DNA of 49,012 nt from an uncultured bacterium. Its GTDB lineage: Bacteria; Verrucomicrobiota; Kiritimatiellia; RFP12; UBA1067. Where the stretch lies: positions 1-49,012 of the forward strand of contig CACWSW010000005.1 in assembly GCA_902763655.1 (NCBI GenBank). The letters are read 5' to 3'. The notes beneath the pieces were generated by a model that worked only from the letters and a program-made list of their open reading frames with translations, did no database searches and was not told the DNA's origin. The position numbers were made by a program, and so were the translations under genes. This document shows positions 1-49,012 of the stretch, one piece after another (the stretch's first letter is position 1; the number at the start of each line of letters is the position of its first letter).

Positions 1-1
1 G

Positions 2-1498
2 GGCATCCTCGCGATGAACGAGGAGGACAGCCGCATCGTGCCGCTCGGCACGGAGGACGGCTGGGACCAGGTGGCGAACCAGCAGACCGCGATCTGCGGT
101 TGCACGTGGCGCATCGTGCCCGTGCCGCGTCCGCCCTGGCGCGACCTCTTCAAGGACGTCTATCCGGCCGAATCGTGGCGCATCGAACCGGTCGCCACGC
201 GCCTCTTCCACGACAAGGCGTTCTTCTACATGCACGACCTCGGTTCCTTCGTCACCAACGAGCGCACGCTCGCGTGGATGTTCGCGATCGGGTACCAGCT
301 CTCCTGGCGCGCGGGCGCGCAAAATTACGTTGCGGACAAGGCGGCGCAGGCCTGGTACGAGTGGCTGCAGCTGCTGCAGGACAAGGTGGTCTCGCGCATC
401 GCCCTGCAGCCGGTGGTCGCGTTCGCGCACGACCGCGCGCCGCTCCTCGCGCTGCCGGGCGACCCGTCGCGGGAGTCGGACGACGGCGTGGTGACGGCAA
501 AGTACGGCGACGTGTCGGTGGCTGTGAACCTCGGCGACGTGCCGCGCACGGTGGCGGGGAAGCGACTTGCGGCGTACGGCTGGTGGATTACCGCGCCCGG
601 CCTCGTGGCGGCGAAACTGGAAGGCGAAACGCCGTATGTGGAGGCCGAGGGGCGCCGCTGGGAGTATCGTCCTGCACCATCCGAGCCGGCGGTGCCGTGT
701 CCGCCCGAGGTCGCCGGCAAGCCGCTCTGCGAGACGACGCCAGCGGGCGCGCGTCTCGCTGTCCTCGACCTCGAAGGCGCGCACGGTTCGTGGGTGAAGG
801 CGTCGGCGGGCGACTGGAAGAACGCGCTCGCCGCATCGCCGCTCGTGACACGGCATGGGCTGAAGGTCGTGTCGCTCCGCGGCGCGGAAGAACTGCGTGC
901 GGCGCTCGCGGCGGGACGCACGGCGTACTTCGCCATCGTCAATCCCTACGGCGAGATTTTCCCTGTGGAGGGTCCTGGACGCTGGACGGAAATGATCGAC
1001 GCCATCCGAGGCTACGTGGCACACGGCGGCATCTGGGTGGAGACGGGCAGCGCATCGTTCTACAGCGCAGCGTGGAACGATGGCGGCAAATGGCGCCGCG
1101 AGGTCATCGGGCTGAAGGGATTGGGGCGCCTGAGGTCCGCGAACGCGATGGCGGACATCGACGAACCTCCAGTCGGGTTGCGCGCGTGCGCGGCGGCGGC
1201 GGCGTGGTTCCCGCCGCAGGTGCTGAAGCAGATTGCCGCCACCAAGTCGCAGGTCAACCGCGCGCCGTGCGACGGCATGGGCGAAACGGTGTTCCCGCTC
1301 GTGGAGGACGGCGAGGGACGTGCCTGGTTCGGTTGCCATCGACTTGGCGGCTGGGGGACGTTATGGCGTCTTGGAGGGTCGAACCCCGACCGCGAACTCG
1401 CGCTTGCGGTCGTTTCCGCCGCGCTCCTCCACCAGTACGAGCACGCACCGCTGCCTCACGCTCCCGCCCCCTACCGCAAGGTCGCCGCAGTCAAGTGA
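2..1498 (+). CDS. 5'-truncated hypothetical protein, probably the C-terminal part of a DUF6259-like carbohydrate-active protein with a GATase/ThuA-like tail
   Basis: Frame is open from base 2 (GGC ATC CTC GCG ATG) with host-like codon usage; stop TGA at 1496-1498. The 'IRGYVAHGGIWV' segment resembles class-I GATase-like domains of CAZymes. Family call is tentative. Confidence 0.55.
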   Translation, partial: GILAMNEEDSRIVPLGTEDGWDQVANQQTAICGCTWRIVPVPRPPWRDLFKDVYPAESWRIEPVATRLFHDKAFFYMHDLGSFVTNERTLAWMFAIGYQLSWRAGAQNYVADKAAQAWYEWLQLLQDKVVSRIALQPVVAFAHDRAPLLALPGDPSRESDDGVVTAKYGDVSVAVNLGDVPRTVAGKRLAAYGWWITAPGLVAAKLEGETPYVEAEGRRWEYRPAPSEPAVPCPPEVAGKPLCETTPAGARLAVLDLEGAHGSWVKASAGDWKNALAASPLVTRHGLKVVSLRGAEELRAALAAGRTAYFAIVNPYGEIFPVEGPGRWTEMIDAIRGYVAHGGIWVETGSASFYSAAWNDGGKWRREVIGLKGLGRLRSANAMADIDEPPVGLRACAAAAAWFPPQVLKQIAATKSQVNRAPCDGMGETVFPLVEDGEGRAWFGCHRLGGWGTLWRLGGSNPDRELALAVVSAALLHQYEHAPLPHAPAPYRKVAAVK

Positions 1499-1511
1499 CC
1501 GTGTGGCCTCC

Positions 1512-1648
1512 CGCCGCAAGGCGCGGCGGAAATGTTTGCGGCGCGCCTCGCGTCACCATCCCGCCGCCGCACGGGAGGGTCGCAACTTGTTGCGACCGCA
1601 TGGAACGCCGCCACTGACTGGGAACGCCGCCATCTTGGCGGCGCATTA
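1512..1648. repeat. REP/BIME-like palindrome cluster
   Basis: 36-bp unit at 1512-1547 recurs at 2951-2986 with 3 mismatches. GGGAG + GGTCGCAAC-TT-GTTGCGACC hairpin at 1573-1597. TGACTGGGAACGCCGCCATCTTGGCGGCGCAT at 1615-1647 recurs at 2594-2626. Confidence 0.75.
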
Positions 1649-1672
1649 TTTTAAAAATCCCGTTTCGCCCTA

Positions 1673-1701
1673 TTGCAAGGGGCCATAAGATTTGATACGA
1701 T
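1673..1701 (+). promoter_or_regulatory. sigma70-type promoter for the DUF3800 unit
   Basis: TTGCAA (1673-1678), 17-bp spacer, TACGAT (1696-1701), with extended -10 TG at 1693-1694. Confidence 0.55.
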
Positions 1702-1705
1702 TAAT

Positions 1706-1798
1706 CCGATCTCCCATTTTGGGTGGGATCATCTGGATGCGGGGGAAAGTCCTCGCGTTGGTGGCGGGAAGCAATTCCCACCACCTTCTCTTTATCGG
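1706..1798 (+). ncRNA. candidate structured RNA 5' of DUF3800 (DUF3800 RNA motif-like)
   Basis: Three consecutive hairpins at 1708-1730, 1737-1758 and 1760-1785 (GGTGG.GGGAA-GCAA-TTCCC.CCACC, GNRA loop), followed by TTCTCTTT. Lies between the promoter and the DUF3800 start. Confidence 0.55.
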
Positions 1799-1801
1799 TG
1801 C

Positions 1802-2491
1802 ATGGCAATGGACACTTTGAGCATATTTGTGGACGAGTCGGGACGCTTTCAGCATCCCGACAACGATTCGCGTTTCTATATTCTGGGAATGGTGTTCCAT
1901 GATCAGGATTCTGACATTTCTGCGCTAGTTGCCGATCTTGAACGTTCAGAATCGGAACTCGGGCTAGAAAACCATTGCTTTCACGCGGGACCTCTCATCA
2001 GAAAAGAAAAAGGCTACGAAATCCTAAGTCGAAGCTTTCGCGGGCGCATACTCTCTCGCATGATGGCGTTCGTCTCGCGCGTCGACTTCAGGTACCATTG
2101 CTTGAGCGTGGATAAGAAGTTCATCGATTCTGCAGCTCAGATCGTAGAACATCTTCGCGCCGCGCTCCTTGCGTTCATTGACTCTCATCGTGATTCGCTT
2201 GCCACTATTGCGCACATCAAGGTCTATTACGATTGTGGTCAATCGCCTGTGACGAATATCCTTCAAAAGACTTTTGTTGATGCGCTAGGCCCTTCTGTCG
2301 AGTTCAAGCAGGGAGTGAGGCCATCTCGTTACCGCCTTTTTCAAGTTGCTGATCTCGTATGTACACTGCATTTGATTGAGTTGCGCCTTGCCTACGGCAT
2401 GCCAATGACACAATCTGAAATTCGATTCTTTGGCGGCCCGCGCGACTTCAAGCGCAACATCCTAAGAAAGATCAAGGGCAAGGAAATATAA
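1802..2491 (+). CDS. DUF3800 domain protein
   Basis: N-terminal IFVDESG and C-terminal FQVAD match the DE and QxxD hallmarks of DUF3800. Start taken at ATG 1802 (or 1808) rather than the TTG at 1673. Confidence 0.85.
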   Translation: MAMDTLSIFVDESGRFQHPDNDSRFYILGMVFHDQDSDISALVADLERSESELGLENHCFHAGPLIRKEKGYEILSRSFRGRILSRMMAFVSRVDFRYHCLSVDKKFIDSAAQIVEHLRAALLAFIDSHRDSLATIAHIKVYYDCGQSPVTNILQKTFVDALGPSVEFKQGVRPSRYRLFQVADLVCTLHLIELRLAYGMPMTQSEIRFFGGPRDFKRNILRKIKGKEI

Positions 2492-2495
2492 TCCT

Positions 2496-2626
2496 GCCGC
2501 CATCTTGGCGGCGCATGGAAAGGCACGGGCCAGTGGCCGGAAATGCCGCCGTCTGGAAGGCGGCTGTCCCAGTCATGGCTGCGCGTAGGGCGTTGACTGG
2601 GAACGCCGCCATCTTGGCGGCGCATG
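2496..2626. repeat. REP-like palindrome cluster downstream of DUF3800
   Basis: GCCGCCATCTTGGCGGC at ~2496-2512 and ~2605-2621. An inverted GGCGGCTGTCCCAGTCA unit at ~2558-2575. Confidence 0.7.
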
Positions 2627-2818
2627 ACCGAGGACATTGCCCAGACCAATTCCGTGCCTCCTAATGAAGGATACCATTTGCGCTGTAACGAGATTACGGT
2701 TCGTATGAAATTGCATGAAGCATCAGACAATCTCATCTGTACCTATCGCGGTTACCCACTTGTCGAATACGAGTAATCCTACCCGCAACGACAATCCCAA
2801 CTACCCATCCCCGACGTT

Positions 2819-2913
2819 CGTTGTGGCTCAAAATTCCCCTCCTTGTACTCGGCTCGTCCTCTTGTTACGGTTCAAAATTCCCCTCGTTGTGGCTCAAAAA
2901 TCCCCCTGTTGTG
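2819..2913. repeat. three ~22-bp imperfect direct repeats (GTTGTGGCTCAAAATTCCCCT)
   Basis: Copies at ~2819-2840, 2864-2884 and 2885-2907. Confidence 0.7.
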
Positions 2914-3056
2914 GGGACTTGGCCAAAAGCGGGAGAGGCCTTCCATATCACGCCGCGAGGCGTGGCGGAAACGTTTGCGGCGCGCCCCGCGCCGCGTATT
3001 GGCGGCGGGCCAATGGCTGGGCAGGCGCTAGGCCGCTTCGCGCTCCAACGCCTTGG

Positions 3057-3193
3057 CCAAGACACCCAGGACACCCAAGACACCCAGGACTACGCCTGCT
3101 TGGTGCGTATGCTCGCAAGCCATTTCCCGGCCACTGGCGCGCAAGCCTACCTTGCCACCGTTCTGGGTGTCTTGGATGTCCTGGGTGTCTTGG
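3057..3193. repeat. 34-bp inverted repeat built from 9-mer tandem units (CCARGACAC)
   Basis: 3057-3090 CCAAGACACCCAGGACACCCAAGACACCCAGGAC is the reverse complement of 3160-3193 with 2 mismatches; 69-bp spacer. Confidence 0.85.
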
Positions 3194-3281
3194 TCTGCCC
3201 ACCAGAAAATGAAATCCTTTGCGGGCGGCTCGCCCACGGAAATCGGCATTCCCTCTCTCGCCAGATAACTTGAAATCCCGT

Positions 3282-3402
3282 TTGCTTTGGGCGGTGGGAA
3301 GGGGTATACTGTTTACACCTTGAGACAAAGATTTTGTTGACGGTCTTGCCTCAGAGCAGACCTAACAACGGAACTTGTAGGAGAATTCTGACTTGATATA
3401 AT
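3282..3402 (+). promoter_or_regulatory. two tandem sigma70-like promoters upstream of the MBL gene
   Basis: TTGCTT(3282)-17-TATACT(3305-3310), and TTGTAG(3375)-16-TGA-TATAAT(3397-3402). Confidence 0.5.
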
Positions 3403-3424
3403 AGTGGATGAAAGGAAGGTTTTT

Positions 3425-4564
3425 ATGTCAAACGAGAACATGCAGTTCCAATTTATAAGAAGTTTTTTACCAGTAGGGCAGGGTGCTTTCTATTGCGAAA
3501 AATTTGACTTCACCGATTCTTCATTATCCATTGTTTATGATTGTGGAACGGTTTCCAGACAGAGTAGCATAAGGAATGTGATTGAAGAGACTTTCAAGAA
3601 GGGTGAGTCTGTAGATGCGCTATTCATATCGCACTTCCATGAGGATCATGTAAATGGAATACCTTTCTTGTTAGAACGTTGTAAGGTAAAACGTATATTC
3701 TTTCCAGCCGTGTCACCGCTGTACAAGATTATTTTGAAATTTGTGAATGATAAAATTCTTAAGGTACAGAAGTTTACTCTTGACCTTTCTGTGGATGCCG
3801 TTGCAACACTTATTAAAGTTATAAAAGATGTTAACATTATAAGAGACGATAAGCAGGAAACCTTGTTGTACATGGTCAGGGAGACCGGCTTCGATAACGA
3901 AACAATGACCGACATCCCTTCATTAGACAACATTATACTAATAAGATCTGGAGTAAATGTGTTAGACCAACTCATGGGAAAAGATTCACTTTTGTTAAAG
4001 TGGGGATGGCAGTTCGTTCCTTTTAATTTTAGGCAAAGAGAATTAATAATAAAACTTGAAGCAGAAATGAGAAGCCGATATGGGGAATGCTTCAGATGGG
4101 ATATGCTTGAAGACGATTTTCGCGATAAGGCGAAACGGCAAGAAATAAAGAACCTGTTTAGGGTCAAGTTAGGTGATCCTAACGTGAACTCAATGGTTCT
4201 GTATTCAGGCCCAAAGAATCCAGCTATACAAATTGGAGGCAACCAGAATGACAAACGAGCGACCGGATGCTTGTACACAGGGGATTACAATGCGAATATG
4301 GGTAATAGTTGGAAACAACTCAAAGGCGCATATGGTGGCCTTTGGAATATGGTAGGGTACATTCAAATTCCACATCATGGCTCAAAACACAGTTTTAATC
4401 GCGGAATGCTAGATGCTGGAGTTGAGTATGTAATATCTGCTGGCGAAAACAACAAATACAGGCATCCACATCGTGAAGTAATACGTTGGTTTGATGCCAA
4501 GGGGAACCTACATAGGGTTAGCGAATTGCCGAAAAGTCGTTATGACGTTACGCTTGGTCTTTAA
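3425..4564 (+). CDS. MBL-fold metallo-hydrolase, ComEC/Rec2-like (candidate nuclease)
   Basis: Motifs PVGQG, YDCG, SHFHEDH (HxHxDH), YTGD, IPHHGS, ISAG..YRHPH. No ComEC membrane domain. Markedly AT-rich. SD AAAGGAAGG precedes ATG 3425. Confidence 0.85.
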   Translation: MSNENMQFQFIRSFLPVGQGAFYCEKFDFTDSSLSIVYDCGTVSRQSSIRNVIEETFKKGESVDALFISHFHEDHVNGIPFLLERCKVKRIFFPAVSPLYKIILKFVNDKILKVQKFTLDLSVDAVATLIKVIKDVNIIRDDKQETLLYMVRETGFDNETMTDIPSLDNIILIRSGVNVLDQLMGKDSLLLKWGWQFVPFNFRQRELIIKLEAEMRSRYGECFRWDMLEDDFRDKAKRQEIKNLFRVKLGDPNVNSMVLYSGPKNPAIQIGGNQNDKRATGCLYTGDYNANMGNSWKQLKGAYGGLWNMVGYIQIPHHGSKHSFNRGMLDAGVEYVISAGENNKYRHPHREVIRWFDAKGNLHRVSELPKSRYDVTLGL

Positions 4565-4681
4565 TAAAAGATGGCACCATCAATTCGTCAGATATATGTT
4601 ATACTTGTTGCGTTCCAACGGTACTTCGTGGTACTTGATCGGCAGAGTAGTAAGTTTGAAGGATTAGGAAAGTGATTTAAA

Positions 4682-7600
4682 ATGGCAAATCAATTGACAG
4701 AGAAGGAATTGGCCTACTTCAAGGCTTTGACGGAAAAGCGGACTAGAAAGGCAGATCTTATTGATGAAGATCCAGGCCTTCGCAATATTATTGCGCAGAC
4801 TATTGACATGTATTCTGATCAAGCGCATTTTGTTTATGAATTAATCCAGAATGCTGACGATGCAGGAGCGACTGAGGCTGAATTTGCTGTCAGGGAAGAT
4901 AGATTAGTTTTTTCCCATAACGGAGCTCGGCGTTTTTCTATCTCAAATCCTGACACAGAAACTGACGATTTGCGAATCGCTAGGTTTGGTGATATAAACG
5001 CCATTACTGGTTCTGTTACAACAAAGAGTACAGACAATAAAGAGGGTAATGCGATAGGCAAATATGGAATGGGGTTCCTCTCTGTCTTCAATTACACGGC
5101 AACTCCAGAGATATACGATCCACATGTTGCTTTTAAGATAGAGCGGAAGATGATCCCTACATTACTAGACGACGACTATCCCGGACGTAAACCTGAAGAG
5201 ACGGTATTTGTTTTTCCCTTTGCCAGTAAAGGGGATGTGCGTCCTGCATTTGAATCTTTGGCGCGACTTACTTCGCTAATCTTTCCGACGCTATTTCTAA
5301 ATAACCTTCAAACTATTATATTCAATGGAGGATCAGAAGTCGGCGAGTATCGGAAGCGGATTCTGGAAGCGAGAGAGTTTGGTGATTCGGTTAACATAAC
5401 GAGCTGCAAGCGTATAGAGTACATGCAGGCGAATAGAAGTGAAACGACAACAACGCAAATATTCCTCTTTTCACGGAAGGACAAGGCGAATCATCGCTAT
5501 GCTATTGGCTTTATGCTTGATGAGAACGGACATCTGATTCCTGCGAATCACAAGGCATTCTGTTTCTTCCCAACTAAGTATGAAACAAAGCTCAAGTTTC
5601 TTATACACGCGCCATTTTTGTTGAATCCTAATCGTGAGGGAATAAAAGATGAAGATCCTCACAATATAGACATGTTCGACAAACTGGCTGATTTGATGTA
5701 CGATAGCCTGTTGTACATGCGTGATATGCGAACATCGGCAGGGGAACGATTGATTGACGATAGTATATTGAACATCATACCAATTGGTGGAGATCAAGAC
5801 GATCCATATGTTTTTCGAGTCTGTTGCGACAGGGCATTGAAGTGCTTTCAGACCGAGCGGATATTACCGACGATTGATGGTTATGCGGTGAAAGAAAATG
5901 CCTATTGGCCGAAAACTCAGGAGATTACTAGCGTATTCCCTGATGTAACCTTCCAAGAACTGTACAATGCGCCAGACAGGCATTGGGTGTTTTGCGGCAA
6001 ATGGAATGCACCGGGTCTTGATTTCGCCCTTAGAGATTTCGTGTCGGCATGTACGGTTGAATGCCCATCTGATGTGTCAATCTTGGATCGGATATCATCG
6101 TCATTTATCAAGAAACAAAAACTGCCATGGTTGTCGGCTTTTTACAAGTGGATTGATGGAAGTGACGACCGTCGTAAAAGAGCGATGGAACTTCCGATTT
6201 TTCTTGATCATAAAGGTGAGGCGGTTGCGGCGTTTAATTCAAATGGCGAGCATATCCTATTTTTACCGGCAGTAGGATCTGATGCTTTTACAACAATACA
6301 TGAGGATATCTGCCAAGATGAATATGCAATGGGACTGATTGCTCGCTGGAAGGTAGAGACTCCTTCGGAGGATGATCGTATTGGCGTCATCATAGATAAG
6401 ATTTCATCCTGCGAAAGGGAGGCTTCCGATGCTTTATTCAAGGAGATTGTTGAGTATTATGCTAGATGCCCACAAGAAAAGAAGGAAAATTTGACTAAGA
6501 AGCTGCAAGGGAAGGTCAAGCTAAGAGGGAAAGGTCTACGAAATAATGAAATTGTATATCTCTCGTCTTCAGAACTTTACTGGCCATCGGATTCAACGAA
6601 GGAATATTTTAGGGCTATTATGGAGTTTAATGGAGCGTTTGAAAATGTATTTGTCGTTGACCTCGCACATTATCATGAATTGATAGAGCAAGCTCTTCGG
6701 AGGGATTTTGACAGATTGCTGTCAAAAATTGGTGTAATGCCCGAACCATCCATTCGGAGTGGAGAAAGAACAGGAAGATGGGAAGAACTGGAGAATTTGT
6801 TGGCCCTGGACAAAGTGAAACTTGCAGAACCATCAAAAAGCAATAGGGAGAAACAAATATTTAGATACCAATATATTCATGGCGCATCTGAATTTCTTGA
6901 GCGGTTACTTGCGGAAAAGAATATGGAAGACAAAAGAGTTTTTTCTAGAATCCTTTGGAGCATTTTGAAGTCTCACGCCGACAAATATTTTCGAGAACTA
7001 ATAAAGAATAAAACAATTTCATTAGAGAGCTTCCTGAAGGTTCATAGTTGTTTCTGGAAAGGGGGTTATGGTCCAAATTTCTTAGGTGGGGTACATGAAT
7101 ATTTTAACCGAGAAATCCAACGCGAAGAATTTGATAGCCCACAATTGTTTGAATTCAGAGGTGCCAAGTGGATCGTTCTTAATGACTCTACCTGTGTATC
7201 ACCTGATAGCATCTCTGTCGATAGGCTTCCAGAAGAGTATGTGAGGCGTGATGATTCAGATCCGTTATTGAAGATGCTTGGGATCAAACCAGCCGAAGCA
7301 CCGACACCAATTCGCGCGTCGGAGAATGCGGTTGCGATTGCAATGGTAGAAGCTGAAGCAAGGGAAGGTCTTTCGGAGAATCAGAAACATACCATGAAGC
7401 TGGGTGAGGAGGCTGAAAGACGAGGATTGACGATTGAAGACTTGGATGAGTGCGTGCGGATTATGGCACAACTTAAACAACAGCGTCGAGAGAAAGTAGA
7501 GCAGTCATTAGGGCGCATTCATTATGTTGGCAAAGTCGAAGATGGCCTGAAAGAGGTTAGTGTGTCGCCAAATGAATTGTCCTCTATAGAGCATCCGCAT

Positions 7601-9772
7601 ACAGTAGATGTAGCCACCAGTTCAAGTGGTATATGTCATGACGGAAGTAATATTCAAGGTAGAGAACAGGGCCGGCCTGATGAAAGTAGCGTTGTCGGGC
7701 GGATTGAGGGCAGGGTGCGTAACTACAAGGAGTCTTTTAAAAGGAGTAGTGTTCCGCCTCCGTTGCCGAGTCTTGATGATGACGAAGGTGAGGATGATGA
7801 CGAACTAACGCCGAAAGCCATTGACTTCGCAAAGCGCATCAAGAACCGCGAGGATCAACAAGCGAGAGAAATAGCGACTTTGGAAAAGGGGGAGGAGCTA
7901 CAGCGGGAGGCCTGCGAGGCTGAAAGATATAGCCTTGGATGGTTCAAGGTCATGCTCGAACTCGAGATGCTGGGTAAGGAGAAGGAGGCTTCTTCGCAAA
8001 GAGAGGTGTCGATCTGCTTCACAAAAATTGAACGCGAGCCGAATACGGAACGTACGTTTATCTTAAAACGGCCATCACGGAATATTCCTCAATGGCTTGA
8101 GGATGTTTCGGACATCCCGCTTGATATGGTTGTCGCGGGGAAGTCGATCCGCCCGATGATTGAGGTCATGAATGTGCAGTCCTTCAATCTGCGAGTAAAA
8201 CTTAAGGCCGATTCTAAGCTTGAGGGTGTTGATCTGCAAAAGCTCGACGAAGCGCGGGTGGTGACACAGCGCCCATTATTCTTGATGGAGGAACTGAAGA
8301 GGGGGCTGGCGTATCTTCCGCTGCCCGATGAGATGAATCTTCGTACGGCTCTGACGAACAATATCGAGTTCGTGTTCGGGCCGCCTGGAACGGGGAAAAC
8401 GACGTTCCTCGCCGAGAAGCGAATCATGCCGATGATGCGCGAAGCACGAGACTGGCGGGTTCTTGTTCTCGCGCCGACTAACAAGGCGGCGGATGTGCTG
8501 ACTAGTCGAATCATATCCAAAATGGAGGGGGACATTTCTTATCGCAAATGGCTGATACGATTTGGATCAACGCTTGACGAGCATTTGGACGCAACGGGTG
8601 TGTGTGTCGGGAAAGAGGTTGATCTAAGAAAGTATCCAAGGCATGTGGTGATTACAACGATAGCGCGATTCCCATACGACAGCTGTATCACCGGCAATTC
8701 TGCACCACAGAGACTTGTTGACTATGAGTGGGATTGTATCGTTGTCGACGAGGCCTCGATGATTCCTCTTGCAAATATCATCTATCCCCTTTATGCGAAG
8801 AAGAACGCGCGGTTTATTATTGCAGGAGACCCCTTTCAGATAGAACCGATTATCTCTTGCGAAGATTGGAAGGATGAGAATATCTACAAGATGGTAGGAC
8901 TGAAGAATTTTGCCGCCCCAAAGACGGAACCGCACGACTACCATGTTGAGAGGCTGACTACACAATACCGAAGCATCCCGTCCATCGGAACGATCTTTAG
9001 CCGATATCGTTATGGTGGAATACTTGCTCATGCCCGTTCGGAAAGCTCGCGTCGCCCGCTTGAGATTGAGGGGTTTCCTGAAATTAGGTCGCTTACGGTA
9101 CTGAAGTTCCCAGTCCGTTCATACGAAAGCTTTTATCGCCCGAAGCGTTTGGGGATAAACGGCGGTTCTTCCTATCAGATTTACTCGGCACTTTTTGCGT
9201 ATGAGTTTGTGATAGCTCTCGCACGAAAGATGAAACCTCAGACTGACAAGTTTCGGATTGGTGTGATTTCTCCTTACAGGGCTCAGGCAGACCTTGTACA
9301 ACGGCTTGTAGAGCGAGCCAAATTCCCTGGTTATGTTGAAATCTTGGCTGGAACGGTCCATGGGTTTCAGGGCGATGAATGTGAGATGATAGTAACACTC
9401 TTCAATCCGCCCCCTGGGATTTCCGCCAACAAGGGATCGTTCATCAACAAGAAGAACATTATCAATGTGGCTGTGAGCCGTGCGCGTGATTATCTTGTCA
9501 TTTTGATGCCTGATGATGATACCTATAATCTTGAGAATATGGTTGAAGTGCGTAAGGTCGAGGCGCTAATGAATCAAGACGCGGGACATTGTATCGTCCA
9601 TAGGACGAATGAGCTAGAAGAATGCATGTTTGGGAATCCCAATTTCATTGATGAGAATTCGTTTTCAACCGGACATCAGTCTGTGAACGTGTACGGTGCA
9701 CCCGAAAAGCGATATGAAGTGCGCGCAGATGAGACGGCTGTCGATATCCAGATTCACGAGGATACGCATTAA
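4682..9772 (+). CDS. sacsin/NO VEIN-type GHKL ATPase fused to an Upf1/DNA2-like SF1 helicase
   Basis: N-terminal ELIQNADDAGA, HNG, IGKYGMGFLSVF, FCFFPT and FLIHAPFLLNPNRE are sacsin-type HATPase/S5 motifs. C-terminal FGPPGTGKTT, LAPTNKAAD, VDEAS, AGDPFQ, QYRS, ISPYRAQ, GTVHGFQGDE and NVAVSRAR are SF1 helicase motifs. Confidence 0.85.
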   Translation: MANQLTEKELAYFKALTEKRTRKADLIDEDPGLRNIIAQTIDMYSDQAHFVYELIQNADDAGATEAEFAVREDRLVFSHNGARRFSISNPDTETDDLRIARFGDINAITGSVTTKSTDNKEGNAIGKYGMGFLSVFNYTATPEIYDPHVAFKIERKMIPTLLDDDYPGRKPEETVFVFPFASKGDVRPAFESLARLTSLIFPTLFLNNLQTIIFNGGSEVGEYRKRILEAREFGDSVNITSCKRIEYMQANRSETTTTQIFLFSRKDKANHRYAIGFMLDENGHLIPANHKAFCFFPTKYETKLKFLIHAPFLLNPNREGIKDEDPHNIDMFDKLADLMYDSLLYMRDMRTSAGERLIDDSILNIIPIGGDQDDPYVFRVCCDRALKCFQTERILPTIDGYAVKENAYWPKTQEITSVFPDVTFQELYNAPDRHWVFCGKWNAPGLDFALRDFVSACTVECPSDVSILDRISSSFIKKQKLPWLSAFYKWIDGSDDRRKRAMELPIFLDHKGEAVAAFNSNGEHILFLPAVGSDAFTTIHEDICQDEYAMGLIARWKVETPSEDDRIGVIIDKISSCEREASDALFKEIVEYYARCPQEKKENLTKKLQGKVKLRGKGLRNNEIVYLSSSELYWPSDSTKEYFRAIMEFNGAFENVFVVDLAHYHELIEQALRRDFDRLLSKIGVMPEPSIRSGERTGRWEELENLLALDKVKLAEPSKSNREKQIFRYQYIHGASEFLERLLAEKNMEDKRVFSRILWSILKSHADKYFRELIKNKTISLESFLKVHSCFWKGGYGPNFLGGVHEYFNREIQREEFDSPQLFEFRGAKWIVLNDSTCVSPDSISVDRLPEEYVRRDDSDPLLKMLGIKPAEAPTPIRASENAVAIAMVEAEAREGLSENQKHTMKLGEEAERRGLTIEDLDECVRIMAQLKQQRREKVEQSLGRIHYVGKVEDGLKEVSVSPNELSSIEHPHTVDVATSSSGICHDGSNIQGREQGRPDESSVVGRIEGRVRNYKESFKRSSVPPPLPSLDDDEGEDDDELTPKAIDFAKRIKNREDQQAREIATLEKGEELQREACEAERYSLGWFKVMLELEMLGKEKEASSQREVSICFTKIEREPNTERTFILKRPSRNIPQWLEDVSDIPLDMVVAGKSIRPMIEVMNVQSFNLRVKLKADSKLEGVDLQKLDEARVVTQRPLFLMEELKRGLAYLPLPDEMNLRTALTNNIEFVFGPPGTGKTTFLAEKRIMPMMREARDWRVLVLAPTNKAADVLTSRIISKMEGDISYRKWLIRFGSTLDEHLDATGVCVGKEVDLRKYPRHVVITTIARFPYDSCITGNSAPQRLVDYEWDCIVVDEASMIPLANIIYPLYAKKNARFIIAGDPFQIEPIISCEDWKDENIYKMVGLKNFAAPKTEPHDYHVERLTTQYRSIPSIGTIFSRYRYGGILAHARSESSRRPLEIEGFPEIRSLTVLKFPVRSYESFYRPKRLGINGGSSYQIYSALFAYEFVIALARKMKPQTDKFRIGVISPYRAQADLVQRLVERAKFPGYVEILAGTVHGFQGDECEMIVTLFNPPPGISANKGSFINKKNIINVAVSRARDYLVILMPDDDTYNLENMVEVRKVEALMNQDAGHCIVHRTNELEECMFGNPNFIDENSFSTGHQSVNVYGAPEKRYEVRADETAVDIQIHEDTH

Positions 9773-9795
9773 CGAACAATAAAAGTACGCGTACG

Positions 9796-10032
9796 CGGGC
9801 GACGGAGGCGACGAACGACTTCCGTATCGTGTCCATCGAGATGGTGGATGGCAAGCCGAAGGTGGAGTGGGAGCCGAAGACGAACCGCTGGACGGGGGCG
9901 GAGATACGTGCCGTGCTGAAGGGGGCGGAGAGGCTGGAGGGGCCGTGGGCGGATGTGCCGGAAGATGGCGGCTCGCCGGGGACGGCTCGCCCCACCATGC
10001 GGTTCTTCAAGGTGGTTGTAGAGTTGCCGTAG
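9796..10032 (+). pseudogene. orphan 3' fragment of a surface-protein gene (...NDFRIVSIEMVDGKPKVEWEP...RFFKVVVELP*)
   Basis: Abrupt return to high GC after the helicase stop; no proper start or SD. Resembles C-terminal tails I recall from Kiritimatiellae surface proteins (not verified). Confidence 0.5.
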
Positions 10033-10255
10033 CGGCGCGCGCGGGGCGCGCGCCCTACCAGAGCCGCCAAGATGACGGCTGTCGCAGTCAATTGCGGACG
10101 CGCGGGAGCGCGTCCCTCCCGTTGCTGTTTTGGACGCAATAAATTGCGGCCTTCCCAATGCGGTTACGCGGGGATGTTCCGCATTTCGGGGCATTCCCCG
10201 TTGCAGGGCGAATCGGATTGTGGTGTTATACCAACCGTCGGCAAAAACAGGAGAA

Positions 10256-10765
10256 ATGCCGACGAATGGTAAAATGCTCTATTCATTCGCAGAGTGCAGG
10301 AAACGATTCGGGTCGCCTTATCAGATAGACAAGGCGGTCGCGGCTGGTAGTCTCTGGAAACTCGAGTGGCGGCATCCGAACGCCGTCATGACGTTCGACA
10401 GCGCGTACTTCTACCATGACCTCACGGACATGGTGCCGGAGTTCTACTACATGGCGACAGCCCACGGAGCAAGACCGATTCGTGATCCGCTGGTGAAGCA
10501 GTTCTATATGCCAAGCGGGACTGAAGGGGTCGGCGTGACGACGATTGACTACTGCGGCGACAGGGTGAGGACTTTCGACCTCGAACGGCTTCTGATCGAG
10601 ACCGCGAGAATGAAGGGAAAGCTTGCACCAGACCTGTACAAGGAGGTTGTGCTTTCCTTTCGGCGGAAGTCGTCCAAGCTGGAGGCGTACAAGATAACCG
10701 ATTATCTCGCCCACTTCGCACGGCGCGACGCAATTGAGTCGATAATCTACGAGGAGGTGTTCTGA
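10256..10765 (+). CDS. AbiEi-like type IV toxin-antitoxin antitoxin/transcriptional regulator
   Basis: SAYFYHDLTDMVP and RTFDLERLLIE resemble the AbiEi SAL..HGLTD..P and TD.ERT..D motifs. SD CAGGAG. TGATG overlap with the next ORF. Confidence 0.65.
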   Translation: MPTNGKMLYSFAECRKRFGSPYQIDKAVAAGSLWKLEWRHPNAVMTFDSAYFYHDLTDMVPEFYYMATAHGARPIRDPLVKQFYMPSGTEGVGVTTIDYCGDRVRTFDLERLLIETARMKGKLAPDLYKEVVLSFRRKSSKLEAYKITDYLAHFARRDAIESIIYEEVF

Positions 10766-10944
10766 TGAAGTCGTTCGCCGAGCAGCTGGCCGACCTGGCC
10801 AAGGCCGGGTATCGCGTGGCCGAAGCACAGGCAAAGGTTGCGCACGACGCGATTTTGCTTGCCATGTACGTTGAGTCTTGTGGCGGCTCGCCCCACCATG
10901 CGGTTCTTCAAGGTGGTGGTGGAGTTGCCGTAGCGGCGCGTTGA
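10765..10944 (+). pseudogene. truncated AbiEii-like nucleotidyltransferase toxin (N-terminal ~35 codons, then reads into the repeat)
   Basis: Translationally coupled ATG at 10765 with GAGGAGG SD. MKSFAEQLADLAKAGYRVAEAQAKVAHDAILLAMY runs into the direct repeat and stops at 10944 (59 aa). Confidence 0.5.
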
Positions 10945-10989
10945 GGACAACGCGCCCTACCAGAGCCGCCAAGATGGCGGCTGTCCCAG

Positions 10990-12850
10990 TCAATTGCGGA
11001 CGTCCTTCCGGACGAGTTCGTGCGGGGCGAGGACGAGGACGGCCGTCTTGTCCGTGCCGTAGACGCGGTAGACGACGCGCTGTTCGCGGTCCGTCAGGTT
11101 CGCGGCCAGCAAGACGACCTTGCCGTCCGCCGTGCGCCACCAGTTGCCGCGCACGTCTGCCATCGTGGCGAACTTGCTCGGCGGCAGCTTGTAGGCGGGA
11201 TCGTAGAGGCTGTGGTGGGGGCGGCGGCCGAGCCATTCGTACGTCGTCTTGCCGACGGGTTCCGCGAAGCGCAGCTCGTCGAGCAGGTTGCCGTAGGCGA
11301 GCGCGTCGAGGTTCTTCTGGCGGAAGGCGCAGAGCTGGTTGAGGATCGCGCACTTGTCGGGCTTGTCGAGGAGGGTCGTTGTTCTCCGGGCTGCAGAAGT
11401 AGGTGGTGTAGCCGGAGTAGACGGCGTTGTGGAAGGGGATGTCCTTCGGGTCGCGCACGACCACCTGCAGGTAGCCGTCCACCATGTTGAGGCACATCTC
11501 GCCCGAACCTTCGGTGGTGATGAACGCGCCCTTGGCGTTCCACGCGCGGTGGATGGGCTCCATCATCTTCTCGTAGCCCTCGCGCCACCACTTGCCGCCG
11601 CCGAGCGGATGGCCGTGTGCGGGATCGTAGCAGGGGATGCCGGGCGCCGCGCCGATCTGGTCGATGAAGATCGACTTCGCCCCCAGTTCGTCGAGGATGC
11701 GTCCGGTGAAGGTCCGCACCACCTTCTGCCACGGCGCGCACGTGGGGCACATCACGGCGAGCGGCGCGGTGAGGCGTCCGTACTTCTCCACGTAGCGCGT
11801 GTCGTTCTGTCGTAGGACGGCGTAGGGTTCGGCGAGGATGAAGCCGCTCGTGGGGGCCGACCAGAGGCGTCCGTTCACGTAGGGCATCGGTTCCTGTCCC
11901 ATCGACTCGCAGTACGCGATGCATTCCTTCGTGCCGGGCTGTGCGGGGAAGTACTCGGGGTAGTTCACGTCGTGGCCCGAATGCTGCCAGAGATGCCAGT
12001 GGAGGCCGGTGGTGAAATTCGGGAAGATCGCCTTGGCGCGCGTGAGGACGTTGGACGCCACGTCGGGGTAGCCGTGGATGTTGATCCAGAGCGGGATCTC
12101 GCAGAGGCGGCGGGGATAGTCGGGGATGTCCTTGATGGGACCGCGCGCGGCCCATTTCTGCTGGAGCGCGTAGGCGCGGTAGCGCCGTGCGAAACTCCAC
12201 CAGTCGCCCTTGAGCGGCGCGAGCACCACGGGGTAGCGCGGGCCCTCGGCGGCCTTTCCGGGCACGCCGGCGTTTTCGACCGTCGTCTCGTAGCAGGCGT
12301 TCTGCTCGCCTTCAACGAGGAGGTTCTTGATGCGGGCCTCGGGGTCTTCGGGGACGAAGTAGAGTCCGTCCGTGCCGAGGAAGAACCCGGCAATCATCGG
12401 GCAGTAGCCGAGGTAGGCACGGCGGAAGGGCTTCGGCTGGGCCACGCGTTTCCTGAAGAGCTGCGCGCCATGGTCGTTCGATGGCAGCAGCACGTCGCCC
12501 GCGCCGTCGGGCGTCACGCGGTTGAGGCGCGGGAAAGCCGTCGTCATGAGCGTCCAGCGCGGCGAGCGGTTCGCGAACGCGAGTCGCCACGCCTGGGAGG
12601 TTCGCTCGCACGTTGCGGCCTCGTGCGCGCACGCCTTCACGCGCTTCGTGCGGTTCGTGCCGTCGGAGAACTCTGCCGTCCAAAGGTCGCCGCCGCCCGT
12701 CGCGAACGTGGCCGCGCCCACCGTGATCGACTGCAGCACGTTCTTTCCGTCGAACGTGACCGTCATCCGGTTCTGTCCGTCTGCCACGGCTGTCGCGAGC
12801 GCCGTGCAGGCGAGCGTTGTGAGGATTGCTTTCCATGTAGGTCGTTTCAT
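10990..12850 (-). pseudogene. frameshifted DUF6259-like secreted protein
   Basis: Signal peptide MKRPTWKAILTTLACTALATAVA from ATG 12850. Similar to the 19771..22350 paralogue (DYxPxYP and DQIG/DQVVG regions). Sensible reading breaks after YFCSPENND (~11374) and resumes in another frame (LLDKPDKCAILNQLCAFRQKNLDALAYG...LAPHELVRKDVRN*), stop at 10990-10992. Confidence 0.7.
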
Positions 12851-12969
12851 GGCGCATAGTCTAGCAAACGTTTCGGCTGCTTGCGAAACAAAACAAAACG
12901 GAACCAGCTTTGCCGCAGGCGCAGGGAATGTGCTACAATCTCCCCGATTGCGAAACGGAGGCGAATACG

Positions 12970-15111
12970 ATGGCGTTTGGAAGAACAGTTTCTTGCGCCC
13001 TGCTGCTCTTGGCGGCGGGGCAGGCGGCGGTTGGCGCCGCACCGGCGTGGCCCGAGGCGACACGCGAGATGAGACCGTGGGTCTACAACTGGTGGATGGG
13101 ATCGGCCGTCGACGAGAAAGGCCTGGAGTTCCAGAGCCGGGAACTTGTCGAGAAGGGCTTCGGCGGATTCCACGTGATCCCCATCTACGGCGCGAAGGGC
13201 TACGAGGCGAAGTGGAAGGAGTACCTTTCGCCAGAATGGATGGATGCTTTCTCGCTCGCCAAGCGCATCGGCGCGCGGCACGGGCTGGGCGTGGACCTGA
13301 CGATGGGCAGCGGCTGGTGCTTCGGCGGGCCGTGGCTCAAGAAGGAGGAGGGGTGCTGGAAGCTGGTGCCGGACAAGGACGGGCGGCTCGTGCCGCAGCT
13401 GACGGGCCAGCAGGTGAAGCGCGCCGGGCTTGGCGGGCGCGGGCCGATGATGAACCCGTTCTCGCCCGGCGCGATGGATTCGTTCCTCAAGAAGTTCGAG
13501 GTGTTCGACAAGCCGGGCGCCGCGTTGCCGGAACATTTCTACCACGACAGCTACGAGTATTTCGCGGCGTGCTGGAGCCCCGAGCTGCCGGCCGTGTTCA
13601 AGGCGCGGCGCGGCTACGACCTCATGGACAAGTGGGACGTGTTCTGCGGGAAGGGCGATCCGGAAGAGGTGGCGCGCGTGAAGTGCGACTACCGCCAGAC
13701 GCTGGACGACTTGATGGTGGAGGAGGTGTTTCCGAAGTGGGTCAAATGGTGCCACGCGCGCGGCGTGAAGACGCGCAACGAGGCGCACGGCTCGCCCGTG
13801 AACTGGCTGGATTTCTACGCCTTGGCGGACGTCCCGGAGACGGAGATGTTCGGTAAGGGAGACAGGGACATACTCGTCTCCAAGTTCGCCTCGTCGTCGG
13901 CGCACGTCACGGGCAAGCCGCATGTGACCGCCGAGTCCTGCACCTGGATCGCCGAGCATTTCACCGAGACGCTGGCCGAAGTAAAGACGTTCGTCGACCG
14001 GCTCTTCCTCTCCGGCGTGAACCGCATCTTCTACCATGGGTGCTGCTACTCGCCCGTGGAGGCGCCGTGGCCGGGCTGGTGCTTCTACGCGTCGCTGGAG
14101 ATGAACCCGCGCAATCCGATCTGGCGCGACGTGGGGACGCTGAACGCGTACGTTACGCGGTGCCAGTCCATCTTTCAGGCCTGCGAGCCGGACAACGACC
14201 TGCTCGTCTACTGGCCGTTGCGCGACTACTGGTGGAATCCTGACGGGCTCGAAAAGCGGATGAGCGTACATAATCGCGAGTGGTTCTACGGGCAGCCGAT
14301 CGGTCCGCTTGCGAAAAAGCTGTACGACGGGGGCTATGCGTTCGACTACGTGTCGGACCGGATGCTGCAGAACGCCGCCGCGCTCGGCCTCAAGGACCGC
14401 TACGCCGCGCTCGCCGTGCCGCCGTGCAGGCACATGCCGGAGAAGACGAAGGCGGCGGTGGCCGCGCTGGGACTGCCTGGCACGTCGAAGGCGCGCCGCG
14501 AGCCATTCGCCGCCGCGGGACTGATGTTCACGCGCTACCGCAAGGGGGCGGACACGGTGTATTTCCTCGCAAACCAGACCGACAGGACCGTTTCGGGGAC
14601 GTTCGCGCCGTCGTGCGCGCCTCGCGCCGCATGGCGCATGGACCCGCTTTCGGGCGCGATCGCGTCCGTGGCGGTGACGGACGGGAAGGTGGCGCTTGCG
14701 CTGGACGTGGGCCATTCGTGCTTCCTGTGGTGCTCGCCAGATGTGCCGCAAGGCTCTCCTAGCGCGCCGCAGGGGAAGGTCTGGCTCGACCTGGGCGAGG
14801 TGATCGGCAACGAGTCGGTGCGCGTGACTGTAAACGGGAAATATCTGGGGACACTCATCATGCCGCCGTATCGGATCGAGGTGCCTGCAGACATGTTGAA
14901 GGGACCGAAAGCGGAGGACAACGACATCAAGCTTGACGTGTGCGAGCGAGGGGCGAACCGCATCCGCGAGCTGGATCAGAAGGGAGTGAAGTGGAAGTAC
15001 TTCACTGACATCAACATGGTGGACATCAACTACAAGAAGTTCGATGCCTCGTCATGGCCCGTCCAGGAGCATGGCGTAAAGGGACCAGTGCGCCTCCAGC
15101 GCGAAAAGTGA
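12970..15111 (+). CDS. glycoside hydrolase family 106 (alpha-L-rhamnosidase-like)
   Basis: Signal peptide; RPWVYNWWMGSAVD, PIYG, GSGWCFGGP, YHDSYE, DVPETE, KFASSSAH, AESCTW, GVNRIFYHG; C-terminal WLDLGEV..SVRVTVNG jelly-roll domain. Confidence 0.85.
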   Translation: MAFGRTVSCALLLLAAGQAAVGAAPAWPEATREMRPWVYNWWMGSAVDEKGLEFQSRELVEKGFGGFHVIPIYGAKGYEAKWKEYLSPEWMDAFSLAKRIGARHGLGVDLTMGSGWCFGGPWLKKEEGCWKLVPDKDGRLVPQLTGQQVKRAGLGGRGPMMNPFSPGAMDSFLKKFEVFDKPGAALPEHFYHDSYEYFAACWSPELPAVFKARRGYDLMDKWDVFCGKGDPEEVARVKCDYRQTLDDLMVEEVFPKWVKWCHARGVKTRNEAHGSPVNWLDFYALADVPETEMFGKGDRDILVSKFASSSAHVTGKPHVTAESCTWIAEHFTETLAEVKTFVDRLFLSGVNRIFYHGCCYSPVEAPWPGWCFYASLEMNPRNPIWRDVGTLNAYVTRCQSIFQACEPDNDLLVYWPLRDYWWNPDGLEKRMSVHNREWFYGQPIGPLAKKLYDGGYAFDYVSDRMLQNAAALGLKDRYAALAVPPCRHMPEKTKAAVAALGLPGTSKARREPFAAAGLMFTRYRKGADTVYFLANQTDRTVSGTFAPSCAPRAAWRMDPLSGAIASVAVTDGKVALALDVGHSCFLWCSPDVPQGSPSAPQGKVWLDLGEVIGNESVRVTVNGKYLGTLIMPPYRIEVPADMLKGPKAEDNDIKLDVCERGANRIRELDQKGVKWKYFTDINMVDINYKKFDASSWPVQEHGVKGPVRLQREK

Positions 15112-15113
15112 CC

Positions 15114-16520
15114 TCAGTTCGTGCGCGTGTCGATGGCGGGGAGGTCGCCGTCGGGCTTCGCGAACGAGCAGGCTGAATCGAACGTGATGCCGGTGCAGTC
15201 GTCCATCATGACGGCGGGACGTTCCTCGCGGCCGCCGGCGAAGCGGGTGCGGACGTTCTCGAAGCGGATGCCGTCGGCATGGCGGAGGTAGAACGCGTAT
15301 GCTGGCAGCATTGTGCCGAACATGCGGTTCTCGGGATACCCGCGCTCGTTCTCCTTGACGGGCGCGCGCACGTCGCCGACGGTGCCTCCGGCCTTGAGGA
15401 CGAGGTCGATGTTGCGCAGCACGATCCCGTTGGGGCGCAGGCCTGGCACACCGGTGACGGACGAGGCGATGAAGCTCGCGGAGGTGCCGGAGACGTTCTC
15501 GATCACGCAGTTGCGGAGGACGCTGGGCGCGTCGGGCTTCGTGCGACGGCGGCCGAGGCGGACGAAGATGGGCGTCTGGACGCCTCCTGTCAGCTTGATG
15601 TCGGAGACGTGGATGTTCTCGAGGATGCCGCCGTCCACCATCTCGAGCGCGACGCCGGAGATTCCGGTGATGGGGTCGGTGACGCCGGGCAGGCCCTTTG
15701 CGCGCTTGTCCCAGGAGCTGCGGGAGTGCCAGTTGCGGAGATGGGACTCTGCGCATGGGCGGAGGACGCAGTGGTGGACGAAGCAGTTGCGGAAGCCGCC
15801 GCGCGAGGCGGTGCCGAACTTGATGAAGTTGCAGTTCGAGGCGAGCGTGCAGTTGCGCACCTCGACGTTCTCGCAGATGAAGTCCGGGTTGTCGGACTTG
15901 GGGCAGATGGCATCGTCGTCGGAGTCGATGGTGCAGTTCTCGATCAGCACGTTCTTCGAGTCGATGTCGATGCCGTCGTTGTTGAAGTTCGCGTGTGAGT
16001 AGATGGTGACGCCGCGCACGACGCAGTCCACGCACTCCTTGAGGTAGAACGTCCAGGAGGCGGGGGCCTTCATCGTGACGCCCTCGACGCGGACGTCGCG
16101 GCAGCGGAAGAAGAGGGCGTCCTTCCAGCGGTTGGGGGCGCCGTCCCTGACTGGCGCGGCCCAGCCGCGACCGTCGATGAGACCCTCGCCCTCTATCGCC
16201 ACGCGCTTGGCGTCGACGGCGCCGACCACCGCGAAGAAGCCGCGCACGTAGTCGGCGGCGTTGGTGGAGCCGAGGAGGGTGGCGCCCTTCGAGAGGCGGA
16301 GCGTCACGTTGTCCTTCAGGCGGAGGCTGGCCGTCACGTAGGCGCCTGGCGGGACGACGAGCGTGCCGCCGCCGGAGGCGGAGAGGTTGTCGACTGCCTT
16401 CTGGAGCGCGGGCGTGGCCGGCGTTACGCCGTCGGCAGGCGCGTATGCGGTGCGGTCAGCTGCCGCGGCCGGAAGGGCGAGCGCGAGGATGATCGCGAGG
16501 GAGAACGGTGCGTTTTTCAT
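15114..16520 (-). CDS. glycoside hydrolase family 28 (polygalacturonase-like)
   Basis: GGTLVVPPGAY, LRLSKGATLLGS, NNDGIDID, DDDAICPKS, IKFGT; signal peptide. Confidence 0.9.
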   Translation of the reverse strand: MKNAPFSLAIILALALPAAAADRTAYAPADGVTPATPALQKAVDNLSASGGGTLVVPPGAYVTASLRLKDNVTLRLSKGATLLGSTNAADYVRGFFAVVGAVDAKRVAIEGEGLIDGRGWAAPVRDGAPNRWKDALFFRCRDVRVEGVTMKAPASWTFYLKECVDCVVRGVTIYSHANFNNDGIDIDSKNVLIENCTIDSDDDAICPKSDNPDFICENVEVRNCTLASNCNFIKFGTASRGGFRNCFVHHCVLRPCAESHLRNWHSRSSWDKRAKGLPGVTDPITGISGVALEMVDGGILENIHVSDIKLTGGVQTPIFVRLGRRRTKPDAPSVLRNCVIENVSGTSASFIASSVTGVPGLRPNGIVLRNIDLVLKAGGTVGDVRAPVKENERGYPENRMFGTMLPAYAFYLRHADGIRFENVRTRFAGGREERPAVMMDDCTGITFDSACSFAKPDGDLPAIDTRTN

Positions 16521-16585
16521 GGCGCTATCTTACCATTTTCACCCTGGGGTGTGTCAATGCCGCGAGTGTGGTAGAATAAAGGGGC

Positions 16586-17770
16586 ATGCAGGAAACAGGC
16601 ACAAGAAGAAATGTCATCGCGGATGCGCTGCGCGGCGTCGCCGGGCTGCTCGTGCCGCTCTTCCACATTTCCGAGCCGTACGGGTGGAACAGGGGCGACG
16701 TGCCTGCGGTGCCGCAGGTCTGCGGGCACGGGTATTTGTGCGTGGAGTTCTTCCTCCTCCTGATGGGCTACATGCTGGCGTACGCCTACGACCGCCGGTG
16801 GAAGGAGGGGATGGGCCTGCGGGACTTCTTCGGGCGTCGCCTGCTGCGTCTGCATCCGCTCGTCGTCTCCGGCACCCTGCTCGGACTGGTCGTGTTCTTC
16901 GCGCAGGGCATGGGGTGTCCGCTCTGGGACAAGGCGTTGCGGGCGTTCGGTCCGTGGGAGTTCGCTGGGCTGGTGGCGGCGGGCCTCTTGCTGCTGCCGT
17001 ATCCGGGGTCCGGGTTCCTCGTGCCGTTCAACCCGTGCGCCTGGACGCTCTCCTACGAGTATCTTGCGAACATCCTCTACGCGCTCTTCGTGCGGCGGCT
17101 TGGGCGCGTTGCGCTTGCGGCGCTTTCCGTGGTCGCGGGCCTCTGGACGGCGTCGTACGCGCTGCACGTGGACCTCAACGCGATATTCGGCACGTCAAGC
17201 GAGTTCCTAGCGCAGGTCGCCGCGCGGAAGGGGGACACGATCGAGATCGGGTGGAGCCTCGGTGCGCAGCACGTTTACGGGGCGTGCGTGCGGCTCTTCT
17301 TCCCGTTCCTGTTCGGGATGTTCCTGGCGAGGACCGGCTGGAAGATACGGATTCCGCGCGGCGGGCTGGCGATCTGCCTGGCGGTGTTCCTGCTCGTGCT
17401 GTTCGTGCCGATGCCGTTCGGAGGCATGTGCCAGAACGGCGCGTTCGAGCTCGTGGCGCTGATGGTGGTGTTCCCGCTTCTGCTGCTGGCGGGGGCGGGC
17501 ACGGAGGTGACGCACGCGAGGACGGCGGCGGTGTGCGCGTTCCTTGCGGAGCTGTCATATCCTTTCTACATGTCGCATTATCCGTTCATGAAGATCCACA
17601 ACTGGTGGGTGCGGACGTACTCCGCCGGCTTTTCGGCCGGCTTCTGCGTGGCGCTCGGCGTGTGCGAGTACCTCGCGCTCGCCGCGCTGGCCTATGTGAT
17701 GATGCGCTTCTGGGACCGCCCCGTCAGGCGAATGCTGAGCGGCGCGAAAAATGTTGGTATGGGTACTTGA
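16586..17770 (+). CDS. acyltransferase family 3 (OafA/YrhL-like) membrane protein
   Basis: DALRGVA, HGYLCVEFFLLLMGY, RRLLRLHP, WTLSYEY, ELSYPFYMSHYP; about 10 hydrophobic segments. Confidence 0.85.
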   Translation: MQETGTRRNVIADALRGVAGLLVPLFHISEPYGWNRGDVPAVPQVCGHGYLCVEFFLLLMGYMLAYAYDRRWKEGMGLRDFFGRRLLRLHPLVVSGTLLGLVVFFAQGMGCPLWDKALRAFGPWEFAGLVAAGLLLLPYPGSGFLVPFNPCAWTLSYEYLANILYALFVRRLGRVALAALSVVAGLWTASYALHVDLNAIFGTSSEFLAQVAARKGDTIEIGWSLGAQHVYGACVRLFFPFLFGMFLARTGWKIRIPRGGLAICLAVFLLVLFVPMPFGGMCQNGAFELVALMVVFPLLLLAGAGTEVTHARTAAVCAFLAELSYPFYMSHYPFMKIHNWWVRTYSAGFSAGFCVALGVCEYLALAALAYVMMRFWDRPVRRMLSGAKNVGMGT

Positions 17771-17795
17771 CTATCGATAAGTAATTATCTATAAT
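17767..17795 (+). promoter_or_regulatory. near-consensus sigma70 promoter
   Basis: TTGACT (17767-17772), 17-bp spacer, TATAAT (17790-17795). Confidence 0.75.
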
Positions 17796-17800
17796 ATACG

Positions 17801-17943
17801 CCGTCTTCCAACCCACAAAGGGTTGTGACGGGAACTTGAGGCCGCGAGGCCATGAGGCTCTCGCCCCGGAAGGCGCGGCACGCATGGGATTTTCTCCCCC
17901 TTTCTTCCATGTGTCCCGCGCCTTTCGGGGCGAGATGCTTTTT
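17801..17943 (+). ncRNA. candidate small structured RNA
   Basis: Hairpin 17801-17831; GGCC-GCGA-GGCC at 17840-17851; ~30-bp stem 17859-17935 with a pyrimidine-only loop; then TGCTTTTT. Starts 6 nt after TATAAT. Confidence 0.55.
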
Positions 17944-18019
17944 CGGACGGCGGGTTTTTGGTAGAATGGGCGAAAAACGCCGCCAGAAGGGTGGCGGAAC
18001 CAACAAGGAGTATGTCGAT

Positions 18020-19774
18020 ATGCGATTCGGACAGAAGACTGGAATGCTTGCGGCGCTGGCGGCCGCGCTGGCGGCGGGAACGCTTTCGGGCGTCGAGAAG
18101 CTTGCCCTGGACGGGCTGTGGGACTTCCGCCTGGAGAAGGGGAAGTCGCTGGAGGAGGTTTCGCTGCCGGCGTTCGAAGCGAACGACAAGATGACGGTCC
18201 CCGGCTGCTGGAACGCGATGTCGCGCTACTTCAACCAGCACGGCACCGGCTGCTACAGGCGGCAGTTCGCGCTCGCGGCGGACGCGGCGAACGCGTTCCT
18301 CGTGGTTGACGGCGCAGGACTGCGCTCGCGCTTCTGGATCGACGGGCGCGAGATCGGCATGAGCAAGCTGCCGTGGAGCAGGTTCGAGTTCGCGACGGGA
18401 CCGCTCGCGAAGGGGACGCACGAGCTGGTGGCGGCCGTCGATTCCGTCGTGGACAACGCCAAGGTGAAGCTTTTCTGGGACTTCTACGACTTCTATCCCT
18501 TCGGCGGGTTCCACCACGGCGTGTGGCTGGACGTGCAGGCGAAGCCCGTCGAGCTTCGCCGCGTGGTGGTGCGCACGCGCGACATCAAGACCGGCCGCGT
18601 GGAGCTGGAGGCGCAGTTCGCGGGCGAAGGTGCGCCGGCTGACTTCGAGGCGGAGGTGGCGTTCGACGGAGGAGCGGCGCGGAAGCTGGCGTTCAAGGGA
18701 CGGAGGGCGTCGGTTTGCGTGCCCGACTTCAAGTTGTGGAGCCATGACGCGCCCAACCTGCACAAGGTGGCTGTGACGCAGAACGGCGTGACGGCATGCG
18801 CGCGCTTCGGCATCCGCCAGGTGGGCACTGCCAACGGGCGGATCACGCTCAACGGACGCCCCGTCTACTTGAAGGGCGTCAACCGGCACGAGTCGCACTA
18901 CGAGTTCGGCGTGACGACGCCCGTGCAGCTCATGTACGAGGACGTGCAGAACCTCAAGGATCTGGGCGGCAACTTCATCCGCGGCAGCCACTACGCGCAG
19001 TGCGAGGCGTTCCTCGACCTCTGCGACGAGCTGGGCGTCCTGGTGTGGGAGGAGTCGCTCGGCTGGGGTAACAAGCCCAAGCAGCTGAACGACCCCGAGT
19101 TCTGCGACCTCCAGGAGGAGGAGACGCGCCTCATGGCGCGCAACTCCATCAACCACCCGTGCGTGATCGTGAGCGCGTTCCTGAACGAGCCCGATTCCGA
19201 CACGAAGGTCTGCAAGGCGCTCGTCGACCGCCTCCTCGCGGCGCTCCGCGCCGAGGACACTGGCCACCTCGTCACCTTCGCGTGCCACCGCAACCTGAAG
19301 GACATCTGCCACGCGAACACGGACATCATCGCCTACAACACCTACCCCTGCTGGTACTCGTGGGAGATGGAGACCGGCTCCTCCGAGGAGATGCGCCGCA
19401 ACATCCGCGCGTGCCACGAGGAGATCGTGGCCTACTTCCGCAACCGCTACAAGGACAACCGCCCGATCATCGTGAGCGAGACGGGCGTGAAGGCGGACTA
19501 CGGCGTGCGCGATCCGCGCGGCAAGGCGCAGTACACCGAGGATCATCAGGCCGAGTACGAGCGGATCATGCTGGAGGAGATGTTCGCGATGAAGGACATC
19601 GCCGGCGTCGCCATCTGGCAGTTCACGGACTGCAAGACCTACACGCGCACGCGTGGCGCGCGCAACCGTTCCTACGGCGTGAACACGGGCGGACTCTACG
19701 ACCTCTACCGCCGCCCCAAGCTCGTGGTCGACGAGGTCCGCGCCCTCTACAAGGCCAAGAACGAATCGGACTAA
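18020..19774 (+). CDS. glycoside hydrolase family 2 (beta-galactosidase/beta-glucuronidase-like)
   Basis: LDGLWDF, LWSHDAPNL, RFGIR, LKGVNRHE, NFIRGSHY, DELGVLVWEE, NHPCVI, NEP (acid/base), IVSETG (nucleophile). SD AAGGAG before ATG 18020. Confidence 0.9.
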   Translation: MRFGQKTGMLAALAAALAAGTLSGVEKLALDGLWDFRLEKGKSLEEVSLPAFEANDKMTVPGCWNAMSRYFNQHGTGCYRRQFALAADAANAFLVVDGAGLRSRFWIDGREIGMSKLPWSRFEFATGPLAKGTHELVAAVDSVVDNAKVKLFWDFYDFYPFGGFHHGVWLDVQAKPVELRRVVVRTRDIKTGRVELEAQFAGEGAPADFEAEVAFDGGAARKLAFKGRRASVCVPDFKLWSHDAPNLHKVAVTQNGVTACARFGIRQVGTANGRITLNGRPVYLKGVNRHESHYEFGVTTPVQLMYEDVQNLKDLGGNFIRGSHYAQCEAFLDLCDELGVLVWEESLGWGNKPKQLNDPEFCDLQEEETRLMARNSINHPCVIVSAFLNEPDSDTKVCKALVDRLLAALRAEDTGHLVTFACHRNLKDICHANTDIIAYNTYPCWYSWEMETGSSEEMRRNIRACHEEIVAYFRNRYKDNRPIIVSETGVKADYGVRDPRGKAQYTEDHQAEYERIMLEEMFAMKDIAGVAIWQFTDCKTYTRTRGARNRSYGVNTGGLYDLYRRPKLVVDEVRALYKAKNESD

Positions 19775-22350
19775 TCCTTGAGCAAGCGGATCTCGTCGGG
19801 GGCGAGGGTCAGGGTCTGGGGGCCGCTCTTGCGGAATAGCGTCACTTCCTGCTTGAGCGCGGTGGAGTTTACGAGAACCACGGCCCTGCGGCCGTCGAGC
19901 GACTCGTATGCCGCGTGGAACACGCACGGCGTATCGCGGTCGTTGAAGCTCTGCGTCCCGCAGACGAGGCGCGGCGGCTTGACCTGGCGTCCGAAGGCGA
20001 GCCACTCGCGGCCTTCGCCGTGGTAGAGCGCCACCCACTTCTTCATGAAGTCGTCGTAGGCCGAGCGTCCGGAAAGCACTAGCGGCTTGGCGGTGCCGTC
20101 TCCGGCGACGGACTCCAGCTTCATGCCGTCGACCCACGCGGTCGCCTCGCCGTCGACGTGGATCATGATGCGGATCATCTCGGAACCGGCCGGGAGGGTG
20201 AAGTCCTTCGCGACGAGCCGCCAGCCGTCCTCGGGTTTCGGGAAGGGGAGCGAGCCGCCGCCGAGCCCCTTGAGGCCGGGCGCGAAGATGCCGAAGCGGA
20301 TCGAGTTGCCGCGCACCATCTTGCCGGTCTTCATCCACGCGGAGAGGCGGTACTTCGCGCCCACGCGGAACGCCGCCATGTCGTCGGTGGACACGTTCTG
20401 CGACACCTGGACCGTCTCCTTTGCGCCGGTCTCCAGGCGCAGGCTGGCCGCGCCGTCCTTCTTCTCGCTGCGGTCGACGAACCAACGCCCGCTCCAGACC
20501 GCACCGTTGTAGCCGTTGAGGCGCTCCCAGCTGGCGAAGCCCGCGTCGTCCTTGTTCGCCATCTCGAAGTCGCCGTTGGCGAGCGCAATCAGGTTGGCGT
20601 TAAGGTCGCGCTTGGATGGCGAGAGATGCGGAATCTGTCCGTCCGCCGCCTCGTGCGCCTGCCACACGCGGTTGCCGCGACGAGGGTTGGACTGGAAGCA
20701 CGGCACGAACTCGTGGTAGAGGTAGTTGAAGACGCTGGCCCACTCGTGCTTGATCTCGCAGTCGCGGTAGTCCTGTATGCCGACGAGGTGGTTGAAGTGC
20801 TCGTTCGGCTCCTCGAAGCAGACGATGGAGTCGGGCTCGACCTTCTTCATCGTCTCGGCCATCGTGACCAGCTGCTCGCGGAAGCAGTCGGTCTTCCACT
20901 TGCCCTCCCCCGGGGGATGGGGATGGTTCTTCGCCCAGCAGGGCGGGAAGGCGCCGCCGACCACCTGGTCGACCTGGATCATCTCGCAGCCGAGCTTCAC
21001 GAGCGGCAGGCACACCTCGTCGTTCCACCAGCGGATCGTCCACGGGTCGCCGCCGCACATGCAGGTGCAGTTGCCGCCGCACAGCCAGGATGGCGTGCGG
21101 ATGTACATCAGGCCGTTGCGGTTGTGGATCGCGTGTGGGCGGGCGTAGGAGTCGAACCGCGCGCGGTCGTCCCACAGGAACGAGCCGTCCGGCTGCTTGG
21201 TGTAGAGGAGCGTCCAGTGGTAGCCGCTCGGCCACGGGAAGGCGTGTCCACCGAGCTTGCGCATGTCGCGGACTAGCGATTCGAAGGTGGCGTCGTCTGG
21301 ATAGACGGGATAGTAGTCGGGCGTGACCCAGTAGCCGCGCTTCTCCCATCCCCAGTAGGCCATGACGAGCGGGGCGGAGACGAACTCCTTTAGCCAGTAG
21401 TCCTTCATCCATGCGCGGATGTCTTCGGTGCGGCCAAGCCAGTCGCGTCCGAAGCGCACCATCGCGGGAGCGTCCTTCATCCAGGCGGGGAGATCGGTGC
21501 GGAACTTGAGAGGCGTCGCGCACCACGGCTGGCGGAGCGCCCATGCCTTGTAGATGTCGGCGGCGTCGTGCCAGTCGGCGAGCGAGCCGTCGGCGCCCTC
21601 GAAGGCGGCGGTGACGACGTCGTAGGACTGCTCGTCGTCCTTGGCGAAGCCGATGCGCTTGACGGCGAACACGAGCGCGTTGCGGGCGCGTTCGACGGAA
21701 AGGTGCTTTGTGTGGCCCTGCGCGTCCTCGGCGGCCATGTAGAATCCGCCACGGTCGTCGTAGAGGCAGGAGAACTGGGCCACGAGGTTGCCGGGTTCGC
21801 GTCCGCTCGTTGCCCAGCCGGGCTTGTTGGCGCCGGGGTTGCGGATTATGCCGCCCTTGGCCATGCCGAGGACGCACGCGTCGTCGGCGCCTGAGGTGCC
21901 GAGCTGCGTTGCGAGAGGAATGCGCGGGTAGCTGGTGTCGGTGACGGCCCATCCGTCTCGCGCGGCCGTCTTGATGCGCCAGCGGATCTTGGTGTCGCCG
22001 GCTGGGGCGCGCACGGTGCAGACTACCTTCTCCACCGGGCCTTCGGCAAACGCGTAGACGAGGCGGGCGCCGTCGGCGAGCCGCTCGGCCGAGAATGTTG
22101 TGGCGTCGGCGGACGAGACGTAGGCGATGTTCGTGTAGCTGTCCGCCCGGCAGAGGCTGAGCGCGAAGAGCGGGGCGTGGCTTTTGATCGCGCCCAGCTC
22201 CTGTCCGCGGACGGCTACGACGCGCGCGACGGCGCCTTTTGCCTGCTCGTCGAACGAGACAGAGAGGGAGGAGCTCGTCACGTCTATTGCGAGAGCCTCG
22301 CAGCCGATGGCGGCCGCGACGGCGGCGGAGTAGAGAAGTGTGGCTTTCAT
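19771..22350 (-). CDS. DUF6259-like secreted protein with an inserted CBM4/9-like domain
   Basis: Signal peptide; WHDAADIYKAWA, TPDYYPVYP, QVDQVVG; NGDFE...YRLSAWMKT...WVDGMKL carbohydrate-binding-module pattern. Confidence 0.65.
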   Translation of the reverse strand: MKATLLYSAAVAAAIGCEALAIDVTSSSLSVSFDEQAKGAVARVVAVRGQELGAIKSHAPLFALSLCRADSYTNIAYVSSADATTFSAERLADGARLVYAFAEGPVEKVVCTVRAPAGDTKIRWRIKTAARDGWAVTDTSYPRIPLATQLGTSGADDACVLGMAKGGIIRNPGANKPGWATSGREPGNLVAQFSCLYDDRGGFYMAAEDAQGHTKHLSVERARNALVFAVKRIGFAKDDEQSYDVVTAAFEGADGSLADWHDAADIYKAWALRQPWCATPLKFRTDLPAWMKDAPAMVRFGRDWLGRTEDIRAWMKDYWLKEFVSAPLVMAYWGWEKRGYWVTPDYYPVYPDDATFESLVRDMRKLGGHAFPWPSGYHWTLLYTKQPDGSFLWDDRARFDSYARPHAIHNRNGLMYIRTPSWLCGGNCTCMCGGDPWTIRWWNDEVCLPLVKLGCEMIQVDQVVGGAFPPCWAKNHPHPPGEGKWKTDCFREQLVTMAETMKKVEPDSIVCFEEPNEHFNHLVGIQDYRDCEIKHEWASVFNYLYHEFVPCFQSNPRRGNRVWQAHEAADGQIPHLSPSKRDLNANLIALANGDFEMANKDDAGFASWERLNGYNGAVWSGRWFVDRSEKKDGAASLRLETGAKETVQVSQNVSTDDMAAFRVGAKYRLSAWMKTGKMVRGNSIRFGIFAPGLKGLGGGSLPFPKPEDGWRLVAKDFTLPAGSEMIRIMIHVDGEATAWVDGMKLESVAGDGTAKPLVLSGRSAYDDFMKKWVALYHGEGREWLAFGRQVKPPRLVCGTQSFNDRDTPCVFHAAYESLDGRRAVVLVNSTALKQEVTLFRKSGPQTLTLAPDEIRLLKD

Positions 22351-22410
22351 GCGGACGATTATACCACAATATCGCCGTACAGGCCCCGCGAATTATGATA
22401 CAATGCCGTC

Positions 22411-24375
22411 ATGAAACCATCAGCTTTCCATACGATGTTTGCCGTTGCCGCCTTTTCGGTCGCGGCGGGCGCTGTCGATATTCTGCCGTCTGGCAAGATG
22501 GCGCTGGGCGCGAACTACTGGGCGAGCCACGCCGCCACCGAGATGTGGCGCAAGTGGGACGCGAAGGCCGTGGACGAGGATCTGCGCGTCCTCGCCGCGA
22601 ACGGTTTCCGCGTCCTGCGCGTGTTCCCCAACTGGGCGGATTTCCAGCCCATACACGCCTGCTACCTGAGCGCCGACAAGTTCGACCAGGTGAACGAGAC
22701 GCGGATGTTCGACTCGGAGGAGCCTCTCCCCGACACGCCCTGCGGCCGCGCCGGCGTGGACGAGCGCATGGTGGAGCATTTCGAGGAGTTTTGCGACCTC
22801 GCCGAGAAACACGGCATCCGTCTCATCGTACCGCTCCTCACCGGACAGATGACGTTCCGCAACTACATCCCTCCGGCGCTCGCGAACCGCAACCCGTTCA
22901 GCGACCCCTACGCGCTCATGTGGGAGGGGCGCTACCTCGAGTGCATGGTCTCGCGCCTCAAGGCGAAGAAGGCGATCGCGGCGTGGGAAAGCGGCAACGA
23001 GTCGCGCATCCTCGGCAAGAGCGAGAACACGTTCCATTCCGAGGCGTGGCTGCGGTACGTCCATCAGACCATCCGCTGCGCCGACCCGTCGCGTCCCGTC
23101 ATCGGCGTGGACGGCCTCAACATCTCGCGCGAGGACAAGTGGCCGAGCGCGATGAACGCGTCGCTCTCCGACTACACGACCACCCATCCCTACGGCTTCT
23201 GGGGCGCCGTCTACAACGACGACTTCCTCTCCGTGCGCTCGCTCACCTTCGCCGCCGCCCAGACGTACGCGCTCGAGCAGATCGGCGGCAAGCCCGCGTT
23301 CATCGAGGAGCACGGCTCGCGCCGTCAGGAGCAGACGAGCCAGAAGGGCGTGGCGAACTACATGCGCGGGATGCTCTGGAACTCCTGGGCGCTCGACTGC
23401 AAGGCGATGCTCTGGTGGTGCGCCTACGACCAGACGGGAATGACGATCGCCCCCTACAACTGGCGCCAGCCCTGCGTGGAGCTCGGCATCTTCCGGCGCG
23501 ACCGCACGCCGTACCCGGCCGTGGACGTGGTGCGCAAGTTCGTCGCGCTGCAGGACGGCCTGCCGTTCGACGCGCTCCCGAAGGCGCGGACGGACGCCGT
23601 GGTGCTTACGACCGACGCCGCCGTGGCGCACTCCTCCTACATCCTCGCGCGCCAGGCCGGCATCATGCCGCGCTTCGCGAACCCCGAGGAGAAGCTGCCC
23701 GACGCGAAATGCTACTTCCTGCCCAACGCGCTCGGACGCGCCTACCTCACGATCGAGCGCTGGGAGGAGCTGAAGGCGAAGGTGCGCGCCGGCGCCACGC
23801 TCTACCTCTCGTGGAACGACACGTTCCTCGACGCGATGGAGGAGGTGGGCGGCATCGAGGTCGCGTTCCGCCAGGCGACGGGCGGCTCGGACGTCTGCGA
23901 CTTCGGCGACTTCAAGCACACGTTCGGCTATTCCGTGAAGCGCCGATTCAACGCGCTCACCGCTGAGACGCTCGCGAAGAACCAGGACGGCGAGGGCGTG
24001 TTCTTCCGCAACCGCTACGGGAAGGGCACGGTGTACGTGTTCATCCACAACTTCGAGAAGACGTACTACGGGGCGGCGGGCAAGTACGAGGGCGACGCCT
24101 GGAAGGTGTGGGCGAAGGTGTGTCCTGTCAACCGGCTCGTGCAGACCGGCAACAAGAACGTGTTCGTGTCGGAGCATTGCTTCGGCGGCGGCCGATGCGG
24201 CGTGCTGGTGGTGAACAACGGCGCGCGCACGTATTCGGGCACGCCGCAGCTGTGGAAGAACTGGCGCGTGACGCGCGCGCTCACGGACGATCCGGATTTG
24301 GCGAAGTGGGAGGACGGCAAGCTGACGCTCGCCCCCTGCGCCGGCATCCTCCTCATGGCGGAGAAAGTACAGTGA
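22411..24375 (+). CDS. clan GH-A glycoside hydrolase (GH5-like, putative beta-mannanase/mannosidase)
   Basis: GANYWASHA..MW..WD, LRVFPNWADFQP, WESGNE (acid/base), TTHPY, FIEEHG (nucleophile); adjacent to mannose-6-phosphate isomerase. Confidence 0.75.
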   Translation: MKPSAFHTMFAVAAFSVAAGAVDILPSGKMALGANYWASHAATEMWRKWDAKAVDEDLRVLAANGFRVLRVFPNWADFQPIHACYLSADKFDQVNETRMFDSEEPLPDTPCGRAGVDERMVEHFEEFCDLAEKHGIRLIVPLLTGQMTFRNYIPPALANRNPFSDPYALMWEGRYLECMVSRLKAKKAIAAWESGNESRILGKSENTFHSEAWLRYVHQTIRCADPSRPVIGVDGLNISREDKWPSAMNASLSDYTTTHPYGFWGAVYNDDFLSVRSLTFAAAQTYALEQIGGKPAFIEEHGSRRQEQTSQKGVANYMRGMLWNSWALDCKAMLWWCAYDQTGMTIAPYNWRQPCVELGIFRRDRTPYPAVDVVRKFVALQDGLPFDALPKARTDAVVLTTDAAVAHSSYILARQAGIMPRFANPEEKLPDAKCYFLPNALGRAYLTIERWEELKAKVRAGATLYLSWNDTFLDAMEEVGGIEVAFRQATGGSDVCDFGDFKHTFGYSVKRRFNALTAETLAKNQDGEGVFFRNRYGKGTVYVFIHNFEKTYYGAAGKYEGDAWKVWAKVCPVNRLVQTGNKNVFVSEHCFGGGRCGVLVVNNGARTYSGTPQLWKNWRVTRALTDDPDLAKWEDGKLTLAPCAGILLMAEKVQ

Positions 24376-24386
24376 ATGGAAATTAG

Positions 24387-24470
24387 ACAGGATTACAGGA
24401 TTAAGAGGATTAACAGGATTAGATTTCAGAATCGAAAATCCTGTAAATCCTAAAAATCCTGTAATCCTGT
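24387..24470. repeat. inverted repeat of tandem ACAGGATT units (possible terminator hairpin)
   Basis: Four (A)CAGGATT-like units at 24387-24420 mirrored by four AATCCTGT-like units at 24437-24470, followed by a T run. Confidence 0.85.
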
Positions 24471-24539
24471 TTTACGCCAAAACCGCCTCAGAGAAAACAT
24501 TTGCGATCTTGGAACTTTGCGAAGTGAGGGGTATGGAAA

Positions 24540-25577
24540 ATGATTGCTAAATTACTGCCCAACCGCGTGCGCCGCACCTATCTGGGTGGCGGCCGGATCG
24601 ATGCCTTTACGGGAGGGTCGCGCTTGTCGCGATTGTCAACGGGCGAGACGCCCGTTGTCCCAGTAGAGATGTCCATGCCCGAGGACTGGATGGCGTCTAC
24701 GACCACTGCGTTCAACGGCACGCTTGAGATCGAGGGCGAGGGGCTGGGTCGGCTCGAGGACGGGCGGCTCGTGAAGGACGTGGTCGGCACGTTGCCGATT
24801 CTCGTCAAGTTGTTGGACAGCGACGAGCGTCTGGTGATTCAGGCTCATCCCACCGTGCCGTGCGCGAAACGGCTCTTCAACTCGTCCGTGGGCAAGACGG
24901 AGTGCTGGTATTTCCTCGACGGCACGGCGCCCGACGCGTGCGTGTATCTCGGCTTCAAGCCTGGCATTACGCGGGAGGCGTGGGAGGAGGCCTTCTGGGG
25001 AGGGTCGCAGCTTGCTGCGACCGCGGCGGACGCAATAAATTGCGCCCCTCCCGAGTTGCTCACCTTCCTCCACCGCATTCCGGTGAAGACGGGGGACTTC
25101 GTGTTCGTGGACGGAGGCATGCCGCACGCGATCGGCGGTGGGTGCTTCATGATCGAGCTGCAGGAGCCGAGCGACCTCATGGTGGTGGCGGAGCGCGTCA
25201 CGCCGTCGGGTCGGCGCATCCCCGACGCGAAGATGCACGGCGGCGTCGGCTGGGAGAAGATGTTCGAGGTGTACGAGTACGAAGGGCGGACTTTTGAGGA
25301 GACGTGCGCAAGGTATGTGAAGCGCGCGGCGGGCGCAATAAATTGCGCCCCTCCCGTGACGCAAATCCTCGGGCCGGAATTGACGGACAAGTTTGAGATG
25401 TGGCGCGTGACGAACGGCGGGAGGGTCGCGCTCCAGCGCGACCGTTCTGTCGCCGTGGTCACGGACGGGACTGGCGAGGTGAACGGCCTTGCCGTGAAGA
25501 AGGGGGATAGGCTGGTAATAGCGAACGAGCGTCAGCTCGCCGTGTCCGGCGAAGTGACGCTCGTCGTCTGCGCGTGA
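24540..25577 (+). CDS. manA: class I mannose-6-phosphate isomerase carrying in-frame REP insertions
   Basis: PEDW, ILVKLLD..ERLVIQAHP, KTECWY, GMPHAIG, ELQEPSD cupin/Zn motifs. Confidence 0.8.
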   Translation: MIAKLLPNRVRRTYLGGGRIDAFTGGSRLSRLSTGETPVVPVEMSMPEDWMASTTTAFNGTLEIEGEGLGRLEDGRLVKDVVGTLPILVKLLDSDERLVIQAHPTVPCAKRLFNSSVGKTECWYFLDGTAPDACVYLGFKPGITREAWEEAFWGGSQLAATAADAINCAPPELLTFLHRIPVKTGDFVFVDGGMPHAIGGGCFMIELQEPSDLMVVAERVTPSGRRIPDAKMHGGVGWEKMFEVYEYEGRTFEETCARYVKRAAGAINCAPPVTQILGPELTDKFEMWRVTNGGRVALQRDRSVAVVTDGTGEVNGLAVKKGDRLVIANERQLAVSGEVTLVVCA

Positions 25578-25583
25578 TCCTGC

Positions 25584-27071
25584 TTACTTGTCGAGTGAGC
25601 GGATGCGGATGTTGCGGAAGTAGGGCCGGGATTTCCCGTGCATGCCCTGGAATCCGATCTTGCCCTTCGTGGGGAGGTCGGCCCACGGGCGGCTGAGCCA
25701 TGGCGGGATCTTCGTGCCGTCGGGGTTCTTCTTCGCGTCGGTCCACCTGGAGAGGTCGGCGTCGAGCACCTTCTCACCGTTGCAGATGATCTGGATGTTC
25801 TTGCCGCGCGCGAAGACGGTCATGCGGTTCCACTCGCCGGCGCGGCGAACAGTCTGCTTCGTGGGCGCGCAATGTCCGTAGAGCGAGGCGTTCAGCATGT
25901 ACGCGGGGTCCTTGGACCACTTCTCGGCGTAGTCGTCGAGGAGCTGGACCTCGACAGTGTTGGGAATCCAGTTCTTCGTGTCGGAGCCGTAGATGAGCAC
26001 GCCGGAGTTGGCGCCGGGCTCGAGCTTGTACTCGAAGTCGAGGGCGAAGTTCTCGTACTCGGCCTTCGTCCAGAGGGCGCTGTCCTTGTTCGCGGTGATC
26101 TCGCCGCGGCGGCCCTTCTGCTGCCACACGCCGGGCTCGACGTCGAACTGGTCCTCGATCTTCTGGCCGCGGTTGTAGAGCGGCTTCCAGGGGGCGACGC
26201 GGGAGTTGGGGTGGCCGGAGACGATGTCCATCTTGACGGCCCACTCCCACACGCGGCCCTTCCAGGTGTCGGCGGGCGTGCCGGGCGTGGGCTCGTTCAT
26301 GAAGCAGTGGGGCTCGAGGGCCATCACGTGCAGCTCGGCGGGGATGCCCATCGTGCGGAGCTTGTGGTAGACACGCACGGAGACCATCGGGGACCAGCCG
26401 TCGGCGTCGCCGTGCACTAGGCACATAGGCGGCGTCTTCGCGTCGAACTTGAACTCCGGGACGAGCGGCGCTGAGAGGTCGTCGCACGCCTTCACCTCGC
26501 CCTTCTCCGCGTTCGGCACGAGGCCGTAGGCGGGGTAGACGGGCACGGCCCAGTTCACGTGGCACGGCAGCTTGTCGATGTCGTCGATGGGCTCGTAGGC
26601 GGGCGTCTGCGAGGACGTGGCGACCATGAGGGTGAGGTGTCCGCCTGCGCTGCAGCCGGTGAAGCCGATGTTGTCGGGGTCAAGTCCGCGCTTCGCCGCC
26701 TCGCTGCGCACGATGCGCACGGTGCGCTGGGCGTCCTGCCAGGCGGTGACGTGCTTCGGGAGATTCTTCGGGCGCGGGGTGCGGTACTTCATCGTGACCA
26801 CGGTGACGCCGCGCGCAAGGAAGTAGTCGCGGATGGGCGAGACCTCGAACCCCTCTACGCCGCAGCCCATGTACGAACCGCCGGACACGGAGATCAGGAT
26901 GGCGTCGCTGGTCCTCTTTTCGGGAGTATGCCAGATGAGGTATGGCTTCTCCGGCTGGTTCGCCTGGACGGAGGGCATCTTGCCTTCCGGCCACAGCGGG
27001 ACCTTGGGGCCGGAGGCGCCGAAGAGGGCGAAGCCAGCTATGCAGAACACGGCAATCAGGTTTGTCTTCAT
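25584..27071 (-). CDS. secreted alpha/beta hydrolase (BD-FAE/acetylesterase-like) fused to a DUF1080 domain
   Basis: SGGSY, GCSAGGH nucleophile elbow, HGDAD, EPH; C-terminal YENFALDFEYK..GANSGV..EVQLLD..GEWNRM..GKIGFQGMHG..FRNIRIR typical of DUF1080. Confidence 0.8.
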   Translation of the reverse strand: MKTNLIAVFCIAGFALFGASGPKVPLWPEGKMPSVQANQPEKPYLIWHTPEKRTSDAILISVSGGSYMGCGVEGFEVSPIRDYFLARGVTVVTMKYRTPRPKNLPKHVTAWQDAQRTVRIVRSEAAKRGLDPDNIGFTGCSAGGHLTLMVATSSQTPAYEPIDDIDKLPCHVNWAVPVYPAYGLVPNAEKGEVKACDDLSAPLVPEFKFDAKTPPMCLVHGDADGWSPMVSVRVYHKLRTMGIPAELHVMALEPHCFMNEPTPGTPADTWKGRVWEWAVKMDIVSGHPNSRVAPWKPLYNRGQKIEDQFDVEPGVWQQKGRRGEITANKDSALWTKAEYENFALDFEYKLEPGANSGVLIYGSDTKNWIPNTVEVQLLDDYAEKWSKDPAYMLNASLYGHCAPTKQTVRRAGEWNRMTVFARGKNIQIICNGEKVLDADLSRWTDAKKNPDGTKIPPWLSRPWADLPTKGKIGFQGMHGKSRPYFRNIRIRSLDK

Positions 27072-27108
27072 CTTGCGTTACCTTTCGTGTGTTTCAGGGT
27101 TGACATCG

Positions 27109-28701
27109 CTAGCGGACCGTCTCCGCGCCGAGGGCGGTGGCCTGCTGTACTACGGTGGTCTTCTCGTAGCAGGCGAACGCGCCGTCGACGAGCTCCTTCG
27201 GCGGCTTGCGGCTGAAGAGGTTGACGACCGGCACGATGACGAGTCCGCCCAGCATGGCGAGAGCGCCCGTGTTGATGGGCGACTTCAGGAGCGCAGGCAT
27301 CGCGTCGCGGCAGAAGACGCCCACGAGCGTGAAGGCCGGGGCGAGGATGAAGCACACCCAGCATGACGCTGCCGTCACCTTCTTGGAGTAGAGCGCGTAG
27401 AGGAACGGCGCGAGGAACGCGCCCGCCATCGCGCCCCACGAGACGCCCATCATCTGCGCGATGAAGGCGATCGGGCTGGTGCTCTTGTACTGCACGAGCG
27501 CGAGGATGGCGGAGATGGCGATGAACACGACGATCAGCGCGCGGATGCAGAGCACCTGCTTCTTGTCGCTCATCTTCTTCACGACGGTGCCGTTGATGAA
27601 GTCGATGGTGAAGGTGGAGGACGAGGTGATGACGAGCGAGGATAGCGTGCTCATGGAGGCGGAGAGGACAAGCACCACCACGAGGGCGATGAGCATTGGG
27701 GACAGGCCCTCGAGCATCTTCGGGATGATGGCGTCGAAGCCGCCGGCGGGAATGCCCTTCGGGCCGATGTTCAGCACGTCCGAGAAGAGACGTCCGAAAC
27801 CGCCGAGGAAGTAGCATCCGCCCGCCACCACGAAGGCGAATAGGGTGGAGATGATCGTTCCCTTCTTGATGGAGCCCTCGTTCTTGATCGCGTAGAACTT
27901 CTGCACCATCTGTGGGAGACCCCAGGTGCCGAGGGAGGTAAGGATCACGACGAAGAGCAGGTTCAGGGGCTCGGGGCCGAGGAACGAGGTGAAGATGCCG
28001 GGCGTCGGCTCGCCGCCGGGAATCATGGCGGGACCAGGGACGCGGGCGAGGCCGTCGAGAGCCGCCACGAGGCCACCCTTGGAGGCGAGGATCGCCCAGA
28101 TGACGGCGGCGATGCCCACCAGCATCACGAGCCCCTGGATGAAGTCGTTGATCGCCGTGGCCATGTAGCCGCCCGCGATCACGTAGATGGCGGTGAGGAC
28201 GGACATTAGGACGATGCACCAGGCGTAGTCGATGGAGAACGCCATGCCGAACAGGCGGGAAAGGCCGTTGTAGAGCGAGGCCGTGTAGGGGATGAGGAAG
28301 ATGAAGATGATGGCGGCCGCCATGAGCTTCAGGGCCGGGCTGCCGAAGCGCTTGGCGAAGAAGTCGGGCATGGTGGCGGAGTCGAGGTGTTGCGTCATGA
28401 TGCGCGTGCGGCGCCCGAGGACAGCCCAGGCGAGGAGCGAGCCGATGAGCGCGTTTCCGATGCCGGCCCAGGTGGCCGAGATGCCGTAGCGCCAGCCGAA
28501 CTGGCCGGCGTAGCCCACGAACACGACGGCGGAGAAGTAGGAGGTGCCGTAGGCGAAAGCAGTCAGCCACGGACCTACGGTGCGTCCTCCGAGGACGAAG
28601 CCGTTGACGTCCGTGGCTTTCTTGCGGCACATCCAGCCGATGGCGATCAGCAGGGCGAAATAGGCGGCGAGCAGAATGGTGTTGACTAGTATCTGGTTCA
28701 T
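27109..28701 (-). CDS. sodium:solute symporter (PutP/PanF family)
   Basis: GFVLGGRTVGPWLTAFAYGTSYFSA, TMPDFFAKRF, GGYMATAINDFIQG, GLPQMVQKF, SASMSTLSS; about 13 TM segments. Start at ATG 28701. Confidence 0.9.
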   Translation of the reverse strand: MNQILVNTILLAAYFALLIAIGWMCRKKATDVNGFVLGGRTVGPWLTAFAYGTSYFSAVVFVGYAGQFGWRYGISATWAGIGNALIGSLLAWAVLGRRTRIMTQHLDSATMPDFFAKRFGSPALKLMAAAIIFIFLIPYTASLYNGLSRLFGMAFSIDYAWCIVLMSVLTAIYVIAGGYMATAINDFIQGLVMLVGIAAVIWAILASKGGLVAALDGLARVPGPAMIPGGEPTPGIFTSFLGPEPLNLLFVVILTSLGTWGLPQMVQKFYAIKNEGSIKKGTIISTLFAFVVAGGCYFLGGFGRLFSDVLNIGPKGIPAGGFDAIIPKMLEGLSPMLIALVVVLVLSASMSTLSSLVITSSSTFTIDFINGTVVKKMSDKKQVLCIRALIVVFIAISAILALVQYKSTSPIAFIAQMMGVSWGAMAGAFLAPFLYALYSKKVTAASCWVCFILAPAFTLVGVFCRDAMPALLKSPINTGALAMLGGLVIVPVVNLFSRKPPKELVDGAFACYEKTTVVQQATALGAETVR

Positions 28702-28772
28702 TTGTACGCGTGTCCTTTTAAAAAGAAACGCGCGTAGTATATCAAAAATACCGCCGTTTCGCCATGCGGATA

Positions 28773-29123
28773 TCACCAGTATCGGCGATATGCGCGCGGG
28801 TAGGCGACTGGGGCCGGATAGACCACTGGCGGGGGCGCGACGACCACTGGGGCGGGCGCGACGACTGGAGCGGGGACGACCACGGGGGCGGGTACGGGGG
28901 TCGGATAGACCGTCGGAGCCGTGTAGACCGCTGGGGCCGGGGCTATGATGTCATGCGCAAGTCCCACCGTGGCGGCCGTCAGGCCGACGATGCCTGCCGC
29001 TAGGCCGAGACCATGGTGGTGGTGATGGTGATGATGTCCCCACCCGCCGCGGGGGCCGTGTGCGAAAACGCACGTGGCAGCAGTCATTGCAAGGGCCATA
29101 ACTAAGATTTTCTTCGTGTTCAT
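28773..29123 (-). CDS. small secreted His/Pro-rich protein
   Basis: Signal peptide MNTKKILVMALAMTAATCVFA, an 8-His run, a glycine-zipper-like segment and PAPVVV repeats. Confidence 0.65.
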   Translation of the reverse strand: MNTKKILVMALAMTAATCVFAHGPRGGWGHHHHHHHHGLGLAAGIVGLTAATVGLAHDIIAPAPAVYTAPTVYPTPVPAPVVVPAPVVAPAPVVVAPPPVVYPAPVAYPRAYRRYW

Positions 29124-29223
29124 GATTTGCCTCGTCTTTCTGTTTGCTGTGGGCACCATCGCCCGACATGAATGCTAGGAATCTCGCCCTCGGCCATCTG
29201 ACACGCATTTGAAAAATTTTTCT

Positions 29224-29253
29224 CGTTCCCCGTTCCCCATTCCCCGTTCCCCA
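29224..29253. repeat. heptamer tandem repeat (CRTTCCC)x4
   Basis: CGTTCCC CGTTCCC CATTCCC CGTTCCC CA directly upstream of TGA-TATACT (29254-29262). Confidence 0.8.
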
Positions 29254-29312
29254 TGATATACTTGTCGCGTGCGTGCGCGACATGGTGTCGGGCGCGCAAG
29301 GAAAATATGCAC

Positions 29313-30251
29313 ATGTCGAACGAAAACTTTTCGAGGCGCGGGTTCATGGCGGCTGGTGGCGGCCTGTTGGCGGCGGGATGTCTTGGCACCGATGCGCAGA
29401 AGTCTGCGCAGTGCTGTTCGCGCGGACGGTTCGCGCTCAACCCCGCGACGATACGCGGGTACAAGCTGGAGCTTAAGGACCAGGTCAAGTGTGCGATCGC
29501 CGCTGGCTACGACGGCATCGAGCCGTGGCTCGCTGACGTGCAGAAGGCGAAGGACCGCGGCGAGCTGGGCGACATCAGGAAGATGTGCGCCGACGGCAAC
29601 CTGAAGATCGTGGACGGCATCGGCTTCGCTCACTGGTCGTTGCCGGACGACGCGGCGCGCGCGAAGGGCATAGAGGAGATGAAGCGCGACATGGCGCTCA
29701 TGGCCGAGCTGGACTGCCCCTACATCGCGGCGCCGCCGTTCGGGCTGCAGAAGCCCGGAAGTCCGCACGTGCCGATCGCCGATTTCATACCCAGATACCG
29801 CGCCGTGCTGGAGCTTGGCGACAAGATGGGGGTGACGCCTGTCCTCGAGTTCTGGGGACACTCCGCGAACCTGAGCCGCCTGAACGAGGCGCTGTTCGTG
29901 GCGTCCGCGAGCGGCCACCCCAAGGCTGCGGTGCTGGCCGACGTGTACCACATGTATCGTGGCGGAAGCGAATACGAGGGGCTGCGCTTCCTCTCGCCGT
30001 CCACGCTTCCCATCCTGCACATGAACGACTTCCCGGCGCAGCCCGCGCGGGAGAAGATGACTGACGCTGACCGCGTGTGGCCGGGCGACGGCTGCGCGGA
30101 CTGGAAGCAGATATTCGGCATCCTGCGTGCCGGCAACCTCAATCCGTGGCTATCGCTGGAGCTCTTCAATCCTTCATACTGGAAGACGACGCCGCTGGAG
30201 ACGCTGAAGACTGGCTTGGCAAAGATGAAGCAGGTGGCAAACTCAATCTAA
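29313..30251 (+). CDS. Tat-exported sugar phosphate isomerase/epimerase (AP_endonuc_2 TIM barrel)
   Basis: SRRGFM Tat motif and LAAGC lipobox; GYDGIEPW, LEFWG, DVYHM, HMND, DRVWPGDG, SLELF. Confidence 0.85.
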   Translation: MSNENFSRRGFMAAGGGLLAAGCLGTDAQKSAQCCSRGRFALNPATIRGYKLELKDQVKCAIAAGYDGIEPWLADVQKAKDRGELGDIRKMCADGNLKIVDGIGFAHWSLPDDAARAKGIEEMKRDMALMAELDCPYIAAPPFGLQKPGSPHVPIADFIPRYRAVLELGDKMGVTPVLEFWGHSANLSRLNEALFVASASGHPKAAVLADVYHMYRGGSEYEGLRFLSPSTLPILHMNDFPAQPAREKMTDADRVWPGDGCADWKQIFGILRAGNLNPWLSLELFNPSYWKTTPLETLKTGLAKMKQVANSI

Positions 30252-30270
30252 CGACAGAAAGGAACAGACG

Positions 30271-32379
30271 ATGCACAAATGGCAATTCTTCAAGTCGGCA
30301 CGCTGCGTGCAGGCTAAGGTGGAGACGGGCGACGACCTTCTTGCGCTCAAGGAACTTGACAAGAAGCTGTGGACGGTGCTGGCCGCGCCGACCACGGGCG
30401 TTCGCTTCGACGCGGCGACGCTGAAGCTGCTCGACGCCGACGGCGACGGGCGCGTGCGCGTGCCAGAGGTGCTGGCGGCGGTGGACTGGATGGCGGCGCG
30501 CTTCAAGAAGCTCGACTTCCTCTTCGCCGGCAACGCGGAGATCCCCCTTGACGAGCTGAAGGACGACACGCCCGAGGGCCAGGCGCTCCTTAAGTCCTTC
30601 AAGAACCTGCTCGCTCGCGCCGGCAAGTCTGATGCGGCCACGTTAGCGCTGGCGGACGTGACGGGCATGACTGACGTCTTCAACGCCCAGCCGTTCAACG
30701 GCGACGGCGTGGTCACCGCCAAGTCCACAGCCGATGCCGCCTTGGCGGACACGATTTCGGCAATCGCCGCGGCAGAGGGAACGGTTCCAGACCGCAGCGG
30801 AGAGGCTGGCATCGACCAGGGGAAGGCAGATGCCTTCTTTGCCGATGTCGCCGCGCGTCTCGCGTGGAAGTCGTCCGCGGCCGACGCCGCAGTGCTTGGC
30901 GACAAGACCGCCGACGCCTATGCCGCGTTCAAGGCCGTTGAAGAGAAGATCGACGAGTTCTTCACTCCGCCGGAGGATCTGCCGCTCGTGACGGACGCTC
31001 CGGATCCCGTGCTGCCGCTGACGGTTGGCGTGCATCCGTTCTGGCGCGGCAAGTTCCGCGCGTTCGCGGATGCGGTGGTTGCGCCATCGACGGAGATCAC
31101 GCGCGAAGAGTGGGATGCCGTCAAGGCGAAGTTCGCTCCCTACGAGGCTTGGCTCGCCGCCGAGGCGGGCAAGCCAGTGGCGGGGATTGCCGACGATGCG
31201 CTTGCGGCGTTCGCGAAGGATGGCGCCGCGCAGGCTCAGGTGAACGACCTGATCGCCAAGGACCTGGCGCTCGCGGACGAGTATGGGCGGCTTGTGGACT
31301 GCGAGCGCGCCGTGCGCTATGCGGCCAACCTCGTGCGCTGGCTGCACAACTACGTCAACCAGGCCAACCTCTACGATCCCAAGCGCGACGGCGTGTTCCG
31401 CACCGGCGACCTGTACATCGACGGGCGCGTGTGCCGCCTCTGCTTCGAGGTCGTCAACGAGGGCGCTCACGCCGCGCTCGCAGAGCGCAGCAAGTGCTGT
31501 CTGCTCTACGCGAAGCTGACGCGGCCCGCGACTGGCGAGGCGCGCGAGGTGTGCGCGGTCGTAACGGCGGGACCGACGGCAGGCCTCTACGCCGGACGGA
31601 ACGGACTCTTCATCGACTGCGACGGCAAGGACTGGGAAGCCGTCGTGGCGAAGGTGGTTGAGGCGCAGGTGTCGCTCAAGGAGGCTTTCTGGGCCCCGTG
31701 GGCGAAGATAGGGAACACGATCTCCGAGCAGTGCAAGAAGTTCCTCTCCTCCAAGCAGGACGCCGCAGTGGCGCAGGTTGGCGAGGGGGCTACCGCCGCC
31801 GCATCCGCACCTAAGGCGGCCGAAGCGCCTAGCGGCGCTGCGATCGCGTCTAGCGTGGCCGCGCTTGGCGTGGGCATCGGCATGGCTGGTGCCGCGGTCG
31901 GCGGCCTGATCGGCCTCGTGGCCGGCTTGCCGCTCTGGAAGGTGCTGGCTGGCGTGGCGGCCGTGATCCTGATAGTGTCGCTGCCGAGCGTGATCCTTGC
32001 GTGGTTCAAGCTTCGCGCGCGCGATCTTGGCGCCATCCTCAACGCCGGCGGCTGGGCGGTGAACCGTCCGCTCACCTTCTCGATGGGACTGGCGCGCACG
32101 TTCACGCGTCCCGCAAAGATGCCGGTGGGTTCAGCGGTGGCGCGCGATCCGTACGCGTCGCACGGCTGGCTGAAGGTGCTGTTCGTGCTGCTTCTGCTGG
32201 TAGGAATCGCGGCAGGCGTCTGCTGGAAGCTCGGCGTTTGTCCGTTCAGCTGCTGCAAGAAGCAGTCGGCTCCCGCCGCATGCACGGAGCAGGCGGGCGA
32301 GACCAAGCCTGCAGAAACACCCGCAAAATGCACGGATCAGGCGGGTGAGGCCAAGCCTGCAGAAACACCCGCAAAGTGA
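30271..32379 (+). CDS. conserved hypothetical membrane protein with an EF-hand-like motif
   Basis: DADGDGRVRVPE EF-hand-like loop; three C-terminal hydrophobic segments; SD GAAAGGAAC. Confidence 0.7.
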   Translation: MHKWQFFKSARCVQAKVETGDDLLALKELDKKLWTVLAAPTTGVRFDAATLKLLDADGDGRVRVPEVLAAVDWMAARFKKLDFLFAGNAEIPLDELKDDTPEGQALLKSFKNLLARAGKSDAATLALADVTGMTDVFNAQPFNGDGVVTAKSTADAALADTISAIAAAEGTVPDRSGEAGIDQGKADAFFADVAARLAWKSSAADAAVLGDKTADAYAAFKAVEEKIDEFFTPPEDLPLVTDAPDPVLPLTVGVHPFWRGKFRAFADAVVAPSTEITREEWDAVKAKFAPYEAWLAAEAGKPVAGIADDALAAFAKDGAAQAQVNDLIAKDLALADEYGRLVDCERAVRYAANLVRWLHNYVNQANLYDPKRDGVFRTGDLYIDGRVCRLCFEVVNEGAHAALAERSKCCLLYAKLTRPATGEAREVCAVVTAGPTAGLYAGRNGLFIDCDGKDWEAVVAKVVEAQVSLKEAFWAPWAKIGNTISEQCKKFLSSKQDAAVAQVGEGATAAASAPKAAEAPSGAAIASSVAALGVGIGMAGAAVGGLIGLVAGLPLWKVLAGVAAVILIVSLPSVILAWFKLRARDLGAILNAGGWAVNRPLTFSMGLARTFTRPAKMPVGSAVARDPYASHGWLKVLFVLLLLVGIAAGVCWKLGVCPFSCCKKQSAPAACTEQAGETKPAETPAKCTDQAGEAKPAETPAK

Positions 32380-32419
32380 CGTTCTGATCAGTTCAACATG
32401 AAGTCAGTTCAACATGAAG
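32281..32419 (+). repeat. 48-bp x2 coding tandem repeat plus a 16-bp x2 tandem repeat over the next start codon
   Basis: 32281-32328 and 32329-32376 encode CT(E/D)QAGE(T/A)KPAETPAK twice. TCAGTTCAACATGAAG at 32388-32403 and 32404-32419. Confidence 0.85.
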
Positions 32420-33322
32420 CCATCGCCGGAGATCGAGCAAGTCACAGAGCGTTTCCCGTTCGTGGCGTGCGAGTACGCGCGTGCGCTGGCGGAGTCGAGC
32501 GACGCGTTCCGGCGGCAGCTGGAACCGGACGTGCGAGAGCTGGAGGATGAGGAGGATTTCGGCTCAGACCCCTTCGACGAGGAGGGGGAGGCGAGCGGAT
32601 GCTTCGGGCTCAAGCAGCGCTTCCCAGACCGCGTGCTGGTGATGACCTCGAACGCCTGCTTCATGAACTGCCGCCACTGCACGCGCAAGGGGCTGCTGCG
32701 CCACGCGGAGGTGGTGCGGTCAGACGAGGAGCTCGCGGCGTGCGCCGCCTACGTGCAGGAGCATCCGCTCGTGCGCGACGTGCTGCTCTCTGGCGGAGAC
32801 CCGCTCGTGCTGCCGGATGTCGAGGTGATGCGGTTCGTGCGCGCGTTCGCTGCGTTGCCGCAGGTGGATGTGGTGCGCCTCTGCACACGTGCGCCGTGCG
32901 TCAACCCCGCGCGCGTCACGCGCGACCTGGCTGCGCTTCTCGGCCGTTGCGGCAAGGTGTGGGTGAACACGCAGTTCAACCATCCCGACGAGGTGACGCC
33001 TGCGGCGACTGAGGCCTGCACCAACCTGGTTCGTGCCGGCCTGCCGGTTTCGTGCCAGACAGTCCTGCTCGCGGGCGTGAACGACTCGGCGGACGTGCTG
33101 CTCGACCTGTTCCGCGCGCTCCAGCGCGCGCGCGTGCGGCCATACTACGTGTTCCAGTGCGACCCGGTGGCGGGAATCTCGCACTTCCGCGTGCCGCTCG
33201 AGCGCGCGATCGAGATCGAGCGCGAATGCGCAGCGCGCATCGGCGGGCTGGGACTGCCGCGCTTCGTGGCGGACATCCCAGGGGCGGACCGCAAGATTCC
33301 GCTGGCGGAAGTTGAAGGTTAA
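32414..33322 (+). CDS. KamA/EpmB-family radical SAM protein (lysine 2,3-aminomutase-like)
   Basis: CFMNCRHCTRK (CxxxCxxC), DVLLSGGDPL, NTQFNHPDE, QTVLLAGVNDS, RPYYVFQCD, RKIPL (PLP-lysine position). Confidence 0.85.
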   Translation: MKPSPEIEQVTERFPFVACEYARALAESSDAFRRQLEPDVRELEDEEDFGSDPFDEEGEASGCFGLKQRFPDRVLVMTSNACFMNCRHCTRKGLLRHAEVVRSDEELAACAAYVQEHPLVRDVLLSGGDPLVLPDVEVMRFVRAFAALPQVDVVRLCTRAPCVNPARVTRDLAALLGRCGKVWVNTQFNHPDEVTPAATEACTNLVRAGLPVSCQTVLLAGVNDSADVLLDLFRALQRARVRPYYVFQCDPVAGISHFRVPLERAIEIERECAARIGGLGLPRFVADIPGADRKIPLAEVEG

Positions 33323-33403
33323 ATGGTTAAATGGTTGAAAGTTTAAAGGGTTGGCGGGTTGGAAGGTAGCGGGTTGGAAAGGTTAGAAGTTTAAAGAGTT
33401 AAA
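33311..33403. repeat. degenerate G/A/T-rich ~8-mer tandem repeat (GGTTAAAT/GGTTGGAA-like)
   Basis: About 11 degenerate units, almost C-free on the + strand, between the radical SAM and GDPD genes. Confidence 0.7.
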
Positions 33404-33424
33404 ATCGAAAGAAGAGGTGTTGAG

Positions 33425-34264
33425 ATGATGAAGCGAATCGGAGTTGTGTCGGTGATGTCGTTTTGCTGCGGGTTGGCCGCGTTTGCGGACCTCAAGATGC
33501 AGAACATAGCCCATCGCGGCATGTGGGACAAGGAGGTTCCGCAGAACACGGTGGAGGCCATCAAGCGCGCGTACGACTCTGGCGCCACGTGGGTGGAGAC
33601 GGATTTCCACCATACGAAGGCCGGACAGATGGTGTGCATGCATGCGGACGGCGAGCTGAAGTCGTATACGGGCTGCACGAAGAAGGTCAGGGACCTCACG
33701 CCGGAGGACCTGGCGACGCTGAACCTCGGCACGCGGGACAAGTTGCAGAAGGTATACCGCATCCCGCTCCTGGACCAGGTGCTGGACGTCGTGCCGAAGC
33801 ACGGCGTGGTGCAGGCTGAGATCAAGGGCTATTCGCCGCAGTACGCCGACATATTCGACAAGGCGGTGAAGGCGCACGGTCTAACTGAGAAGAACATCGT
33901 GGTGTCGTCGTTCAACTACGATGCGCTGAAGGACTTCAAGGCGCGCTATCCGAAGTACCGCGCCGTGTGGCTGACCGGCCTTTCGAAGAAGAAGCCGTTC
34001 GCAGTCCAGGACTACATCGCGAAGTGCAAGGCGGCGAACATCGAGGTGTTCTGCCCGGGCTGCGGCTCCACGAAGGGCGTCATGACGCCGGCCGACGCGG
34101 ACGCCGTGCGGGCGGCGGGCCTCGAGTTCCGCATGTTCGGCGTCAACTCGCTGAAGGATCTCGAGCAGGCCAAGGCCCTGGGCGCGGTGGGCTTCACCTG
34201 CAACCACTGGCTGAAGGCGTTCGAGTGGGCGAAGGAGATCGGCGGCGTGACGCTGTTGAAGTAG
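33425..34264 (+). CDS. glycerophosphodiester phosphodiesterase family protein
   Basis: IAHRG, PQNT, VETDFH, HAD, AEIKG, VSSFN; signal peptide. Confidence 0.9.
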   Translation: MMKRIGVVSVMSFCCGLAAFADLKMQNIAHRGMWDKEVPQNTVEAIKRAYDSGATWVETDFHHTKAGQMVCMHADGELKSYTGCTKKVRDLTPEDLATLNLGTRDKLQKVYRIPLLDQVLDVVPKHGVVQAEIKGYSPQYADIFDKAVKAHGLTEKNIVVSSFNYDALKDFKARYPKYRAVWLTGLSKKKPFAVQDYIAKCKAANIEVFCPGCGSTKGVMTPADADAVRAAGLEFRMFGVNSLKDLEQAKALGAVGFTCNHWLKAFEWAKEIGGVTLLK

Positions 34265-34387
34265 ATTGCTTCGTTCCCTACTTTGTTCTATTTCCAACCC
34301 ATAGTCCTTGCATCAAGAATGACGGTTTCCGGAAAACGAGAAATGCGTCTCACCCTTGATTTCATTGGGCGAAACGCACTTTTAACA

Positions 34388-34463
<76 letters not shown>

Positions 34464-34486
34464 ACAGGGCGGGAAAAACAGGTGAC

Positions 34487-34515
34487 AGTATATCGTATCT
34501 GGCGGGCGAAAGCAA
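34487..34515 (-). promoter_or_regulatory. sigma70 promoter of tRNA-Ala
   Basis: Minus strand TTGCTT-17 bp-TATACT upstream of the tRNA. Confidence 0.65.
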
Positions 34516-34539
34516 GGGGTATTGCAAAAAATCTGCGAA

Positions 34540-35568
34540 TCAGGACTTCTTGGGCAAGGATGTGACCTGGCCCTCGGGCGGCAGATCGGCGCGTGACTTG
34601 CCGCATGCCGCGAGCACCTTGTCGGTAGTCTGGAAGTGCGCCTTGCAGTGGTTCATGAGCCATGTGGGGCCGTGCTTGCGCACCATCTCCTCCGCCATCT
34701 GGCGCACGCGAGGGTCGCTGCTGCCGCGCGGGATCATGTCGAGCGGCACCTTGTCGACGGGGATTGGCCCATCCTCCACGGCCATTGCGGCGATCGCGCG
34801 CAGGAACTGCTCGCGGGCGACGACGGACGCGGCGGCGACGGCGATGTCGTCCTCGGCGCGGTGACGCTGCTCCACCACGATCTTCTTGCCGCGTTCCTTC
34901 AGCGCGCGGCGGATGGTCGCCTCGGTGGGCGCGAACTGGTCGACAACCACCTTCGGGCAGGCCTGCTGCTTCTCCAGCAGCTCCTCGATGCATGTGCCGT
35001 GCGCCCACGCGAGCAGGCGGTTGATGTTCTTGATCTTCGCGTAGAGTCGGTTGTATGCGGCGGGGCCGATCTTCACGACCGCATAGCGGTTCGGGCCGAG
35101 GAGCTGGCGAAGCCTGGCGCCGACCGTCATCACGGCCTTGTCCGTCATCTGCTTGCAGTCCTTGACGCCCATCTCGCGCATTTCCTTCGAGAGCGTCTCG
35201 TCCGTGTAGCAGCACGCCACCACGAGCGGGCCGAAGTAGTCGCCCTTGCCGGACTCGTCGCTTCCTCCGTGCGCGGAGCTGCGGCCCGGGTCCAGCACGT
35301 CCTCGTAGCCGACGGTCGCGACGCCAAGCACGTTCGGCTCGAGGAAGAACTCCACGAAGTCCTGCGCCTTCGAGCCCTGGATGCAGAGCTTGCGGCGACC
35401 ATGCTTCTCCTTCTGGTACAGGGCGCAGTTGAAGCCGTCGCCCTCGACGGCGACCATGGAGTAGGGGACGGTGCGCGGGCGGTAGTTGCCTACGGCCAGC
35501 ATGGCGAGCAGCTTTTCCTGCTGCTCGGCGTCCAGCTCGTATGTGAAGGATGTCTTGGGTGTCGGCAT
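34540..35568 (-). CDS. rnhC: ribonuclease HIII
   Basis: N-terminal TBP-like domain (LCIQGS), GSDESGKGDYFGPLVV, GVKDCK, VVVDQF, HRAE..IAVAAASVVAR, KAHF. Confidence 0.9.
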   Translation of the reverse strand: MPTPKTSFTYELDAEQQEKLLAMLAVGNYRPRTVPYSMVAVEGDGFNCALYQKEKHGRRKLCIQGSKAQDFVEFFLEPNVLGVATVGYEDVLDPGRSSAHGGSDESGKGDYFGPLVVACCYTDETLSKEMREMGVKDCKQMTDKAVMTVGARLRQLLGPNRYAVVKIGPAAYNRLYAKIKNINRLLAWAHGTCIEELLEKQQACPKVVVDQFAPTEATIRRALKERGKKIVVEQRHRAEDDIAVAAASVVAREQFLRAIAAMAVEDGPIPVDKVPLDMIPRGSSDPRVRQMAEEMVRKHGPTWLMNHCKAHFQTTDKVLAACGKSRADLPPEGQVTSLPKKS

Positions 35569-35727
35569 GCGGGAAGTATAGCACACGCGCTCTCCGCCCG
35601 CAACGGCAATGACAGGTCTAGCGATCATGGATTGATTGTGTCATAATTGATTGTATCATATTTGAATGGACTGGGTGCGGGAAGATGTAATAGAATATGC
35701 GCAAAGCAAGCAACGCAAGGAGAGTTT

Positions 35728-38043
35728 ATGGACAATCTGACAAAGGGCGGTTTTACGCGAATCCGCATGAATCTTGCCGTGTTCTGTAGCGCGGTAGCGC
35801 TATGCGCGATTGCGGGGGGCGCGGCGGCTTCCGATCTGCTAGTTAGGTTCTGGCGGGAGAATGACGGCAAGACGGTTCGCCGCCTGCCGGTGGACGTGGT
35901 GCCGGAGAACGTGTTCTGGGGCTTTGGCACGCGCGATTTCCCGGATGGCCTGAAGGCATTCAGCCGGATGATCGACGAGAGTGTCGCAAGAAGCACCTAC
36001 AACTGCGTCACGCTCACGCTGCGCTGCAACCCGGAGCTCGGCGACCCTGAGACGATGGCCGCCGCCAAGGCGGTCAACGAAAAGGCCCATGCCGCCGGCA
36101 TCAAGGTGTACATGGACACGGATCCGCGCATCGCGCGCCGCGAGTTCCTCGCCCGCTGGCCGAAGGACATGCAGGGCATCGCGACCGTCGTCACCGCCGT
36201 GCCCACGAATGGCGTTGCCGCCTTCACGCACACGTTTAAGGATGCGACCGACCACATGACCGGCGGCGCGCGGAACTCGTACCGCCCGGTCTCGGCGCGC
36301 GTCGCAGCCGCGTTCGCCGTGCGGAGGCGCGCTGACGGGACGCTCGACCTCTCGAAGCGCCGCCCCGTGGATGTCTCGGCAGATGTTTCGGTGCAGAACC
36401 GGCGCGACCAGGGTGGCGGCGGATACATGGACCGTGCCGACGCCGTCGTGAAAGGAACGGCGACTGGTCTCGCCGCCGACGAGATGCTGGTCGCCACGCT
36501 CGAGTCCGACTACTTCTCCATCGACTTGTTCTCGACGCACATCATACCGTTTGCGCGCGAACTGATGGCGCGCTACAAGGCGCTTGGGGCGGACGGCGGC
36601 ATGCGCGACGAGTGGGGCTTCATTCCCGACCACGCTCCCAGTCTGCGCAAGTTCTGGTGGTCGCCGAACTTCGAGGCCGCCTATCGCGCCGCTTGCGGAC
36701 GGAGCCTGATGGACGACTTCCCGCTCATGGCCTTGGGCGCGAAGGGCGATGTTGTCCGTTCTGCAGCGATCGGCACGTTCATGAAGCTCGTTCTCGCCCG
36801 CAACGTCGAGATTGAGCGCGATTTCTACGAAACCGACAAGCGCCTCTTCGGCGCGGGCGTGTACGTGGCGAAGCACCCCACCTGGCACAGCGCCGTCTGT
36901 CCGCAGGAGTACTTCCACAACGGCCTCGACTGGTGGCAGGCCCCACGCGACTGGGCGCAGGGCGACGAGAACGCACCCATCTACGCGCTGAACGCGATGG
37001 CGAAGAAGTTCGGCGGGCCGGTCTGGCTCAACGAGGGCTACACCGCCACGCCCGAGCGCAACGTCTTCCGCGTGTGGACGTACGCGATGTGCGGCGGCCG
37101 CCAGGTGTACCACGGCCTCTACAGCGGTAATGCCCAAGAGATGAAGAAATACAACGAGATGCCCTGGGAAGATCGCCGCGTGCGCACGGCCACCGACCTC
37201 CTCGCGCCGGGCAACGTCACGGCGCAGACGCGCGTGCGCCTGCCGAACCTCATTTCCCGCGCGCAGGTGGATTCCCCCGTCGCCTACGTGTTCGGGCACG
37301 AGCGGCTCGTGGACTGGAGCGGCGACGGCTGGAATGACCACGGCAAGTGGAAAATCCTCGCGCTGATGTCGCAGGGCTGGTGGTGCGACGCCTATCCGGC
37401 CAGCGAATGCAGTCTCGGGACGTTCACTGTCGATGCCGAAGGCTACTTGCGCGTCGGCCAGCAGCGCTACCTGGCTGTAATGCTCCACAACCTGAGCACA
37501 GGCGAGAAGGACGCCTTTGACGCAATCGTGAAGGGACACACCATCAAGACACGCATCCTTGGCGGCGACGAGGACAAGGCGGTCGCCGACTATCTGCAGC
37601 AGGTAGGCGCCGTGCGCCAGCCGCTCGTGAAGGGCGTAACGAAGGCCGGCCACGTCTATCCCGAGCCGGATGGAACCTTGCACCTCATCGACGGGACGGC
37701 TATCCGCATCCGCGCCGATTGGGAGCATCCGCGCGGATTGCCTATCGCGGAGGCGATGGAGTCGAACGGCGTGAAGGTTGAGGTTGAAGCGGAAGGGCTG
37801 GCAGCAGTCCGTGCCGAGAACGGACAGGTGACGGCGCTTGCCGCAGGTGGCCTTAGGCGCGTGGCAGGTCCGGGGCTCGCCCTGGCGCTCGACCGTCCAG
37901 AGGATGTCGTGCTCCTGAAGATCGACGGCGAATGGCACGGCATCTGGCAGACGGCCGACGCTAACGGCCCTATCCCCGCTCCGCTTGCCGCAATCGCTAC
38001 GCATTGGATGCGCCTTATCCTGCCGCCGCACCTCGCTCGCTGA
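35728..38043 (+). CDS. secreted hypothetical protein (possible uncharacterised glycoside hydrolase-like TIM barrel)
   Basis: Long ORF with host codon usage; SD AAGGAG before ATG 35728; signal-like segment; GGMRDEWGF and Trp-rich motifs. No family recognised. Confidence 0.6.
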   Translation: MDNLTKGGFTRIRMNLAVFCSAVALCAIAGGAAASDLLVRFWRENDGKTVRRLPVDVVPENVFWGFGTRDFPDGLKAFSRMIDESVARSTYNCVTLTLRCNPELGDPETMAAAKAVNEKAHAAGIKVYMDTDPRIARREFLARWPKDMQGIATVVTAVPTNGVAAFTHTFKDATDHMTGGARNSYRPVSARVAAAFAVRRRADGTLDLSKRRPVDVSADVSVQNRRDQGGGGYMDRADAVVKGTATGLAADEMLVATLESDYFSIDLFSTHIIPFARELMARYKALGADGGMRDEWGFIPDHAPSLRKFWWSPNFEAAYRAACGRSLMDDFPLMALGAKGDVVRSAAIGTFMKLVLARNVEIERDFYETDKRLFGAGVYVAKHPTWHSAVCPQEYFHNGLDWWQAPRDWAQGDENAPIYALNAMAKKFGGPVWLNEGYTATPERNVFRVWTYAMCGGRQVYHGLYSGNAQEMKKYNEMPWEDRRVRTATDLLAPGNVTAQTRVRLPNLISRAQVDSPVAYVFGHERLVDWSGDGWNDHGKWKILALMSQGWWCDAYPASECSLGTFTVDAEGYLRVGQQRYLAVMLHNLSTGEKDAFDAIVKGHTIKTRILGGDEDKAVADYLQQVGAVRQPLVKGVTKAGHVYPEPDGTLHLIDGTAIRIRADWEHPRGLPIAEAMESNGVKVEVEAEGLAAVRAENGQVTALAAGGLRRVAGPGLALALDRPEDVVLLKIDGEWHGIWQTADANGPIPAPLAAIATHWMRLILPPHLAR

Positions 38044-38109
38044 CGTTTACTCGCCAAGCGGAGGTCTTGCTCCGGCCGCGAAAGGCCAATTTATGTTATA
38101 ATCTTTGGC

Positions 38110-39012
38110 GTGCTGAAGCCTGAAGAGAAATCCGGTCCTGCGGCGGTGCCAGGACGCACCGGCGGCATCTGGCGCCGGCTGCGCCTGGGCGGCAAGCTGT
38201 GCCTTGTCGTCATCGCGGCGTATTTCGCGCTCGCGGTGTACGGCGAGGTGCAGTACCGCGTGGCGAAGATGCGTGACGTGACGCCGTCGTACAACGTCGT
38301 CCACGAGGAGTTGCGCTACCAGCCGCCGTCGTGGGCGCATCCGATGGGGACGGACAACCTGGGGCGCGACGTGGCGCAGCGGCTCGTGCAGGGCGCGCGC
38401 ATATCTTTCCAGGTGGGCATCGTCACCTCGCTCATCGCCATCCCGATCGGCGTGCTGCTCGGTCTTCTTGGCGGATACTTCGGCGGCAAGACGGACTCGG
38501 TGGTGGTGTGGCTCTGCGCGACGGTTGCGTCGATGCCGGGCCTGCTCTTCATCCTCGCGATCTCGCTTGTGGTGGGGCAGGGGCTGGTCGGCATCTGGCT
38601 CGGCATAGGCCTCACGACGTGGGTGGGCGTGTGCCGAACGATCCGCGCCGAGGTCATCAAGCACCGCGACCGCGCCTACGTGCAGGCTGCGCGCGTCCTC
38701 GGATACTCGCACGCGCGCATCATGTTCAGGCACATTCTCCCGAACGTGGCGCACATCATCCTCATCCAGTTCTCCGTGCGCTTTCCCGGGGCCGTCTCGA
38801 CGGAAGTGTTCATATCCTTCCTCGGCATCGGCGTGCAGGGCGAGCCGAGCTGGGGCGTGATGATCAACAACGCGCGTCTGCGCCTGTGGCAGGGAGTGTG
38901 GTGGGAGATGACGTTCGTGACGCTCGCCATATTCGCGCTCGTCCTGGTGTTCAACCACCTGGCCGATGAGCTGCGCGACATCCTCGACCCTGCGCTGAGG
39001 AATGAGGGTTGA
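38110..39012 (+). CDS. ABC transporter permease, DppC/OppC family
   Basis: HPMGTDNLGRD, GARIS, YVQAARVLG..IMFRHILPN (EAA loop), SFLGIG..PSWG. Confidence 0.9.
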   Translation: MLKPEEKSGPAAVPGRTGGIWRRLRLGGKLCLVVIAAYFALAVYGEVQYRVAKMRDVTPSYNVVHEELRYQPPSWAHPMGTDNLGRDVAQRLVQGARISFQVGIVTSLIAIPIGVLLGLLGGYFGGKTDSVVVWLCATVASMPGLLFILAISLVVGQGLVGIWLGIGLTTWVGVCRTIRAEVIKHRDRAYVQAARVLGYSHARIMFRHILPNVAHIILIQFSVRFPGAVSTEVFISFLGIGVQGEPSWGVMINNARLRLWQGVWWEMTFVTLAIFALVLVFNHLADELRDILDPALRNEG

Positions 39013-39037
39013 GAGGTTGAGGTGTTGAGGTGTTGAG

Positions 39038-39502
39038 ATGAGAAATGATCTGAATAAACTGAAGGCGCTGGGGAACAGCGTGAAGGGGACGGGCGACTAC
39101 GACGCGTCGATCCTGGAGGCGTTCGCGAACAGGCATCCGGAAAGAGACTACTGGGTGACGTTTACTTGTCCGGAGTTCACGACGCTCTGCCCGAAGACGG
39201 GCCAACCGGACTTCGCGACGCTCACTATCCGCTACATACCGTCGAAGCTGCTGGTTGAGTCGAAGTCGCTCAAGCTGTACCTGTTCGGATTCCGCAACCA
39301 TGGCGATTTCCACGAGGACGTGGTGAACGTGATCTACGACGATCTCGTGAAGCTCCTCAAGCCGAGGTACATGGAGGTGATCGGCAAGTTCGCCGCGCGC
39401 GGCGGCATCTCGATCGACCCGTTCGTGAACGGCGGCACTGGGACGAAGTACAAGGCGCTCGCGGCCGCGCGCTTCGCGTCTTGGAACGGAGTGAGGGGCT
39501 AG
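39038..39502 (+). CDS. queF: NADPH-dependent 7-cyano-7-deazaguanine reductase (preQ1 synthase), unimodular type
   Basis: [15 protein letters not shown] with the catalytic Cys/Asp, QueF motif [20 protein letters not shown]. Confidence 0.95.
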
Positions 39503-39504
39503 GC

Positions 39505-40851
39505 ATGGACGAAGCGATACTCAAGGAGTATTTCGAGCTTCTGCGCTTCCCGACCGTCGGGGCGGAGCCGAGGCGCCTGCGCGACTGCGTGGACTGCGCG
39601 ATGTGGATAAAGAAATGGTTGGCGCAGCTCGGCTTCAAGGGCGAGCTCATGCAGGCGCCGGGAATGCTCGGCACGCCGCCAATCCTCTTCGCGGAGCGCA
39701 AGGGCGGCGAGCATGCGCCGACCGTGCTCTTCTACGGCCACTACGACGTGCAGCCGCCGGATCCGCTGGAGGAGTGGGAGACGCCGCCGTTCGAGCCGAC
39801 GCTTAAGGACGACGGGCGCGTCTACGCGCGCGGCGCGCAGGACGACAAGGGACAGTGGTTCTCGTTCCTGTGCGGGCTCAGGAAGCTGGTGGAGTCCGGC
39901 GCGACGCTTCCGACGATGAAGGTCGTGCTGGAGGGCCAGGAGGAGAGCGGCAGCACTGCGCTCGCCGCGCTTGCGCCAACGATCAAGGACCGCCTGCGCG
40001 CGGACGTGCTGCTCGTGTGCGACACGAGCGCGGCGGCAGACCTGCGCCCGGCGATCGTCGCCGGCCTGCGCGGCGTCAGCCACTTCACCATACGCCTCGA
40101 GGCCGCCAGCCATGACCTCCATTCCGGCGAGTTCGGCGGCATCGCGCCGAATCCGGCGCAGGGGATGGCGGAGCTGATCGCGAGCCTGCATGCGCCTGAC
40201 GGCTCGATCGCGGTGCGCGGCTTCTGCGACGGCGTGGAGCCGCCGACGGACGAGGAACGCGCGGCGGCGGAGTCGGCCGCGATGAGCGACGAGCGCTACG
40301 AGGCCGAGATGGGATGTCCGCCCGTGGGAGGCGAGGCGGGCCTCACGCCGACAGAGCGCAACTCCTTCCGTCCGACCATCGAGGTGAACGGCATCCATAC
40401 GGGCTACGGCGGTCCGGGATCCAAGACGGTGATTCCCGCCTCGGCGCTCGCGAAGATCTCGATGCGCCTCGTGCCGGGGCAGCGTCCGGACGAGGCGATG
40501 GCGTGCGTGGAGCGTCACCTGCGGCAGCATACGCCGCGCGGGATGCGTCTCTTCGTTGAGGACTTGACCGGCGAGGCGGCAGGGTTCCGCCTCCCGCTAG
40601 CCTCGCCTGTGTTCAGGCTGGCGGCGGCGGCGCTGGAGGAGATGGATCCGCGCGGGCCGGTGTTCCAGTGGGACGGCGCGTCGATTCCGGTGGTGTCGGC
40701 GCTGCGGCAGTGCAGCGGCGCGGCGCCGCTACTCGTGGGCTGGGGACAGCCGCAGGACCGCATCCATTCGCCGAACGAGTCGTACGGTCTCGAGCAGTTC
40801 AAGCTCTCGATGGCGTGGGCAGAGAAGATACTTGCCATGCTTGCAGGGTGA
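39505..40851 (+). CDS. M20 family metallo-dipeptidase
   Basis: YGHYDVQP, YARGAQDDKG, EGQEESGS, HDLHSG, GSKTVIP, IHSPNE. Confidence 0.9.
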   Translation: MDEAILKEYFELLRFPTVGAEPRRLRDCVDCAMWIKKWLAQLGFKGELMQAPGMLGTPPILFAERKGGEHAPTVLFYGHYDVQPPDPLEEWETPPFEPTLKDDGRVYARGAQDDKGQWFSFLCGLRKLVESGATLPTMKVVLEGQEESGSTALAALAPTIKDRLRADVLLVCDTSAAADLRPAIVAGLRGVSHFTIRLEAASHDLHSGEFGGIAPNPAQGMAELIASLHAPDGSIAVRGFCDGVEPPTDEERAAAESAAMSDERYEAEMGCPPVGGEAGLTPTERNSFRPTIEVNGIHTGYGGPGSKTVIPASALAKISMRLVPGQRPDEAMACVERHLRQHTPRGMRLFVEDLTGEAAGFRLPLASPVFRLAAAALEEMDPRGPVFQWDGASIPVVSALRQCSGAAPLLVGWGQPQDRIHSPNESYGLEQFKLSMAWAEKILAMLAG

Positions 40852-40905
40852 GTGGCTAGTGGTTGGTTGCTAGTGGCTGATGGCTTGTCGGCAGGAGGTT
40901 GGCAG

Positions 40906-43083
40906 ATGGCATGTAGAAAGATGTATGCGTTTGTGGCGGTTGCGTTGACGATGATGGCGTTTGGACGAGGGGCGGCGTTCGAGCCGGCAATGAAGGGCGA
41001 GGTGTCGATCACCGGGCCGGCGACCGCGCGCGTGGACAACAAGCGCATCGCGCGCGACATGCCGATTCGGCGCGACATGACGGCCGTCAAATCCTTCCGC
41101 TTCGACATGCGCATTTCGAATCCGGCCGACTTCTCCGCCTACATCTGTTACTTCAAGAGCGGCGGCGGCTGGTACAAGGCCTCGCTTGAGCTGCCCGAAG
41201 ACGCCGCTCCGGGCGGCTGGTACCCGATGACGGTTACCACGAAGGACACGGAAGTAGAAGGAAAGCCGGACGGGTGGAAGAACGTGGAGGCCGTGCGCAT
41301 CGCGGGGTACCGCGCGACGACGAATGCGGTCTCCCTCACGTTGCGCAACATCGGGTTTGATGTGACGAAGCCGGAGGCGTATGTGGTGCAGGGCCGCGCA
41401 AGCAAGACAGACGACGGCAGCCGGCACGCGGGCATCTTCGCGCAGGCGCTTGAGAATATCGACGTTGAGGTGCGGCAGGTGTCCGAGGCCGATGTGGTGC
41501 CGGGGCTCTTCGACGGCGCCGCGTTCGTGGTGCTGCCGTTCAATCCGCAGATGAAGCCGGAGGCGTGCGCAGTGGTGGAGGCGTTCGTCAAAAAGGGCGG
41601 CAAGCTGTTCGCGTGCTACGGGCAGCCGCCGTCGATCATGGGACTCCTCGGAGTCGCCGTGAAGGGGAGCGCCTACCGTCCGTCGGACGGCGGCAACAGC
41701 AACCTGCTAGGTTTCGCGAAGGCTGGCGCGGGGCTTCCCGGTCAGCCCGACTTCCTCGCCCAGGCATCGTGGATGTGCCGCGTGGTGAAGCCGCTTGCGG
41801 GGGCCGAGGTGGCCGCGTTCTGGCGGACGCAGGACGGAAAGACCACGGACATGCCGGGGCTCGTCGTCTCGCCCAACGGCGCCTACCTCTCGCACGTGTG
41901 GCTGAATCCGGGCTCGCCGGAGTCGAGCGTCTTCCTCATGGCGGTGGTCGACCGTCTCAAGCCGGGCGTGCGCGCGCGGTTCGAGGCGCGGCTTGCGGCG
42001 GAGCGCGCGGAGGAGGCACGCATGCTCGCGGCCACGCGCGCGATGCCGTCGCGCGCCGGGGAGCGGCGTCTCATCTGGTGCCACTCGGCGTGGGGTCTCG
42101 GCGGCACGAACGACTGGGATTCCACCTGCCGGTTCCTGCAGAAGAACGGCTTCACGGACCTCGTGGTGAACCTTGCGTGGGGTGGCTATACCTACTATCC
42201 CTCGAAGGTGCTGCCGCAGGCGGAGACGGAACGGGGCGACGCGTTGGAGCAGTGCCGCGCCGCGTGCCGGAAGTACGGCATCAAGATGCACGTGTGGAAA
42301 GTGTGCTGGAAGATGGGGCGCGCGGTGTCGCCCGAGTTCGTGCAGGCGGCTAAGGACGCGGGGCGCGTGCAGCGGACGCGCGGCGGCGAGGTGAACGACG
42401 ATCTGTGGAACTGTCCGTCGGATCCGTACAGCCAGCAGCTCGAGATCGACGCGATGGTGGAGCTCGCGCTCGAGAAGAAGGTGGACGGCATCCACTTCGA
42501 CTACATCCGCTATCCCGGTTCGAATTGCTGCTTCTGCGACGGATGCCGGAAGCGCTTCGAGGCGAAGCTGGGGCGTCCGGTGGCCAACTGGCCGAAGGAC
42601 ACGCAGTCCGACGAGGCCGTGGCGTCCGCGTGGTCGGCCTTCCGCCGCGACAACATCACGCACGTGGTGAAGACCGTGCACGACCGCGTGCGTGCGGCGG
42701 GTTCGCGCGTGGAGATATCCGCTGCCGTCTTCCGCGACCCGGTGCGGGATCCCGAGACGGTGGGGCAGGACTGGCTGCGCTGGTGCGCGGAGGGGTGGCT
42801 CGACTTCGTGTGCCCGATGGACTACATGAAGAGTCCGCGCCGCTACGCGGAGCGGATCGCGCGCCAGCACGCCGCGCTGAAGGAGGCGGGCTCGAAGGCT
42901 AAGTTCTATCCGGGGATGGCGATCATGTGCTCGCATTTCAACCGTTCTCTGTCCCCTCTCACGGTCGCGCAGGAGATCGCCGCCGTGCGCGCGGAGGGGC
43001 TGGAGGGTTTCACGCTCTTCGCGCTCTCGCGTACCGCCGAGAAGGTGCTGCCCGTCCTGCGGGAGGGGCCTCTCAGCGAGTAG
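40906..43083 (+). CDS. glycosyl hydrolase-like 10 (GHL10/DUF187) protein with N-terminal accessory domains
   Basis: YYPSKVLP, MHVW, VDGIHFDYIRYP, EISAAVF, GQDW, DFVCPMDY; SD AGGAGG before ATG 40906. Confidence 0.8.
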   Translation: MACRKMYAFVAVALTMMAFGRGAAFEPAMKGEVSITGPATARVDNKRIARDMPIRRDMTAVKSFRFDMRISNPADFSAYICYFKSGGGWYKASLELPEDAAPGGWYPMTVTTKDTEVEGKPDGWKNVEAVRIAGYRATTNAVSLTLRNIGFDVTKPEAYVVQGRASKTDDGSRHAGIFAQALENIDVEVRQVSEADVVPGLFDGAAFVVLPFNPQMKPEACAVVEAFVKKGGKLFACYGQPPSIMGLLGVAVKGSAYRPSDGGNSNLLGFAKAGAGLPGQPDFLAQASWMCRVVKPLAGAEVAAFWRTQDGKTTDMPGLVVSPNGAYLSHVWLNPGSPESSVFLMAVVDRLKPGVRARFEARLAAERAEEARMLAATRAMPSRAGERRLIWCHSAWGLGGTNDWDSTCRFLQKNGFTDLVVNLAWGGYTYYPSKVLPQAETERGDALEQCRAACRKYGIKMHVWKVCWKMGRAVSPEFVQAAKDAGRVQRTRGGEVNDDLWNCPSDPYSQQLEIDAMVELALEKKVDGIHFDYIRYPGSNCCFCDGCRKRFEAKLGRPVANWPKDTQSDEAVASAWSAFRRDNITHVVKTVHDRVRAAGSRVEISAAVFRDPVRDPETVGQDWLRWCAEGWLDFVCPMDYMKSPRRYAERIARQHAALKEAGSKAKFYPGMAIMCSHFNRSLSPLTVAQEIAAVRAEGLEGFTLFALSRTAEKVLPVLREGPLSE

Positions 43084-43185
43084 GCAGCCCCATGTTTAGG
43101 CTTGCCCTTGGACGCAAGATAGACTAAAATGCTCGCCGTCCATCTAGTATTCAGACATTTGACAAGAAACAAAGGAGATTCAACA

Positions 43186-46095
43186 ATGCGAAAAGTGATC
43201 ATGCCGGCATTGGCGCTGGCGACAGGGTTGCTGGCGGGGTGCTGCGGATGGTTCTGCGGGTCCTGCGAGACGAAGACGACGGGGCTGACGACCGACCAGC
43301 TCGTGTCTCCGGCGAACATCGGCGAGACGCCGTCGTTCAGCTGGCGGATGTGCTCGGAGAGGGAAGGGGCGGCGCAGACCGCCTATCGTATCATGGTGAA
43401 GGAGGGTGCTCCCACCGGCCAGTGCGTGTGGGACTCCGGCGAGGTGGCCTGCGGCAAGTCCGTGGGCGTGAGGTACGCCGGAACGCCGCTCAAGAGCGCC
43501 ATGAAGTACTTCTGGCAGGTTGCGGTGAAGGACGAGAAGGGCGTATGGTTGGCGCCGGCGAAGGGCTTCTTCGAGACGGGCCTCTTCAAGAAGGACGACT
43601 GGAACGGCTCCGTGTGGATCTCCGCCGCCGACGCGAAGGTACGGTCCGATCCGCAGGCCCACGGCAAGGGCAAGCAGGAGGCCGAGGACGGCACGGCCTG
43701 CTTCGTGAAGACCCTCGAGAACGCGAAGGACGTGAAGGAGGCCTACTGGTCGGTGGCCGGCCTGGGCGCGTTCGAGGCGTACGTGAACGGCGAGCCTGTC
43801 TCGCGCAAGGGCTGCAAGGCCATCGGCGGCAAGCTGGTGCGCGACTACCTGAAGCCCGGCTTCACGCACAACGGCAAGACGAAGTATTCCTTCACCTATG
43901 ACGTGACGCACCTGATGAAGACCGGCAAGTCCGAGGCCAACACGTTCTCCGCGCAGGTCTCCGCCGGCTGGTGGCGCGACAAGATCGTCAACTTCTTCGG
44001 CAAGAAGTCCGCCTTCCGCGCGCAGCTCATCCTGCGCTACGCCGACGGCACCGAGAAGCGCTTCGGCACCGACACGACGTGGCTCTCCGCCACGACGGGT
44101 CCCGTGATCCGTGCGGCCATCTTCGACGGCGAGGACTACGACGCGCGCGTGAAGACGTGCTGGATGAAGGGCAAGAAGCCCTGCGACAAGTTCCGCGCCT
44201 CCGAGGTCAACACGGAGTTCAAGGGCGAGCTCTTCCCGATGACGGGCGCTCCGATCCGCCTCAGGTGCGATCTGGCCATCGCGCCTGCCGAGATGTACGT
44301 GTGGAAGGGTGCCGAGGGCGCGAAGGAAGGCGAGTTCGGCAAGGTGAAGAAGCTCCGCTCCTACAAGGACGGCGACAACATCGTGGTGGACAAGGACGAG
44401 ACGCTCGTGGTGGACTTCGCGCAGAACGCCGCGGCCATCCCCTGCTTCGTGTTCTCGGCCGCCGAGGGCGTGACGCTCAAGATGCGTCCTGCCGAGATGC
44501 TGAACGACGGCAACGGCGCCAAGAAGCGCGGCTGCGACGGTCCCGAGGGCTCCGCCTACTTCACCAACTACCGCCAGGCGCGCACGACGCTCAACTACAC
44601 GTTCGCTGGCACGGGCGAGGAGAAGTACCGCCCGAACTTCACGTTCTTCGGATACCGCTACGTGTCCATCACCACGACGGGCAAGGTGACGATCAAGAAG
44701 CTCCGCTCCATTCCAGTCACGTCCATCCCGAAGTGGACCGAGACCGGCTGCATGGAGACGGGCGTGAAGGACGTCAACCAGCTCATCTCCAACGTCAAGT
44801 GGGGCCAGTACTCCAACTATCTCTCCGTCCCGACGGACTGCCCGCAGCGCAACGAGCGCCTGGGCTGGACGGCCGACACGCAGGTGTTCACAGAGGCGGC
44901 CACCTACAACGCCAACGTCTACGGCTTCTTCATGAAGTGGATGCGCGACATGCGCGACACCCAGCACGACGACGGCTCCTACACGGGCGTCGCGCCGCTG
45001 GCGCAGTACGGCAGCGAGCGCGGCCACCAGCTCGGCTGGGCGGACGCCGGCATCATCGTGCCGTACACGGTGTGGAAGCAGTTCGGCGACACGCGCGTCG
45101 TCGAGGCGAACTGGGAGTCGATGAAGCGCTACATGAAGCTCCTCGAGGACATGAAGTACACCTCCCCGCAGGCGACGGGCCACCAGTGGGCCGACTGGCT
45201 CTCGTACGAGAAGCTGGAGTCCTGCAGCGGCCAGGCCTGGGAGAAGGGGCCGGACGGCAAGCGCCGCGTGAAGGCGGACGCGCTGAAGTACTGGCAGTAC
45301 CTCGGCTGCTGTTACTGGCTGTGGGACGCGCGCATGATGGTCACGATGGCCGAGGCGATCGGCAAGAAGGACGACGCGGCCGCGTTCCGCGCCATGGCCG
45401 ACCGTGCGCTCAGGTTCCTCCGCGAGAAGTTCGTGGACGCCAAGGACGGCATGCTCCTGCCCGTCTTCCGCGACATGCAGACGCCAGCGCTGTTCGCGAT
45501 CAAGCTCGGCCTTCTCGACAAGGCCGACGCGATCGCGAAGACTAAGGCCGCCCTGCTCCAGAACTTCAAGGACCACGGCGACTGCCTCCAGACCGGTTTC
45601 CTGGGCACGTCCATCCTGATGGACACGCTCACCTACGACGTGGGCGCGCCCGAGATGGCCTACACGCTCCTTCTCCAGCACAAGAACCCGTCGTGGCTCT
45701 ACTCCGTTGACCAGGGCGCCACGACCATCTGGGAGCGCTGGAACTCGTACACGAAGAAGGACGGCTTCGGCTCGGCCGGCATGAACTCGTTCAACCACTA
45801 CGCCTACGGCGCGGTGCTCGCGTGGATGTACGGCACGATGGCCGGCATCCAGGAGGACGTGGCCTGCCCCGGATTCAAGCACATCATCCTCGCGCCGGTG
45901 CCCGACAAGCGCATGGGCAAGGTGAAGGCCTGCTTCCGCTCGCCCTACGGCCCGATCAAGAGCGCCTGGTGCTACGACGAGGCTGGCAAGTGGACGTGGA
46001 CGTTCACGATCCCGGCGAACACTACCGCCACCGTCACGGTTCCCGGCGAGCAGCCGAAGGAGTACGTGGCCGGCACCTACACGGTCGTGAAGTGA
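43186..46095 (+). CDS. alpha-L-rhamnosidase, glycoside hydrolase family 78 (lipoprotein)
   Basis: PSFSW, LKPGFT, DGEDYDAR, DFAQN, FTFFGYRY, PTDCPQRNERLGWTAD, GATTIWERWN, SFNHYAYG; lipobox LLAGC. Confidence 0.92.
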   Translation: MRKVIMPALALATGLLAGCCGWFCGSCETKTTGLTTDQLVSPANIGETPSFSWRMCSEREGAAQTAYRIMVKEGAPTGQCVWDSGEVACGKSVGVRYAGTPLKSAMKYFWQVAVKDEKGVWLAPAKGFFETGLFKKDDWNGSVWISAADAKVRSDPQAHGKGKQEAEDGTACFVKTLENAKDVKEAYWSVAGLGAFEAYVNGEPVSRKGCKAIGGKLVRDYLKPGFTHNGKTKYSFTYDVTHLMKTGKSEANTFSAQVSAGWWRDKIVNFFGKKSAFRAQLILRYADGTEKRFGTDTTWLSATTGPVIRAAIFDGEDYDARVKTCWMKGKKPCDKFRASEVNTEFKGELFPMTGAPIRLRCDLAIAPAEMYVWKGAEGAKEGEFGKVKKLRSYKDGDNIVVDKDETLVVDFAQNAAAIPCFVFSAAEGVTLKMRPAEMLNDGNGAKKRGCDGPEGSAYFTNYRQARTTLNYTFAGTGEEKYRPNFTFFGYRYVSITTTGKVTIKKLRSIPVTSIPKWTETGCMETGVKDVNQLISNVKWGQYSNYLSVPTDCPQRNERLGWTADTQVFTEAATYNANVYGFFMKWMRDMRDTQHDDGSYTGVAPLAQYGSERGHQLGWADAGIIVPYTVWKQFGDTRVVEANWESMKRYMKLLEDMKYTSPQATGHQWADWLSYEKLESCSGQAWEKGPDGKRRVKADALKYWQYLGCCYWLWDARMMVTMAEAIGKKDDAAAFRAMADRALRFLREKFVDAKDGMLLPVFRDMQTPALFAIKLGLLDKADAIAKTKAALLQNFKDHGDCLQTGFLGTSILMDTLTYDVGAPEMAYTLLLQHKNPSWLYSVDQGATTIWERWNSYTKKDGFGSAGMNSFNHYAYGAVLAWMYGTMAGIQEDVACPGFKHIILAPVPDKRMGKVKACFRSPYGPIKSAWCYDEAGKWTWTFTIPANTTATVTVPGEQPKEYVAGTYTVVK

Positions 46096-46838
46096 GGCTG
46101 ATCGCCGTAGATGTGGGAAACACGAGCACGGCCGTTGGACTCTGGTCCGGCGGCCGCGTCTCGCGCGTCTCGCATGTCGACGGCGACCGCGCCGCCGCCT
46201 TCGCGGCGGCAGAGGCGCTCCTTGCGCTCGGAGCGGACGGCGTCGCCTACGTGAGCGTGGTGCCGCGTGCGGATGCCGCGTGGCGGCGTTTCGCGAAGAG
46301 CCAGGGTGTGCCGTTCATCTGCGTGGACCACGAGCTGTTCGGCGCAGCGTCGGGTCTCTCGCTCGACTATCCGCATCCCGAGACGATCGGCGCTGACCGC
46401 CTGGCGGACGCGGCGGCGGCGGTGGACCGCTACGGCGCGCCCGTGATCGTGTGCGACTTCGGGACGGCGTTCACGGCGGCGGCGATCACGGCGGACCTCA
46501 CGTGGCGCGGCGGCGTGATCGCCCCCGGCTTCCCGCTCATGCGCGACTATCTCTACGAGCGCACGGCCCAGCTCCCGCGCATGAAGCTGGGCGGGCGCTG
46601 TCCGAAGATCGGACGTTCCACCGAGGAGGCCATGCGCTTCGGCGCGCTCGTGGGCTACCGGGGGATGGTGCGCGAGATCGTGTCCACCTTGGCGCGCAAC
46701 TTCAAGACGGACTTCAGGCTCGTCGCCACCGGCGGCTTCGCTAAGTGGGTGCTGCGCGACAGCGGAATGCCGTTTGTCATTGACCAGACGTTGACCTTGC
46801 ATGGGGCAGGGCTGTTGGCAGCGAAAGGTGAATGGTGA
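46092..46838 (+). CDS. coaX: type III pantothenate kinase
   Basis: AVDVGNT, VSVVP, YPHPETIGADR, CDFGTAFT, GGVIAPG, ATGG; GTG start overlaps the GH78 stop (GTGA). Confidence 0.92.
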   Translation: MRLIAVDVGNTSTAVGLWSGGRVSRVSHVDGDRAAAFAAAEALLALGADGVAYVSVVPRADAAWRRFAKSQGVPFICVDHELFGAASGLSLDYPHPETIGADRLADAAAAVDRYGAPVIVCDFGTAFTAAAITADLTWRGGVIAPGFPLMRDYLYERTAQLPRMKLGGRCPKIGRSTEEAMRFGALVGYRGMVREIVSTLARNFKTDFRLVATGGFAKWVLRDSGMPFVIDQTLTLHGAGLLAAKGEW

Positions 46839-46880
46839 AAGGTGAATGGTGAAAAGTGAGCCCTAAAGGAGAAAGTCGCA

Positions 46881-47489
46881 ATGTTTGACAGTCGATCTTC
46901 AATCTTCAATCTAAAATCTTCAATCCTCTTTCTTGCGCTCGCTACGCTCTCTGGCTGTGGGCTTTTCTGGGACGATCCGTACGTGACGGTGACGGTGACC
47001 CCGCTGAACTGGTGCGAGATCCACTACTACAACGCCACGCGCGAGCCGGTGCGGCGCGTCTCTGTTCGGATCACCGGAGCTGGGTTCGTGGACGTGAAGA
47101 GCGGCACGTCGCGGCGCGTATCGGACAGCTTCGCGAAGTCGATGGACGACGCCACGTGGGATGACTATCGCGCGCGGCAGTTCAGCGTTGATCCGGAACA
47201 TGTCCGCGAGGTGTTCCAGAACCTCGTCAACGCGGGGCTGTTCGACAGGGACAAGATGTTCACGTCCACGAAGTATCCGTCACACGGGAGGTTTCTGGCC
47301 GTGCGCGCCGCTATAGACAACAAGACGTATTCCGAGGTGAAAAACCTCTTCGAGGAAGATCCGGAGTTGGCGGAGCGCCTGTACAACGTGGTGCTGGAGT
47401 TCAACCGTCCTACGCTTGGCAGGCAGCGGGCTGTCCCCAGCAGGCCAAAGCCACCTTCGGAGAAAAAGCAGGAACAGGAGGCGAAATGA
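46881..47489 (+). CDS. hypothetical lipoprotein
   Basis: Lipobox LSGC; SD AAGGAG; overlaps the trkA start (ATGA). Confidence 0.7.
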   Translation: MFDSRSSIFNLKSSILFLALATLSGCGLFWDDPYVTVTVTPLNWCEIHYYNATREPVRRVSVRITGAGFVDVKSGTSRRVSDSFAKSMDDATWDDYRARQFSVDPEHVREVFQNLVNAGLFDRDKMFTSTKYPSHGRFLAVRAAIDNKTYSEVKNLFEEDPELAERLYNVVLEFNRPTLGRQRAVPSRPKPPSEKKQEQEAK

Positions 47490-48154
47490 GAAGGATAGGA
47501 ATCATCGGCGCGGGGCGGTTCGGGCTCTCGCTTGCGGAATCGCTGGCGGAAGCCGGTCAGGAGGTGCTGCTCTTGGACCGCAACGGTTCCCTCGTGCAGA
47601 AGGCGCGCGACATCGTGGAGCAGGCCGTGCAGGGAGACGCGACCGACGCGCGGACGCTTGACGAGGCCGGACTGCGCGAGTGCGACGTGGCGGTGGTGGC
47701 CATCGGCTCGAACATCGAAGCGTCTACCCTTGCGACGGCCAACTGCAAGGAGCTGGGCATCGAGACGGTGGTGGCGAAGGCCACGAGCGAGCTGCACGGC
47801 AAGATACTGCAGAAGATCGGCGCGGACCAGGTGATCTTCCCCGACCACGAGAGCGCCCACAGGCTGGCGCGGTCGCTCGCGAACCGGGGTGCGTTCGACC
47901 TGCTTGAGATCTCCGAGGGATGCTCCATCGCAGAGATCAACGTCCCGGAGTCATGCGTCGACAAGACGCTAGCGCAGGCGGATCTCCGCAACAAGACGGG
48001 CGTGACAGTGCTCTGCATCCGCCGCCAGGACGAGAACCCGAAGAAGCCGCGCGCCATCATGATCCCTGGGCCGAACGACCAGATTCACGCCGACGACAAG
48101 CTCATCGTCTTCGGCACCACCAAGCAGATCGACGAGTTGAACGCGCAGACGTAG
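47486..48154 (+). CDS. trkA: TrkA/KtrA family potassium uptake regulatory subunit
   Basis: IIGAGRFG NAD-binding motif, GDATD, VVAKA, IGADQVIFPD, C-terminal RCK-C domain. Confidence 0.88.
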   Translation: MRRIGIIGAGRFGLSLAESLAEAGQEVLLLDRNGSLVQKARDIVEQAVQGDATDARTLDEAGLRECDVAVVAIGSNIEASTLATANCKELGIETVVAKATSELHGKILQKIGADQVIFPDHESAHRLARSLANRGAFDLLEISEGCSIAEINVPESCVDKTLAQADLRNKTGVTVLCIRRQDENPKKPRAIMIPGPNDQIHADDKLIVFGTTKQIDELNAQT

Positions 48155-48159
48155 TCCGC

Positions 48160-48189
48160 CCGGCATTCATGCAGTTGCATGGTTGCCGG
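48160..48189. terminator. hairpin between convergent genes
   Basis: CCGGCA..ATGCA-GT-TGCAT..TGCCGG stem just after the trkA stop. Confidence 0.45.
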
Positions 48190-48220
48190 GCGGAGTTGCC
48201 ATAATTGGCTGTCTTTTAAT

Positions 48221-48910
48221 TTACGATGCCGATGGCGCTTCTGGCGTCGACGGCGATGCGGGGGCTTCTGCTTCTGGTGCCGGCGGCGTTGCAGGCGAGG
48301 CATCGCCGCCGCCAATAGCCTCGTCATATGCGGCGGCAACCATGCAGTAGAATATTGGCATCGTGAACAGGAGGCCGATGCCACACAGCATGAAACCAAG
48401 ACCGGCGATAAGGCTTGCCACGAAGACAACCAGGAAGAATGACCAGAACGGCTTCTTCCCTATCATGTTGAGCGGAGTGCTGAACGCCTCACCGAATGTC
48501 GCGTTTTGGTCTGCAATTAGGAGGATTGCCAAGACCATTATCGCAGGAAAGAAGATGGAAAGGAACCAATTTACAAGCAAGCCGAGAAGCGGCACAAACG
48601 CAAAGAAGAGGTTTATGACAGTGAAGCAGAGAGATAACACGAGGAGGACGAGGAATGCAGGAAGGAACTTGGAGAATCCCTTGAAAAGATCGCCAACTTT
48701 CGGCTTCTGTTCCTGGCCGCGGATAAGGGCGAGCAGGATACCGAACAGGCCACACACCATTGGTCCCGCGCAGATGCTGCAAGTAAAGAAAGAGATTAAG
48801 CCGGCGATGAGCGTGGCCAACAAGACAAGGCCAAAATTTTCCTTGTAGATTTTCCAGCCTTTGCTAAGGCAAGTTCCTACCTGGGCATCATGAATTAACG
48901 GTTTGATCAT
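48221..48910 (-). CDS. hypothetical integral membrane protein
   Basis: 4-5 TM segments, GDLFKGF motif, GFMLCGIGLLFT; body AT-richer than host genes, with a Pro/Ala tail. Confidence 0.7.
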   Translation of the reverse strand: MIKPLIHDAQVGTCLSKGWKIYKENFGLVLLATLIAGLISFFTCSICAGPMVCGLFGILLALIRGQEQKPKVGDLFKGFSKFLPAFLVLLVLSLCFTVINLFFAFVPLLGLLVNWFLSIFFPAIMVLAILLIADQNATFGEAFSTPLNMIGKKPFWSFFLVVFVASLIAGLGFMLCGIGLLFTMPIFYCMVAAAYDEAIGGGDASPATPPAPEAEAPASPSTPEAPSAS

Positions 48911-49012
48911 TGCTTTTCCTTTCTTAGGGATGAAGATGATGTAAGTTTAGCAGATTGGGTCTTGATATACAAGAGGCTTGTTTTCTCAAATTCTCTCAAA
49001 ATCAGTCCCTCA

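Follow-up and report, generated by a model that had tools for sequence, protein, structure and literature searches.

A Tiamat-like ATPase-helicase fusion and a stand-alone ComEC-type metallo-hydrolase in one variable slot of an uncultured Kiritimatiellia bacterium

Tiamat and its described relatives

In the original phage-challenge work, Tiamat (TmtA) is said to be a single-gene anti-phage system. Tiamat is treated as an antiphage protein by Yuan et al. (October 2026 preprint, bioRxiv 10.64898/2026.09.30.754977), and that preprint names an ATPase-helicase architecture 'Type III-B Tiamat-like': a bacterial protein of more than 900 aa with the Hsp90/sacsin-type ATPase and the middle region of Tiamat, an Upf1-like SF1 helicase replacing the C-terminal PD-(D/E)xK nuclease, and helicases, methyltransferases or nucleases often adjoining. 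Its abstract gives biochemistry for the B. cereus Tiamat only, and its section on Type III-B is purely descriptive. The 49,012-nucleotide stretch of DNA analysed here (the window) encodes such a protein, of 1696 aa (4682-9772, + strand), downstream of a gene for a stand-alone ComEC-type MBL-fold hydrolase (3425-4564, + strand). The two co-oriented genes reported in a preliminary description are real: both ORFs (3404/3425-4564 and 4682-9772) are open on the + strand. The description had also taken the architecture for a candidate undescribed system, which no longer holds, because it is catalogued as Type III-B in that preprint. The fusion has no DUF3883/NOV_C PD-(D/E)xK nuclease and carries a helicase at residues 1036-1696 instead; by the strict definition it is not a Tiamat.

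The ATPase-helicase fusion and its family

About 780 N-terminal residues of the fusion align with TmtA profiles, with identical GHKL motifs. The best match (PADLOC PDLC03972, 3.7e-34) relates residues 41-781 to profile positions 35-767 of 1302, and ten TmtA models are among the 25 PADLOC matches listed. This Tiamat-homologous half (4802-7024, + strand) comprises the sacsin/Hsp90-type GHKL ATPase, recognised by Pfam SACS (residues 35-145, 4.4e-11) and NCBIfam P_loop_sacsin (60.1 bits vs a cut-off of 50), and the middle region. The ATPase residues E53, N57, D60, H79-N-G81 and G126-K-x-G-x-G131 lie in invariant columns. These matches bear out the sacsin-type ATPase that had been proposed, and the kinship with Tiamat for the N-terminal half only. 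Residues 782-1035 (7025-7786, + strand) are the least conserved stretch, mostly 'x' in the family consensus, and presumably form a flexible linker; an acidic run, DDDEGEDDDE, stands directly after them, in line with the acidic part of the linker claimed earlier.

The helicase module (residues 1036-1696; 7787-9769, + strand) is predicted by a structural model (m4b52aa4a56ee, pLDDT 82.3) to contain two stalk helices (about 1049-1104) and a beta-barrel (about 1109-1195). RecA1/RecA2 carry a Walker A motif, GPPGTGKTT, at 8378-8404; the motifs DEASM, GDPFQIEP, TQYRS, TVHGFQGDE and NVAVSRAR are present, Pfam AAA_11/AAA_12 match residues 1220-1608, and a C-terminal tail of four strands (about 1660-1693) is invariant across the family. 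Foldseek aligned the model over about 650-680 columns (E to 9.2e-24) with the eukaryotic Upf1, IGHMBP2, Sen1 and DNA2, which share the SF1B core with stalk and barrel; PDB sequence matches and invariant columns support the same module. The helicase is thus complete and Upf1-like, as first described, and occupies the site of Tiamat's DUF3883 nuclease. Across 28 aligned sequences, neither enzyme shows any variation in its catalytic residues. Mokosh MkoA and MkoC have the same type of core with stalk and barrel (PADLOC MkoA, 2e-33 over residues 1349-1607), but no PLD nuclease is fused to or adjoins the fusion, and its N-terminal half is unrelated to MkoA.

Relatives of the fusion number 1319 proteins at E<=0.001, and the SACS and SF1-helicase Pfam domains occur together in 118 of the 120 best. 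The family occupies at least 580 loci in a one-genome-per-species collection (600 stretches were scanned, of which 580 contain a relative), and the loci listed belong to Bacillota, Bacteroidota, Planctomycetota, Verrucomicrobiota, Acidobacteriota, spirochaetes and Pseudomonadota, plus one archaeon, Methanimicrococcus. The archaeal member is full-length, whereas the preprint calls the helicase swap bacteria-only. Among 300 further genomes from the phylum to which the window belongs, not one has a full-length copy; in a same-genus genome, a fusion of 50% identity stands without an MBL. When only co-directional ORFs that are 130 aa or longer and no more than 350 bp from the fusion were counted as neighbours, the 41 upstream ORFs at 73 assessable loci included 12 PDC-S68, 7 type III REase and 2 AbiO/Nhi-like proteins and one each of IIG, RTasRmuC, RTasDUF1848, DrmMI and mad3, and the 32 downstream ORFs included 5 NERD+UvrD/AbiO/Nhi-like, 4 pAgo and 2 PDC-S68 proteins. 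The commonest neighbour, PDC-S68 (a RecD-like PADLOC candidate of about 1200 aa, E down to 0), is missing from the window, and a full-text literature search found no paper naming it. Typical neighbours are thus RecD-like PDC-S68, type III restriction enzymes, pAgo and NERD/Schlafen-type helicases. In the nearest clade of the tree (six relatives: L101, L074 and L103-L106), YhcG PD-(D/E)xK nuclease, DUF1848 and Res-like helicases stand instead of the MBL. The fusion gene occurs sporadically, has moved horizontally and keeps company with defence genes of the restriction, pAgo and helicase kinds.

The metallo-hydrolase gene and the variable slot

The MBL ORF is open from 3404 (386 aa) or from ATG 3425 (379 aa) to 4564; the database cluster of the protein likewise starts at ATG 3425 and has 379 aa. 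Upstream of this ATG lie AGGAAGG (3413-3419) and TGATATAAT (3394-3402), which on inspection are possible expression signals of the gene (3394-3419, + strand). The protein matches Pfam Lactamase_B (9.3e-08) and, among PDB profiles, ComEC (1.6e-05), RNase Z and RNase J. Its metal-binding motifs are intact (H77-x-H79-x-D81-H82, D294, H324-H325 and H354, all in invariant alignment columns). The model (pLDDT 83.0) has as its top solved structure 9ic4, the ComEC beta-lactamase-like domain (E 2.3e-10, target-normalised TM-score 0.66); the C-terminal metal-binding region aligns with that of ComEC/Rec2, and HxHxDH and PHHGS motifs are present. The protein differs from ComEC/Rec2 in being soluble and stand-alone, without the competence channel, and its model has added helical inserts (about 105-150 and 212-255). 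The Cys-rich insert of most of its relatives is missing. A Pfam scan of the 386 aa found no competence or membrane domain, which agrees with the earlier reading of a ComEC-type MBL without membrane part. The gene's own family, distinct from that of the fusion, consists of solo ComEC-type metallo-hydrolases with a sporadic distribution; the gene product is probably a nuclease or phosphodiesterase. The MBLs of Avs1a, MBL-type LmuA, DRT-associated RTasMBL, PDC-M48B and 6A-MBL are of similar size and weakly resemble it in the N-terminal MBL motifs (PADLOC 1.7e-14 to 6.4e-05). However, the protein scores 32 bits against the NCBIfam cut-off of 420 for Avs1a and 18.9 bits against 220 for 6A-MBL, and partner genes of none of these systems adjoin it.

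As had been remarked, both genes are AT-rich in a high-GC chromosome: GC is 40% in the MBL gene (0.396, GC3 0.395) and 46% in the fusion gene (0.455, GC3 0.454), against 0.691 (GC3 0.853) in the upstream host gene and 0.647 in the window beyond 12 kb (host about 65%). The 117-bp spacer between them (4565-4681, + strand) contains no detectable terminator-like hairpin, and AGGAAAG precedes ATG 4682. The sequence TGTTATACT at 4597-4605, described previously as a separate extended -10 before the helicase gene, is present, but a consensus scan of the region found no excess of promoter-like sites (8 vs 11.6 +/- 3.0 in shuffles); co-transcription and a separate promoter are both possible.

Together the two genes make up the contents of a single variable slot flanked by repeats (3238-9807). 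Its left border is a non-coding element of about 640 bp (2594-3237) with a 34-nt inverted repeat (3057-3090 / 3160-3193). Other contigs of this genome and contigs of same-genus genomes carry copies of the element at 82-89% identity, and it has no match in Rfam. The right border is a repeat block (9808-10164) that is multi-copy in the genus and 91% identical to its counterpart at the syntenic place of the same-genus genome G319 (contig C110), where the whole slot is replaced and a BspA-type LRR protein is found. Two flanking features are context only. A DUF3800 gene (1673-2491, + strand; Pfam 5.9e-09, no PADLOC match) lies in a separate slot. A decayed AbiE pair (10253-10944, + strand) consists of an AbiEi-like ORF (10253-10765) resembling the solved AbiEi 6y8q (3.5e-07) and an AbiEii stub of 59 codons cut by a repeat. 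The AbiEi-like ORF lacks 18 residues of the same-genus copy, when set against the intact pair on L193, and gave no Pfam or NCBIfam match when scanned as 10130-10765. The proposed DUF3800/AbiE defence island stands insofar as the region is foreign and variable and contains remnants of DUF3800 and AbiE, but it is not purely defensive, given the LRR protein of G319. The MBL and fusion genes are autonomous elsewhere; here a low-GC donor probably supplied them together.

Partnership of the two genes and proposed function

The two genes had been put forward as a two-gene system, which comparison with their families contradicts. A tblastn search over 80 fusion loci located the MBL in none of them, and an MBL-family profile HMM (E<=1; positive control, the window's own gene, 7.9e-126) matched none of 88 fusion loci totalling 1.61 Mb, those of the 6 nearest relatives among them. 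These 88 loci include near-duplicates (L105/L106 are identical in the tree alignment, L029/L032 nearly so) and in most of them the protein shares 35-50% identity with that of the window; the set does not extend to closer relatives on ENA/Logan contigs. Conversely, the fusion occurs in 0 of 56 MBL-family loci on viral contigs. In five fusion-bearing genomes, ComEC-like MBL matches are only partial, and a Lachnospirales MBL (G370) stands alone, with 35.5% GC against a background of roughly 50%. The MBL is therefore not a conserved, usual or obligate partner, and the caveat that the genes are independent cassettes comes closer to the evidence, as both families occur alone, although here they form one exchange unit. 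'MBL' and 'lactamase' have 0 occurrences in the main text of the preprint.

Since the genes were probably acquired together, an optional local role is conceivable, although we regard it as unlikely: the helicase would unwind or feed a strand that the ComEC-type MBL degrades, replacing Tiamat's cis PD-(D/E)xK nuclease. Consistent with this are their shared unit between conserved repeats, the terminator-free spacer, the best matches of the MBL within its nuclease-type branch (ComEC, RNase Z/J, CPSF73), and the matching GC3 of the MBL gene and the fusion N-half (0.397). Upstream neighbours of relatives are also often nucleic-acid enzymes (a PD-(D/E)xK nuclease at L101, a RecD-DEDDh exonuclease fusion at L002, Res endonucleases), and Yuan et al. 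suggest that nuclease-less Tiamat-like proteins are perhaps served by neighbouring nucleases. The two genes also adjoin each other in a variant of roughly 95% identity that was sampled in another study (X3 contig 4156-5027), the sole case seen beyond the window's assembly; it is not independent, because it is near-identical DNA of the same population. The absence of either gene from the other's loci, the nearest relatives included, and the occurrence of each family alone argue against such a system. Still less probable is that the MBL alone is a phage-derived counter-defence or moron gene carried by chance, for example an Apyc1-like phosphodiesterase acting against cyclic-nucleotide immune signals. 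The 56 family loci on contigs classed as viral, the Pfam family Anti-Pycsar_Apyc1, carried by 15-33% of the proteins in the nearest Atlas clusters, and the Apyc1 structure 7u2r among the fold matches (E 5.2e-05, rank 34) would fit this; the ComEC nuclease-type domain is nevertheless clearly the better match by fold and profile, the C-terminal PHHGS/HPH motifs align with ComEC, the Pfam Apyc1 family is found at E<=0.01 neither in the MBL nor in its relatives (0/4), and no phage genes were found around it in the window.

We favour, with moderate confidence, a single-protein Tiamat-like defence or conflict module, with the MBL separate and both genes probably acquired together. If Tiamat and other GHKL clamps are a guide, the retained sacsin/Hsp90-type ATPase might dimerise on ATP and gate a middle region that binds clients; once a phage nucleic acid or protein is sensed, the Upf1-like SF1B helicase that stands in place of the nuclease would be released and might translocate 5'->3' on foreign ssDNA or RNA. 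Replication or expression would be blocked, or the strand handed to a cellular or neighbouring nuclease. Against this reading count the local signs, given above, that the two genes form one unit, the loss of the Tiamat nuclease, which leaves the effector step unexplained (a gap that a neighbouring nuclease would fill), and the non-defence neighbourhoods that bioRxiv 10.64898/2026.09.30.754977 gives for about 14% of 'Tiamat-like' proteins. Alternatively, the fusion may serve nucleic-acid housekeeping for a mobile element or the cell (integrative-element replication or repair, RNA surveillance) and hitch-hike in variable regions. We consider this rather improbable, even though its helicase resembles the RNA/DNA quality-control helicases named above, its commonest neighbour is a RecD-type helicase known too from replication and conjugation contexts, and a non-defence LRR protein takes the equivalent slot in G319. 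The N-terminal half is homologous to Tiamat, an antiphage protein according to the preprint, neighbours include type III R-M, pAgo, a type IIG enzyme and DISARM/MADS components, and integrase, relaxase or replication initiator are not recurrent among the neighbour families listed.

To conclude, the single-protein reading places the fusion in a widespread, recently catalogued candidate anti-phage family, within Type III-B by the architecture described in the preprint. The homology of one half to Tiamat and the gene neighbourhood suggest that a role in defence is the most likely one for this family.

Domain architecture of the fusion and its kinship with Tiamat

Our results confirm the MBL hydrolase gene and the fusion gene beside it as first described and partly support their first interpretation: the fusion is a new member of a recently catalogued Tiamat-like family of candidate defence proteins, and the pair is not a new two-gene system. 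Judged by its sequence, the fusion (4682-9772, + strand) possesses two intact and conserved NTPase engines and an N-terminal half homologous to Tiamat (TmtA), a single-gene anti-phage protein. Residues 35-145 match the Pfam SACS family (E 4.4e-11), and the NCBIfam model P_loop_sacsin gives 60.1 bits, above its cut-off of 50. The GHKL residues E53, N57, D60, H79, G81 and G126-K-x-G-x-G131 are invariant in 28 homologues, as are the core residues of the Walker A (GPPGTGKTT) and of the helicase motifs (DEASM, GDPFQIEP, TQYRS, TVHGFQGDE and NVAVSRAR). Pfam AAA_11/AAA_12, which are SF1 families, cover residues 1220-1608, and sequence matches in the PDB include Upf1 and IGHMBP2. The model of residues 1036-1696 (pLDDT 82.3, 33-sequence alignment) predicts a pair of stalk helices, a beta-barrel, both RecA domains and a tail of four strands, and its best solved matches by Foldseek are Upf1, IGHMBP2, Sen1/SETX, DNA2 and ZNFX1, with E values down to 9.2e-24. 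Thus, both enzymatic modules named in the preliminary description, a sacsin-type GHKL ATPase and a C-terminal Upf1-like SF1 helicase, are confirmed. The last 40 residues are nearly invariant across homologues, and residues 782-1035 show the lowest conservation in the protein.

The fusion shares with Tiamat the N-terminal Hsp90/sacsin-type GHKL ATPase. The PADLOC alignment of residues 41-781 to positions 35-767 of the 1302-position TmtA profile (3.7e-34) runs to residue 781; nine more TmtA models also match. By the strict definition, the middle region of Tiamat is DUF3684 (transducer, TPR-like folds and Fold B), and Pfam DUF3684 gave no match in the fusion at E<=0.01. Tiamat ends in a PD-(D/E)xK nuclease (DUF3883/NOV_C), whereas the fusion has the Upf1-like helicase in its place: Pfam matched no DUF3883/NOV_C-type PD-(D/E)xK domain in the fusion, and its C-terminal 661 residues are modelled as Upf1-like helicase. 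The helicase core also matches MkoA and MkoC in PADLOC. Mokosh, however, combines a helicase and a nuclease of the PLD family (separate as MkoB, or part of a fusion as in MkoC) and has only the helicase core in common with the fusion, Pfam finding no PLD domain in P0001 (the MBL hydrolase), P0002 or P0003. No PADLOC model spanning the entire fusion was found.

This architecture had been proposed as undescribed, which no longer holds, since the accessible part of a preprint of 1 October 2026 catalogues it as Type III-B (Yuan et al., bioRxiv 10.64898/2026.09.30.754977). There, Tiamat is presented as an ATPase and ssDNase, Tiamat-like proteins are reported often to have their nuclease swapped for an Upf1-like (SF1) helicase, and the resulting Type III-B is defined by high Tiamat-HMM similarity, an ATPase, no PD-(D/E)xK and a length of at least 900 aa. 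The fusion shows each of these features (TmtA-model match, ATPase, no PD-(D/E)xK, 1696 aa), together with the Upf1-like SF1 helicase replacing the nuclease. The same part of the preprint names helicases, methyltransferases and nucleases as frequent neighbours of Tiamat-like genes and predicts that the Tiamat C-terminus dimerises; in its main text, as far as available, the terms "lactamase" and "MBL" have 0 occurrences. In the literature searched, this partly accessible source alone describes the architecture. The word "helicase" occurs 0 times in the NO VEIN preprint, and the accessible part of a 2013 HEPN paper deals with eukaryotic sacsin only.

The MBL hydrolase and its association with the fusion

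The MBL hydrolase gene (3425-4564, + strand) is co-oriented with the fusion gene. Its start is likely ATG 3425, because AGGAAGG and TGATATAAT stand just 5' of this codon and the database cluster has 379 residues. GC3 is 0.395 in the MBL gene and 0.397 in the N-terminal half of the fusion, against 0.853 in the upstream host gene, and the ORFs and these figures bear out the initial picture of two co-oriented low-GC genes in a high-GC host. The 117-bp spacer between the two genes does contain TGTTATACT, as first noted, but in a scan of the region promoter and terminator consensus sites were no more numerous than in shuffles. No terminator-like hairpin was found in the spacer.

Pfam recognises in the MBL hydrolase an N-terminal MBL motif only, with Lactamase_B families only. 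In the PDB, a profile of 29 relatives matches RNase Z, RNase J, CPSF73 and the MBL domain of ComEC, and the model (pLDDT 83.0) has its nearest match in the beta-lactamase-like domain of ComEC (9ic4, E 2.3e-10). Residues H77, D81, H82, D294, H324, H325 and H354 are invariant in the family alignment, and the Cys-rich insert of most relatives is missing. The HxHxDH motif and the C-terminal His cluster of the MBL domain are common to ComEC/Rec2 and P0001; ComEC/Rec2, however, is a membrane competence channel, and P0001 (386 aa) is without the channel domain. NCBIfam ComEC_Rec2 scores 39 bits (cut-off 190), over model positions 603-650 only. In consistency with the Pfam, NCBIfam and fold matches, the protein is a ComEC-type MBL without membrane domain, as initially proposed. 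No membership of a named MBL defence system emerged, as matches to Avs1, MBL-type Lamassu, DRT with MBL, PDC-M48 and 6A-MBL are partial and far below family thresholds, and the partner genes of these systems are not adjacent, the neighbours being the fusion, repeats, DUF3800 and AbiE remnants. For P0001 and 4 relatives, our own Pfam scans at E<=0.01 did not recover the precomputed annotation Anti-Pycsar_Apyc1, and PHROGs gave only partial or unnamed families for the MBL and its viral-contig neighbours. The likeliest activity of the MBL is that of a nuclease or phosphodiesterase, in a role of its own.

The proposal that MBL and fusion form a two-gene system did not survive comparison with other loci. 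Among 88 fusion loci (80 genome and 8 metagenome, 1.61 Mb), tblastn detected the MBL in 0/80 genome loci and gave no credible match in the 8 metagenome ones, and an MBL-family profile HMM matched none of the 88 at E<=1, the window's own gene serving as positive control (7.9e-126). Conversely, the fusion was present in 0/56 MBL-family loci on viral contigs, and a full-length MBL-family gene in 0/5 fusion-bearing genomes. These five genomes contain partial matches only, two of which fall in ORFs of ~770-790 aa, a size that we infer to fit ComEC. In a tree of 83 full-length members, the window fusion shares a branch with L101 and L074 (support 99), which L103-L106 join next (support 100), and the MBL is absent from all six of these nearest relatives. 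Their neighbours include a YhcG PD-(D/E)xK nuclease 1.3 kb upstream, DUF1848 accompanied by NERD and SF1-helicase genes, and helicases of the Res-like and NERD/UvrD-like kinds. The contigs of the closest relatives of the fusion and of the MBL did not coincide in length, in a weak comparison of the best 120 of each. A full-length MBL-family member is found in 1/301 Lachnospirales genomes, where it forms a lone islet of ~1.2 kb (L197, 8832-10010; 35.5% GC in a region of ~50% GC); this lone low-GC gene shows that members of the MBL family can move singly. Given this solo copy and that neither family's loci hold the other, MBL and fusion each exist and move alone.

Organisation of the low-GC island

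The low-GC island of ~9.5 kb (~1.5-11 kb), within host sequence of ~65% GC, consists of three variable slots arranged as a mosaic, one with DUF3800, one with MBL and fusion and one with the AbiE remnant, and is divided by multi-copy repeats (1509-1646, 2485-2625, 2594-3237, 9808-10164 and 10884-11002). One of these repeats, a non-coding element of ~640 bp, occurs on several contigs of the same genome and of same-genus genomes. Slots were compared by a genus-level DNA search, genomes at family level being too divergent for an empty site. In a contig of a same-genus genome (G319:C110), both the flanking DNA (window 1-1650 and 10936-11374) and the borders 2594-3237 and 9808-10164 are kept at 89-96% identity, and window 3238-9807, exactly MBL and fusion, is replaced by 3.7 kb with a BspA-type LRR protein. 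Because this segment is replaced as a whole, MBL and fusion constitute one exchange unit here. In another contig of the same genome (G319:C9), slot cargo is an intact AbiE pair and carbohydrate-related proteins. No integrase was seen at the island, and Rfam at a relaxed threshold gave 0 matches in window 1-12000.

A contig from another study's sample (X3) covers window 4156-5027 with 47 differences and bridges MBL and fusion; it is DNA of the same population and so not independent support. In a further run (X8), the fusion is covered and the MBL is not, a gap in contig coverage that does not count as a finding. Joints that would remove the entire island, such as 1598->10132, were rejected as repeat artefacts because their sides are only 22-27 letters long and lie inside repeats.

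The DUF3800 and AbiE genes originally cited as fitting a defence island are both present, but the AbiE pair is decayed (10253-10944, compared with same-genus L193 2505-4048): the AbiEi-like ORF is without 18 residues found in the same-genus copy, and AbiEii, of 269 aa in G319, is cut by a repeat to 59 codons. Relatives and other samples contain 79 further letters at 11372-11375, and the minus-strand DUF6259 gene shifts frame near this point, with an ORF reading on to 10283; with these letters missing and the frame changed, the window's copy is probably disrupted or mis-assembled. At the other side, window 1-1498 encodes the C-terminal 494 residues of a protein of ~1220-1290 aa in same-family genomes, the contig beginning inside the gene.

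Neighbours of the fusion family and possible roles

The fusion family is large and phylogenetically broad, and it is probably commoner in prokaryotes than canonical Tiamat. The search gave 1319 matches, 118 of the best 120 carry both domain sets, and at least 580 of 600 scanned stretches from a one-genome-per-species collection encode a relative. Its distribution is sporadic, of the defence-island type; 0/300 other genomes of the window's own phylum contain a full-length copy. A complete Methanimicrococcus genome encodes a full-length member (L042, 10001-14767; query residues 12-1695).

The 73 loci whose upstream side could be assessed yielded 41 co-directional ORFs there, of which Pfam identified ResIII in 13 (7 with RE_endonuc) and RecD-like helicases in 12. 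PADLOC assigned 12 of the 41 to PDC-S68, 7 to type III REase, 2 to AbiO/Nhi-like, and one each to IIG, RTasRmuC, RTasDUF1848, DrmMI and mad3. The 32 downstream ORFs comprise 5 NERD+UvrD/AbiO/Nhi-like, 4 pAgo, 2 PDC-S68 and 1 type III methyltransferase. PDC-S68, a RecD-like protein of ~1200 aa (E down to 0), is an immediate neighbour of the fusion in numerous lineages that are not related, upstream in L002, L009, L011, L022, L023, L043, L046, L048, L055, L057, L058 and L062 and downstream in L010 and L039; the L002 copy carries a fused DEDDh exonuclease. In the tree of 83 full-length members, built by FastTree from their last 900 residues, the adjacency is scattered over 16/83 rows and requires 11 changes, of which supported branches force at least 9, versus a mean of 14.9 in shuffles (3/500 as low), with some rows without flanks and near-duplicates included. 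PDC-S68 and fusion could form a genuine variant of the family with two genes; our literature search found no paper naming PDC-S68. In the same genus, a 50%-identical fusion (L194, 1353-7523) follows a NERD-domain protein, an SF1 helicase, a 568-aa protein and DUF1848, all co-directional in one low-GC block, which may be a multi-gene arrangement. The recurrence of PDC-S68 across the tree and the existence of an archaeal member extend and correct the preprint, whose accessible part calls the helicase swap unique to bacteria (Yuan et al., bioRxiv 10.64898/2026.09.30.754977).

As to mechanism, the fusion might act as an ATP-gated GHKL dimer whose middle region would sense a foreign molecule; sensing would then license a Upf1-type translocase to move 5'->3' along phage ssDNA or RNA, and nucleases of the cell or of neighbouring genes would carry out degradation. 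Dimerisation through the invariant C-terminal tail may occur, by analogy with the prediction for the Tiamat C-terminus. That the MBL optionally serves as the nuclease of the fusion seems to us improbable. Equally doubtful is a wider possibility, that Type III-B helicases are hubs for interchangeable adjacent enzymes and that, in this rumen lineage, the MBL was newly recruited as a trans-acting DNase. The partners would then be RecD-like helicase-exonucleases (PDC-S68), Res endonucleases, DUF1848, PD-(D/E)xK nucleases and, in the present case, a ComEC-type MBL, which would bring back the nuclease activity that disappeared as the helicase took the place of Tiamat's PD-(D/E)xK domain; if so, MBL and fusion would be a previously unseen two-gene Tiamat variant. 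The complex prediction for MBL 8-386 with the helicase module 1077-1696 (score 0.01) is evidence neither way.

With the fusion read as a Type III-B member, the window adds little beyond one more example, its single unusual feature being the MBL neighbour, which offers a cheap test case for the idea of a nuclease in trans. Both enzymatic halves of the family are strictly conserved, and its antiviral role is a candidate one. A working example would show the control of an Upf1-type helicase by a GHKL clamp in immunity, a question that ties to eukaryotic relatives, NO VEIN and sacsin on the one side and Upf1, ZNFX1 and Schlafen-type helicases on the other.

Follow-up and report, generated by a model that had tools for sequence, protein, structure and literature searches.

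REP-type hairpin units lie in frame within a manA-like gene and many other genes of a gut Kiritimatiellae bacterium

Results

The window, which is the whole 49,012-nucleotide stretch of DNA that we analyzed, belongs to the fragmented metagenome-assembled genome (MAG) of an uncultured rumen bacterium, with 465 contigs, 4.50 Mb, 63.8% GC and 91.6% completeness. We refer to this genome as G000 and to the related genomes compared with it by other G numbers. The window carries a manA-like gene with repeat units inside its coding sequence. An earlier sequence-only reading had placed six palindromes within manA and claimed that they leave the reading frame unbroken. All six are present, the open reading frame (ORF) is open through them, and the quoted peptides are encoded. 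Elsewhere in the window, the copies at 1573-1597 and 10034-10120 lie outside long ORFs, and the 14-nt core of the copy at 10132-10156 is as that reading described it. The features are as follows.

24540..25577, plus strand: manA-like ORF, the host gene; open, 345 aa, class I phosphomannose-isomerase fold
24611..24634, plus strand: site 1, degenerate GGGAG-tagged unit of 24 nt with an imperfect stem; reads GGSRLSRL
24637..24664, minus strand: site 1, second-family unit with a 9-bp stem and 3-nt loop, then TCCCAGT; reads TGETPVVPV
24998..25022, plus strand: site 2, GGGAG unit, left half of a doublet; reads GGSQLAAT
25028..25052, minus strand: site 2, inverted GGGAG unit with one stem mismatch, 5-nt spacer; reads DAINCAPP
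25331..25355, minus strand: site 3, perfect inverted GGGAG unit, 97% to the site-2 copy; reads GAINCAPP
25419..25443, plus strand: site 4, perfect unit, 25/25 match to a REP subfamily; reads GRVALQRD, a minority phase
1573..1597, plus strand: extragenic GGGAG unit of the commonest subfamily (63 genome copies), outside long ORFs
10034..10156, minus strand: extragenic cluster of three units between convergent ORFs
10034-10059, minus strand: GGTAG unit of this cluster, outside long ORFs
10096-10120, minus strand: GGGAG unit of this cluster, outside long ORFs
10132-10156, minus strand: degenerate unit of this cluster, with the 14-nt core

In the site-2 doublet, formed by 24998-25022 (plus) and 25028-25052 (minus), the tags point outside. 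The tag of the second-family unit is ACTGGGA on the minus strand. Its hairpin pattern has 26 matches in the genome when both strands of the palindromic pattern are counted (about 13 loci), and its tag-plus-stem word has 10 copies. Peptides of the kind found in manA recur in the translated open frames of at least 100 aa: AINCAPP is encoded 10 times, GETPVVP 9 times and GTARPT twice, and GGSQLVAT and DAQERVPP reach 44 and 32 occurrences.

The 345-aa protein matches the TIGR00218 equivalog with E = 2e-13 and 50.1 bits, under the cut-off of 116.2, and PF20511 with E = 9e-4 and 19.8 bits (cut-off 22). Because the TIGR00218 score lies below its cut-off, we infer manA function from the fold and motifs, and the protein is a probable phosphomannose isomerase (PMI). 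A first AF2 model, built on a narrow alignment of 74 sequences (A2), was poor (pLDDT 59.1) and was replaced by a second model built on an alignment of 78 diverse relatives (A3), which is confident (pLDDT 91.5, pTM 0.90). This predicted structure has the PMI double-cupin fold, and the best 17 matches in a Foldseek search of the PDB are all PMIs, including 1qwr, 5zvu, 1zx5 and 1pmi. Mannose-6-phosphate isomerase of B. subtilis (1qwr) matches the model at E = 8e-19 with a TM score of 0.74 and 19% identity, and a profile of the manA-like relatives also finds 1qwr (E = 5e-14), with a match that spans the catalytic core. Across the 78 diverse relatives, H103, E121 and H196 do not vary or are conserved to at least 90%. 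In the alignment with the solved B. subtilis enzyme they pair with the H, E and H that we take to be the metal-binding His/Glu/His ligands of class I PMI. The two proteins have the fold in common, whereas the repeat-derived loops are a feature of the rumen protein.

The sequence-only reading had named a decaying pseudogene as grounds for abandoning its proposal. Over 282 gap-free core codons, comparison with seven orthologues, including a 414-aa form in G012, gave dN/dS values of 0.087-0.179. The gene is under purifying selection (dN/dS 0.09-0.18), and the manA-like ORF is therefore not a pseudogene.

Five studies have cattle or sheep gut metagenomes that contain DNA of the window. In an independent run from another study (X5), contigs cover 24400-24664 and 25329-25665 with 0-1 differences and thereby bridge sites 1 and 4. 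In an independent run, sequencing depth rises 10-100 fold exactly at the units, as expected for dispersed repeats, and contigs of other runs tend to end at units. We rejected readings of the locus as a pseudogene or a mis-assembly on the basis of the dN/dS values and the independent-run contigs. The stretch makes up only a small share of the RNA-library runs that contain it. One such run (X15) yielded a single 156-nt contig at the manA 3' end, and another (X19) yielded seven low-depth contigs, 90-95% alike, from a related strain. Two of the latter extend out of the manA core into units, at sites 1 and 3; the contigs carry no information on strand or level and may stem from DNA carry-over.

The units in manA belong to a large family. 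A census of perfect hairpins in G000 (stem of at least 8, loop of 2-6) found 1431, and their commonest 5' flanks were by far GGGAG, followed by GGTAG. The word GGGAGGGTCGC has 207 copies in the 4.50-Mb genome versus about 10 expected, and CGCAATAAATTGCG has 63 versus 0.0 expected. We searched for units defined as a GG[GT]AG tag directly followed by a hairpin and found 494 (394 GGGAG and 100 GGTAG), compared with 45 in a mononucleotide-shuffled genome; the commonest unit sequence is present in 63 identical copies. Each unit consists of the conserved GGGAG or GGTAG tag and an 8-9 bp stem with covarying arms. What separates the sub-families is a paired change at stem position 3 (T..A, A..T, G..C and C..G), giving the stems GGTCGC..GCGACC, GGACGC..GCGTCC, GGGCGC..GCGCCC and GGCCGC..GCGGCC, as well as further complementary pairs (AAC..GTT, AGC..GCT, AGT..ACT and AAT..ATT). 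Clusters of 2-6 units account for 117 of 339, and adjacent pairs are arranged with tags outside (75), with tags inside (30) or in tandem (50).

We then compared related genomes. The exact unit pattern has 370 matches in G000 and is matched in 21 of 24 congeners, with 0-529 copies per genome. Outside the genus, 14 of the 16 genomes from the order contain no copy and the remaining two contain 2 each, and a reversed-pattern control gave 0-1 matches across genomes. Judged by this distribution, the GGGAG/GGTAG family is best classed as genus-specific REP-type repeats of one Kiritimatiellae genus. The 25-nt tag and hairpin form a short, high-copy palindromic unit within the 20-40 bp range of REPs, and complementary-residue sub-families, inverted dimers and clusters are all present.

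Units inside genes are frequent genome-wide. Using a home-made codon-usage score trained on 1090 long frames, we classed a cluster as coding if one frame reads through it and scores as coding on both sides. Of 339 unit clusters, 144 lie in frame in coding sequence, 182 do not and 13 are at contig ends. The in-frame share is thus 144 of 326 scorable clusters (about 44%), versus 1243 of 1953 scorable random positions, and with a stricter coding threshold 107 clusters are left. The extragenic location of classical REPs is therefore not a property of this family, in which 144/326 clusters occupy a coding frame. The 144 coding clusters fall in 124 open frames with a median length of 683 aa, 17 of which hold two or three clusters.

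To 40 clusters drawn at random from the 142 outside the window we applied a Pfam check. The spanning frame matched at E<=1e-5 in 31 of the 40 cases and had no Pfam match in the other 9. In 12 of the sampled frames the unit lies within the domain envelope: CTP synthase (PyrG), GH92, trigger factor, TsaD, ABC ATPase, GH106, ApbE, MFS, EamA, DUF5915 and two GH20b. Across five congeners, PyrG and TsaD exhibit presence or absence of units and sub-family swaps at the same variable loops, as manA does. In PyrG, native DAGTHDC is replaced by SGGSQLAATADAQERVPP, and the orthologous TsaD units of G000 and G004 belong to different sub-families (QLAAT versus RSCAT). manA is one case among many unit-bearing genes.

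The units have a length and phase suited to coding sequence. A length of 25 nt is found in 373 of 393 GGGAG units; C precedes the unit in 283 of 393, G follows it in 365, and both are present in 270. A 25-nt unit bracketed by C and G makes a 27-nt module of nine codons, which has no stop codon in most frames. Spacers between adjacent units measure 2, 5, 8, 11 and so on, and 45 of 48 in-frame pairs have a spacer congruent to 2 mod 3. The same holds for 56 of 70 pairs not classed as coding, and a pure selection filter on coding copies therefore fails to explain the spacing.

Coding GGGAG units favor neither strand of the gene, with 93 on the same strand and 78 on the opposite one. One phase dominates in both groups, with 77 of 93 same-strand units (chi-square P = 5e-23) and 57 of 78 opposite-strand units (P = 7e-13), or 134 of 171 (78%) together. 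The dominant phase reads GGS..AT or DA..(V/A)PP and is rich in Gly, Ser, Ala, Thr and Pro; among 24 coding GGTAG units the bias is absent. The bias probably arose because selection purged Arg-rich readings, but a phase-linked target preference may account for it instead.

The sequence-only reading had predicted that the repeat-encoded peptides would be insertions or replacements relative to orthologues and would map to surface loops of a structural model. A search for manA-like homologues at E<=0.001 returned 1119, the best 120 of which are 277 to 422 aa long with 60-100% identity, and dozens of homologues from independent assemblies contain in-frame units. The names of the homologues put the host in Kiritimatiellae. 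We aligned 20 manA-like homologues (alignment A1) and, at the DNA level, aligned the orthologous loci from seven congeners by codon; locus L009 was left out of the codon alignment because it had no matching frame. Four 313-aa forms in A1 lack peptides at sites 1, 2 and 3, while other homologues, of up to 422 aa, have different module combinations at the same three places. The modules found there in relatives are GGSRSCAT, GGSQLAAT, GGSQFTAT, DAQERVPP, GAINCAPP, TGETPVVPV and AETAAPH, and each is the translation of one repeat sub-family.

At site 1 (aa 25-46), 22 residues stand in place of native TGADVSDGVPR, and at site 2 (aa 153-172), 20 residues stand in place of native DGQRG. At site 3 (aa 265-272), the 313-aa forms run directly from RAAGG into LRILG. 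Overall, the units at sites 1-3 replace few native residues and add 7-15. The site-1 GGGAG unit is missing from G016, G011, G001, G002 and the 313-aa forms, whereas G004 has a perfect unit (GGSRSCAT) where G000 has a degenerate one. The second-family TGETPVVPV unit is present in the G005 manA too. The site-2 doublet is missing from G005, G016, G011, G001 and G002. In G004, site 2 holds a QFTAT variant that differs from G000 by a compensatory C>T / G>A stem pair. Site 3 holds other or decayed units in G004, G005, G016 and G012. Although G000 and G004 are separated by a dS of only 0.22, their site 1 is wholly different and their site 3 partly so.

In the AF2 model, the only 10-residue blocks with pLDDT below 80 are 21-30 (75), 31-40 (51), 151-160 (73), 161-170 (58) and 261-270 (78), all of which fall on sites 1-3. 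These alignments support the view that, compared with orthologues, the peptides at sites 1-3 have been inserted or have replaced native residues; in the model they lie in low-confidence loops. Neither prediction held at site 4.

Site 4 (aa 294-301) has the same length in 8 of 8 orthologous loci. In the AF2 model it falls on strands 294-297 and 302-314, in blocks with pLDDT of 95 and 97. Given the equal length in eight loci and the ordered beta strands, site 4 is a native segment with no added loop. Its DNA matches the REP consensus at 25 of 25 positions in G000 and G004, at 18 of 25 in G016 and at 17 of 25 in G011; in G011, G001 and G002 the protein reads GGGRL(A/P)L(A/T)RPAC. The comparison of these loci indicates that, in the lineage of G000 and G004, a native REP-like stretch of coding sequence has come to match the repeat exactly, evidently by being overwritten. 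Of the four sites of new peptide loops counted by the sequence-only reading, three are thus insertion or replacement sites, while the fourth appears to be a length-neutral conversion.

We looked for target-site duplications at the manA, PyrG and TsaD sites; no clean ones were evident at these sites, and native residues were replaced. Native loop residues have been lost from sites 1 and 2 of manA and from PyrG; the inserts are therefore more than pure additions, and simple transposition may not account for them. A copy-over mechanism merits testing in view of the replaced native residues, the exchange of units at the same site and the case of site 4.

The sequence-only reading had asked for a search of the genome for a RAYT/TnpA-REP gene. 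A search of G000 with PF01797 found one gene (C278), which matches NF047646 at E = 1e-17 and 64 bits (cut-off 80). A different palindrome lies on either side of it; the closest GGGAG units, within another frame, are some 590 nt off. Using tblastn with Y1 genes of congeners, we found four further RAYT-like genes with HUH and Y motifs (C136, C185, C97 and C290), whose NF047646 matches (E = 3e-8 to 2.5e-3) are all below the cut-off. Because another palindrome flanks the C278 gene and these four more divergent RAYT-like genes exist, we dropped it as the cognate RAYT. Units lie beside C136 (four) and C290 (two), each on one side only, and none lie beside C97 and C185. The genome thus holds five divergent RAYT-like genes, and none of the five is bracketed by GGGAG/GGTAG units, in an assembly that at 91.6% completeness may miss a gene. 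Among 33 Y1 neighborhoods from G000 and relatives, only L089 of G004 is bracketed, by 3+2 units in one orientation. Across 41 genomes we saw no correlation between unit number and PF01797 matches, a comparison limited by MAG incompleteness: 176 units occur in G022 (97% complete), where PF01797 has no match, and G007 has 7 PF01797 matches and 7 units.

Discussion

The units resemble several known systems. REPIN-RAYT systems (REPtrons) of E. coli and Pseudomonas combine tagged hairpins, inverted doublets and HUH/Y1 RAYT-like genes. G000 likewise contains all three, but none of its RAYT-like genes is flanked by the present units, and, unlike in REPIN-RAYT systems, copy number does not follow Y1 gene content. 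Rickettsia palindromic elements (RPEs), as Ogata et al. reportedly described in 2000, lie in frame in genes that stay functional and also occur between genes. They are thought to occupy tolerant surface regions, and RPE-1 measures about 100-150 bp. RPEs and the present family have in common an in-frame residence in genes under constraint. They differ in size and lineage, the present units being 25-27 nt, REP-like monomers or dimers confined to one Kiritimatiellae genus, and in host, as RPEs inhabit reduced intracellular genomes while the present host is a free-living gut anaerobe with a 4.5-Mb genome.

The sequence-only reading had regarded coding insertions as best known from Rickettsia. RPEs in coding frame are indeed a precedent, but the precedent is broader, since the parts of Di Nocera, De Gregorio & Rocco 2013 (BMC Genomics 14:522; PMC3733652) that we consulted describe intragenic GTAG REPs in several species, with the highest number in Opitutus terrae. 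According to the same portions of that paper, GTAG REPs are 20-40 bp palindromes with a short conserved tag at one end, and GTAG- and CGTC-tagged super-families have covarying stems and form dimers and clusters. Most extragenic REPs lie between convergent or co-directional ORFs, ORFs for known proteins can contain units or dimers, occasionally two in one ORF, that encode 20-30 aa, and REPs have no obvious correlation with tyrosine-transposase genes (PMC3733652). The O. terrae GTAG REPs, from a host in a PVC-related phylum, are, as far as those portions describe them, like the present family in having a palindrome with a short tag at one end, complementary stem sub-families, inverted dimers, clusters and intragenic copies. 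The main tag here is GGGAG (GGAG) rather than GTAG, although the 100-unit GGTAG sub-family contains GTAG; GGAG is absent from the tag variants quoted in the portions consulted (GYAG, GYRG, GTRG, GTMG and GTGG).

Judged by title and abstract, the papers listed in a search for Kiritimatiellae and palindromes concerned CRISPR, viromes or surveys, and none of those listed dealt with such repeats; a search for palindromic repeats in coding sequence of Opitutus likewise gave none on this subject. Since REPs and RPEs inside genes are already in print, the present case is an extension and not a discovery. The family is distinguished by a very high intragenic share (about 44% of clusters), and its nine-codon unit, 3-periodic spacers, single dominant phase and same-site swapping find no mention in the portions of PMC3733652 consulted. 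The nine-codon module, single phase, high intragenic share, same-site swapping and length-neutral overwrite may go beyond what has been published.

We favor, with a probability of roughly 0.8, the explanation that these are selfish, genus-specific REP-type units that ride as in-frame passengers in tolerant loops and are renewed in place. Copies that land in or overwrite a tolerant loop in the right phase would survive as passengers and be read as linkers rich in Gly, Ser, Ala, Thr and Pro (GGS..AT and DA..PP), while copies that land elsewhere would be purged. Renewal in place could mean that other units are copied over the resident one, in the manner of gene conversion, or that a unit re-inserts at the hairpin; it would also account for site 4, where identity to the consensus was reached with length unchanged. 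The proposal of the sequence-only reading that REP-type repeats are a source of new peptide loops holds in so far as units are read in frame at three variable loops. The recurrence of the peptides across unrelated proteins, and their turnover among close relatives, fits tolerated passengers better than useful loops.

We think it very unlikely that the peptides are adaptive loops or linkers selected for changed enzyme properties. Such selection would fit the Gly/Ser/Ala/Thr/Pro-rich phase of 134/171 (78%) coding GGGAG units and the repeated loading of the same three manA loops in different lineages. However, identical peptides occur in the unrelated PyrG, TsaD, trigger factor, transporters and glycosidases, insert-free 313-aa forms are similarly constrained, model confidence at the loops is low and their content turns over fast; moreover, purging of Arg-rich readings predicts the phase bias equally well. 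Another account that we consider unlikely holds that the hairpin itself is maintained inside genes, as DNA or RNA, with the peptide as a by-product; the hairpin might be bound or cleaved by a domesticated RAYT-like protein, serve as a signal in recombination or replication, or act as a structure that pauses translation. Stems that are perfect and covarying within coding sequence, the compensatory pair that separates the site-2 units of G000 and G004, the perfect hairpin in an ordered beta strand of unchanged length at site 4 and the retention of five RAYT-like genes are all in agreement with such a role. Against it, unit presence and identity vary between genomes only dS 0.22-0.55 apart, copies range from 0 to 529 within the genus, the lack of strand preference (93 same, 78 opposite) speaks against an RNA-level function, and the strong phase bias suggests constraint on the peptide reading.

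It is extremely improbable that the locus reflects decay or artefact, that is, a dying pseudogene or repeats placed by metagenome mis-assembly. The MAG is fragmented (465 contigs) and contigs from other runs tend to break at units, which speaks for such a reading, but the frame is open despite six units, dN/dS is 0.09-0.18, dozens of homologues in independent assemblies have in-frame units, and independent-run contigs cross sites 1 and 4 with 0-1 differences.

The passenger explanation indicates how widely selfish hairpins may spread through the proteins of a free-living bacterium of the gut while its genes survive: at least 124 open frames are affected, including those for CTP synthase, TsaD and trigger factor. 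A further-reaching idea, which we regard as conceivable though doubtful, is that this is a gene-adapted REP family (nine-codon, stop-poor, 3-periodic and in one phase) that spreads mainly by copy-over and less by cut-and-paste and keeps the surface loops of well over 100 proteins hypervariable. If so, the genus would possess an engine that varies surface loops, those of housekeeping enzymes included. Site 4 of manA and the same-site unit swaps in manA and TsaD are examples of what copy-over would look like. The nine-codon unit, single phase and length-neutral overwrite offer testable hints on how repeats spread. In practical terms, gene callers, filters based on orthology or length, and structure prediction tools will encounter strain-specific inserts of 9-30 aa in these MAGs, and assemblies break at the units.

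Repeat peptides in the variable loops of TsaD and PyrG

In the source genome (locus L032), a second variable loop of TsaD, one of the further repeat-bearing hosts, carries a tandem peptide repeat, NDPKVLNDIKVLKVFNDLNDLKKL. This repeat is longer in the congener genome G004 (L079) and absent from the congeners G005 and G012, and therefore represents a separate in-frame repeat family. The second variable loop of PyrG contains GGSQLAATACGRNKLRPS in the source genome, whereas G004 (L074) has an unrelated repeat-like peptide, VPSAECLVPSAKNKRKAPSTKHQAL. The same loops are contested by several repeat families. At the TsaD locus of the congener G016 (L080), one in-frame TAG lies within the TsaD match.

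RAYT-like genes of the source genome

The following RAYT-like proteins are encoded in the source genome.

RAYT-like genes, by contig
C278:2445-3548 (L021:1429-2532), HUH/Y1 gene, 367 aa
C136:4305-5549 (L104), divergent RAYT-like protein
C185:4162-5328 (L105), divergent RAYT-like protein
C97:3031-4236 (L106), divergent RAYT-like protein
C290:7415-8815 (L107), divergent RAYT-like protein

The C278 gene has its own palindrome on both flanks, reading AACAGGTC-N-GACCTGTT and then TTTACAC. A count on both strands gives 8 matches to this hairpin, which correspond to approximately 4 loci since the pattern is palindromic. The other four, all divergent, are open frames of 389-467 aa with an HUH-type motif, a Y-x-x-NP motif and a conserved C-terminal extension not assigned to a family. 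All four score below curated cut-offs, and the Pfam Y1 profile PF01797 misses each of them.

Other repeats and duplications in the window

Units of ACAGGATT and AATCCTGT form an AT-rich inverted array at 24376-24480, immediately 5' of manA, in the gap that separates the start of this gene from a glycosidase-like ORF whose stop is at 24375. The 140 nt at 2485-2625 contain four GCCGCCATCTTGGCGGC-type hairpins (repeat family D3), and two of these carry the ACTGGGA tag. This second tag family is also the source of the unit that encodes TGETPVVPV in manA. Further duplications are as follows.

Duplicated segments
2818-2912 (D10), 29-nt unit in 3 tandem copies, 83-86% identity to the reference copy, non-coding
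9983-10100 and 10884-11002 (D9, D11), segments of 57 and 52 nt duplicated 901-902 nt apart, 96% identity
32272-32367 (D15), 48-nt tandem duplication, 88% identity

The D9 and D11 segments each adjoin GGTAG/GGGAG units of the main family and flank a short region on either side. The arrangement may be a larger composite repeat.
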